A DNA stretch of 44,204 nt from a virus (Duplodnaviria > Caudoviricetes): IMG/VR virus record IMGVR_UViG_3300031460_000088, positions 1-44,204 of that record. One strand, given 5' to 3'. The position numbers and the translations under genes are program-made. The stretch's first letter is position 1. Every line of letters starts with the position of its first letter. Shown one piece after another: positions 1-44,204 of this stretch. Under the pieces are notes generated by a model, which saw nothing but the letters and a program-made list of their open reading frames with translations, made no database searches and had not been told where the DNA came from.

Positions 1-693
1 TCAGAGGCCAACCTTCTGCACGCCGTACTCGGCCTGCTGGGTGGTAAAGCCGTCGAACTGCAACTGCTTGATGAGGCTCGCCCGGGAGAACGACGTCAAC
101 GCCAAGTAGTCCTTGGCCTTCTTGGCTGCCTGCTCGTTCCAGTCGGCGTTCAGCTTGTCGACGCCGTAGGTCGCGTCCGCGACGGAGAAGCCATCGAACT
201 GCATCTGCTTGATCAGCCCCGAGCGCGAGAAGGCCGTCAAGTCGAGGTAGTCCTTCGCCTTCCTGACCGCGTTCTGCTGGCTGACCGTCTCGGCCGGAGC
301 GGCTGGCGGCGGGACCGCCGGTGACGGTGATGCGGGGGCCGAGGAGGGCGCGGGCGGCGCGGGCGTCGGTTTCGTCGGCGGTGCGGGCGCCGACGACGCA
401 CGACTCGACGATGCAGAACTTGAGGGCGCAGACGACACCGAGGCCGCGGTCGACCCCGTGGGCGTGGAGGAGTTGCCGCCGTTCGCGGTGCCGATCACGA
501 TGAACAGCAGTACCAGGGCGCCCAGCCCCGTCAGGATCTTGTGCCGCAGGAACCAGTTCTTCTTCTTCGCGAGCGGCGGGGCAGCTGGCGGTCCCTGTGG
601 GGCGCTCGGAGCGGTGTGCTCGGTCCACTGTTGGCCATCCCAGTAGCGTTGCGTCCCGTCGCTCTGCGGATACCATCCAGGACTCTGTGCCAT
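1..693 (-). CDS. ltp: Ltp-family superinfection-exclusion membrane protein with N-terminal DUF2510-like domain
   Basis: PGWYP..DGTQRYWDGQQWT motif, TM helix, Ser/Pro-rich linker, two Ltp repeats (AVRKAKDYL..FSRSGLIKQM.FDGF; DWNEQAAKKAKDYL..FSRASLIKQL.FDGF); start taken at ATG 693. Confidence 0.9.
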   Translation of the reverse strand: MAQSPGWYPQSDGTQRYWDGQQWTEHTAPSAPQGPPAAPPLAKKKNWFLRHKILTGLGALVLLFIVIGTANGGNSSTPTGSTAASVSSAPSSSASSSRASSAPAPPTKPTPAPPAPSSAPASPSPAVPPPAAPAETVSQQNAVRKAKDYLDLTAFSRSGLIKQMQFDGFSVADATYGVDKLNADWNEQAAKKAKDYLALTSFSRASLIKQLQFDGFTTQQAEYGVQKVGL

Positions 694-767
694 CTTGCTT
701 CCCCTCGTTCCGCGCGGTGGAGCCTCCACCTTCGCAGGTCATCACAACAGATCCTCAGATGGTCTGC

Positions 768-1013
768 TCACTGAGTGTCCACAATGTGACCTTTGGACCT
801 AGCGCCCTGAGACCTGCGGACTCGGCGCGCACGCAGCAGCCGGCACTCGATTGGCAGGACGGTGAGGACGTCGGGCTGTTCGATGAGGTGGTTCACTCGC
901 TGCCAGAACGCGGTCACGTTCCCGAACTTGTCGTGGATCTCACGCTCCCGCGCTGGCTCCGTACGGAACGACGCGGCCGCGAGGCGGACCCGCTCGAGGT
1001 CGTCGGTCTTCAT
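768..1013 (-). CDS. DUF3263-like small protein
   Basis: AREREIHDKFG..TAFWQRVNHLIEQP..L..LP..CRLLRARR resembles the DUF3263 pattern; ATGA overlap with upstream gene. Confidence 0.65.
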   Translation of the reverse strand: MKTDDLERVRLAAASFRTEPAREREIHDKFGNVTAFWQRVNHLIEQPDVLTVLPIECRLLRARRVRRSQGARSKGHIVDTQ

Positions 1014-1393
1014 GCCGTCGACTCTGCCCGACCCCACCGACAAGCCCGCTCGAGGAGAGCCCTCTCAGCAGGGTGAGCGACCGTCACGCGGAAGCGGACC
1101 CACGGCTCGGGCACCTTCATGTGCCACACGAACTCAGGCCAGTCCGTCGTCTCGCTGAGCCAGTGTTCCATCGCCGCCAGCGGCATGGCCCGTTGGGCCG
1201 CCTCGCGCTCCACCGACCTCTCCTGAGCCGAACGGAACCAGCCTGCGCAGTCGGCGTCTCCACGGCGCGCGTGGACCAGCTCGTGCCAGAGCACCGCCCG
1301 CTCCTCGTCGAGCCGCAGACCCTCGCGCAGGACGATGGAGCGACGGTCGTGGTAGTAGCGGCCCGGCTCGGAGATCGCCATGCGCGTCATCAT
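1010..1393 (-). CDS. immA: ImmA/IrrE-family metallopeptidase (anti-repressor)
   Basis: ERAVLWHELVH (HExxH) and QERSVEREAA motifs, directly downstream of the repressor; start uncertain. Confidence 0.85.
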   Translation of the reverse strand: MMTRMAISEPGRYYHDRRSIVLREGLRLDEERAVLWHELVHARRGDADCAGWFRSAQERSVEREAAQRAMPLAAMEHWLSETTDWPEFVWHMKVPEPWVRFRVTVAHPAERALLERACRWGRAESTA

Positions 1394-1424
1394 CAGGTCC
1401 GACGTGCCGAGCGCGGCCCACGGG

Positions 1425-1784
1425 TCAGGAACCCTGCTGGCGCTTGAGTGCCTCAATGTCCCTCGCCATCTCGTCCAGCCGTCGCATGATCTGCTCATTG
1501 GTCACGTCGCTTTCGACCCGCTCGCCGGGGGCGGCGACGTACTCGGCATCCTGCCCCTCTACACCGACAGCCGCTCGCCAGTCACCCCGCGTCTCCGGCC
1601 AGAGAGTCCTCACGATGCGAGCCAGCAGGTCTGGTCTGACGCGCTGCTCTGACTCGGCCTTGTCCCAGGTCGCGGAGTTCACCTTCGCCGCCGAGTAGGC
1701 AGCCTTTTTGTCGCCGAATGTGGCGAGGCGCTCGCTGATGATTTTGGCTGCCAACTGTGCGCGCTGCTCTTCCGATGGGTCCAT
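1425..1784 (-). CDS. Putative immunity repressor (divergent XRE-type HTH)
   Basis: Divergent from Cro-like gene, upstream of ImmA; KKAAYSAAKVNSATWDKAE is HTH-like; C-terminal coiled coil. Confidence 0.65.
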   Translation of the reverse strand: MDPSEEQRAQLAAKIISERLATFGDKKAAYSAAKVNSATWDKAESEQRVRPDLLARIVRTLWPETRGDWRAAVGVEGQDAEYVAAPGERVESDVTNEQIMRRLDEMARDIEALKRQQGS

Positions 1785-1808
1785 ACGCGAACACTGACAG
1801 AAACGCTT

Positions 1809-1949
1809 AGGAACATCTACTGGCACGCAGGAACATCGGCGTTCGCGCAGGTCACGACGACGAATGACACGGCTGTCTTTCTGCACGCCAGAGCCGCAGA
1901 AAGTTCCTGTTCTCGTCTGTTGCCAAGTGTTCCTGTTCGTGGTTATATA
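1809..1949. promoter_or_regulatory. Lysis/lysogeny switch: operator-like repeats and rightward promoter
   Basis: AGGAACATC at 1809 and 1829; oppositely oriented GTTCCTGTTC at 1903 and 1929; TTGCCA 1920-1925 and TTATATA 1943-1949 just before ATG 1955 (probably leaderless). Confidence 0.6.
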
Positions 1950-1954
1950 GACCC

Positions 1955-2212
1955 ATGCCACCCACCCCCACCACCGTTGAGGTCAACGGATACGCCCTCC
2001 GTGAGCTGCGCATCCGCTCCGGACTCGGGGTCGCCGAACTCGCCGCACAGGTCGGCGTCCAGCGGCCCTACATCGCCAAGATCGAGCTGGGCCACTCCAC
2101 CCGCGTCTCGCCCAAGGTCTACAACGCGATCCTCGCCGCGCTGACCATCCAGGACCGTCGGGTCCTCATGGCCCACCCGCACGGTTGCACGGCCGTGGCC
2201 GTGGCGTCATGA
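1955..2212 (+). CDS. Cro-like XRE HTH regulator
   Basis: LRELRIRSGLGVAELAAQVGVQRPYIAKIELG is a canonical XRE HTH. Confidence 0.9.
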   Translation: MPPTPTTVEVNGYALRELRIRSGLGVAELAAQVGVQRPYIAKIELGHSTRVSPKVYNAILAALTIQDRRVLMAHPHGCTAVAVAS

Positions 2213-2391
2213 GTGACGCCATCGCAGTCTCGATCAAGACCGCCGCCGCCAAGACCGACCTATCCGAGGACACCATCCGGGCCGCGATCAACCACGGCGT
2301 CCTGCGGGCCAAGCGCAGCGGTCGCGCTATCCGCATCCGCGTGGACGACCTCGAGGCGTGGTTCGACCAGCTTGAGGACGTGGCGTCGTGA
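2209..2391 (+). CDS. Excisionase-like HTH_17 DNA-binding protein
   Basis: SIKTAAAKTDLSEDTIRAAINHGVLRAKRSGRAIRIRVDDLEAW. Confidence 0.85.
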   Translation: MSDAIAVSIKTAAAKTDLSEDTIRAAINHGVLRAKRSGRAIRIRVDDLEAWFDQLEDVAS

Positions 2392-2675
2392 CCTACGACC
2401 CGGACATGACCGTCGAGCAGATCGGCTCCGCGTTCCTCGGCTGGCTCTGCGCCACCACTGGAATGCGTCACGCCTCACCACGAGGCGGTCTCGACTACAT
2501 CGCGATTGAGGAAGGCAGCGCCGGCGCACTCGTGCGCGACTTCGTGGCCTGCACGACCGGGCATCCCAGCCTCGTCCCCGGATCGAAGGAACGCCTCGAC
2601 GCGCTAGGGCGCTCGCTGCTCCTTGAACTCAACCGGGCCGACGTCGAGGCCCTCGCCAAGGCGGTGGCCGCGTGA
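2388..2675 (+). CDS. Hypothetical phage protein
   Basis: GTGA overlaps at both ends, typical codon usage. Confidence 0.7.
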   Translation: MTYDPDMTVEQIGSAFLGWLCATTGMRHASPRGGLDYIAIEEGSAGALVRDFVACTTGHPSLVPGSKERLDALGRSLLLELNRADVEALAKAVAA

Positions 2676-2803
2676 CCTTCACCCACGGCACGTCCGCGTA
2701 CCGCAACCACGGCTGCCGCTGCCCGATCTGCACCGAGGGTTGCGCCGCCAGTACCCGCCAATACCGCGACCGGCTGAAGTCGCGGACTGAGGCCGCGTCA
2801 TGA
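2672..2803 (+). CDS. Small zinc-binding phage protein (HGT..Y.NHGCRCxxC)
   Basis: Translated by hand: VTFTHGTSAYRNHGCRCPICTEGCAASTRQYRDRLKSRTEAAS; coupled to both neighbours. Confidence 0.75.
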   Translation: MTFTHGTSAYRNHGCRCPICTEGCAASTRQYRDRLKSRTEAAS

Positions 2804-2982
2804 CCGCCCCGAGCGAGGTCCAGTTCCCGCCCTACTGCCCGAAGTGCAAGCGGCTCCTCGCCGACACGGCAGAGCCGCACTGCAAGCCTCCGGTCCGCTC
2901 CACCCCCTGCGGGTGGCTGCGATGCCGGTGCGGCGTGGTCATCGACAGCGCAGGCAGATACCACCCACGCGACGCCGCCTGA
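2800..2982 (+). CDS. Small Cys-rich (zinc ribbon-like) protein
   Basis: CPKC..HC..CGWLRCRCG; ATGA overlap. Confidence 0.7.
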   Translation: MTAPSEVQFPPYCPKCKRLLADTAEPHCKPPVRSTPCGWLRCRCGVVIDSAGRYHPRDAA

Positions 2983-2988
2983 CCACTT

Positions 2989-3024
2989 CCCCGGCGCGGG
3001 TTGACGCCCCTCCCCGCGCCGGGG
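2989..3024 (+). other. Intergenic 12-bp stem-loop
   Basis: CCCCGGCGCGGG / CCCGCGCCGGGG perfect stem, no U-tail. Confidence 0.55.
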
Positions 3025-3070
3025 TCGCAACACACCCGCCGCGTCACCACATCCCAGAAAGACACGTCCC

Positions 3071-4582
3071 ATGACTGACACCGCCACCCCCGCCAAGCGC
3101 ACCCGCATCGACACCCTCACCGACGCCGAACGCGCCACCTTCCCCGGCTACGTCGACCGGTGGACCGCCACCGGCCTCCGCACCGGCCCCCTCAACGCCG
3201 ACGAGTGGGCCCAGGTCGAGGCCGCCGCCCGCCGAATGTACGGGTACGCCGGGCTGCCGGAACCGCGGGTGTTCCTCGGCGTCGCGTCCCCGTTGGCTGC
3301 TGCGATAGCCGCCAGCGTGGCCGCTGAGGTCGCCCCTGCGGCAGCCGCGCACCTCGGGGACGGCGTGGAGGCCGGCGTGTGGGTCGGCGTGCGGGCCGGC
3401 GTGGAGGCCGGCGTGCGGGCCGGCGTGCGGGACGGCGTGGGGGACGGCGTGGAGGCCGGCGTGTGGGTCGGCGTGCGGGCCGGCGTGGAGGCCGGCGTGT
3501 GGGCCGGCGTGCGGGTCGGCGTGCGGGCCGGCGTGGGGGACGGCGTGCGGGACGGCGTGGAGGCCGGCGTGGAGGACGGCGTGGAGGCCGGCGTGGAGGC
3601 CGGCGTGCGGGCCGGCGTGTGGGACGGCGTGTGGGACGGCGTGGGGGACGGCGTGTGGGACGGCGTGCGGGCCGGCGTGTGGGACGGCGTGTGGGACGGC
3701 GTGGAGGCCGGCGTGCGGGCCGGCGTGCGGACCGGCGTGTGGGACGGCGTGGGGGACGGCGTGGAGGACGGCGTGCGGGCCGGCGTGCGGGCCGGCGTGT
3801 CTCTACTCGCGCCCTATCAAGAGTGGCTCCACGAACCCATCCGCCGGGGACTGAGCAAAGTTCGCACCCAGTGGTACGCCCAATACCGCGGCGGGAACCT
3901 CTGGTGCTCCTCGAACGCCTGGGCGACCTGGTTCCGCGACCACGGGCTCGACCTCGGCGACGACCTGTGGAACCGGCTCGACGCCGACAACACAATGTGC
4001 CTCGCCGGCCCCTCATGGTGGTTCGGCGGGCACTGTATCGTCTCCGACCGCCCAACCGAGCTCCACGTCGAGAACGTGGCCGGGGTCAACCGCCTCCACT
4101 GCGGCACCGGTACCGCGATCGCGTGGGCCGACGGGTGGGGCATCTACTCCTGGCATGGCGTGCAGGTCCCCGCCGACCTCATCGAGGACGGGTGGCCCAT
4201 CGACCGGATCATGCGTGAGGAGAACGCGGAGGTACGCCGGTGCGCCGTGGAGATCCTCGCCGACCGGGACGGGTGGGCCGGGATCATCCGCGCCGCCGGA
4301 TGGCAGCAGATCGGCGCTGACGCACCCGACCCCGGCAACCCCGGTCAGCGCCTGTCGCTGTACCGGGTCCCAGCCCTGACCGACCGTCGCGGCGTCGGGA
4401 TGGGCCTGTACCGCGAGCCGGTGAACCTGCTGCGCTGCACCAACGCGACAGTCGAACGCTCGGGTGAACGGCACGAATTTGGCCTGACCGTCCCAGCCGA
4501 CATCACCGACCCCACCGAAGCCAGTGCCTGGACCTTCGACCTGCCCGTCGACCTGTACCGGGCGCTTCAACGCGCCTGCTGA
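3071..4582 (+). CDS. DUF6745-like protein with internal tetrapeptide repeat array
   Basis: C-terminal SDRPTELH..RLHC.TG.AIAWADGWGIYSWHGVQVP..EENAEVRRC..EPVNLLRCTNAT..FGLTVP..ASAWTF. Confidence 0.85.
   Translation: MTDTATPAKRTRIDTLTDAERATFPGYVDRWTATGLRTGPLNADEWAQVEAAARRMYGYAGLPEPRVFLGVASPLAAAIAASVAAEVAPAAAAHLGDGVEAGVWVGVRAGVEAGVRAGVRDGVGDGVEAGVWVGVRAGVEAGVWAGVRVGVRAGVGDGVRDGVEAGVEDGVEAGVEAGVRAGVWDGVWDGVGDGVWDGVRAGVWDGVWDGVEAGVRAGVRTGVWDGVGDGVEDGVRAGVRAGVSLLAPYQEWLHEPIRRGLSKVRTQWYAQYRGGNLWCSSNAWATWFRDHGLDLGDDLWNRLDADNTMCLAGPSWWFGGHCIVSDRPTELHVENVAGVNRLHCGTGTAIAWADGWGIYSWHGVQVPADLIEDGWPIDRIMREENAEVRRCAVEILADRDGWAGIIRAAGWQQIGADAPDPGNPGQRLSLYRVPALTDRRGVGMGLYREPVNLLRCTNATVERSGERHEFGLTVPADITDPTEASAWTFDLPVDLYRALQRAC
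3362..3799 (+). repeat. 12-bp tandem repeat, 36 full units (GGCGTG NNG NNC; GV[E/R/W/G][A/D/V/T])
   Basis: Read directly in DNA and protein. Confidence 0.95.
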
Positions 4583-4606
4583 CCACCCAACCCATCAAGA
4601 AGGAGC

Positions 4607-5038
4607 ATGAGCATGAGCATCACCGCAACCCGCACCATCGGCGACCTGGCCACCGAGACCGGCGTCACCATCCTGACCGGACACGCCCCCGACTTCGAGA
4701 TCCCGGTCCTAACCGGTCCGCAACGTCAGGGCGACGTCCTCGTCCTGCCCGACTGCAAGGCGGCCGCCGCCGCCGCCGTTCCCCGGACCGGTACGCCGGT
4801 CGTGCGCGGCGAGAACGGCGGGAACACCCACGCCATCTACGCCGACGGCCCGGGCGTCCTGTGCGACACCTACCCGGCCGACGCCCAAGATCTGCGGGTG
4901 GCGACCCTGCTCGTCCCCGAGGGGACGGTGGCGTACCTGGGCCATCCGGAGCATGCGTTCGCCGGTATCGGTCCCGGCTCGTACACGATCCGCCGTCAGC
5001 GTGAGCAGGCGGACGAGCTGCGGATCGTCTGCGACTGA
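4607..5038 (+). CDS. Small His-containing partner of DUF6745 proteins
   Basis: RQGDV..GENGGNTHAI..HPEH..GSYTIRRQRE motifs; AGGAG SD. Confidence 0.8.
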   Translation: MSMSITATRTIGDLATETGVTILTGHAPDFEIPVLTGPQRQGDVLVLPDCKAAAAAAVPRTGTPVVRGENGGNTHAIYADGPGVLCDTYPADAQDLRVATLLVPEGTVAYLGHPEHAFAGIGPGSYTIRRQREQADELRIVCD

Positions 5039-5058
5039 CCGACCCACCTGCCTGAGTC

Positions 5059-5151
5059 CTCCCGGGCCGCAGTCCTTCCACGGGCGCCGCGGCCCGGGAG
5101 CCACCACCCCACATAGCGAAGCCGGCCACCCCGTCAAGAGAGACCGGCTTC
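5059..5151 (+). other. Two intergenic stem-loops
   Basis: CTCCCGGGCCGC/GCGGCCCGGGAG (5059-5100) and GAAGCCGG/CCGGCTTC (5118-5151). Confidence 0.5.
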
Positions 5152-5206
5152 ACCAACAGACAGGACAGAGGATACCCGTGAACGTCACCATATTGCCCAC
5201 CACGTC

Positions 5207-5497
5207 ATGACCCTCATGACCGCCACCCTCCCCGCCGTCGCCGACAGCGGGTCCCAGATCGACCCCAGCCTCGGCTGGGTCATCCTCCTCCTCGCCGTCG
5301 CCTCCCTCGTACGTCACATCTGGCGGTGTGTCGGTCGCCGGCTGGACGCCCAAATCGAGGACGTCGTTGGTGCACCCATCGGCTGGGACGCCCGCGCTGA
5401 GCTGGTCGGGCTGCGACCCCTCGACGGGGACGAGCCGTACGACCAGGTGTTGGACGACCCGGACTTCCGCGCCTGGTCACGGGAGCTGGCGTCATGA
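5207..5497 (+). CDS. Small membrane protein
   Basis: One TM segment (LGWVILLLAVASLV); ATGA overlap with next gene. Confidence 0.7.
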   Translation: MTLMTATLPAVADSGSQIDPSLGWVILLLAVASLVRHIWRCVGRRLDAQIEDVVGAPIGWDARAELVGLRPLDGDEPYDQVLDDPDFRAWSRELAS

Positions 5498-5931
5498 CCC
5501 TGCACACGGTCAACGCGACCCCCGGCGGCATGACGAACGCCGTCGCTCCGAAGGCCGAACAGGTCGTCGACGGCGCCACCTGGTCCGTCGAGCTCGACCT
5601 CAACCCGATCGCATCCAGCCTCATCGGCGACCTGGCCCACGCCCTGCGCGGCCACGCCCACTGGCTCGTCGTCCTCTCCCACCTGCCACCGACCAGCGTC
5701 GAGTACACCGCCGTCCTGGCCGACGTCCTCGCCCTGTCCAGCGTCCGCCAGGCCCTCACCCAGGCCATCACACCCCAGGGCGCGCAGGACCTGTCCGGGC
5801 AGCTGTGGGACGCCAAGGACGAGCCGGACCGGTGTGCCTGCACCGAGGCGTACGTCGAGGACGGGTTCGGTGGCCAGTGCCGCGACTGCCAGCAGCGCGC
5901 CGAGAACCGCTCGCCGGTGAGGTTCCGATGA
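5494..5931 (+). CDS. Hypothetical protein with C-terminal CxC/CxxC
   Basis: Coupled ORF with typical codon usage. Confidence 0.7.
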   Translation: MTLHTVNATPGGMTNAVAPKAEQVVDGATWSVELDLNPIASSLIGDLAHALRGHAHWLVVLSHLPPTSVEYTAVLADVLALSSVRQALTQAITPQGAQDLSGQLWDAKDEPDRCACTEAYVEDGFGGQCRDCQQRAENRSPVRFR

Positions 5932-6833
5932 CATCACCCCGGTACGCAGAGGCCACGGCTCTCGGACGGTACTATTCCCGCCCTGGCACGGGCGAGAAGC
6001 TCATCTCGGTGACGAACGCGCTCTCCGTCGCCATGGCGAAGCCGGCGCTCGTTCCATGGGCCGCGAAGATCGTCGCCGAGCACACCCTCGACCACCTGCC
6101 GCAGGTCGTCGCACGGTCCCGCACCGACCGCGACGGCCTGCTGAAGGACCTCAAGGGTCAGGTCGGCGTGTCTCGGGACAAGGCGGCGAACCTCGGCTCC
6201 CGCATCCACGCCCTCGCCGAGGCGCACGCTACCGGCCAGCAGGTCGCGTGGCAGGACGGCGACGGCGAGTGCGCCCCGTACGTGGACCAGTACGTGAGGT
6301 TCCTGGCCGACTTCGACGTCCAGCTCGAACGTGACGTCATCGCCGCCGAGATGACCGTCGCCGACCCGCACCTCGGGGTCGCCGGCACCCTCGACCTGAT
6401 CGCGCAGCTGCCCGTCGGGGTCGAGGCGACCTCTACGGGCGTGCAGGTGTACCAGCTGCCGGACGGTGAGCGGCACGCGTTCCTGATCGATCTGAAGACC
6501 TCGGCCACCCGGCCGAGCACGTCCGTCTACGGCGAGTACGCGCTCCAGCTGGCGGCGTTGCGGGACATGCGGGAGGCGTGGATGCCAGACGGGTCGATCG
6601 AGCCGATGCCCCGCGTCAGTGCGTGCGCGGTGCTCAACCTGCGGCGGAACACGTACTCGCTGATCCCGCTCCCGTTCACCGACGCGGAGCGCAAAGCCTG
6701 GCGGGCGGTCGTGACGGTGGCGAAGTGGTCGCACTCGACCGGCAAGGACATCAACGGCGGCCAATACCGGCCCGTCACCCCGGCCGGCGCGAGCAGGCCG
6801 AAGCAGACACGCAGCCCGAAGGCGGTGGCGTGA
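5928..6833 (+). CDS. PD-(D/E)xK exonuclease (RecE/Cas4-like)
   Basis: SVTNAL..KPALVPWAA, GSRIH, E..V..GVAGTLD, LIDLKTS, LQLAA. Confidence 0.85.
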   Translation: MTSPRYAEATALGRYYSRPGTGEKLISVTNALSVAMAKPALVPWAAKIVAEHTLDHLPQVVARSRTDRDGLLKDLKGQVGVSRDKAANLGSRIHALAEAHATGQQVAWQDGDGECAPYVDQYVRFLADFDVQLERDVIAAEMTVADPHLGVAGTLDLIAQLPVGVEATSTGVQVYQLPDGERHAFLIDLKTSATRPSTSVYGEYALQLAALRDMREAWMPDGSIEPMPRVSACAVLNLRRNTYSLIPLPFTDAERKAWRAVVTVAKWSHSTGKDINGGQYRPVTPAGASRPKQTRSPKAVA

Positions 6834-7408
6834 TGCGGACCTGCTCCATCGACGGATGCGAGAACAGCCACTTTGGCCACGGCTACTGCAACAAGCACTA
6901 CAAGCGCTGGCGCAAGACCGGGGACTCTGCAATCGCTCGACCCTACGGGGTCGACCTCCGTGGACAACGATTCGGTCGGCTAATCATCGCCGGACGCGTC
7001 ATTGAGCCATCCGCAGATCCAAAGTGGACAGCCCGTTGCGACTGCGGGCGCCTCATGACGGCGCGTGCCAGCAAGCTGCGAAGTGGACACACCAAGTCGT
7101 GTGGATGTCTCCGAGTCGACACGATCGGTGCCTTGCGTCGCAAGGACATCGTCGACTACGCCGGCGCCCACAATCGCGTCGCCGCCCTGCGCGGACCAGC
7201 CAAGAGTCATCCGTGTGTCGACTGCGGTCAACCGGCCCAGGACTGGTCCTACGACCGACAGGACCCTGACGAGCTGATCGCCGTCAACGACTACGGCCGC
7301 GGCTGTGCGTACAGCCTCGACCCCTCTCACTACTTCGCACGTTGCAAGCCGTGCCACGCGGCATTCGACTCGCCGACCAGAAAGGCACTAGAGCATGTCA
7401 CCCATTAG
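6833..7408 (+). CDS. HNH-type (homing) endonuclease-like protein
   Basis: CSIDGC..GYCNKHYKRW, DLRGQRFGRL..CDCG..TKSCGC, CVDCG..WSYD..RCKPCH; atypical codon usage. Confidence 0.7.
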   Translation: MRTCSIDGCENSHFGHGYCNKHYKRWRKTGDSAIARPYGVDLRGQRFGRLIIAGRVIEPSADPKWTARCDCGRLMTARASKLRSGHTKSCGCLRVDTIGALRRKDIVDYAGAHNRVAALRGPAKSHPCVDCGQPAQDWSYDRQDPDELIAVNDYGRGCAYSLDPSHYFARCKPCHAAFDSPTRKALEHVTH

Positions 7409-8441
7409 TCCGCTCGTCCTCCAGAGACGTCACGCACAGCTAGGCGCCATACGTCTAGGTGACAAAGGGTCGAAGGGCCAGCCGAAGAAGTTGACCCGGT
7501 TCCGGATCACGTCGCCGAACCAGCGACTCGTCGAGTCTCTTGCCGCTCTCTACGGTGGCGAAGCGCGCCCCTGGGACAACGCCGGAAAGGGCGAGTGGGA
7601 GGTCTACACCGAAGCGACCAGCCTGCCCGTCGTCGTCGTCCGGGGTGGCTTGTCTCAGTGGCTTGAGACCTGGTCCGGCGGCGGCTGCCAGCGCCGCTGC
7701 GACGGGGAGCGGGAGATGATCTCCGACGGCCCGTGCATCTGCGAAAGCGAACCCGGCGACCGCCGCTGCAAGCCCACGACGCGCCTGTCGGTGATGTTGC
7801 GTGAGCTCGACGTCATCGGGGTGTGGAAGTGCGAGTCGCACGGCTGGAACAGCGCCGCAGAACTCCCCGGCCTCGTGGAGCTCGCGCAACAGGTCGGCGA
7901 CCTCGTCCCGGCGAATCTCGTGCTGCGAGAGCGCATCCAGATCAAGGACGGCAAGACGTCCAAGTTCGTTGTCCCGGGCCTCGACCTCGAGGTCTCACCC
8001 GCACGCCTGGCTGCGATCGTGTCGGGAACCACGCCGGCCGCTGCGATCGACAGCGGTGCCGGTGCGGCCGCCGCCATCGCCGCCGCCTCCGCGACGGACT
8101 GGGCCGGGCTGCTCCAAGACGCCACGACTCCCGACGAGTGCCGGGCGCTGTGGAAACAGGCGGGCGAGGCGGGCGCACTGACGCCCGAGCTCGCCGACGC
8201 CATCAAGGGCAGGGCGATTGAGGTCGCCCCGAAGTCCGACCCCGGGCCCGCTCCGGCCACCTCGGCCGCCCAGGGCGTGGACGACCTGTGGTTCCTCGTC
8301 ACGGCGGAAGCCGGCCGGCAGGACCTGACTGACGCCGCGGTCCGGGAGGCGTTCGCCCGGGCGTTCGAGCATGACGTGGCCGAGGCGACGACGGCCGAGC
8401 TTGAGCAGTTCCTCACCGAGCTGAAGTCGGTGCCGGCGTGA
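7395..8441 (+). CDS. phiC31 gp3-like (recombination directionality factor-like) protein
   Basis: IRLG..RFRITSP..LYGG..W, WSGGGCQRRCDG, CKPTTRLSV, VWKCESHGW.SA.EL. Confidence 0.75.
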   Translation: MSPISPLVLQRRHAQLGAIRLGDKGSKGQPKKLTRFRITSPNQRLVESLAALYGGEARPWDNAGKGEWEVYTEATSLPVVVVRGGLSQWLETWSGGGCQRRCDGEREMISDGPCICESEPGDRRCKPTTRLSVMLRELDVIGVWKCESHGWNSAAELPGLVELAQQVGDLVPANLVLRERIQIKDGKTSKFVVPGLDLEVSPARLAAIVSGTTPAAAIDSGAGAAAAIAAASATDWAGLLQDATTPDECRALWKQAGEAGALTPELADAIKGRAIEVAPKSDPGPAPATSAAQGVDDLWFLVTAEAGRQDLTDAAVREAFARAFEHDVAEATTAELEQFLTELKSVPA

Positions 8442-8611
8442 GCGGCTACGTCCTCCGGCAGATCGAGGACCGGATGATCGCCGCCGTCGACGAGGGCCTG
8501 GAGCAGCTCGCGAACGGTTGGCTGCCCCACGAGGTGGCCGGCGTCCTGGAGGACGCGGCCTCGGTCATCGGGGACCTCGCCGTCCAAGCCCGTGAGCGGG
8601 TCGCGTCATGA
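8438..8611 (+). CDS. Hypothetical 57-aa protein
   Basis: Hand-translated ORF coupled by GTGA/ATGA overlaps on both sides. Confidence 0.65.
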   Translation: MSGYVLRQIEDRMIAAVDEGLEQLANGWLPHEVAGVLEDAASVIGDLAVQARERVAS

Positions 8612-8895
8612 GCACCCTCGTGCCCGACGAAATCGAGCGGATCGTCGGGGCTGAGCGGCACCCGACGAGGCATCTAGGTCGTGCCGTCTCGTTAGGGCAG
8701 ACGCTCTACATTCTCCATTCCGGCGTGTGCAAGGCGTCGGGGATCGACCTGCGGCGGTGCTCATATTCCCGGGCCCTCGACATAGGGATCGACCTTGTCG
8801 CGTGGCAGGGGTGGGAGGACCGGGCAGTAGTTCTGGGGCTTGGTCGGCCGGGACTTATCCCTTTGCGTGATGCGCCGAGCGAGGGCCAGCGATGA
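8608..8895 (+). CDS. Hypothetical phage protein
   Basis: Coupled ORF; lower GC than neighbours. Confidence 0.65.
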   Translation: MSTLVPDEIERIVGAERHPTRHLGRAVSLGQTLYILHSGVCKASGIDLRRCSYSRALDIGIDLVAWQGWEDRAVVLGLGRPGLIPLRDAPSEGQR

Positions 8896-9080
8896 GTAGG
8901 TACTACGGCTACGTCCTGATCGACTTCATGGACGGGACGACGGAGCGGGTAGGTGGCAATCGAGAGCGCTTAGGTGACGGCATGCTGGTGGTCTACACCG
9001 CACGCGACTACGGGCCGGACACAGACGTCAGGCACTTCCCGCTGGCCAACATCAAGTCCTGGCGATGGGAGGGCGAGTGA
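8892..9080 (+). CDS. Hypothetical phage protein
   Basis: Coupled ORF. Confidence 0.65.
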   Translation: MSRYYGYVLIDFMDGTTERVGGNRERLGDGMLVVYTARDYGPDTDVRHFPLANIKSWRWEGE

Positions 9081-9123
9081 TGACCCACGTCGACGCCGCC
9101 CGCCTCATCCTCGGCGGCGCGTC

Positions 9124-9351
9124 GTGAGCAACTTCGTCGCGCGCTACCCGGGCGAATGCGCCGACTGCGGCGAACGGTTCGAGCAAGGCACGTGGGTCCG
9201 CTACGAGGACGACGACATCGTCCACGTCGACTGCGCACGGAAGGGCCGGCGACCGGGTGACCCGTGGCCGCTGCCCGCCGAACGCTACGGCCCGCGTGTC
9301 TGCCCGACCTGCTACCTGACGAGCTGCGACTGCCAAAGGGACGTCTCATGA
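9124..9351 (+). CDS. Small Cys-rich protein
   Basis: FVARYPGECADC..HVDC..CPTC..CDC. Confidence 0.7.
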   Translation: MSNFVARYPGECADCGERFEQGTWVRYEDDDIVHVDCARKGRRPGDPWPLPAERYGPRVCPTCYLTSCDCQRDVS

Positions 9352-9566
9352 CCGCCACCGTCCACATCACGGCCGCCATCGATGCCGCAGCCCGCGCCTG
9401 GCACGCGCGGATCCAGCACGGGCGCATGGACGCCGGCCGGTTCAAGGATGACGGGACACCGATCACCTGGGACGATCTCACCCCGCTTGAGCGGGTCGCC
9501 CTGCGAGCGCATGTATGGCCCATCGTGACCGCCGCGCTCCACGCCGTCGACCAGGCGGCGTCATGA
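9348..9566 (+). CDS. Hypothetical phage protein
   Basis: IDAAARAWH..WDDL..PIVTAAL; coupled ORF. Confidence 0.7.
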   Translation: MTATVHITAAIDAAARAWHARIQHGRMDAGRFKDDGTPITWDDLTPLERVALRAHVWPIVTAALHAVDQAAS

Positions 9567-9910
9567 GCGCCACCGACGAACTACGGCAGGCGGCGCAGAC
9601 GCTGCGTGAGCGGGCAGCCCAGGCGACAACCGGTCCCTGGACTCCCGAATACAGCAAGCCCAGTGGGCATGTGGTCCTCGACCCTGGGTCACGCAACGCC
9701 CTCGACTCGGTCGCGCGCGCCACCCACTACCGCGACTCCAGCGACGCCCGGTACATCGCGACCATGCACCCTGGCGTTGGCCTCGCGCTGGCTGACCTGT
9801 TGGAAGAGGCGCTGGCCGACTTCCGCGACATGGGCTCGTACGAGACCTGCACTTCGATCGGCAGCGCGGCGCGAGAGATCGCCCGCCTCATCAACGGCGG
9901 CGCGTCATGA
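9563..9910 (+). CDS. Ead/Ea22-like early protein
   Basis: ATTGPW..DARYIATMHP.V.LALADLL motif. Confidence 0.7.
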   Translation: MSATDELRQAAQTLRERAAQATTGPWTPEYSKPSGHVVLDPGSRNALDSVARATHYRDSSDARYIATMHPGVGLALADLLEEALADFRDMGSYETCTSIGSAAREIARLINGGAS

Positions 9911-9968
9911 CCGCCGTGTCCAGCCTCCAGATCGACTCCGCGCTCAACGGCGACGGCGGAGTGACGTC

Positions 9969-10292
9969 ATGACGCGCGCCATCAGCGCCCTCGCCGACGT
10001 CGGCTCCCAGATCGACCCCCACCTCGGGCTCGCCGTTCTCCTCGTGTGCGCCGCCCTCGGCCTCGCCTGGGTCACCGGATACCTCTGCCACACCTGCGGA
10101 CACACCTGCTCCTACGGATGCGGCCAGCCCACCGATGAGTGCGGCCAGCCCTGCCTGCGATGCGTGGTCGACGAGGCCGAGCAGGAGGCGTGGATCGCCG
10201 CGCACCCGCACCTGACCCCGGAGGAACGACTCCTCGGGGCCGTCCAACTCAGCCAGCAACAGGCACAGCGACGGCGGGAGGTGAGGTCGTGA
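9969..10292 (+). CDS. Membrane-anchored Cys-rich protein
   Basis: TM segment followed by CHTC/CSYGC/CGQPCLRC. Confidence 0.65.
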   Translation: MTRAISALADVGSQIDPHLGLAVLLVCAALGLAWVTGYLCHTCGHTCSYGCGQPTDECGQPCLRCVVDEAEQEAWIAAHPHLTPEERLLGAVQLSQQQAQRRREVRS

Positions 10293-10789
10293 GCGTCCTC
10301 GGCATCGATCCTTCCCTGACCGGGACCGGAATCGCCTACGACGGCGGCCGATGCACCATCCACACCAGCAGCGACCAGACCGACGGCGAACGCCTGGAAC
10401 GCATCTACAGCGCCGTCCTCGAACTCGCCGCCCAACCCACCCGCCTCGCCGTCGTCGAGGACCTACCCACCCACGGCATGGGCGCCGGCCGAACCGGGAT
10501 GGCGCAAGGCGTCGTCCGGCTCGCCCTGCACAACCTGCACATCCCTCTACTCACCGTCACCCCGGCGACCCTGAAGAAATACGCGACCGGCAAGGGCAAC
10601 GCCGGCAAGGGCGACATGCGGATGGCCCTCTATCAGCGGCTCGGCCTCGACCTGCGCGACGACAACCAGGTCGACGCGCTCTTCCTGCGCCACCTCGGAC
10701 TACACCTCCTCGGCGAGCCAGTCCTCGACCTGCCACAGGTGAACCTGTCCGCGCTGGTCAAGCTCGCGCTCCCACTGGCGGTGGCGTGA
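10289..10789 (+). CDS. RuvC-like Holliday junction resolvase
   Basis: VLGIDPSLTGTG, VVED, PATLKKYATGKGNAGK, DDNQVDA. Confidence 0.9.
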   Translation: MSVLGIDPSLTGTGIAYDGGRCTIHTSSDQTDGERLERIYSAVLELAAQPTRLAVVEDLPTHGMGAGRTGMAQGVVRLALHNLHIPLLTVTPATLKKYATGKGNAGKGDMRMALYQRLGLDLRDDNQVDALFLRHLGLHLLGEPVLDLPQVNLSALVKLALPLAVA

Positions 10790-11634
10790 TGCACGCCTAC
10801 GACCCCCGCTGGGCCAAGAAGTGGCGCGTCGACCGCGACCGCGGCATCCACCGCTACGTCGACGCCGCCCCCGCCAGAACCCACGTCCAGACACTCCTGG
10901 ACGGCGGCGCCTCCCGGCGGGCCGTCGCACAGAAGGCCGGTATCACCCCCACCGTCATCACCCGCCTCCTCGCCGGCCAGGCCCACCTGCGCCGGGAGAC
11001 CGTCGCCGCCATCCTCGCCGTCACCCCCGCCCACATCCTCGACCGCGACGGCCACGAGGACTTCGTCCCCGCCATCGGCGCCCGCCGCCGCATCCAAGCC
11101 CTACAAGCCATCGGGCACACCAGCACGGTCATCGCCGCACACGCCGGCCCCGGGGTCACCGCCGCGATCGTCCACAACGTCGCCAAGCATCCCGGCCAAT
11201 GGATCTCCCGCCTCAACCACGACCGGGTCGCCGTCGCCTACTCCGCCCTGTGGGACAAGCCCGGCACCAGCCTGCGCGTCAAGGCCCAGGTAGCACGCCT
11301 GGGATACGCGCCGCCCATGGCTTGGGACGACCTGGACGACCCGCACGCCCGGCCGCAGCATGACCTGTCCGACCCGGCCGAGCTTGACGTCGACGAGGTC
11401 GCAGTAGAACGCCGCGCCGCCGGCGACCACACCATCGTGCTGACCCGAGACGAGCGCCTCCTCGCCGTGCAACACCTCCACGCCACCGGCCTGAACGACC
11501 AGCAGATCACCGACCGGATCGGATACGCCGCCAGAACGGTCCTACGCGACCGGCAACACCTCGGCCTGCCCGCCAACGAGCAGACCGGCAAGCATCGCAC
11601 CAGCCATCGCACCGACGAAAGGAAGACAGCGTGA
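10789..11634 (+). CDS. Multi-HTH DNA-binding protein
   Basis: YVDAAPARTHV, GARRRIQALQAIGH, PPMAWDD, DEVAVER, C-terminal HTH. Confidence 0.75.
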   Translation: MHAYDPRWAKKWRVDRDRGIHRYVDAAPARTHVQTLLDGGASRRAVAQKAGITPTVITRLLAGQAHLRRETVAAILAVTPAHILDRDGHEDFVPAIGARRRIQALQAIGHTSTVIAAHAGPGVTAAIVHNVAKHPGQWISRLNHDRVAVAYSALWDKPGTSLRVKAQVARLGYAPPMAWDDLDDPHARPQHDLSDPAELDVDEVAVERRAAGDHTIVLTRDERLLAVQHLHATGLNDQQITDRIGYAARTVLRDRQHLGLPANEQTGKHRTSHRTDERKTA

Positions 11635-11867
11635 GCCGCCGACCAACCACGAAACCCGCCCGACCGGGCTTCGCCCTCAAGGCCGCAGACGTTCGCATCG
11701 GCCAGGACGTCCTCTACCAGCGGAGCGTCTGGTCGGTTTGGGCCGCGCATCCCGACCCCGGCCACTACTGGCTCACCCGCTGGGTAGATGGTGTCAACGA
11801 GACCACCGCAGCCAAGCTCTCCGAACTGGCCTCCCTCCACGCCGCACCCCAAGGAGCGCCTCGATGA
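11631..11867 (+). CDS. Hypothetical phage protein
   Basis: GAAAGGA SD; coupled ORF. Confidence 0.6.
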   Translation: MSRRPTTKPARPGFALKAADVRIGQDVLYQRSVWSVWAAHPDPGHYWLTRWVDGVNETTAAKLSELASLHAAPQGAPR

Positions 11868-12169
11868 GCGCCCTGCGGTTGGGTGTGGCCGTCGACGGCG
11901 CCACGCATCGGCTCATCTGCGCGGCCCGCGCCACCCAAGCCACAGAGGGCGTTCCCAAGGAGTCCGCCCGCGCCCTCGTCGCCCTCGCCCGTGGCGTTCG
12001 CCTCTACCTGGAGGCCCGCCAGGACCGGCTCGCCCGCGCCACCCTCGACGACATCGACAAGCTGATGACCGGAGCCGACGAACCCCTCCTGGTCGCCGCC
12101 TACGGCGATCTCATTCAAGGCGTCCGCAAAGCCCTCGGCTGGCCCACCTTGGCGAACAGCACTGCGTGA
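11864..12169 (+). CDS. Hypothetical phage protein
   Basis: AAGGAG SD; coupled ORF. Confidence 0.6.
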   Translation: MSALRLGVAVDGATHRLICAARATQATEGVPKESARALVALARGVRLYLEARQDRLARATLDDIDKLMTGADEPLLVAAYGDLIQGVRKALGWPTLANSTA

Positions 12170-13689
12170 CCGACCGCCCCCACCCGATTCACCTCGTCGA
12201 CGAGCCACCCGACGACGAGCAACCAACCCTGCCCAACGACGCCATCCTCGAGCGGATCGTCCTCGCCGGCTGCCTCACCTGGCGCACCGACATCGACGAC
12301 GTCACCGCGGCCATCACCCCCGCCGACCTCCACCAACCCCGGCACGAGCTGATCCTGCACGCCATCACCCACCTCTACGCCCGCGGCGACCCCGTCGACA
12401 TCGGCTCCGTCACCACCCGCCTACGCGAGCTCGGCAGCCTCAACCGAGTCGGCGGCCAGCCCTACCTGCACGAGCTCGCCACCCACGCCATCACCCCCGG
12501 CAACGCCGGCTACCACGCCCACACCCTCGCCGCCCTGGCCACCCGCCGCCGCCTCATCGCCGCCGGCAAAGCCATCGAAGCCCTCGCCTACAAGACCGCC
12601 GACGACGAGCACACCCTCCATCAGGCCGCCCTCACCTACCTCGAGGAGATCCCCCGCGGCGTCCCCGGCGTCGACGGAGACGGCCCCGCGTCCAGCTGGG
12701 CACCCGTCGACCTCGAGGACATCCTCACCGGCAACCACCAAGGCCCCGTCGCCACCGTCTGCAGACGCCGCGACGGCAAAGCCCTGCTCTACCCCGCAGC
12801 CGTCCACTCCGTCTCCGGAGAGCCCGGCTCAGGCAAGTCCTGGTACGCCCTCATCGCCTGCGCCCAGGAGCTCGCCGAAGAGCGCCCCGTGGCCTACCTC
12901 GACTTCGAGGACCGCGCCCAGTCCGCGGTCGCCCGCCTCCTCGCCCTCGGCGTCAAACCCGACCAGATCCGCCAGCACTTCCGCTACGTCCGACCCGACG
13001 TCGCCCTCGACCTGGCCGCCACCACCCACCTCGACCGCGCCGTCGCCGGCACCACCGTCGCCGTTATCGACGGCATCACCGAGGCGATGACCATGCACGG
13101 CCTGTCCCTCATGGATAACGAGGACGTCGCCCGGTGGCTCGCCCTCGTCCCCCGCCGCATCGCCGACCTCGGGCCCGCCGTCCTCCAGGTCGACCACGTC
13201 GTCAAGAACAGCGACCAGCGCGGCCGGTTCGCCATCGGCGGCCAGCACAAGCTCGCCGGCATCACCGGCGTCGCCTACAAGATGCTCACGATCAAGTCGT
13301 TCGGCAAGGGCGTGAAGGGCCACGCCAAGCTCGTCATCGACAAGGACAAGCACGGCGACGTCGGCCCCAACGGCGTCACCGCAGCCGACCTGCACCTCGA
13401 CGCCACCGACCCCGCCGGAGCCCTCTACGGCTGGCTCGACACCCCCGGACAAGACACCGGAGAGGACGGGCACTTCCGACCCACCACCCTCATGAAGCGC
13501 GTCTCCGGGCTCCTCAACGCCCAACCCGGCGCATCACTCAACGAGATCAAACTGGCTGTCCGTGGTAAAGACCAGTCGATCGCGGACGCCGTCAACGCCC
13601 TCATCCTCGAGGGCTTCGTCAGGACCGAGCCGGGACCCAACCGGGCGTCCCACCACTACCTCGACCGCCCCTTCGAGGAGGAGTCGTGA
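12166..13689 (+). CDS. Replication protein: DnaB N-terminal-like domain + RecA/AAA_25-type helicase + C-terminal winged helix
   Basis: ERIVLAG..F/LHQPRHELI..VGGQPYL; Walker A GEPGSGKS; YLDFE; VIDG; DH motif. Confidence 0.85.
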   Translation: MTDRPHPIHLVDEPPDDEQPTLPNDAILERIVLAGCLTWRTDIDDVTAAITPADLHQPRHELILHAITHLYARGDPVDIGSVTTRLRELGSLNRVGGQPYLHELATHAITPGNAGYHAHTLAALATRRRLIAAGKAIEALAYKTADDEHTLHQAALTYLEEIPRGVPGVDGDGPASSWAPVDLEDILTGNHQGPVATVCRRRDGKALLYPAAVHSVSGEPGSGKSWYALIACAQELAEERPVAYLDFEDRAQSAVARLLALGVKPDQIRQHFRYVRPDVALDLAATTHLDRAVAGTTVAVIDGITEAMTMHGLSLMDNEDVARWLALVPRRIADLGPAVLQVDHVVKNSDQRGRFAIGGQHKLAGITGVAYKMLTIKSFGKGVKGHAKLVIDKDKHGDVGPNGVTAADLHLDATDPAGALYGWLDTPGQDTGEDGHFRPTTLMKRVSGLLNAQPGASLNEIKLAVRGKDQSIADAVNALILEGFVRTEPGPNRASHHYLDRPFEEES

Positions 13690-13709
13690 TGCCCGTTGAC
13701 AGAGGTCAC

Positions 13710-13842
13710 GGTGATTCCCCGGTGGTTCCCAAGTGGTTCCTTTCCAGGTGTCCCCGAGCGGTGGTTCCCGGTGCCCTCTCCCTACGGGCACCGGAACCAC
13801 CGCGGGTGATTCCCCAGGCACCACCCGCAGCGAGGAACCACC
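13710..13842. repeat. Iteron-like GGTGGTTCCC repeats with dyad (putative replication origin)
   Basis: Direct copies at 13710, 13721, 13732, 13760, 13805; inverted GGAACCACC at 13793 and 13834. Confidence 0.6.
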
Positions 13843-13870
13843 CGACCAGAAAGAGGAGGACAAAGACCTC

Positions 13871-14608
13871 GTGAGTCTCGAGCACACCCTCGCCACGTTG
13901 CAGAAGATCATCGACCGCTGGCCCGACCTCATCACGTCACGCATCAAAGGCACCCCCCGACCGACCATCCCAGGCACCCACCTCGGCGACAGAGGCCGGG
14001 AACGGATGAACCAGCAACGACGCGACGACATCGCCAACGCCGACGACCGAGCCCCCGGCAAATCCATCGCACCCCTGCACATCGACATCCTCGACCTCAT
14101 GACCAAACTCCTCACCGACGCCCACACCCTCGCCAACCACGTCATGCAAACCACCGGCCAGCAACCGCTACCCCCGCCCATCTCCACAGCGATGAGCCCA
14201 CGGCCCTACCTGAAACGGATCATCGAGTTCCTGCCCCAGGCGTGCGCAGACGACGAGGACATGCTCGAGGCGATCACCGAGAAAGCCGACCTCATCCACG
14301 ACGAGATCCTGATGGCACTCGGTGAAGTCTTCGACGGGCAACGACTCAACGCCGTCTGCCCGTTCTGCATGGGCCAAACATCCAAACGCCTCGCCGGCGA
14401 ACTGACCATGCGCGTCCGCATCCGCGACATCGGCACCAACGAGCACCCCAACCTGGCCGAGTTCCTCGTCGTCTGCGAGAACCCCGACGGCATGTGCCAG
14501 CCGTTCGCCCGGGAGGTCGACACGTGGGTCGGCACCAACCCAGCCTGGCGTTACCCGCGGTGGCCGTGGCTGGCCAAGCAGCTGCACACGGCGCGCCGTG
14601 CCGGATGA
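13871..14608 (+). CDS. Putative late-gene regulator with C-terminal zinc ribbon
   Basis: APLHIDILD, CPFC, VCEN..C..W; last early gene before promoter and hairpin; GAGGAGG SD. Confidence 0.6.
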   Translation: MSLEHTLATLQKIIDRWPDLITSRIKGTPRPTIPGTHLGDRGRERMNQQRRDDIANADDRAPGKSIAPLHIDILDLMTKLLTDAHTLANHVMQTTGQQPLPPPISTAMSPRPYLKRIIEFLPQACADDEDMLEAITEKADLIHDEILMALGEVFDGQRLNAVCPFCMGQTSKRLAGELTMRVRIRDIGTNEHPNLAEFLVVCENPDGMCQPFAREVDTWVGTNPAWRYPRWPWLAKQLHTARRAG

Positions 14609-14609
14609 C

Positions 14610-14639
14610 TTGCGCCCGGAGTTATCCACAGGGTATGGT
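14610..14639 (+). promoter_or_regulatory. Putative late promoter with DnaA box in the spacer
   Basis: TTGCGC-N18-TATGGT; TTATCCACA at 14622-14630. Confidence 0.5.
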
Positions 14640-14649
14640 CCTGGATTGC

Positions 14650-14684
14650 GAGCCCCCATGCCCAACGGCGGGGGCTCTTGCTAT
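14650..14684 (+). terminator. Promoter-proximal hairpin (attenuator/terminator)
   Basis: GAGCCCCC/GGGGGCTC stem followed by TTGCTAT. Confidence 0.5.
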
Positions 14685-14742
14685 CCCCCGGAGGTGCGTC
14701 ATGCTGACCACGGCTGACATCGCACCCCCAAACGGAGGCTCC

Positions 14743-15075
14743 ATGAGCAAGCCCCGCATCGAGGTCTACCGCGACGCCGCCGGACAATGGCGCTATCGGG
14801 TGCTCGCCGCCAACGGCGAGACCATCGCCGCGTCCGAGGGCTACACCCGCCGCGCCGACGCGCAGCGCGGGGCCCGCGACCTCCTCCTCGCCACCGCTGA
14901 GGAGATCGGCGCCTGGGACGAGACGACGCCTCAGGCCAAGGAGCCCATGTTCGACAACGGCGGCATCGTCCCGTCCGGTGTGAACACGGTCCACAACGGC
15001 ACCGGACGGCCTGAGTACCTCACCACGAACCCGCCTCGCCGAACTCTCACGCCTGAGGGAAGGAACCTCCAATGA
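14743..15075 (+). CDS. DUF1508/YegP-like protein with C-terminal extension resembling the tape-measure C-terminus
   Basis: EVYRDAAGQWRYRVLAANGETIAASEGYTRRADAQRG; GGAGG SD. Confidence 0.85.
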   Translation: MSKPRIEVYRDAAGQWRYRVLAANGETIAASEGYTRRADAQRGARDLLLATAEEIGAWDETTPQAKEPMFDNGGIVPSGVNTVHNGTGRPEYLTTNPPRRTLTPEGRNLQ

Positions 15076-15776
15076 TCCGCTTCCGCGTCACCCTCGCCTT
15101 CTTCGCCGCCATTCTTCTAGCCCTCATCTTCCCTGCGCCCACACAGGCCAGCACTACCATGCAGGCTTCGGGTAGCTCCAGCAGCAGCTCCAGTTCCAGC
15201 TCCAGCAGCAGTAGCTCCAGCAGCTCCAGCACGCAGAACAACACCGTGTCTCAGAGCAACAGCAGCAGCAACAGCAACACCACCGTCCAGACCATCGTCC
15301 AGACACGCACCGTCACGCACCGCAAGAGGCCCGCACCGCCGACGAAGCCGACGCCCGCGCCCCCGCGCTCCACGACCGTGTTCCGGGTCGACGCCTCCCG
15401 CGCCGGCAACCTGCCCATCGGCACCAGCAACGCGGCATGGTCGACGGACACCAACGTCACCCTCGTCGCTCAGGCCTGCAGCGGATTCCGGTGCATCACC
15501 GTCCAACAGGTTTCCCAGACAGGCTGCGGTAGCAGCTCGCGGTTCATCGGGTGCGCCTTCAGATACTCAGACGGGTCGTGCACTGCGCAGGTCCTCGGCT
15601 CGTTGTCCGCGTCGCTGAAGCGCTCCGTCCTGGAACACGAGACCGGCCACTGCCTCGGTCTGGGTCACAACACGAGCGACCGCAACTCGATCATGCAGCC
15701 CGTCTTCGACTACAACCACCTTCCGCCCGGCCCGGACGCCATCGACCGCGCCAACGTGCGGGCGCTACACCGGTGA
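15072..15776 (+). CDS. Secreted matrixin/metzincin-like zinc metalloprotease
   Basis: Signal peptide (..TQA), poly-Ser linker, HETGHCLGLGH, Met-turn SIMQP. Confidence 0.85.
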   Translation: MIRFRVTLAFFAAILLALIFPAPTQASTTMQASGSSSSSSSSSSSSSSSSSSSTQNNTVSQSNSSSNSNTTVQTIVQTRTVTHRKRPAPPTKPTPAPPRSTTVFRVDASRAGNLPIGTSNAAWSTDTNVTLVAQACSGFRCITVQQVSQTGCGSSSRFIGCAFRYSDGSCTAQVLGSLSASLKRSVLEHETGHCLGLGHNTSDRNSIMQPVFDYNHLPPGPDAIDRANVRALHR

Positions 15777-15982
15777 CCCACTGGCTGATCGTGTACGACA
15801 AGCCGAAGGGTGACCTGCTGCTGCTCCAGGCCTTCGCGGACGGCCGTGAGGCCCTGCACGAACGATTCGTGCTCGAGCGCAAGCACGCGGACAACACAGA
15901 CCTGGAGATCGTGGTCCTAGGCGCTGGCACGCTGGCCGACGTGCGGCGGACTCACCAGCGGTACTTCCGTTCCATCGCATGA
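15773..15982 (+). CDS. 69-aa protein resembling the CapRel-type antitoxin/sensor domain
   Basis: HWLIVYD..G.LL...F..AL..RF.LER.H....EIVVLGA.TL.DV..THQRYF; GTGA/ATGA coupled. Confidence 0.6.
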   Translation: MTHWLIVYDKPKGDLLLLQAFADGREALHERFVLERKHADNTDLEIVVLGAGTLADVRRTHQRYFRSIA

Positions 15983-16413
15983 GCCGCCTCGCTGAGGTCG
16001 TCCGGCTCTTGCGGCTGTCAGCCTCGTATCGTGATCCCAACCTCGGCCGGGACCACATCTCGGGCCTGACCCACGCCCTGCGCGTCGGCGCCCTAGGCCT
16101 GCGCGTCAGCGACGAGCTTGGCTTCGTCGGCCTCGTCCACGACCTCGCCCGACCGCTGTCCGACGTCGGGCACGGTGAGGTCATCGCCGAGATCGTCCGC
16201 GACCGGGTGAGCGACTACGCCTACCAGCTGCTGCGCACCCACGGCGCCTACCAGACCGCGCTGCTACACGACACGCCCATACCCGACGAGCCATGGACAC
16301 ACTCCGCAGTCCAGCTCGCCGCGTTCGAGACGGCCTCGTTCGCGCCCGGGTACGCCCGACCTGAGCTGGATGTGGACCAGGCGCACGCGCTGCTCGAGAG
16401 GTGGCTGGGCTAG
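15979..16413 (+). CDS. HD-domain protein (PhnZ/MIOX-like clade)
   Basis: LTHAL, LVHDL, GHGEV, RTHG, FETASFAP ligand pattern. Confidence 0.8.
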   Translation: MSRLAEVVRLLRLSASYRDPNLGRDHISGLTHALRVGALGLRVSDELGFVGLVHDLARPLSDVGHGEVIAEIVRDRVSDYAYQLLRTHGAYQTALLHDTPIPDEPWTHSAVQLAAFETASFAPGYARPELDVDQAHALLERWLG

Positions 16414-17093
16414 TCGTGGTGTGGCCCACCCATCGCAGGCACGCCGCCTACAGGGCCACAGCGGCCCGCTCCGCAGCGGCGCGACGAAACCTCGCCCACG
16501 CCCGCGCCGCCCTTCACGGCCGTCGGCGCACAGCGAAACAGCATGCCGCCGGGCTGGCGAACCTCGCCAAAGCTCGCGCCGCCGGCAGAACACGACCCCG
16601 CACCGCTCGACAGCTCGCTGCAGCTCGAGCGAACATCGCCAAAGCCCGCGGTGTCGCCAGAACCCGGCCACACACCGCTCGGCAACTTGCCGCAGCCCGC
16701 GCGAACCTCGCCAAGGCCCGGGCTGTCGCGAGAACACGACCCAGGACCGGCCGGCAACTTGCCGCAGCCCGCGCGAACCTCGCCAAGGCTCGAGCCGTCG
16801 CGAGAACACGGCCACGCACTGCGCGGCAGCACGCAACGTCCAAAGCGAACCTCGCACTGGCCCGCGCTATCGCCAGGACAAAGCCTCGCACCAGCCTGCA
16901 ACGCGCGGCCTCCAAGGCCAACTTTGCACTGGCCCGGGCTGTCGCCAAAGCACGACCCAGAACCGCTGCTCAGAAAGCAGCCTCGCGGCTCAACCTCGCT
17001 AACGCCAGGACGCGGCCCAGAAGCGCAGTCCAGAAGGCGGCGTCACGGCTCAACCTCGCCACTGGGCGAAGCCACCGCAGGAAACGACGATAG
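16401..17093 (+). CDS. Extremely basic Arg/Ala-rich 24-aa repeat protein
   Basis: About 9 repeats of RTARQLAAARANLAKARAVARTRP; repeats vary mostly at third codon positions in this frame; start may be GTG 16416/16419. Confidence 0.75.
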   Translation: MAGLVVVWPTHRRHAAYRATAARSAAARRNLAHARAALHGRRRTAKQHAAGLANLAKARAAGRTRPRTARQLAAARANIAKARGVARTRPHTARQLAAARANLAKARAVARTRPRTGRQLAAARANLAKARAVARTRPRTARQHATSKANLALARAIARTKPRTSLQRAASKANFALARAVAKARPRTAAQKAASRLNLANARTRPRSAVQKAASRLNLATGRSHRRKRR

Positions 17094-17102
17094 GACCCCG
17101 AC

Positions 17103-17417
17103 ATGGCGACCATCAACGCGCAGACCGGCACCGGCAACGTTGTCACCTACACGGCGGCCTCAGCAGGCGGCGACACCATCGCCATCGGCACAGCCACTAG
17201 GCCCGTTATCACCATCCGCAACGGCTCAGCGGGCCCTGTCACAGTCACACTGGCCGGGCAGAACGTGTGCTCCCAGGGATTCACCCACTCCGTGGCCTAC
17301 ACGTGTGCCGTAGGGGATACCGAGATCCTGCCACCCGCAAGCACTATGGCCAACGGCACTGTCCTGCTCGCCTACTCTGCCGCCACCTCAGTCACCGTCG
17401 GCGCAGTGGCCAGCTAA
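17103..17417 (+). CDS. Small beta-rich virion-type protein
   Basis: TYTAASAGGDT..IRNGSAGPVTVT..YSAATSVTVGAV pattern seen in actinophage structural regions. Confidence 0.7.
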   Translation: MATINAQTGTGNVVTYTAASAGGDTIAIGTATRPVITIRNGSAGPVTVTLAGQNVCSQGFTHSVAYTCAVGDTEILPPASTMANGTVLLAYSAATSVTVGAVAS

Positions 17418-17432
17418 CAGGGAGCGACGACA

Positions 17433-17744
17433 GTGCCACGCGGTGCCACCCTCACCACTGCAGAGAAGGGGTACGGCGGCAACCACCCGCGCCTGCGGCA
17501 GCTGTACGCCCCATCAGTAGCAGCAGGCAAGGCACGGTGCGCCGAACCCATATGCCTCATGCCCACCCGGTGGATACAGCCGGGCACACCGTGGGACCTG
17601 GCACACGGCCCCACCCGCGACACCTACCGCGGACCAGCACACGCCCGCTGCAATCGCAGTGAGGGTGCCACACGGGGGAACCTCACCCGCGGGACCACCC
17701 CAGGCATGACCCTCCTGACCCGCATCCGGTCAAGGCAGTGGTGA
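17433..17744 (+). CDS. Packaging-associated HNH endonuclease
   Basis: KGYG..H, C....C, WDLAH, GPAHARCNRSEGA; position before terminase. Confidence 0.85.
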   Translation: MPRGATLTTAEKGYGGNHPRLRQLYAPSVAAGKARCAEPICLMPTRWIQPGTPWDLAHGPTRDTYRGPAHARCNRSEGATRGNLTRGTTPGMTLLTRIRSRQW

Positions 17745-17745
17745 G

Positions 17746-17960
17746 TGACCATCCGCTGAGCTGACCACCCGCCGCCCCGCTGCCGAACCATCCGTCGGCT
17801 GACCATCCGCCGGCTGACGAGCAGATGTCGATCGCCGCCCCGCTTGCCGACCGCGAGCAGATGAAGTCGCGGTTGTTCATCACTGCCACTGCCATCCGCT
17901 CAATCTCATTTTTGGACAAAAGCGCCATCAACGACCCCGCAGTCGCTCTTTTTTTTACGA
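17746..17960. other. Putative cos/packaging region
   Basis: Non-coding gap between HNH and terminase with TGACCATCCG-like repeats and T-tracts; strand skew flips here. Confidence 0.6.
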
Positions 17961-17976
17961 CCGATGGGGGGCCAGG

Positions 17977-18252
17977 GTGCCACCAGCCAAGAAGCGACCG
18001 CCGGCGTCCTGCCGGACGGCGACGTTGGCCGAGCTCGAGGCGCTGGGGACGGTCGGCACCCCTGAAGGTCAGTCGGCGCTGGCGTTGGCCGCGGCCATTG
18101 ACTCCGGCCGGTCGCTGATGGCGGCGCCGGCAATGGTGAAAGAACTCCGGTCGACGCTGCAGGCCCTGCGTGACCGCACCCCCCGAGCAGAGGATTCCGT
18201 TGACGACTTCTCTGCTCGACGCGCCGCCCGTCGTACTGCCGCGGGGTTCTGA
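17977..18252 (+). CDS. terS: Terminase small subunit
   Basis: ALALAAAID..KELRSTL..DSVDDFSARRAARR; precedes TerL. Confidence 0.8.
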   Translation: MPPAKKRPPASCRTATLAELEALGTVGTPEGQSALALAAAIDSGRSLMAAPAMVKELRSTLQALRDRTPRAEDSVDDFSARRAARRTAAGF

Positions 18253-19645
18253 GACCCCACGCGTCTGGACTTTCCCGCCTGCGGTGGGTTCGTCGGGGGA
18301 TGAGATCGCGGACTTCTGCGGTGAGAACGGCCTGGTGCTGGATCCGTGGCAGCGGCTCGCGTTGCGGACGGCGATGGGCGAGCGTTCGGACGGGCGGTGG
18401 GCGGCTGGTGAGGTGGGGATCGTGGTGCCACGCCAGAACGGGAAGGGCTCGATCCTGGAGGCGCGGGAGATCGGTGGCCTGTTCCTGTTGAGCGAGAGAA
18501 GCATCGTTCACACGGCGCAGCAGTTCCGGACGGCGACGGACGCGTTCAAGCGGGTGCGGCAGGTCATCGACGGCGCCCCGGACTTGTCGCGGCGGGTGAA
18601 GCGGGTCCTGAACTCGCCGGTGGACAAGTCGATCGAGCTGCGCAACGGCAACAAGCTGTCCTTTATCGCCCGTGGACCGAACGCCGGTCGTGGTCTGTCG
18701 GGCACTGACCTGCTGATCTTCGACGAGGCTTACGACTTGACTGACGCCGAGATGGAGGCGCTGGCACCGACGATGACGACGGCGCCGAACCCGCAGGTCT
18801 GGTACACGTCTTCCGCCGGCAAGGAGCACAGCGTCGTTCTGGCGGGCATTCGCAAGCGGGGTGTGGCGGGGTCGCCGACGTTGGCTTACATGGAGTGGTC
18901 GGTGCCTCAGCCGGAGGTGGGGGCGCCGTCGGCGGACGCGTCGGACCTGGGGCTGCTGGCGATGGCGAACCCGGGTTTGGGGACGCGGGTCTCGGCTGAC
19001 TATCTGGCGATCGAGCGGGGCATCTTCTCGGGGAATTTGGCCGGGTTGGCTCGGGAGCGTCTGGGCGTGTTCGACCCGGTGCCGGTGCTGGGCGGTGTGT
19101 TCCCTGAGGGCACCTGGGAGGGCTGCGCGGACCGCGCGTCGAGCATCGACGGTCCACCGGTGTTCGCCGCCGCTGTCGCGGAGGACCGGCGCACTTCCGC
19201 CGTGGGTGCCTCAGGTGCCCGTGAAGACGGTGTTATTCACCTCGAGAACGTCCAGAACGGCTCGGGAACGGACTGGATTGTGCCGCATCTGGCTGAGGTC
19301 ACGGCGAGAAACGGCGGGTCTGTCGTGATAGACCCCGGTTCCCCGGCCGGCTCGCTCGTGGACGACTTGAAACAGGCTGGGGTGCGGGTCCACACGGTTT
19401 CGGCGCGGGACTACGCGCAGGCGTGCGGGTGGATCTACGACGCGGTGCAGAACCAGGACGTTCGTCATCTTGGGCAGCCGGAGCTGGACGTCGCGGTCCG
19501 GGACGCGCAGCTGCGGACACTGGCTGGCGCGTTCGCGTGGGACCTGCGCAAACCCCTGTCTGACATCACGCCCCTGGTCGCGGTGACGCTGGCCTGCTGG
19601 GGGCACCGAACCTACGGCGGGAACCTGGCGGACTCGGTCTGGTGA
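18200..19645 (+). CDS. terL: Terminase large subunit
   Basis: LDPWQ, VPRQNGKG (Walker A), LIFDEA (Walker B), YTSSA, ANP, DITPLVA; TTG start inferred. Confidence 0.95.
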   Translation: MTTSLLDAPPVVLPRGSETPRVWTFPPAVGSSGDEIADFCGENGLVLDPWQRLALRTAMGERSDGRWAAGEVGIVVPRQNGKGSILEAREIGGLFLLSERSIVHTAQQFRTATDAFKRVRQVIDGAPDLSRRVKRVLNSPVDKSIELRNGNKLSFIARGPNAGRGLSGTDLLIFDEAYDLTDAEMEALAPTMTTAPNPQVWYTSSAGKEHSVVLAGIRKRGVAGSPTLAYMEWSVPQPEVGAPSADASDLGLLAMANPGLGTRVSADYLAIERGIFSGNLAGLARERLGVFDPVPVLGGVFPEGTWEGCADRASSIDGPPVFAAAVAEDRRTSAVGASGAREDGVIHLENVQNGSGTDWIVPHLAEVTARNGGSVVIDPGSPAGSLVDDLKQAGVRVHTVSARDYAQACGWIYDAVQNQDVRHLGQPELDVAVRDAQLRTLAGAFAWDLRKPLSDITPLVAVTLACWGHRTYGGNLADSVW

Positions 19646-19782
19646 AACTTCGTCATCACTTGCGTGACCTCGAGGGCGTCGCGGCGTTTGTCTGCATCGT
19701 CGCGGGTGTCGCTCTGCTTTCTATTCCTGCCGCGCTGGTCGTGGCCGGCGTGCTGTTGGTCCTCGACCGAATCACGTCCTAA
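19642..19782 (+). CDS. Small two-TM membrane protein between TerL and portal
   Basis: Hand translation VKLRHHLRDLEGVAAFVCIVAGVALLSIPAALVVAGVLLVLDRITS. Confidence 0.7.
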   Translation: MKLRHHLRDLEGVAAFVCIVAGVALLSIPAALVVAGVLLVLDRITS

Positions 19783-19799
19783 CCGGAAGGCCGGGTTGC

Positions 19800-21050
19800 A
19801 TGGGTCTCTTCGTCGGGCGTGAGCGGGAGGTCCGCGCAATCTTCCCTGAGCCGCCGATCTCGCCGTTTCCCGGCGCGGACGCGTCCGGCCTCGTCAGCGT
19901 GTCGTCGAAGCCTGACACTGCGCTGACGATCCCGACCGTGTGGGCGTGCGTGTCGCTGCTGGCGGGATCAGTGTCGTCGCTGCCGATGGAGACGTTCCGG
20001 CGGAACGCGGACCCGACGGCGGTGCCGAAGCGGATCGCCGACCCGAAGCTGATCACGACACCGGACGGGGACATGACGCAGTCGGAGTGGCTGCACATGC
20101 TGATGGTGTCGCTGCTGATGCGGGGCAACGCTTACGGCCTGGTCCAACGGGACGGTCAGCTTCTCGCGACCGGGGTTCACCTGCTCGACCCGGACCGGGT
20201 GACGTTGAAGGTCGAGACGGGCGGGACGCTGACGTACAAGCTGAAGAACGGCAGCGGGGTCGACAAGACAATCCCGTTGCAGGACATGTGGCACGTTCGT
20301 GGTCTGACCCTGCCTGGGTCGGTTGTCGGGCTGTCCCCGATCTCCTACGCGGCCGCGATCCTCGGCCTGGACTTGAGCTCGCGGCGGTTCGCGTCCGGGT
20401 TCTTCGACGGCGACGGCATCCCGAAGGCGGTCCTCGAGTCGGACCAGCAGGTCAACCAGGAGCAGGCCCGGACTATCAAGGACCGGGTGATGGCGACGTT
20501 CCGGGGCCGGGACCCGCTCGTCCTCGGCCTCGGCCTGAAGTACACGCAGATCCAGGTTCGCCCGGACGAATCCCAGTTCCTCGCAACCCAGCAGGCGTCG
20601 GTGGCGCAGATCTGTCGCTACTTCGGCGTCCCCGCGGGGATGATCGACGGCCCGTCCGGTGGGTCGCAGACGTACACGAACACGGAACAAAGGGGTCTGG
20701 AGTTCGTCACCTACTCGCTCGCGCACTGGCTGCGCCGGATCGAGGACGCGGTGTTCCGGCTGCTGCCGGGCACCCAGTACGTCCAGTTCAACGCGCACCG
20801 GCTGATCCGCCTGGACGCGGAGACCCAAGCCAAGGTCGACCTGCAACGGCTCGCCGGCAAGATCATCGCCCCCTCCGAACTCCGGTCCAGGGACGGGTTG
20901 GACCCGATGACGGACGCGCAGAAGAAGGAGGCCGACATGGTGCCTTTGACGGTGGGACCGTTGGGCCGGCCAGTCGGCCAGCCAGCGCTGCACAACCCGG
21001 TGGGACCGGAGGCCCCGGTGCCTGCTACCGAGAACCCGACAGGAGCCTGA
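19800..21050 (+). CDS. Portal protein (HK97 family)
   Basis: VWACVSLLA, LLMRGNAY, WHVRG..GLSPI, SQFL..ICRYFGVP, TNTEQ. Confidence 0.95.
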   Translation: MGLFVGREREVRAIFPEPPISPFPGADASGLVSVSSKPDTALTIPTVWACVSLLAGSVSSLPMETFRRNADPTAVPKRIADPKLITTPDGDMTQSEWLHMLMVSLLMRGNAYGLVQRDGQLLATGVHLLDPDRVTLKVETGGTLTYKLKNGSGVDKTIPLQDMWHVRGLTLPGSVVGLSPISYAAAILGLDLSSRRFASGFFDGDGIPKAVLESDQQVNQEQARTIKDRVMATFRGRDPLVLGLGLKYTQIQVRPDESQFLATQQASVAQICRYFGVPAGMIDGPSGGSQTYTNTEQRGLEFVTYSLAHWLRRIEDAVFRLLPGTQYVQFNAHRLIRLDAETQAKVDLQRLAGKIIAPSELRSRDGLDPMTDAQKKEADMVPLTVGPLGRPVGQPALHNPVGPEAPVPATENPTGA

Positions 21051-21052
21051 CA

Positions 21053-22039
21053 ATGGCGTTCGACACTTTTGAGACGCGCACGGTCGCGGCGTCGTTCGAG
21101 ATGCGCGACGACGCCACCACAGGCGCACCGATCCTCGAGGGCTACGCGGCGACGTTCGACAGGCCGTATGACATGGGCCCGTTCTGGGAGCAGGTCGACT
21201 CCCGCGCGTTCAACCGCACCCTGACCACTAAGCCGGACGTGCGCCTGTTGGTTGACCACGCCGGCCAACCGCTGGCGCGGACGAAGTCCGGCACGCTCGA
21301 CCTGAATGCAGACGAAGGCTCCCCGGGCCTGCACGTTCGGGCCATGTTGGACCCGGCGGACCCGGACGTGCAGCGGCTCCTGCCGAAGATGCGCCGCGGC
21401 GACCTGGACGAGATGTCGTTCGCGTTCCGTGTGGCTCCCGGCGGTGACGCGTGGGACTACACGAACCCGGAGAAGACGATGCGGACCCTGAACGAGGTGT
21501 CCCTCGCTGGCGGCGACGTGTCCGTGGTGACGTATCCGGCGAACCCGACGACGTCGGTCAGTGTCCGCGCCCGCGACTTGGAAGAGGCGCGTCGCGTGTT
21601 CGTCGAGCAGACCGCGAAGGAGATGCGAGCGGGGCGCATGCTGTCGGCGGCGAATCTGGCGAAGCTGCGGCAAGTGGTCGACCAGATCGCCCAGCGTTCC
21701 GGTCCCACCGCCAACGACACCCGCGACGCACTCGGTGAGGCTGTCATCGAGGCGCACGGCGCAAAGGACGTGTGGACCTATGTCGAGGACTTCGACGACA
21801 CCAGCGTCTGGTTCCTCGTGTCTTCCGAGACGGACAGCGACACCTTCCAGCAGACATACACCCTCGCCAGCGGAGTAGCGACGCTGACCGGTGACCCGGT
21901 TCCCGTGCGCCGGCAGACGACGTATGTCCCGGTGGCCGCGTCCGACGCGGCTGCTGCCGACACCACCCCGGCGCGGGGGCTGCACCCGGACATGGCCAGG
22001 CGAATCCTCGCCGCCGCCGACGCGCCGCGCAGCGCCTGA
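21053..22039 (+). CDS. HK97-family prohead protease with C-terminal extension
   Basis: EGYAATF, LLVDH, LART, GDLDEMSFAF, DVSVVTYPA. Confidence 0.93.
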   Translation: MAFDTFETRTVAASFEMRDDATTGAPILEGYAATFDRPYDMGPFWEQVDSRAFNRTLTTKPDVRLLVDHAGQPLARTKSGTLDLNADEGSPGLHVRAMLDPADPDVQRLLPKMRRGDLDEMSFAFRVAPGGDAWDYTNPEKTMRTLNEVSLAGGDVSVVTYPANPTTSVSVRARDLEEARRVFVEQTAKEMRAGRMLSAANLAKLRQVVDQIAQRSGPTANDTRDALGEAVIEAHGAKDVWTYVEDFDDTSVWFLVSSETDSDTFQQTYTLASGVATLTGDPVPVRRQTTYVPVAASDAAAADTTPARGLHPDMARRILAAADAPRSA

Positions 22040-22190
22040 CCCACCACAAGCCACCCGTGTCGCGACGCGGGTTTGCAGTACCGCACCCAGCCCGGACCCC
22101 CGGCACGCCTATTAGTACGGCTCCCGGCGAAACCATCTGACCGCGGCCAACCCATCCGATTGACCCAACCTCTGAAAGAGGTGCTTCGTC

Positions 22191-23567
22191 ATGTCCCTAT
22201 CCGAGAACATGCGGGAGCGGCGGAAGGCCATCAAAGAGCAGCTTGACGCGCTCGTGGCCGGTGCCGAAACCCGCGACGACAAGAACTTCAGCCCCGAGGA
22301 GACGTCGAGCTTCGACAAGCTCCTCGGCGAGCTCCGGGAGGCCGACAACCGGCTCCTCGAGATCGACGCGTCCGAGGCCGCTGAGGCCCGCGCCGCGCAG
22401 GCCCGCGCCGCAGCCGGCGAGGGCGGCGTGACCAGTAGCACGAAGGTCACCGACCCGCCCGTGTACGTCAAGGGCAACCTCAACGGCCAGTCCTACTTCC
22501 GCGACCTCGGCCTGCGCGCTGTCCGACCGGACCAGGCCCGTGACGCCACGGAGCGGCTCGTGCGCTCCGGCAGGATGGCTGTCGACGAGCAGCGTGCCCT
22601 GGGCAACACGAACACCACCGGCGGCTCCGGTGGTGAGTTCGCGCCTCCGACCTGGCTCGTGAACGAGTGGATCAACCTCCTGCGGCCCGGGCGCATCACC
22701 GCCGACCTGTTCAAGAAGGCTCCAGTGCCCGACGGGACGTCCTCGATCTCCATCCCGAAGATCACCGGCGGCACGTCGGTGGCCCTCCAGACCACGCAGA
22801 ACTCGACGGTCGCGGCGACGGACATCACCACCAGCTACGTCTCGACCGGGTTCACCACGATCCTGGGCAAGGAGGTCGTGTCGCAGCAGCTGCTCGACCA
22901 GTCGGCGATCCCGTTCGACGAGGTCATCTCCGCTGACCTGGCCGCCGCGTACAACGCCTACTTCGGTGTGCAGGTGCTCCTCGGCGCGGGCACGGGTGCG
23001 AACAACAACTCGGTTCTCAACGGGCTGACGAACGCCACCGTGCTGGCCGCGAACCAGTCGACCCTCGCGGCGACCCCCACGGCGGCGACGTTCTACTCCA
23101 AGGCGAACGGCATGTTGGCGTCGTTCGTGACGAACCGGTTCGCCCCGCCGGAGGTGTGGCTGATGCACCCGCGGCGTTGGTACTGGCTGATGGCGCAGGT
23201 CGACTCTCAGGGCCGGCCGCTGGTCGTTCCCGCCGACGTGGCGTTCAACCCCATCGCGACCAACGACATGGTCAGCGTGCAGGGCTCCGCGGGCCGGTTC
23301 CTCGGCCTGCCGGTCGTGATTGATCCCAACATCCCGACCAACCTCGGCGTCGCCCCCGGCAACACCCAGGACGAGGTCTTCCTCATGCGGACCTCGGACC
23401 TGTGGCTGTTCGAGTCCACCCCGCGGGCGGAAGCGTTCACCGCGCCCTACGCCGAGTCGTTGGGCGTGCTGTTCCGGCTGTACAACTACGCCGGGCTGAT
23501 CCTGAACCGGCTGGGTTCCAGCATCGCGACGATGAACGGCCCGGGTCTCACTCCTCCGGCGTTCTGA
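22191..23567 (+). CDS. Major capsid protein (HK97 fold, N-terminal delta domain)
   Basis: Coiled-coil N-terminus, GGEFAPP, VSQQLLDQS, WLMHPRRW, GLPVVIDPNIP. Confidence 0.93.
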   Translation: MSLSENMRERRKAIKEQLDALVAGAETRDDKNFSPEETSSFDKLLGELREADNRLLEIDASEAAEARAAQARAAAGEGGVTSSTKVTDPPVYVKGNLNGQSYFRDLGLRAVRPDQARDATERLVRSGRMAVDEQRALGNTNTTGGSGGEFAPPTWLVNEWINLLRPGRITADLFKKAPVPDGTSSISIPKITGGTSVALQTTQNSTVAATDITTSYVSTGFTTILGKEVVSQQLLDQSAIPFDEVISADLAAAYNAYFGVQVLLGAGTGANNNSVLNGLTNATVLAANQSTLAATPTAATFYSKANGMLASFVTNRFAPPEVWLMHPRRWYWLMAQVDSQGRPLVVPADVAFNPIATNDMVSVQGSAGRFLGLPVVIDPNIPTNLGVAPGNTQDEVFLMRTSDLWLFESTPRAEAFTAPYAESLGVLFRLYNYAGLILNRLGSSIATMNGPGLTPPAF

Positions 23568-23591
23568 CCTACATCGAGATAGGAGCATGAC

Positions 23592-23858
23592 ATGGCGACT
23601 CACGCCAAGAGCATTGATGACGAAGGCCAGCTCGTGTCCGACAACCGGGTCGAGGACCCGATTGCGGAGGCGCACCGGCTGCACCACCTGGCGACGGCTG
23701 ACCCGGAGCCGGAACGAGACGGTGTCCTGCTGTCCGTCGAGCACGAGGACAAGTACGGCCTCGAGCGCAAGTCGGATCTGTCGGTGCCGGAGTCGGCGGT
23801 GGAGCAGCGGAAGCTGCAGAACGCCGCCGCGCCGCGGGTGTCCGACACCAAGAAGTAG
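23592..23858 (+). CDS. Hypothetical head-region protein
   Basis: AGGAG SD; follows MCP. Confidence 0.65.
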   Translation: MATHAKSIDDEGQLVSDNRVEDPIAEAHRLHHLATADPEPERDGVLLSVEHEDKYGLERKSDLSVPESAVEQRKLQNAAAPRVSDTKK

Positions 23859-23863
23859 CCCCA

Positions 23864-23904
23864 TTCCGGACCGTCCCCGCCATTGATGCGGGGACGGTCT
23901 GGGA
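23864..23904 (+). terminator. Stem-loop after capsid genes
   Basis: GACCGTCCCCGC/GCGGGGACGGTC 12-bp stem. Confidence 0.6.
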
Positions 23905-23925
23905 CCTCCTGCGGAAGGACACGCG

Positions 23926-24501
23926 ATGCCAGCAGGTCCGCTCGTCGGCATCGAGGACACCAAGGCTTATCTACGGATCAAGTCGGGCACGGACGACGTG
24001 AAGCTCGGCGGTTTCCTCGACGACGCGGTCGCTGCGGTCGCGGACATCATCGGCCCTGTCACGCCGACGTCCTATACGGAGGTCGTCGACAACCACGGCT
24101 CGAGGATTGTGCTGGCCCGCACGCCGGTGCAGTCAGTTCAGTCGGTGATGATCCAGCCGTGGCTGGGCGCCGCCCCGATCGACGACACAGCGGCGTGGCA
24201 GGCCAACTCGGAGACGGGTGTCCTGCGCCGGCTCCAGGTGGGCGGGTCTATGCCGTTCTACGGTTCCGGTTCGGTGTTCACGATCACCTACACCGCAGGC
24301 CGGACCGTCGTCCCGGCGCCGGTGAACCGGGCCATCCTCATGCAGGTCGCTGACATGTGGGAGGCGGAACGCGGGTCGATGCCGATGGCCGGCGGTGGTG
24401 GCGACGCTCCGCCTCCGTCGTACAGCGGGGACGTCGGGTTCCTCGCCCCCGAGGTGATGGAGCTGCTGCTGCCGTACCTCGCGCCGCCTGGGGTGGCGTG
24501 A
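23926..24501 (+). CDS. Head-to-tail adaptor
   Basis: KAYLRI..DD..L, ITYTAGR..VP..V..AIL..VADMW. Confidence 0.85.
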   Translation: MPAGPLVGIEDTKAYLRIKSGTDDVKLGGFLDDAVAAVADIIGPVTPTSYTEVVDNHGSRIVLARTPVQSVQSVMIQPWLGAAPIDDTAAWQANSETGVLRRLQVGGSMPFYGSGSVFTITYTAGRTVVPAPVNRAILMQVADMWEAERGSMPMAGGGGDAPPPSYSGDVGFLAPEVMELLLPYLAPPGVA

Positions 24502-24502
24502 C

Positions 24503-24952
24503 GTGGCCGCTCAGTGGCCGCAGGTGAAAGCGTGGCTGGTCGCGACGATCCCCACCCTGCCCGGCATGACCGGCGTGTCCGTCTACTCGGGCCCACCGGA
24601 AACGGGGGAGCAGCCGGAACGGTATGTGACGGTCGGGTACGTCACTGACGACCACGGCGGCTCGTACCAGCTGATCCAGTCCCCAGACGGGTTCCAGTGG
24701 GACGAGGCCGGTGAAGTCCGCTCCGAGATCGTCGCCCAGGTCGGGGATTCCGACCCCGCGATAGCACAGGGGGAGGCGTTCGTCATCGCTGACGCCTTGG
24801 ATCGGGTGATCCGCTCGGACCACACCCTCGGCAAGACGCTGTCCCCGAACGGGACGGCTGAGACCCACGTCGAGGTCCACTCGATCAGTAACGCGGGCGG
24901 CACCGCCACCGCGCTAGTTCACACGCTCCGATACGCCACCACCACCTTGTAG
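24503..24952 (+). CDS. Tail terminator / neck protein
   Basis: VYSGPP..VTVG..IRSDHTLG pattern; position. Confidence 0.7.
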   Translation: MAAQWPQVKAWLVATIPTLPGMTGVSVYSGPPETGEQPERYVTVGYVTDDHGGSYQLIQSPDGFQWDEAGEVRSEIVAQVGDSDPAIAQGEAFVIADALDRVIRSDHTLGKTLSPNGTAETHVEVHSISNAGGTATALVHTLRYATTTL

Positions 24953-24964
24953 GAGAGATACGTC

Positions 24965-25255
24965 ATGGCTGAAACTAATACCCCCTCGACCCTGACCGCT
25001 GCCGAGCAGGAGGTCGTCGACGCGGAGAACGCGCAGTGGGGGAAGTGGACCGCGAACGGTCCGATCTTCCTCGACGGTGTCCTGGCGTTCGCGTCCGGAC
25101 ATGAGGTGCCCGTGCAGCACGTCGAGAAGTACCACCTGGACAAGCAGGGCCTGGTCCGCGCTGCGGGCGAGCCGGCGCAGGACCCCGCCTTGGCGGCGTA
25201 TGTCGAGGCCCCGACGGGGCAGACCGTCGACGGCGACCCGAAGAAGAAGAAGTAG
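24965..25255 (+). CDS. Hypothetical neck-region protein
   Basis: AGGAG SD; IFLDGVLAF..GHEVPVQHV. Confidence 0.7.
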   Translation: MAETNTPSTLTAAEQEVVDAENAQWGKWTANGPIFLDGVLAFASGHEVPVQHVEKYHLDKQGLVRAAGEPAQDPALAAYVEAPTGQTVDGDPKKKK

Positions 25256-25274
25256 CAACCACCCACCCCCCGTC

Positions 25275-25307
25275 AACCCTCTGACCCGCCCGGGCAGGGG
25301 GTTTCTT
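25275..25307 (+). terminator. Terminator-like hairpin
   Basis: AACCCTCTG/CAGGGGGTT followed by TCTT. Confidence 0.4.
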
Positions 25308-25329
25308 CACGCCCTGAAAGGCCGCCGTC

Positions 25330-25920
25330 ATGGCTAATCCCACACTCCCAGTTCCGAACTACCTGGCCGACCCGGGCGTGCTCTATTACGCCCCGATCGG
25401 CACCGCGCTCCCCGCGAACACTGTCGCCGGTGGCGTGTTCACCGACACGTGGGCCACCGCCGGCCCGTGGGTGACCCTCGGCATGACCGAGTCCGGGTCA
25501 GACATGACCCTCGCGCTCACCGCGTCCCCGATCGTGGCTGCGGAACGCCTGGAGCCGTTGGCGTACCGGTCCACCGACCGACAGACCCACGTCTCGTTCA
25601 TGTTGAAAGGGTTCACCGCCTCGAACCTGGCGAAGACCCTGAACGGGGCCGTCACCACCGTCACCGGCACCGGTGCGACGACCCTGACCCAGGTCGACCC
25701 GCCCGCGCTCGGGACTGAGATCCGGTGCATGCTCGGCTGGGAGAGCCAGGACAACACGGTCCGTTGGGTCGCGTTCCAGATCCTCAACTCCGGCACCATC
25801 AAAATGGGGTTCGTCAAGGTCCCCGCGACGACGACGCTGCCCTGGACCGGTAACGGTGAAGTGTCGCCCACGTACAACCAGGCGTCGCGGCTCTGGACCG
25901 CCGGCATTGGCAGGGCCTGA
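25330..25920 (+). CDS. Major tail tube protein
   Basis: G.LYYAPIGTALP..W..LGMTESG; size and position. Confidence 0.85.
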   Translation: MANPTLPVPNYLADPGVLYYAPIGTALPANTVAGGVFTDTWATAGPWVTLGMTESGSDMTLALTASPIVAAERLEPLAYRSTDRQTHVSFMLKGFTASNLAKTLNGAVTTVTGTGATTLTQVDPPALGTEIRCMLGWESQDNTVRWVAFQILNSGTIKMGFVKVPATTTLPWTGNGEVSPTYNQASRLWTAGIGRA

Positions 25921-26339
25921 TGGCCTCGGTTGAGCTGAACGGCGAGACGTTCCAGTTACGGTCGAAGGTTCCGCCGTTCGTGACGATGTCGTTCGCCCGT
26001 GCTACCCGCGACTCGAGCGACGCATCGCAGATGGACCAGCTCGCGGCGATGCTGGACCTGCTCCAGGGTGCGCTCCGCAAGGACGAGTGGCCCCGGTTCG
26101 TCAAGATGGCGTCCGACATCGAGGAAGAGGACGACCTGCTGGTCGTGGTCAACGCCGTGTTCGAGGCACTCGCGGACCGCCCTACTGGGCAGCCCTCCGA
26201 ATCTTCGGATGGGCTGACGAACACCGAGTCGAAGTCACCGTCGCAGCCCGTCGCTTCGGTTACGTCACTGCCCGAGCAGACTCCGGTGCGACCGGACGTG
26301 GTCCTGGCAGCACGGCGGTCTGGACTGATCTCGGCCTGA
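25920..26339 (+). CDS. Tail assembly chaperone (short form)
   Basis: Follows major tail gene; RPTGQPSESSDG tail typical of actinophage chaperones. Confidence 0.8.
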   Translation: MASVELNGETFQLRSKVPPFVTMSFARATRDSSDASQMDQLAAMLDLLQGALRKDEWPRFVKMASDIEEEDDLLVVVNAVFEALADRPTGQPSESSDGLTNTESKSPSQPVASVTSLPEQTPVRPDVVLAARRSGLISA

Positions 26340-26575
26340 GCCTGCGGGACGTGTGCGACATCGCATACGTCCTGATGTTGGAGCGGGCCGAGCGGGTTGT
26401 CCTCGGCGACCGGCAGGCGTTGCTGGCAGCGGCTGCGACGAACGGCGCCGAGAACTATGAACCGCTGGACGTGGAAGCGGCGCTGGCGGCGTTCCACGAC
26501 CACGTCCATTCCGAACCGGGTTCTGTCGCGGACCCACTCCTCCAACGAATCCGGAAGCAGGTGGGCACGGCGTGA
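26180..26575 (+). CDS. Tail assembly chaperone C-terminal part reached by -1 frameshift
   Basis: -1 frame open from CCC TAC TGG (PYW) to 26575 and coupled to next gene; no clear independent start. Confidence 0.6.
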   Translation, partial: PYWAALRIFGWADEHRVEVTVAARRFGYVTARADSGATGRGPGSTAVWTDLGLSLRDVCDIAYVLMLERAERVVLGDRQALLAAAATNGAENYEPLDVEAALAAFHDHVHSEPGSVADPLLQRIRKQVGTA

Positions 26576-27012
26576 TTGTTGACGGGTCCGTCGAGCTAGC
26601 CGCGCTGTCGGCGCGGTTGAAAGCTGCTGGCGCGGGTGGGATCAAGCTGCAAATGGTCCGCGCGTTGAAGGCGGCGGGGAAGCCGGTTGTCGACGACTTG
26701 AAGGTCGCCGCGGCCGCGGACCTGCCGAAGCGTGGCGGTCTGGCTGCTCGGGTCGCGGGCCAGCCGATCACGGTGTCGGTCCGCACGACTGGCGCCACCG
26801 CCGGGGTCAGCATCCGGGCCAAGTACACGCGGACCAACTCGGGCACCTGGCGGCACCCCGTGTTCGGTAGTGGTATTTGGGTGACGCAGTCCTACGCTCC
26901 GGCCAAGGGCTGGTTCGACAAGACCGCGGAGAAGGACACGCCTGCGGCGCGGGCCGAGATGTTGGCGGTGCTGGAGATGGTCGCCATCGGCGTCAACGGA
27001 CGGGGGTTCTGA
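26572..27012 (+). CDS. HK97 gp10-like tail-completion/neck protein
   Basis: L.ARLKAAG..L..ALK..P..GGLA..WRHPVFG..WV.Q..GWF. Confidence 0.65.
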   Translation: MIVDGSVELAALSARLKAAGAGGIKLQMVRALKAAGKPVVDDLKVAAAADLPKRGGLAARVAGQPITVSVRTTGATAGVSIRAKYTRTNSGTWRHPVFGSGIWVTQSYAPAKGWFDKTAEKDTPAARAEMLAVLEMVAIGVNGRGF

Positions 27013-30000
27013 TGGCGAACTCCCTCTCCCTCGTCTGGGACCTGATCGCGGTCGACAACGCGTCGCGGACTTTCGAGAAGGTTGGGGCCTCCGCGGAGGG
27101 CGCGCATGGCATGATCGGCGGCCTCGTACTCGGGGTGGCCGGTGCCGCCGCAGGAGTGGCCGTCGAGTCGGTCAAGATGGCCGGCGACTTCGAGGCCGCC
27201 ATGACCCGGTTGATGACCTCCGCGGGTGAGTCGAAGGGCAACCTAAAACTAGTTGGGGACGGAATCCTCCAGATGGCCGGCCAGGTCGGGATCTCCGCCA
27301 CCGATCTCGCCAAGGGCATGTACGTCGTGGAGTCCGCTGGCTACCACGGGGCAGAGGCGCTCAACGTCCTCAAGGCGTCCGCGCAGGGCGCGAAGACCGA
27401 GAACGCGGATCTCGGCACCGTCGCTAACGCGGTTTCGACTATTATGCGGGACTTCGGCGCTTCCGCCGGAGATGCGACTCACGTCACGTCGACCCTGATC
27501 TCCGCTGTGTCTGTGGGCAAGACCAACTTCCAAGACCTCTCCGGTGCGATGCATGCGGTGATGCCCCGCGCAGCCGCGCTGCACATGTCGTTCCCTGAGC
27601 TCGCCGCCGATCTGGCGACGATGACCGCGCACGGCATGTCCGCGGAGCAGTCCGCGCAGAACCTCAACGGCGCCCTACGGAACCTGTCGAACCCGACGCT
27701 GGCGATGTCCAAGCGGATGGCCGACTTCGGCATCCAGTCCCACGACGTGTCCGCGAACTTGTCTAAGGACGGGTTGCAGGGGACCCTCGAGAAGCTGTCG
27801 GTCACGATCATGGACCGCATGGGCCCGGCGGGTACCCAGCTGAAAAGCGTGTGGAACCAGTCGAATCTGGCCGCGCAGGACGCGCAGAAGATGTTCGACG
27901 CCCTGTCGCCGAAGGCGCGGAAGCTGGCGCAGGACTACCGCGACGGCAAGATCCAGATGCACGACTGGACCGTCGGTGTCAAATACATGGACACTGCGAA
28001 CGGGAACCTGCTCAAGCAGTGGGCGGCCCAGGAGAACGCGTCTAAGGGCTTCTCGAATGCGCTGAAGACCGGTGGTGACACGGTCAAGACGTACACCGGC
28101 GCCCTGTCGGGCATGGTCGGTGGCCAGGAGGCCACCACGGTCGCGCTCATGCTGACCGGGGACCAATCGAAGTTCGCCACTGACAACATCAAGACCGTCA
28201 CCGCCGCGACGAATGACGCGAGTGGTGCGGTCAAGGGCTTCGGTGAGCAGCAGCAGACCCTGAACGGGAAGATCGCCGATATGAGGGGCGCCGTGTCGGC
28301 GCTGATGATCACGCTCGGCAACCAGATGGTGCCGATGGCGAAAGAGGCGTTCGACAACCTGAACCAGATCTTTGGGCAGTTCGCCAAGGGCTGGCGGGAG
28401 GGCTTCGCCGAGATCGGCCGCCTGGTGGTCACGCGCCTCACAGATACCTGGGGACCCCAGGCGACGGAGGCGTTCAACAGGCTGGGCGCCATCGCTGGGG
28501 AGTTCCGCAAGGGCTGGCGGGAGGGTTTCGCCGAGCTAGGCCGGCGGACTTTCACGATCCTCGGCGAGAACAACGACGCTATCCGTAACAAGATGATCGA
28601 GGTCTGGCACGACATTCTCCGCATCGTTGGCGAGAACAACGACAAGATCCGCGACAAGGTCATCGAGGTCAACGACGCGATCCGCGCCAAGGTCATTGAG
28701 GTCGGCGACGCGAACCGCGCGAAGGTCTACGAGGTCAACGACGCGATGCGGCAGAAGATCATCGACGTCAACGACGCGATCCGGAACAAGATCTTCGAGG
28801 TCAACGACGGCATCCGGCAGAAGATCATCGACGTAAACGATGGCATCCGGAACAAGGTCATCGAGGTCGGCGACGCGACCCGGAACTTCCTGTTCAGCAC
28901 CTGGTCGACGATCAGCGCGAACGCCACCAGTTGGTGGACCGGCATTGTCGACGGCATCTCCGGTATCTGGCACGGCATCGTCGAGAAGGTCAAGGGGCCG
29001 CTGAACGAGATCCTGACGTTCGTCAACGACCACTTCATCACCCCGCTGAACACCCTGTTCGAGAACATGCATGTCGGCATCAAGATCGACACGGTCAAGT
29101 TCGCCGACGGCGGTCTGGCGAGTATCCCGACCGGCGCGGCGCGCCACGCCGCCGGCGGTCCCGTCGGTGGCTACTCACCGCACGACCGGGCTGACAACAT
29201 CCCGGCCTGGCTGACCGCGGGTGAGTTCGTCCTGCCCGTCAAGGCGACGAACGCGCTACGGGCGCAGGGCGGCGACCAGCTCCTCGAGAGTCTGCGCGGC
29301 GGCGTCCTCGGTCGCGCGGACGGTGGCCTGGTTCGCGGCTACGCGGACGGTGGCAGCGTGTGGGACGCCATCAAGACCGGCTTGGGTGTCGCGGCGACCC
29401 AGACGGCCAACCCGGTCGCGACCATCGCCGCGGCGGCCACGTCGAACCCGCTCGACGCCATCAAGAAGATCGTTGCCTCGATCGTGTCCGGGATCGGGTC
29501 GGGTCCGTTCCCGCAGATTGCGGGCGCCGTCCTCACCCAAGCTGGTGAGGCACTCGCGCAGCAGGTCAAGGACGCCCTCGCCGCCATGAGCCAGAACGGG
29601 GCGTCGTCGACCGCGTCCGACGGGGCCGGCTCGTCGTCGGCCGTGCAGTGGGCCCTCGGTCATGTCGGCTCCAGCGGGTGGCTCGACAAGTGCCTCGCGT
29701 TCGTGAACGCGGCGTGGGGTCACAAGGTCAACTGGTTGGGGCTGCCTAGGGCGATCGACGCGTGGAACGCCGCGCCGGAGAAACACTCCGACACGAACCC
29801 ACCCGCTGGTGCCGCGCTGTTCTACACCACGGGGAACCCGGCTGGTCACGTCGACCTCGCCGTCGGACAGAACTCGATCGTGTCAACAGACCTCCCGGTC
29901 CGGGACAAGCTCGGACAGGTCGACTTCAACATGCCCATGTCGCAGTGGGGCGCGAAGTATCTCGGGTGGGCGATCCCCGGCGGCAGTGTCGCCGCCGTCG

Positions 30001-30614
30001 CGGCTGGGTCCGGGTCCGGGAACGTCGCTTACAACCCGAGCGCGGGCGTGTTGCAGTGGGCGAACAACGTGATGGCGGCGCTTGGCCGGACCGGGCAGCC
30101 GTCGTCGCTGATGAACACCACGTTGCAGCGGATGCAGCAGGAGTCCGGCGGGAACCCGAACGCGATCAACCTGTGGGACTCCAACGCCAAGGCGGGGACC
30201 CCGTCGAAGGGGCTCATGCAGATGATCGACCCCACCTTCCAAAGGTGGCGGGACTCGTCGCTGGCCAACAACATTTGGGACCCGGACGCGAACATCACCG
30301 GGTCGATGAGGTACGCCATCGGCAACTACGGCTCCCTCGCGTCGGCGTTCAACCGGCCCGGTGGGTACGCCGACGGTGGTGTGGTGAAGTTCGACACCGG
30401 CGGGTGGCTGCAACCGGGTTTCACGACGGCGTACAACGGCACCGGGAAACCGGAGCGGGTCCGCACCGCTGAGCAGGAGATGAGCGGCGGCGGCACGTTC
30501 CACCTGTACGACGTGTCCGGTGTGCTGATCGGGACGATGCGCGGGGAGATCGCCCGCGCTGACCGGGCAGCCCAACTCACCGCCGCCGCCGGTTCGTCCG
30601 TCGCCATCCGATGA
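27012..30614 (+). CDS. Tape measure protein with C-terminal CHAP/NlpC-like and SLT transglycosylase domains
   Basis: 1200 aa; TP901-type core; 11-aa repeats; CLAFV..GHV; QQESGGNPNAINLWDSNA..PSKGLMQ. Confidence 0.95.
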   Translation: MANSLSLVWDLIAVDNASRTFEKVGASAEGAHGMIGGLVLGVAGAAAGVAVESVKMAGDFEAAMTRLMTSAGESKGNLKLVGDGILQMAGQVGISATDLAKGMYVVESAGYHGAEALNVLKASAQGAKTENADLGTVANAVSTIMRDFGASAGDATHVTSTLISAVSVGKTNFQDLSGAMHAVMPRAAALHMSFPELAADLATMTAHGMSAEQSAQNLNGALRNLSNPTLAMSKRMADFGIQSHDVSANLSKDGLQGTLEKLSVTIMDRMGPAGTQLKSVWNQSNLAAQDAQKMFDALSPKARKLAQDYRDGKIQMHDWTVGVKYMDTANGNLLKQWAAQENASKGFSNALKTGGDTVKTYTGALSGMVGGQEATTVALMLTGDQSKFATDNIKTVTAATNDASGAVKGFGEQQQTLNGKIADMRGAVSALMITLGNQMVPMAKEAFDNLNQIFGQFAKGWREGFAEIGRLVVTRLTDTWGPQATEAFNRLGAIAGEFRKGWREGFAELGRRTFTILGENNDAIRNKMIEVWHDILRIVGENNDKIRDKVIEVNDAIRAKVIEVGDANRAKVYEVNDAMRQKIIDVNDAIRNKIFEVNDGIRQKIIDVNDGIRNKVIEVGDATRNFLFSTWSTISANATSWWTGIVDGISGIWHGIVEKVKGPLNEILTFVNDHFITPLNTLFENMHVGIKIDTVKFADGGLASIPTGAARHAAGGPVGGYSPHDRADNIPAWLTAGEFVLPVKATNALRAQGGDQLLESLRGGVLGRADGGLVRGYADGGSVWDAIKTGLGVAATQTANPVATIAAAATSNPLDAIKKIVASIVSGIGSGPFPQIAGAVLTQAGEALAQQVKDALAAMSQNGASSTASDGAGSSSAVQWALGHVGSSGWLDKCLAFVNAAWGHKVNWLGLPRAIDAWNAAPEKHSDTNPPAGAALFYTTGNPAGHVDLAVGQNSIVSTDLPVRDKLGQVDFNMPMSQWGAKYLGWAIPGGSVAAVAAGSGSGNVAYNPSAGVLQWANNVMAALGRTGQPSSLMNTTLQRMQQESGGNPNAINLWDSNAKAGTPSKGLMQMIDPTFQRWRDSSLANNIWDPDANITGSMRYAIGNYGSLASAFNRPGGYADGGVVKFDTGGWLQPGFTTAYNGTGKPERVRTAEQEMSGGGTFHLYDVSGVLIGTMRGEIARADRAAQLTAAAGSSVAIR

Positions 30615-30628
30615 GGAGCTGACCAATA

Positions 30629-31435
30629 GTGCCCACATCATCGGATGGCGTTGTCACCGTCACCATCTTGCCGGATCTGACGACGGTCCGGGTCGCGGTC
30701 GACTTCGCCACGGCTGGTTCGCCGTTGGCGGCGTCGTTCGCAGGCGTGTCCACGGTCACCGTCACCGAAAGCCTGACCGGGCGGGTGGTCCGCGGATTGT
30801 CGCGGGCCGTGGCCCCGGGCGCTGTCGCGGGCGGCGCCGACCACGAAGCACCGTTCGGCGTCGCCCAGTCCTACGTCGCGACCGCGTACGACGTTGCCGG
30901 AGTCTTGCTGGCGTCATCGGCAGTCGCCGCGATCACGGTTGCCAACCCTGTCTTCGGGTTCGCCACATGGATCAAGTCACTGACCACCCCGAGCCTGTCG
31001 GTGAACGTGAAGACCGTGATAATCCCCGACTGGACCGCGCCGATACCGGAGGGGGTGCTGCGGGTCATCGGCCGCGCCGACCCGATCGTCGTGCAGGACG
31101 TGCGCCAATATGAGAGCGGCGCCCTCGAGGTGCTCACCCAGTCCCCCGCAGCTGAGGCGGCGTTGACGGCGCTGCTGGCTTCCCCCGGCCCCTACCTGCT
31201 CCAGATGCCCGGGTACGGCACCGCGGACCGGTACGTCACCGTCGGCGCCGTGGGTCGGAAGCGTCCGGTGAACAAGGCTACCGAGACGTGGCGGACGTGG
31301 ATGCTGCCGTTGACGCAGGTCGCCCGTCCGTCCGTGGTCGGCTCCCGGGTGTCGGTCCCGGGTCACACGTACGCCGACTCGTCCGCGGCGTGGCCGTTGT
31401 ACGCCAGCCGCACCGGCACCTACTTGAGCCGCTGA
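30629..31435 (+). CDS. Minor tail (distal tail-like) protein
   Basis: DHEAPFG..Y, VIGRADPIVV.DVR..G; follows TMP. Confidence 0.8.
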   Translation: MPTSSDGVVTVTILPDLTTVRVAVDFATAGSPLAASFAGVSTVTVTESLTGRVVRGLSRAVAPGAVAGGADHEAPFGVAQSYVATAYDVAGVLLASSAVAAITVANPVFGFATWIKSLTTPSLSVNVKTVIIPDWTAPIPEGVLRVIGRADPIVVQDVRQYESGALEVLTQSPAAEAALTALLASPGPYLLQMPGYGTADRYVTVGAVGRKRPVNKATETWRTWMLPLTQVARPSVVGSRVSVPGHTYADSSAAWPLYASRTGTYLSR

Positions 31436-32589
31436 TGCAGCCCCGGTCGGCGGTGTTCGATGCGACCGTCGCCCGTTCGCACCAGTTGGTCGTGCGGGCA
31501 GACATCGTCCGCAACGGCAAGACGGTCGCGCGGGGGTTGCCGGTCACGGCCGGCAGCGTCACCGCGAACCGTACCCAGCTGGCGCGCCGCACCGCCGCTG
31601 TCACCATCGGCGACCCGGCATACATCCCGACTGGCGCACCTGGTGACCTCCTCGCGCCGTATGGCAACGAGCTCAGGCTTTGGCGTGGCGCGGTGACAGT
31701 CAACGGCCCGGAGCTGATCTGTGTCGGGACGTTCGGTATCCGGACGGTGACCTTCGACGATGGCGTGTTCAAGGGGATCGCGGTGACCGGGATCGACCGG
31801 TTCAAGCGGGTCGAGGAGACAAGGTTCCCGTTCCCGCGGACGTCGCCGCCGGCGGCGTCCGCGGTGGAGCAGATCAAGGCACTGCTGCTGGAGGTGGTGC
31901 CGTGGGCTGAGGTCCGGGTCGACCCGGACGTGATCGACGCCTCCCTGCCCAGGGTGACGTGGCCGCAGTCCCGGACCCAGGCGCTCATCGACCTGGTGTC
32001 GAGCTTGGGGTGCGAGGTGTTCGCAGACCCTTACGGCGACTTCATCATCCAGCCGCAGCCGTCGCCGAACGACCCGCCCGTGTTCACCGTCACCGGCGGC
32101 CTCGGCGGGGTTCTGATCGGGGCGCGGCACGACCTGACCCGGGATCAAGTGTTCAACGGGATCGTCGCCCGCGGGTCCACGACGACCGCTGGCGGCGCGA
32201 CGATCATTTCCAACCTGGTCACCGACGACGACCCGACGTCGCCGACGTTCTGGGGTGGCCCGTTCGGGAAGGTCGTCGGGTTCTACGACAGTGCCTTGTT
32301 CGCGGACAAGGACCAGGCGAACAACGCCGCGCGGGCGATGCTGGTGAACAACACCGGCGCCGCCAGGAGTATCAACTACTCGACGCTGGTGAACCCGGCG
32401 CTGGAACCGGGGGACGTGGTGCAGGTCATCCATCCCGACACCAGGATCGCCGAGCGGCACTTGCAGGACTCGATCACGATCCCGCTTGACGCGGCCGGGG
32501 TGATGACCGCCCAAACGCGGAGCACTCTCGCGGTGGTCAAGTACGTCCGACGGCGTCGGCAGCACCTGTACGGGGGAAACCTGTCGTGA
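31435..32589 (+). CDS. Minor tail / baseplate hub protein (DUF5047-like)
   Basis: LAPYGNELRLWRG, VFNG, DDDPTSPTFWGGPFG, NPALEPGDVV. Confidence 0.85.
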   Translation: MQPRSAVFDATVARSHQLVVRADIVRNGKTVARGLPVTAGSVTANRTQLARRTAAVTIGDPAYIPTGAPGDLLAPYGNELRLWRGAVTVNGPELICVGTFGIRTVTFDDGVFKGIAVTGIDRFKRVEETRFPFPRTSPPAASAVEQIKALLLEVVPWAEVRVDPDVIDASLPRVTWPQSRTQALIDLVSSLGCEVFADPYGDFIIQPQPSPNDPPVFTVTGGLGGVLIGARHDLTRDQVFNGIVARGSTTTAGGATIISNLVTDDDPTSPTFWGGPFGKVVGFYDSALFADKDQANNAARAMLVNNTGAARSINYSTLVNPALEPGDVVQVIHPDTRIAERHLQDSITIPLDAAGVMTAQTRSTLAVVKYVRRRRQHLYGGNLS

Positions 32590-33197
32590 GCGACCACCCC
32601 CGCGCGTCGGGGTACGTCCAGGCTGTCAACGGCGCCCTGGTCGACGTCCTCGCGTTAGGTGCCACGGTGCCTGGTCTGCCGTTCCCGCCGTGGTACAAGC
32701 CGCAGGTCGGCGACTCGGTGATCGTGTCGTGGTTGGGGTCGCAGCCATACGTGGAGACCATGCTCGCGGCGGCTTCCCCGCCGCCGGTGTTCTCCGCGAC
32801 CCAGAACACCCCGCAGACGGGGGTGGCGTTGAACACGTGGACGCCGGTCCTGTTCGACGCCGCGCTGATCGACACTCACGGCGGGCACAGCAACACGGTG
32901 AACCCGTCCCGGTACACCATCCCGGCAGACCGCGGCGGGACCTGGCAGTTCCAGGGAGTCGTCGCCATCGACGGCACCGGCACCGGTGGGGTGTGTCTCG
33001 CGGTGAACGGGGTCAAGGTGAAGGGGTCCGTTGTGACGAAGCCGTCCGGGGCGCCCGGTGCCTTCGCGACTCCGGCGAAGCTGATTACTGTCGCCGCCGG
33101 TGACTACGTCGAGGTCCTCTGGTATCTGTCCGCCGCCACCGGCACCTACGTCCAGCCGGACTTCGCGTCCTCGTTCGACGGACGGTTCATCCAGTGA
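32586..33197 (+). CDS. Minor tail protein (OB-like N-terminus, C1q-like C-terminus)
   Basis: YKPQVGDSV; NPSRYTIP..G.W..AAGDYVEV. Confidence 0.7.
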   Translation: MSDHPRASGYVQAVNGALVDVLALGATVPGLPFPPWYKPQVGDSVIVSWLGSQPYVETMLAAASPPPVFSATQNTPQTGVALNTWTPVLFDAALIDTHGGHSNTVNPSRYTIPADRGGTWQFQGVVAIDGTGTGGVCLAVNGVKVKGSVVTKPSGAPGAFATPAKLITVAAGDYVEVLWYLSAATGTYVQPDFASSFDGRFIQ

Positions 33198-33574
33198 GGG
33201 TCTGGTTCGGCGGCAACGTCGTCGACGGCCCGGACGACAGCAAGGGCTCCTCGGTGGTGTCCGGGCCGCTCGGAGCCAGGGCCACCGCGTGGACGACCCG
33301 CACCGGGAAGACACAGGTGACGGACCTGCTGCCGTTCGCTGGCGACCCGGCGCCGGTCGTGCTCGACGGGAGCGGCGTCCTGCGCCCGTTCCAGGGCCCC
33401 GACGGCGTGGACAGCCTGTGGCTGGACTTCGGCGACGGCGCCGCCCGCGTGCAGCTGCGCGGCCGGGGTCGTGTCGTCATGCCGCCTGCGGCGACGGACC
33501 TGCCGTCCCTGCTCATCCTGATCAACACGCTCCGCGCCGGTCTCATCCGCGCCGGGCTCGCCGCCGACAACTGA
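33194..33574 (+). CDS. Short tail-appendage protein
   Basis: W..RTG.TQVTDL..FQGPDGV..LWLDFG, then helix ATDL.SL...INTLRAGL..AGL. Confidence 0.6.
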   Translation: MRVWFGGNVVDGPDDSKGSSVVSGPLGARATAWTTRTGKTQVTDLLPFAGDPAPVVLDGSGVLRPFQGPDGVDSLWLDFGDGAARVQLRGRGRVVMPPAATDLPSLLILINTLRAGLIRAGLAADN

Positions 33575-33589
33575 GGCTGAGGAGCACGC

Positions 33590-34312
33590 ATGCCGAACAC
33601 CCCGATCACGGGCGTCCCGATCCCAGCGGCCGGGGCCACAGACCAAGTCCCCGCCGACCTGATGACCGCGTTCAGCAACGCGGAGACGATGTTCGTCGGC
33701 CGGTTCGCGTCAGCGTCAGACCGGGACGGGAAGATCACGTCCCCGGTCGGCGGGCAGGTGGCGTGGCTGATCTCGCCGGGGAAGTTCGTCTACTACGACG
33801 CCGTTTTGGCAGCGTGGGCGGACATGATGAACCCGACGGGGTGGGACACGTGGACCCCGGTATTGCAGTCCGGCACCGGGGTGGCGTTCACCCTCGGCAC
33901 CGGGTCGTCGCAGATCGGCCGTTACCGGCTGACCGGTAAGAAGGTCGACTTCCAATGCACCTGGAACTTCGGGTCCTCCGTGTCCGGCCCGGGCGGGTCG
34001 CTGGTGTTCCAGTTCCCGCCAGGACTACCGGCCGCGAACATCTCCACGTTGAACCAGACCGGGCCGTGCGGCCTGTTCGTGCCTAACACCTCCGACAACT
34101 GGCTGGGGTTCTGGTCGGTCGGGGCCGGCCAGAACACGGGCGTGCTGCACTTCCCACGCTCCAACACCAACTGCGCGCAGACGTACTTCCAGGACACGTC
34201 CGACGGGTCGTCGGCTGGCACCGGTGTCCCCCTCGTCACCGGGACGGCGTTCAACTACCCCATCCAGGTCAACGGCACCTTGACCGCGTCCGGCGAATAC
34301 GAGCTCGCCTGA
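33590..34312 (+). CDS. Tail fibre / receptor-binding protein
   Basis: RFASASDRD..P..GQVAW, WDTWTP, GRYRLTGKKV, SGEYE. Confidence 0.8.
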   Translation: MPNTPITGVPIPAAGATDQVPADLMTAFSNAETMFVGRFASASDRDGKITSPVGGQVAWLISPGKFVYYDAVLAAWADMMNPTGWDTWTPVLQSGTGVAFTLGTGSSQIGRYRLTGKKVDFQCTWNFGSSVSGPGGSLVFQFPPGLPAANISTLNQTGPCGLFVPNTSDNWLGFWSVGAGQNTGVLHFPRSNTNCAQTYFQDTSDGSSAGTGVPLVTGTAFNYPIQVNGTLTASGEYELA

Positions 34313-34340
34313 CGTACACCCCGGAACTTGGAGGCCCAAA

Positions 34341-35063
34341 ATGACAGAGCCCGACGAGGTGTCGCTGCGGACCTTCCTGGAGCAGCGTATCGACGCCCAG
34401 GGCGCGGCGAGCAGCCTGTCCGACGCGGTGTCCGCGGAGGCGGTGCGGATCGCTCTGGAGGCGCAGAAGACGGCGTTGAGCGCGGCACTGGAGGCGCAGA
34501 AGCAGGCGTTGGAGGCGCAGAAGGAGGCGGTGCGAATCGCCCTGCAAGTGGTTGAGTCGGGCGCCACCTTGCACGCCATGAACCACGACCGGGCTCACGA
34601 GGCGCACGAGCGGGTGCACCGGCTGGAGAAGGAGTGGCTGGTGAAGTCGGAGGGGGCGATGGACACCCGCCTGTCGGCGATGAACCAGTTTCGGGAGCAG
34701 CTCAAGGAGCAGGCTGCGTCGTTCGTAACCCGTAGCGAGGCGGAAACTGTCGCCCTCGCCCGGCAGTCCCGCTTCGAGGTGGCCGCCGACGCGATCAGCA
34801 AGAGGGTCGCTGAGACCGAGAGAGCCCGCGAGGAGCTCCGGCTCGAAATGCAGGCGTTCCCCAACCGGAACGAGGTGGGAACCCAGATCAACGCCGTCAA
34901 CGCGAAGCTCGATGTTGCGGACGACGCACGCCAGAAGCAGGCGGAAGAGCTGGCGTCAATGCGGTCCCGGAGTCAGACCTTCCAGGTCATCATCGTCGTC
35001 GCGCTCCCGGTCCTGTCGATCCTGGTCAACGTCCTGTTCTCGTTCCTGCAGGCAAAGCCGTGA
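34341..35063 (+). CDS. Coiled-coil protein with C-terminal TM helix
   Basis: ALEAQK repeats, His-rich segment, C-terminal hydrophobic helix; GGAGG SD. Confidence 0.75.
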   Translation: MTEPDEVSLRTFLEQRIDAQGAASSLSDAVSAEAVRIALEAQKTALSAALEAQKQALEAQKEAVRIALQVVESGATLHAMNHDRAHEAHERVHRLEKEWLVKSEGAMDTRLSAMNQFREQLKEQAASFVTRSEAETVALARQSRFEVAADAISKRVAETERAREELRLEMQAFPNRNEVGTQINAVNAKLDVADDARQKQAEELASMRSRSQTFQVIIVVALPVLSILVNVLFSFLQAKP

Positions 35064-35160
35064 CTCTCCCAGACGGCGGGCGGCCGTTTTCTCCGGGTGA
35101 TCTTCTGCTGCTGCTCCAGCGGGGAGCGCCGGTGACCTCATGGACCAGAAAGGCAACATC

Positions 35161-35970
35161 ATGATGCAAGGATTCGACATCGCGAACGTCAACGGGAGCG
35201 GCATCATCGGCCGCGCTCTGACCGGGGACTTCGTGATCTGCAAGACCACCGAGGGGCTCAGGTTCGTTGACGGCGACCACGACTCGTTCGTGGCGCAGGC
35301 ACGCTCGGCGGGAAAGCTGGTCGGGCACTACCACTACGCGCACATCAACAACAGCGCCACCGTTGAGGCTGACTTCTTTGTGCAGCACGCGTCCGCGCAA
35401 CCCGGCGACGTCATGGTTCTCGACTTCGAGCCCTACGGCCAGGCCGGCGCCGACTCCGCGTACGCGACGTGGATTCTCGAGTTCTGCCGCCGCGTCCACG
35501 CCGCGACGGGTGCGCGCTGCTGGTTGTACCTGAACGACGACATGGCTTCCCGCTCGATCCGCGCTGGAAGTCAAGCCGACTGCGACGCGATGAGGGCCGA
35601 GCTGCCGCTGTGGAAAGCCTGCTACACCGGCGCAGCGGGCAGCGCCTACGGGTTCGTCATGGCCGCTTGGCAGCACACCGACCAGGGCGGCATCGACCAA
35701 AACACGTTCTACGGCGACGCCTCGACGTGGGCCGACTTCGCTGTCCCAGCACCACCCGCACCACCCGCACCCGCACCGACACCCCCTGGAGATGACATGG
35801 CTGTTTCACCCAACTTCGAGCCCAACTTCGACGCCCTCAACACCGACCTGCGCGCGTGGTGCAAGGCGATGGACGCAAAGTTCGACGCCCTCAACAAGGA
35901 CCTCCGAGCCGACCTGGCCCGCAAGCAGCAGGAGCTCGACGCGATCCAGGCGAAGGTCCTCGGGAAGTGA
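35161..35970 (+). CDS. Endolysin 1, GH25 muramidase
   Basis: GFDIA, FVICKTTEG, GHYHY, VLDFE (DxE), WQHT..IDQN; Pro linker; coiled-coil tail. Confidence 0.92.
   Translation: MMQGFDIANVNGSGIIGRALTGDFVICKTTEGLRFVDGDHDSFVAQARSAGKLVGHYHYAHINNSATVEADFFVQHASAQPGDVMVLDFEPYGQAGADSAYATWILEFCRRVHAATGARCWLYLNDDMASRSIRAGSQADCDAMRAELPLWKACYTGAAGSAYGFVMAAWQHTDQGGIDQNTFYGDASTWADFAVPAPPAPPAPAPTPPGDDMAVSPNFEPNFDALNTDLRAWCKAMDAKFDALNKDLRADLARKQQELDAIQAKVLGK
35794..35967 (+). repeat. 174-bp direct repeat, copy 1
   Basis: Identical to 36423-36596. Confidence 0.95.
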
Positions 35971-36602
35971 CCGTAGATTGGCGCGGCGTCCCTGTGGACG
36001 CCCGCACCGCGGCGCAGCTCGACGAGGCGAACCGCCTCATGCCGCACATCCCGTTCTGGCCCGCGCAAGGGTCGTACTCATCGGCGGTCGCCGCGTCCGC
36101 GTCGACCCACTCCGGCGGCGGCGCCGTCGACATCAAGGTCGGCGGCCTGTCCGACGCGGACATCGACACGATCGTGGACGTGATGCGCAGCGTCGGTTTC
36201 GCAGCGTCACGCCGAACCCCGGCGCAGGGGTTCACGCCGCACGTCCACGCCATCTCCGTCGGCTGCTCGGACCTGTCCGGGATCGACAACCCTGTCGTCG
36301 GCACCGCCGCATGGCAGGTTCAGGAATACCTCGCCGGACGTAACGGCCTCGCCGGTCGCGGCGCCGACGACGGCGCCCGCAACCACGTCGGAGTGACGTG
36401 GGAAAGCTACCAAGGAGCGAACGACATGGCTGTTTCACCCAACTTCGAGCCCAACTTCGACGCCCTCAACACCGACCTGCGCGCGTGGTGCAAGGCGATG
36501 GACGCAAAGTTCGACGCCCTCAACAAGGACCTCCGAGCCGACCTGGCCCGCAAGCAGCAGGAGCTCGACGCGATCCAGGCGAAGGTCCTCGGGAAGCCAT
36601 GA
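35967..36602 (+). CDS. Endolysin 2, zinc peptidase (M15-like)
   Basis: QGSY..SASTHSGGGAVD (H-x6-D), PHVH, QVQEYLAGRNGL; same C-terminal tail as endolysin 1. Confidence 0.85.
   Translation: MTVDWRGVPVDARTAAQLDEANRLMPHIPFWPAQGSYSSAVAASASTHSGGGAVDIKVGGLSDADIDTIVDVMRSVGFAASRRTPAQGFTPHVHAISVGCSDLSGIDNPVVGTAAWQVQEYLAGRNGLAGRGADDGARNHVGVTWESYQGANDMAVSPNFEPNFDALNTDLRAWCKAMDAKFDALNKDLRADLARKQQELDAIQAKVLGKP
36423..36596 (+). repeat. 174-bp direct repeat, copy 2
   Basis: Identical to 35794-35967. Confidence 0.95.
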
Positions 36603-36682
36603 GCGTCCTCGAGTGGGTCGGGTTCGCCCTGCTGATGGCTGCCCTGCTCGCCGCCGCGCTGTTCCCAACCGGGCGGCACTGA
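36599..36682 (+). CDS. 27-aa single-TM peptide
   Basis: MSVLEWVGFALLMAALLAAALFPTGRH; overlaps both neighbours. Confidence 0.55.
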   Translation: MSVLEWVGFALLMAALLAAALFPTGRH

Positions 36683-37302
36683 TGTATCCCGCGACTCAGA
36701 CGATTTGGCTGGAGCCGACGGGGACGGTTGAGGTAGGGCTGCGGCGCTACCACTCGCCGGGGGGGGGCGGCTTCGACTGCACGGCGGGCTACCACTCGGC
36801 ACTCGTCATCATCGGCACGACCCTCGACGCTCGGGATGGGCGCGGTTCCCGTACCGCTGTCGAGCCGAGACCTCACGACGACCCTCGCTGGCCTACCACA
36901 TGCGAGAAGGGTTGCGGCTACACCTTCACCGACGAGGACCGCTGGCAGGACTGGTCAGACAGTCTCTACAAGCGTTCGGACAACGGCGAGAGGGTGACGC
37001 TTCGCACCGCGCCCCCGGGCTCGACGTGGGACGCATGGTGGATGCCGGAGTCCTTCCGGGGGTCGGACGGGGTTGCGCTCGTCGTGCGCTGCCCGAACGG
37101 CCGCGACTGGAGCGTTGACGCCGAGTCGTCCAACTGCACACGCAAGGGCGAGACACACGCTTGCTGGGTCCGCCACGGCGACCCGCGAGAGTGCCGCCTG
37201 ACTGTCGACAAGAACGGTGACACCTGCGCCGCAGGGGCAGGTTCCATCCTCGCCGGGGACTACCACGGCTTCCTACAGCACGGCGTCCTGACGGCGGGCT
37301 GA
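36682..37302 (+). CDS. Cys/His/Trp-rich hypothetical protein (C-terminus reminiscent of DUF6527)
   Basis: SNCT..HACWVRHG.P..LTV..C.AGAGSIL..YHGFL.HG.L. Confidence 0.7.
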   Translation: MYPATQTIWLEPTGTVEVGLRRYHSPGGGGFDCTAGYHSALVIIGTTLDARDGRGSRTAVEPRPHDDPRWPTTCEKGCGYTFTDEDRWQDWSDSLYKRSDNGERVTLRTAPPGSTWDAWWMPESFRGSDGVALVVRCPNGRDWSVDAESSNCTRKGETHACWVRHGDPRECRLTVDKNGDTCAAGAGSILAGDYHGFLQHGVLTAG

Positions 37303-37307
37303 TACCC

Positions 37308-37550
37308 GTGATCGTCCAGCGGCCGTCGTGGGTGGTGTGCCTCCACTGCGGCCGTTCCATCCGCACGGTCGCGGAGATCATCACCCACGACGGCGTGTTC
37401 GTCCGCATGGGCCTGCCGTCCAAGCTCGAGCGCCGGTGGGTCGGCCGATGGTCGCGCGGGCACGTCGGCCCGCTCTGGCACACCACGGCGCGTGATCCGA
37501 AATCGTTCTACGCAACCAAACTCGCCCACGAAGGAGTCACCACGCCATGA
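37308..37550 (+). CDS. Small CxxC protein, paralog 1
   Basis: VCLHCGRSI..RRWVGRWSRGHVGPLWH; paralog of 38885-39139. Confidence 0.7.
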   Translation: MIVQRPSWVVCLHCGRSIRTVAEIITHDGVFVRMGLPSKLERRWVGRWSRGHVGPLWHTTARDPKSFYATKLAHEGVTTP

Positions 37551-37903
37551 GCACCACCGCCACTATCGAAGCGAAGGTCATCGCCGCCGCAGCCGGGTCC
37601 GGGCTCGGCGCCGCCGTCGGCACGTTCCTGCTCTGGGCCCTCGGGGCAACCGTGTGGGGTGCCCCCGCTGACGCCGGACACGCTGCCACCGCCGCCGCCG
37701 CCGTGCCCGAGCCGGTCGGCGCGCTGCTCGTCATCGTCGTCGGCATCCTCGGTGCCGCGGTCGCCGGGTACGCCGCGCCGCACACGCCCCGCCCGGACCT
37801 GCACGGTCAGCCCGCGTCGGCAGCCGCGGAGCCCGCTGCAGCGTCGACGGAGTCCGCGGCTGCGGCGGTTCCCGCGCCGCCGGTCACACCCCCGGCGGTC
37901 TGA
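37547..37903 (+). CDS. Holin-like membrane protein
   Basis: IEAKVIAA, two TM helices, GYAAPHTPR; AAGGAG SD. Confidence 0.75.
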   Translation: MSTTATIEAKVIAAAAGSGLGAAVGTFLLWALGATVWGAPADAGHAATAAAAVPEPVGALLVIVVGILGAAVAGYAAPHTPRPDLHGQPASAAAEPAAASTESAAAAVPAPPVTPPAV

Positions 37904-37905
37904 CC

Positions 37906-38385
37906 ATGGCAGACGAGTCTGTAGTCAAGGTCGAGCCGGTATCGGGTCCCACACCGGCGCAGCAGGTCGCCGCCCACTCCGCGGCGCAGGGCCACAAGTA
38001 CCTGATGCACTTCCCAGCCCACCCGGCGAGGAAGGATGATCCGCACTACGTGGACTTCAACGCCTACCACCGCAAGTACTCCAAGACCGCCACGTGCTTC
38101 ATCGGCGACAGGGTCGGAGTCGACCACTGCAGTGACGGACCGCTTGAGTTGCATCACGCACACGTGGAGTTCTCCCTTCAGAACGGGGTCGACCTGAAGG
38201 CGCTGGAGCACGACTACCCAGGGATCTCCGATCCAGAGGCGGTCGGCAAGTGGATCGAGTCGGAGGCGAACTTCCGTTGGCTGTGCGCTTACCATCACCG
38301 CGGCGCGGCTGGCGCACACACCGCCGCACACGCGGATTGGGAGGCGTCACAGTACATCCAAGGCCTCATCGACCCGAAGCCATGA
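37906..38385 (+). CDS. His-rich HNH/His-Me-finger-like protein
   Basis: C..C..LELHH..N...LC..HHRG..G.H. Confidence 0.6.
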   Translation: MADESVVKVEPVSGPTPAQQVAAHSAAQGHKYLMHFPAHPARKDDPHYVDFNAYHRKYSKTATCFIGDRVGVDHCSDGPLELHHAHVEFSLQNGVDLKALEHDYPGISDPEAVGKWIESEANFRWLCAYHHRGAAGAHTAAHADWEASQYIQGLIDPKP

Positions 38386-38855
38386 TGCCTGACCTCGGGG
38401 AGTTCGGCGTCGTTCGCACGAATGGCTGGGCCGGGCTCGGCATCCGCATCATCACGCGTTCGACGGTCAATCACGCGTTCGTCTACGTCGGGGACGGCCT
38501 CATCGTCGAGGCCCAACCCGCCGGCGCCCGACTCGCCCACGCCTCTCTGTACCCCGGCGCGTTGTGGTCGGGGCCTGGCCTCACTGCCGGACGGGGCGAG
38601 GCTATAGCCGCCGCCGCCCGCGCCCTTGTCGGGACGCCGTACTCGTGGGTTGACTGCGCTGCCATCGGACTCACGGACACCCTCGGCTGGCACGTCCCCG
38701 AGGCTGTCCGGCGGCGGCTGAACCGTCGCGACCGGCTGATGTGCAGCCAGTTGGCGGACACCGCCTACGCCTCGGCCGGGGTGGCCCTGTTCGCTGACGG
38801 ACGCGTTCCCGGAGACGTCAGTCCCCAAGATTTGCTAGCGCTGATCCGGCCGTGA
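38382..38855 (+). CDS. Permuted papain-like NlpC/P60 (YiiX/YebB-like) cysteine hydrolase
   Basis: NHAFVYVG..VEA, GTPYSW, MCSQL, SPQDL. Confidence 0.85.
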   Translation: MMPDLGEFGVVRTNGWAGLGIRIITRSTVNHAFVYVGDGLIVEAQPAGARLAHASLYPGALWSGPGLTAGRGEAIAAAARALVGTPYSWVDCAAIGLTDTLGWHVPEAVRRRLNRRDRLMCSQLADTAYASAGVALFADGRVPGDVSPQDLLALIRP

Positions 38856-38884
38856 AGGCCTCACGGCGGGGATGAGGGAAGACC

Positions 38885-39139
38885 GTGATCGTGCAGCATC
38901 CGTCGTGGATAGTGTGCCTCCACTGCGGCCGGTCGATTGCGACGGTCGCAGAACGGATCGTCCACGACGGCGTGCAGATCCAGATCGGTTTGCCGTCGAA
39001 GTTCGAACGCCGCTGGGTCGGGCGGTGGTCCCGCGGGCACGTCGGCCCGCTCTGGCACATCGCCACCGACCCGACCGCGTTCTTCGCGGCCAAGCTCGTC
39101 CACCAAGAAGTCACAACGCCCATGAAGGAGCAACCATGA
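38885..39139 (+). CDS. Small CxxC protein, paralog 2
   Basis: Paralog of 37308-37550. Confidence 0.7.
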   Translation: MIVQHPSWIVCLHCGRSIATVAERIVHDGVQIQIGLPSKFERRWVGRWSRGHVGPLWHIATDPTAFFAAKLVHQEVTTPMKEQP

Positions 39140-39411
39140 CCCTCAAGATCACCCCCGGCACGATCGAGTCGGACGGCCACGTCGTCCTACTCCCCGGCGG
39201 CCTCACGGGCGAGGTCACCACCCAGGACGGCACCACCTACGACCTGGGTCCTGCCTCTCATATCGCCATCGAGGTAGACAGCCACGAGCACGCCAAGGAG
39301 GTGGCGCTTGTCGCCTCCCGGATGGCCCACGACTCCGAGGCGCTGCCCGACATCACCCACGATGAGGCGCAGTCGCTCAGGAACCTCGACCTCACCAAGA
39401 AGAAGGGCTGA
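39136..39411 (+). CDS. Hypothetical protein of the fibre module
   Basis: AAGGAG SD; GEVTTQDGTTYD. Confidence 0.7.
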   Translation: MTLKITPGTIESDGHVVLLPGGLTGEVTTQDGTTYDLGPASHIAIEVDSHEHAKEVALVASRMAHDSEALPDITHDEAQSLRNLDLTKKKG

Positions 39412-39416
39412 CCGCC

Positions 39417-39776
39417 ATGCCGGGTTATTCCGTCACCTACGCGAACCAGGCACTCGATGCGGGCACCGGCGCGTTGCCGGGCACCCCGGTCAACGTGCTC
39501 GCGTTCACCAACCTGAACACTGCCGACCCTGGCACGACCGGTGCGTCCGAGTCGGCTAGCGCCCGGCAGGCGACGAGTTGGAACAACGCGGCGAACCGGC
39601 AGAAGACGAACTCTGCCGCGTTGACGTACGCCCCGGCTGCAGGAGTGGCGAACACGCACTTCTCGACATGGTCGGCCGTCACCGCGGGCACGTTCGGGAT
39701 CAGCGGCGCCCTCAGCAGCAGCGTGACGGCTGCATCGGTTACGGCTGCTGCTGGAGCGTTCGCGCTGAGCGCCTGA
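39417..39776 (+). CDS. Small fibre-associated beta-sandwich subunit
   Basis: L.TADPGTTGASE..ARQ..W..N..THF..W.A.T.G.F pattern of small phage fibre proteins. Confidence 0.7.
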   Translation: MPGYSVTYANQALDAGTGALPGTPVNVLAFTNLNTADPGTTGASESASARQATSWNNAANRQKTNSAALTYAPAAGVANTHFSTWSAVTAGTFGISGALSSSVTAASVTAAAGAFALSA

Positions 39777-39817
39777 GATAACCGGGGGGTTCCAGGTGAA
39801 CCGATAGGGGTGTCTGC

Positions 39818-42241
39818 GTGACGTACCAGTCCACCGTCCTCGCCGACTCCCCCGTCCGGTACTACCACCTGGACGAGACGTCCGGGACGACGTGGGTCGA
39901 CTCCGGCTCTGCTGCCGCGAACGCGACGATTACGGGGTCGCCGACGCTCGGGCAGCCGCCGGCTGGGACGATCAGCGGCAAGTCGGTCACGTTGTCCGGC
40001 GCCCAGAACGGCGAAGCCTCTTCGCTGGCTTTTACGACCTACATCTCGGTGGAGGCGTGGTTCAAGACCACATCGACAGTGGCGAACCCGCTGACGATGT
40101 GTGCGGAGTATGACGGCAACTCCTCGGGCAGCGCGTCTGGTTGGACTCTTCGCCTCGACAGCAGCGCACCCGTCTTCTACGTGTGGAATGGTGCGACCTC
40201 CCCTCCTGCGCTGGCTGGCGCGGTGTCGACTACGCCACGCAATGACGGCTTGTGGCATCACGTGGTCGGGACGTACGACGGCACCACGATTCGCCTCTAC
40301 CTCGACGGCGTGCAGATCGCGTCGGCCGCGCTCGGCGGCGGCAACGGTTACGTCCGGCTCAACGGGGTGACGCCGGTCAAAATCGGCTCGAACGGCGCGT
40401 CCGGTGTCCAGGGCGAGAACTGGATCGGGAGCCTCGATGAAGTAGCGGTCTACGCCGCCGCGCTGACGGCTGCTCGGGTGTCGGCGCACTACACGGCCGG
40501 GACTGCGGTGACGTCGACCCCGGCATCTGGGTCGGCGGCGTTGACCCTGACCGCAGCGGGGTCCATCTCTGGGCGGGTCACTGGCACCGCCTCGCTCGCG
40601 CTCACGGCCACCGGAACCACGTCCTCGGTGGCAGCCACCACCGGCGCGGCCACCCTCGGCCTGACAGCGGCAGGCGCCGCGGGTGCGGCCACCGCCTCGG
40701 CCGCTTCGCTGCGACTGGCCGCGGCAGGCACCACCGCTGCACCCGCCACTGCACCCGCGGCGGTAGCCCTTGTCGCGTCCGGCTCATCGGCGGCCACCCC
40801 CACAAGCTCCGCAGTCGTCGCCCTGTCAGGAGGCGCGGCGGCTGCGGCCAACCTCCCCGCCTCGCCCGCCGCCCTCGCCCTGACGGCCTCCGGGTCGGCG
40901 GGTACGTCCACCGCCGGACCCGCCGCGCTGGCGTTGACCGCTACTGGCGCGGCTGGCACCACGACGACGGCCAGCGCCGCGGTCGCCTTGGCGGCCACCA
41001 GCGCGACTGCTGCATCCGCCACCGCACCGGCCTCGCTGACACTCACCGCCGCAGGCACCGCGGGGTCCGTCGGCGCCGCGACCGGGACGGCCGCGCTGGG
41101 CCTGAACGCCACTGGTGCCGCTGCTGCCCCCGCCACCGCCCCGGCCGCACTCGCCTTGACCGCCAACGGGGCGACCGCAGCCGGCGTCACCTCATCCGCT
41201 GCCGTGACCCTGACCGCTGCCGGGAACGCCCCCCCTTCGGTCACCTCGAGCGCCTCCCTGGTGCTGACCTCGACCGGGGCGACTGTCGCGCCGACCTCGG
41301 CGCCCGCGGCACTGACGCTCACCGCGACCGGAGCGTCTACCGTCCAGCCGTCCGGCGCCGCCGCCCTGGCGCTCACCGCAACCGCGCAGACCAACCCCAC
41401 CGTCGCCGGACCCGCCGCGCTCACGCTGACCGCTGGCGCTGGCGCTACCGCTCAGGCGACCTCGGCGGCCCCGCTCGCCCTAGCCGCGGCAGGCACGTCG
41501 TCTGCTGGCACGACCGCCGCCGCAGCTATGACGCTAGCGGCCAGTAGCACGGCGCAGACCGCCGCAACCGGGACCGCGACGCTTGCGCTCACCGCCGCGG
41601 GGTCGGCCTCCGCTGTCGGAGCGCCCACCGGCGGTGCTGCCCTCACGGTCACCGCCGGCGGCACCACCGGCAGCCTGACCGGTTCGGTGGCCACGCTGGC
41701 GATCACGGCCACCGGGGCGACCGTAGCTGGCGCCACCTCGAGCGCCGCGGTCGCCCTGGCCGCCGCCGCGAGTAGCGGCGCCCCAGCGACCTCGATCGCG
41801 ACCGTCGGGCTCACCGCGACCGGAGCCGCCGCGTCCGTCACCTCCGCCACCGGCACCGCCTCCCTCACCCTGGCCGGCACGGCTCAGGCTGGGGCGCTCG
41901 CCACCAGCAACGCCGCCATCGCCCTCACCGGCAGCGGCACCGCCGGGGTCAACGCCCTCGCCAACGCGCTGCTCACGCTGACCGCCTACGCCATCGCCAC
42001 GGCACGCGCCACGGCCGCCGCGCAGCTCGACCTGACCGCTGCAGGCGCGGCCTACGGCAACCCGACCACCATCATCTACGGCAAGGCCACCGGGCCGCTG
42101 TGGGTCCACACCGTCCGCGGCGCCCTCCGCGCCGCCCAGGCCGGCGGGGGGGTCCGCACCGAGCAGGCCGCCGGGCGGCTGACCGCCCCGGGCACGGGCG
42201 GACCGCTACGCACCTACACGACCCAAGGAGGCCTCCGGTGA
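39818..42241 (+). CDS. LamG/concanavalin-domain fibre protein with about 28 Ala/Thr-rich 18-20 aa repeats
   Basis: VLADSPVRYYHLDE, SVEAWFK, NDGLWHHVVGTYDG..LYLDG, GSLDEVAVY; repeated A.L.LTA.G. Confidence 0.85.
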   Translation: MTYQSTVLADSPVRYYHLDETSGTTWVDSGSAAANATITGSPTLGQPPAGTISGKSVTLSGAQNGEASSLAFTTYISVEAWFKTTSTVANPLTMCAEYDGNSSGSASGWTLRLDSSAPVFYVWNGATSPPALAGAVSTTPRNDGLWHHVVGTYDGTTIRLYLDGVQIASAALGGGNGYVRLNGVTPVKIGSNGASGVQGENWIGSLDEVAVYAAALTAARVSAHYTAGTAVTSTPASGSAALTLTAAGSISGRVTGTASLALTATGTTSSVAATTGAATLGLTAAGAAGAATASAASLRLAAAGTTAAPATAPAAVALVASGSSAATPTSSAVVALSGGAAAAANLPASPAALALTASGSAGTSTAGPAALALTATGAAGTTTTASAAVALAATSATAASATAPASLTLTAAGTAGSVGAATGTAALGLNATGAAAAPATAPAALALTANGATAAGVTSSAAVTLTAAGNAPPSVTSSASLVLTSTGATVAPTSAPAALTLTATGASTVQPSGAAALALTATAQTNPTVAGPAALTLTAGAGATAQATSAAPLALAAAGTSSAGTTAAAAMTLAASSTAQTAATGTATLALTAAGSASAVGAPTGGAALTVTAGGTTGSLTGSVATLAITATGATVAGATSSAAVALAAAASSGAPATSIATVGLTATGAAASVTSATGTASLTLAGTAQAGALATSNAAIALTGSGTAGVNALANALLTLTAYAIATARATAAAQLDLTAAGAAYGNPTTIIYGKATGPLWVHTVRGALRAAQAGGGVRTEQAAGRLTAPGTGGPLRTYTTQGGLR

Positions 42242-42552
42242 GAATCGACGAGGACGCCCGGCTCAACATTTCGTGGGACGCCACCCTCACGTTCGACCCG
42301 ACCGGCAGCACGGTCGTCCTGGCCATCGACGGCACCCCCTACGCGATGGCGTGGCAGGGCACCCCCGTCGCCGCCAGCGGGACGTGGACGCAGACCGCGC
42401 GCACCACCGCCCGATTCTGCGGCTCCCTAGCCACCCCCCTCGCCGGCGACGTGAAACTCGCCGTCGGCCGACGGATGGGTGAGCCGATCGTCACCCTCGC
42501 CGACGGGCAGATCGTGCCCTGCTATCCCGAGATCCCGATCGACGTCTCCTGA
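42238..42552 (+). CDS. Small beta-rich fibre-anchor-like protein
   Basis: AGGAGG SD, GTGA overlap; DPTG..V...W pattern. Confidence 0.65.
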   Translation: MRIDEDARLNISWDATLTFDPTGSTVVLAIDGTPYAMAWQGTPVAASGTWTQTARTTARFCGSLATPLAGDVKLAVGRRMGEPIVTLADGQIVPCYPEIPIDVS

Positions 42553-42570
42553 TCGCCTGACCCCTCTACG

Positions 42571-42617
42571 CCCGCCCGCTCCCAGCCGCCCCTGGCTTGG
42601 TCGAGCGGGCGGGTTTT
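42571..42617 (+). terminator. Intrinsic terminator at end of late operon
   Basis: CCCGCCCGCTC/GAGCGGGCGGG stem followed by TTTT. Confidence 0.75.
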
Positions 42618-42806
42618 CGTCGTGCTGACGCACGGGTGACGGAACTTCCAGCCGAAGTGTGTCACTGAAGGACGTGTTCCCTGAGGGCACACTCTGGCGC
42701 TGGCGAGCGCGGCGAACGGAGCCACGCAGCAGCGAGCGAAGGCCGCCGACCTGCGGATTCTCCCCTAACACGCGCGGAGGCGATCGGGTTCGATTAACAT
42801 CCGCCT

Positions 42807-43901
42807 TCACGGCAGGATGCGTGCGCCGGCCGCTTCGAGCGCTTCACGCCGCTGAGTCACCCGCGAGCGCACATAGTGTGTTGTCGTCGTCGTCACCTGG
42901 GCATGCCCGAGGATGTCCGCGATGACCCGCGGCGAGACTCCCAGCTCGTTGAGCAGCGACGCCGCCGACGCCCGCGCCCCGTGCAACGGAACGTCCTTGA
43001 CCCCCGCGCGAGCGAGCGCGTCCTTCCATATCTGCCAGTCCCGGCGCGAGTCGGTCGGGTGCTCGCCACCGAACACGAACCCAACGCCGCCGACGGCTTG
43101 CCGGTACTCAGCCAGCACCTCAGCCACGGGCGGGATGATTGGAACGTAGCGCGTCGAGGCGTCGGACTTGACCGGCCCCAGGACGAGCCCTACGCCACGC
43201 TGCCGCGTCAACGCCTGGTGGACGTACGCGACGCCCTCCCGTAGGTCCACGTCCTGCCATTGCAGGCCCAGCGCCTCACCCTGCCGCAGACCCATGAGCA
43301 ACGACACCATGAGCCGCGCCCGGTCGGACACGTCGAGCGAGTGCGCGAGGACCGCCCGTGCCTCATCAGGGTCAAGGTAGTCGTGCTTCACCTTCCCCAC
43401 GGGCGGGGCGTCAACGAGCGCGGCGGGGTTGTGGACAATCCGTCCCTCCCGTTCGGCGACGACGAGCGCGCGCCTGAGGATCATGTGCGCCTGTCGTCTT
43501 GTGGCGTCCGACCTCCCGGCTTCGGCCATGACCTTGTGTAGCGCACGGACGTGGTCCGGCTTGAGTGCCGTCAGCTTCCGCTTACCGAGGTGCGGGATGA
43601 GCCAGGTGTCGACATAGCCGCGATATCCCATCAGCGTCCGCGGCCGGACCCGGTGCGGGGCGACCTCCGTGAGCCAGTAGCGGAGCCACTGCTCCACCGT
43701 GGAGTCGTCCGACATGACCCCGGACTCGATCTGGGACTTGAGCGCCTTCAGCTTGGGTCGCAACTCACGCAGCGTGTGCGCCGTGACGGTCCTGCGCAGA
43801 CGCTTCCCGCCGACCCAGCCGAGGTCCACGACCCCGACCCAGCGGCCGTCGCTCTCGCGCTGGTAGATCGACCCCTCGCCCTTCGTGCGCCGTCCCGCCA
43901 T
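42807..43901 (-). CDS. int: Tyrosine integrase
   Basis: GEGSIYQR..GRW arm domain; catalytic R (GLRQGE), K (VKS), HxxR (LHGAR), LGH, Y (THY). Confidence 0.97.
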   Translation of the reverse strand: MAGRRTKGEGSIYQRESDGRWVGVVDLGWVGGKRLRRTVTAHTLRELRPKLKALKSQIESGVMSDDSTVEQWLRYWLTEVAPHRVRPRTLMGYRGYVDTWLIPHLGKRKLTALKPDHVRALHKVMAEAGRSDATRRQAHMILRRALVVAEREGRIVHNPAALVDAPPVGKVKHDYLDPDEARAVLAHSLDVSDRARLMVSLLMGLRQGEALGLQWQDVDLREGVAYVHQALTRQRGVGLVLGPVKSDASTRYVPIIPPVAEVLAEYRQAVGGVGFVFGGEHPTDSRRDWQIWKDALARAGVKDVPLHGARASAASLLNELGVSPRVIADILGHAQVTTTTTHYVRSRVTQRREALEAAGARILP

Positions 43902-43917
43902 TAGACTGCTCCTGTCG

Positions 43918-43968
43918 TGACAGCCAATACGACAGCCTAACCCGTCGTATGTAGCCTACCGACAGCAT
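43918..43968. repeat. Putative integrase arm-type sites
   Basis: GACAGC(C/A) repeated three times between int start and tRNA. Confidence 0.55.
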
Positions 43969-44002
43969 ACGCCCTAAGGCTGTGACCAGCGGGTTTGTGC
44001 TT

Positions 44003-44076
44003 GGGGCAGTAGCTCAGCCGGTCAGAGCAGCGGACTCATAATCCGTCGGTCGTGGGTTCAAGCCCCACCTGCCCCA
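44003..44076 (+). tRNA. tRNA with CAU anticodon (Ile2 or elongator Met); probable att site
   Basis: Full cloverleaf: GGGGCAG/CTGCCCC acceptor, GCTC/GAGC D-stem, GCGGA-CTCATAA-TCCGT, GTGGG-TTCAAGC-CCCAC; CCA not encoded. Confidence 0.95.
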
Positions 44077-44120
44077 CCCTCCTGACGCGAAGATTCCCTC
44101 GTGTTGGGGGTGGTGGTGTC

Positions 44121-44204
44121 TCAGTTGGCGGTGTCGAGGGTGACGGTGTAGCCCATGGCTTCGAGTTGGTGGATGGCGCGGTTCTTGGCGCGGGTGGGGT
44201 TCAG
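44121..44204 (-). CDS. C-terminus of an IS110-family transposase (truncated by window edge)
   Basis: LNPTRAKNRAIHQLEAMGYTVTLDTAN* resembles the C-terminus of actinobacterial IS110 transposases. Confidence 0.7.
   Translation of the reverse strand: MNPTRAKNRAIHQLEAMGYTVTLDTAN

Follow-up and report, generated by a model that had tools for sequence, protein, structure and literature searches.

Two unrelated tandem lysins of a tailed phage with an identical, putatively separately translated helical tail, and natural variants that have only one of them

Multimeric lysins can join catalytic domains to a small repeated subunit, as is reportedly the case for PlyC of the streptococcal phage C1 (PlyCA plus a PlyCB ring), in which PlyCB is said to have its own gene and both catalytic domains to lie in one chain. 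A small C-terminal product can also come from within the lysin gene itself. According to passages of Pinto et al. 2022 (PMC9430671), internal starts are predicted in about half of the endolysins of Gram-positive phages (51.5% of 3,780 genes, compared with 15.2% for portal genes). The same passages give ratios of 1:3 for Lys170 and LysIME-EF1 and of 1:5 for the GH25 enzyme LysP7951, report a proposed 2:2 for CTP1L, CD27L and CS74L, and describe the two products of LysJavan488 as not associating. In another arrangement, described in passages of Pollenz et al. 2022 (PMC9671378), lysA is split into two genes, as in 7 of 16 reference Gordonia phages. Finally, endolysin domain shuffling can place a near-identical C-terminal part on unrelated N-terminal domains, with an example across two genomes in passages of Smug et al. 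2023 (PMC10684548).

Here, we analysed the virus record IMGVR_UViG_3300031460_000088, whose whole stretch of 44,204 bases (68.6% GC) is called the window hereafter. Its predicted genes include those for an integrase, a portal, a capsid and a tape-measure protein, by which the window is assigned to a temperate tailed phage. The host was probably an actinobacterium, given the high GC content and the nearest lysin relatives: for the second lysin, these include the chromosomes of Kribbella, Amycolatopsis and Micromonospora, and the others are mostly phages of Arthrobacter and other Gram-positives. All of the 13 listed runs that contain window sequence are rock metagenomes, 8 of them with half or more of the sampled words. 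Contigs were compared in eight runs, X1-X4 in a first set and X5-X8 in a second; X2-X4 are separate studies, and X1 is possibly the window's own source sample.

Self-comparison of the window confirmed the direct repeat reported in an earlier note on this DNA, as copy 1 (35794..35967, +) and copy 2 (36423..36596, +) are identical over 174 of 174 nt (100%) at a spacing of 629. Both copies begin one codon (GAC) ahead of an in-frame ATG, at 35797 and 36426, and end on the last Lys codon of a lysin gene, which is followed by TGA in lysin 1 and by CCA-TGA in lysin 2. The first ATG opens a 57-aa helical tail module, and the second a 58-aa version ending in KP; the length of 57 residues put forward earlier for a free peptide thus holds for copy 1 and has to be raised by one residue for copy 2 (6.4-6.5 kDa). 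The Shine-Dalgarno (SD)-like sequences that had been seen ahead of these ATGs are indeed present, namely GGAG at 35788-35791, with a 5-nt spacer, and AAGGAG (36412..36417, +), with an 8-nt spacer, and they are the likely ribosome-binding sites of copies 1 and 2, respectively.

Lysin 1 (35161..35970, +; alternative starts at 35140/35164) is a predicted GH25 muramidase of 269 aa, with a proline-rich linker (35746..35796, +) that ends in the GGAG and is followed by the shared tail. Its proposed GH25 nature is well borne out by the Pfam family PF01183 (85.2 bits against a cut-off of 27, E 9e-24, residues 23-178), by the endolysin family phrog_291 (E 7e-37) and by DFE at residues 88-90, an instance of the D-x-E that we take to be the acidic motif of GH25. 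Lysin 2 (35967..36602, +), of 211 aa, begins at a GTG (35967) overlapping the TGA of lysin 1 and consists of a predicted zinc peptidase of Hedgehog/DD-peptidase (M15-like) fold and of the same tail. Pfam and PHROG searches with lysin 2 returned no match, and the M15 Pfam profiles matched none of 95 members of its family at E <= 0.01, so that the label M15-like rests on fold and motif. H48, D55, H92 and H94 are invariant in 95 of 95 aligned homologues, in an H-x6-D … H-x-H arrangement that we take to be the zinc-ligand pattern of the Hedgehog/DD-peptidase (LAS/M15-like) superfamily. Fold searches with the structure model (pLDDT 93) suggest a Hedgehog/DD-peptidase fold; the closest described enzymes are the zinc peptidases of this kind (LAS, M15), such as Ply500, LysB4, VanX/VanY and the Streptomyces DD-peptidase 1LBU, and the identity is 13-20%. 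Of the M15-like assignment made in the earlier note, the motif stands, the fold is a prediction, and membership of Pfam M15 does not hold: lysin 2 is predicted to work like an M15 enzyme, and we do not file it as a member of that family. As had been noted, no wall-binding domain was detected in either lysin with Pfam; among the homologues of lysin 2, 12 of 95 have PG_binding_1 and 5 of 95 LysM.

The catalytic domain of lysin 2 (window 35967-36410) belongs to a widespread M15-like family without a Pfam or PHROG model, with 305 matches in one search and 323 genome loci in another, and without a match among cultured phages. This family, for which lysin 2 can stand as a peptidase-like representative, occurs in phages as well as on the chromosomes of Kribbella, Amycolatopsis and Micromonospora, and many of its phage members have an SD and a Met codon before very diverse tails.

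Compared with the described systems, the parts of this locus are not new, since internal starts are common in endolysins and there is precedent both for domain shuffling and for lysins split into two genes. Like the split lysA of the Gordonia phages (PMC9671378), it has two adjacent single-domain lysin genes under 300 aa (here 269 and 211 aa) whose activities, predicted ones in the present case, differ, in a single phage of actinobacteria (here a probable one). The passages on that system describe neither a common or identical tail nor internal starts. As in the shuffling described by Smug et al. (PMC10684548), near-identical C-terminal parts sit on unrelated N-terminal domains; their example spans two genomes, whereas here both forms are adjacent in one genome and the tail is 100% identical. 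Of the two-polypeptide endolysins in the passages of PMC9430671, LysP7951 is a GH25 enzyme like lysin 1. The present locus differs from them in its predicted small product, known from sequence only, which is one long helix without a recognised wall-binding domain; in a tail encoded twice, identically, on two unrelated tandem enzymes; and in copies that flank a cassette absent from natural variants. With respect to PlyC, each tail copy here forms the in-frame end of a lysin gene, internal starts would supply the small subunit, and the catalytic domains belong to two genes, separate and optional. In the open-access literature, we found no report of lysins in tandem that share an identical tail with a translation start of its own. 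An identical helix-only tail on two unrelated tandem lysins, the second of which is present or absent in natural populations, therefore appears to be new as far as that literature goes.

The sequence evidence (SD and ATG, local RNA fold, codon use and helix model) supports the separately translatable helical module proposed in the earlier note. With a spacer of 5 or 8 nt, GGAG precedes the ATG in all 10 copies compared, which represent two upstream alleles and not 10 independent events; each of the two alleles occurs with GH25 or with amidase domains. The start position is also kept in P0122, P0123 and P0145, and in a distant relative (L003) the corresponding position is taken by a TTG that GAGGAGG precedes. 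GGAG requires a GGA codon, used for 58 of the 915 Gly codons in the window genes, and the first codons of the tail are rare (GCT, 116/1197; GTT, 59/808) yet invariant in 7 of 7 alleles. We ranked 333 start codons that lie in frame inside 28 genes picked as likely real: by weakness of the local RNA fold, 35797 comes 1st and 36426 8th. The SD energies are -6.4 at 35797 and -7.2 at 36426, against a median of -5.95 at real starts; an equally strong SD precedes 46 and 31 of the 333 internal starts, respectively, and each of the two positions is the sole one of the 333 to reach its own values of both SD and unpaired probability. Both starts lie between domains, past the GH25 match and the proline linker in lysin 1 and past the linker in lysin 2, and gene callers began a gene of 56-61 aa at the tail Met in four database records. 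Because GGAG and ATG always occur in an unusually unstructured, rare-codon context, an internal start at the tail Met is likely, and we consider with good confidence that a free peptide of 6.4 kDa would be made from both genes.

This predicted habit is family-wide among the phage homologues of lysin 2. Parsing succeeded for 109 of 118 homologues, and in 83 the tail reaches at least 25 aa. An acidic motif plus Met just past the catalytic domain, a pattern picked post hoc once the sequences had been seen, is found in 31 of these 83 proteins (including lysin 2 and P0002) against 12/2241 and 10/581 control windows. At the DNA level, 24 of the 52 viral genes have an SD and a start after the catalytic domain, compared with 27 of 147 control windows, and the bacterial chromosomal homologues have no such excess (10/53 against 33/159 control windows). 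Separately, an AGGAGG with a GTG between the N-terminal and amidase domains of a related locus (L002, 2273-2288) hints that the three-part lysins of the clade have another internal start.

In a monomer model, the tail is one predicted helix (lysin 2 residues 160-208, pLDDT 91-97) preceded by a low-confidence linker (residues 151-170). It is amphipathic, with a hydrophobic moment peaking at 98-100 degrees, has no net charge and matches no Pfam or PHROG family above cut-off. Across seven alleles, 10 of 13 positions of its hydrophobic stripe are invariant against 16 of 34 others, over about 48 residues. In view of this conserved stripe and of precedent, the tail may well self-associate as a coiled-coil-type bundle, a prediction that we hold somewhat more probable than its contrary. 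Close relatives of the tail are few: seven proteins among 11 candidates, nine metagenome loci, and three strong matches in a search of 1.84 billion representatives. They place it behind GH25 (P0119, P0122), behind an M15-like domain (P0002) and behind lysozyme-like plus amidase domains (L002, P0121, P0123, P0124, P0145), lysozyme-like being a label of our own for the N-terminal domain of the amidase-type lysins. More distant versions follow Amidase_3 (L003) and another GH25 (P0128). This comparison shows that related phages have exchanged predicted catalytic domains ahead of one and the same tail. Judging from its neighbours, the tail is what lysins at this position normally end in within a small clade of phages, and it is not peculiar to the twin; the relatives that bear it mostly have one lysin.

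The lysis region is, from comparisons with related loci, a recombination hotspot. Before the GH25 gene, a recombination scar (35060..35164, +), seen by comparison with L006 and L007, has as its first 18 nt the start of the lysozyme-like plus amidase lysin gene of L006, and its remainder resembles the 3' end of the gene (phrog_1128-type) preceding GH25 in L007; as the scar joins these two ends, the GH25 gene likely displaced an earlier lysin. In addition, an amidase-type gene (L012) and a GH25 gene (L008) on different contigs agree over 27 nt upstream of the module and over 85 of 85 nt within it. The 100% identity of the two copies is probably recent, since tail alleles elsewhere differ by 7-25%. 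Copy 2 and a lysin 2 homologue (L010) agree at 57 of 60 positions upstream and 74 of 80 downstream, including the CCA-TGA end, and at just 129 of 162 in the module. We thus lean, with some assurance, to a recent homogenisation of the two copies, in which copy 1 probably overwrote lysin 2's own tail, an overwriting reading that rests on this one relative; the K-P-stop junction also ends two other genes nearby. The sequence AAGCCRTGA, a Lys-Pro-stop overlapping a start codon, ends three lysis-region genes (35055-35063, 36594-36602 and 38377-38385), against 0.55 matches expected and with three reached in 2 of 100 shuffles, and is possibly a shared junction for gene shuffling. On another contig (JAABUM010006048.1; L007/L008), two GH25 plus tail genes lie 4.1 kb apart with 96.7% identity over 854 nt, the second one frameshifted near its start; this is either a real duplication or a chimeric assembly.

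Recombination between the repeats had been proposed as able to delete or amplify lysin 2, and a natural single-lysin form lacking exactly the expected 629 bp does exist; amplification did not show up in the contigs, which would not reveal it. The absent unit (35794..36422, +; the breakpoint can be placed at any position of the repeat) comprises one repeat and the catalytic part of lysin 2. The joint 35793->36423 is found on one contig in X5 (13,426 nt, depth 18.4) and in X8 (4,421 nt, depth 10.2), and all 174 repeat letters at this joint fit either side. In these two runs, lysin 2 is represented by short fragments only (depth 4.3 and 2.7), so that the single-lysin form predominates in the assemblies of two of the eight runs; X6 and X7 contain pieces of the twin form. 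X5 and X8 look like one lineage, as they have in common three upstream differences that are absent in X6 and X7. Their joined contigs are gap-free over 36423-36670 and hence keep the end of copy 2. Moreover, a database protein (P0144; two contigs, the longest of 42,608 nt) is an unchanged lysin 1 plus a final Pro, from the KP of copy 2, which is the product predicted from this join. Very probably, the two repeats recombined homologously and lysin 2 was lost in this way. Both forms would also be seen if a phage with one lysin had gained the 629-bp unit by insertion, and a repeat collapsed during assembly would produce the same join, though lysin 2 was assembled whole at depth 8 in X2. Since the single-lysin form exists, lysin 2 is optional, and a complex of muramidase and peptidase, if there is one, cannot be obligatory.

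The converse error, in which assembly would have fused two phage variants from the same sample into a chimeric twin by way of their common tail, is very improbable. It draws on co-occurring contigs that bear identical tails on different enzymes and on the fact that none of the listed contigs of the eight runs spans both copies. Against it, a 515-nt contig (35938-36452) in all four runs X1-X4 carries lysin 2 at roughly the depth of its flanks; beginning with the repeat's end and ending with the repeat's start, it places lysin 2 between two copies. In these four runs, the repeat piece is deeper than its flanks (50 versus 35/32, 21 versus 8/7, 47 versus 34/30 and 385 versus 193/191), contig depth being a rough guide. 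In X6, one contig runs from 35938 through copy 2. The genes overlap cleanly at GTG/TGA, the lysin 1 and lysin 2 proteins are each on record from four contigs, and the twin form was seen or pieced together in six of the eight runs. The assembly error that the earlier note had allowed for is thus unlikely, given the two-copy graph around lysin 2 in four of four runs X1-X4.

The reading that we favour overall, although by our estimate its chance is little better than even, is that of a swappable lysin tail with its own translation start, which would bundle with itself as helices. Each lysin gene would make a full-length enzyme and a free tail and, the tails being identical, muramidase, predicted peptidase and free subunits would mix on one bundle. 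Such mixing would follow from sequence identity and be optional, without a fixed three-subunit machine, and lysin 2 would be dispensable, its stretch between the repeats being missing in some natural populations. The facultative mixed oligomers of GH25, peptidase and free tail are, taken by themselves, a tentative proposal, to which we give slightly less than an even chance. A dedicated three-part lysin, as first imagined, is disfavoured: most relatives with the module carry a single lysin, two of the eight runs assembled mainly into the single-lysin form, and there is no further twin in 105 loci of the lysin 2 family (52 viral, 53 chromosomal; flanks of 2.5 kb, or 4 kb for L001), two of the related loci (L009, L010) beginning inside lysins and one (L012) ending inside the module, where twins would escape view. 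Three of four related virus records have one copy each (one complete, the others partial).

The same absence of a second twin, the dominance of the single-lysin form in those runs and a lysin slot that is a hotspot (the scar before GH25, the several catalytic domains of the relatives, the GH25 pair of L007/L008) would also fit a transient mosaic of independent enzymes. The tail would then be each lysin's own targeting or stabilising helix, whether or not a free peptide is made, and the identity of the copies would reflect recent copying; non-associating two-polypeptide lysins exist, as passages on LysJavan488 report (PMC9430671). We regard this as unlikely, because a conserved hydrophobic stripe of about 48 residues usually needs a partner helix, because the internal-start signals are kept across alleles, which fits a free subunit with a job, and because the twin recurs in six of the eight runs. 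Improbable in our eyes is a regulatory role, in which the free tail would pair with its counterpart on the complete lysins, or else with one of the cassette's membrane proteins (the 27-aa peptide described below, for example), and keep the enzymes inactive or tethered until holin-triggered lysis. A tail without net charge or a recognised wall-binding domain, the 27-aa membrane gene directly following it in the window and in five related loci, and the reported regulation of CTP1L by a secondary translation product (PMC4777826) are in line with such a role. However, the upstream coiled-coil membrane gene is replaced in L002, L011 and L012 while the tail stays, and in the characterised cases considered here the free subunit activates (LysP7951) or helps lysis (Ply2638A).

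Beyond the favoured reading of a swappable, self-bundling tail, a combinatorial lysin scaffold with a genetic switch can be conceived: fused and free tails would bundle any mix of muramidase, peptidase and amidase, and the identical DNA copies would keep the subunits compatible and let the population gain or drop the second enzyme, thus hedging across host cell walls. We find this extension doubtful. The locus offers a small testable case both for the role of the unnamed C-terminal products of actinophage lysins and for the gain and loss of lysin domains by recombination and, if the tail does bundle different enzymes, a natural connector of 57 residues for multi-activity lysins.

The neighbouring genes include several candidates for membrane functions in lysis. 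Upstream, a coiled-coil protein with a C-terminal membrane segment (34341..35063, +; hydropathy maximum of 2.73 at residue 216) has no confident Pfam or PHROG family and seems holin-like; its gene is present in L006 and L008, and L002, L011 and L012 have unrelated genes instead. Overlapping the stop of lysin 2, a gene for a 27-aa peptide with a single membrane segment (36599..36682, +; hydropathy 2.21) is possibly a holin accessory, and it comes directly after the module in L002, L006, L008, L010 and L011 and one gene later in L009. A further membrane protein (37547..37903, +; hydropathy 2.41) is a weak holin candidate, its match to the Pfam family GTA_holin_3TM (E 0.086) being below cut-off. 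Just past the 27-aa gene, window 36670-36679 is an insertion hotspot where several runs diverge, with 1,225 other letters in X2. Two small paralogous genes (window 37306-37482 and 38883-39059) are 81% identical over 177 nt and have a Cys-x-x-Cys motif. Repeats also occur elsewhere in the window, as about 39 in-frame 12-nt units in ORF 3071-4582 (array from 3238), five copies of degenerate 72-nt repeats at 16467-17057 and eight copies of 33-nt repeats in the tape-measure gene at 28571-28916. After the lysis genes, window 39818-42241 encodes a protein of 807 aa that combines a Laminin_G_3 (ConA-like) domain with long repeats rich in Ala and Thr.
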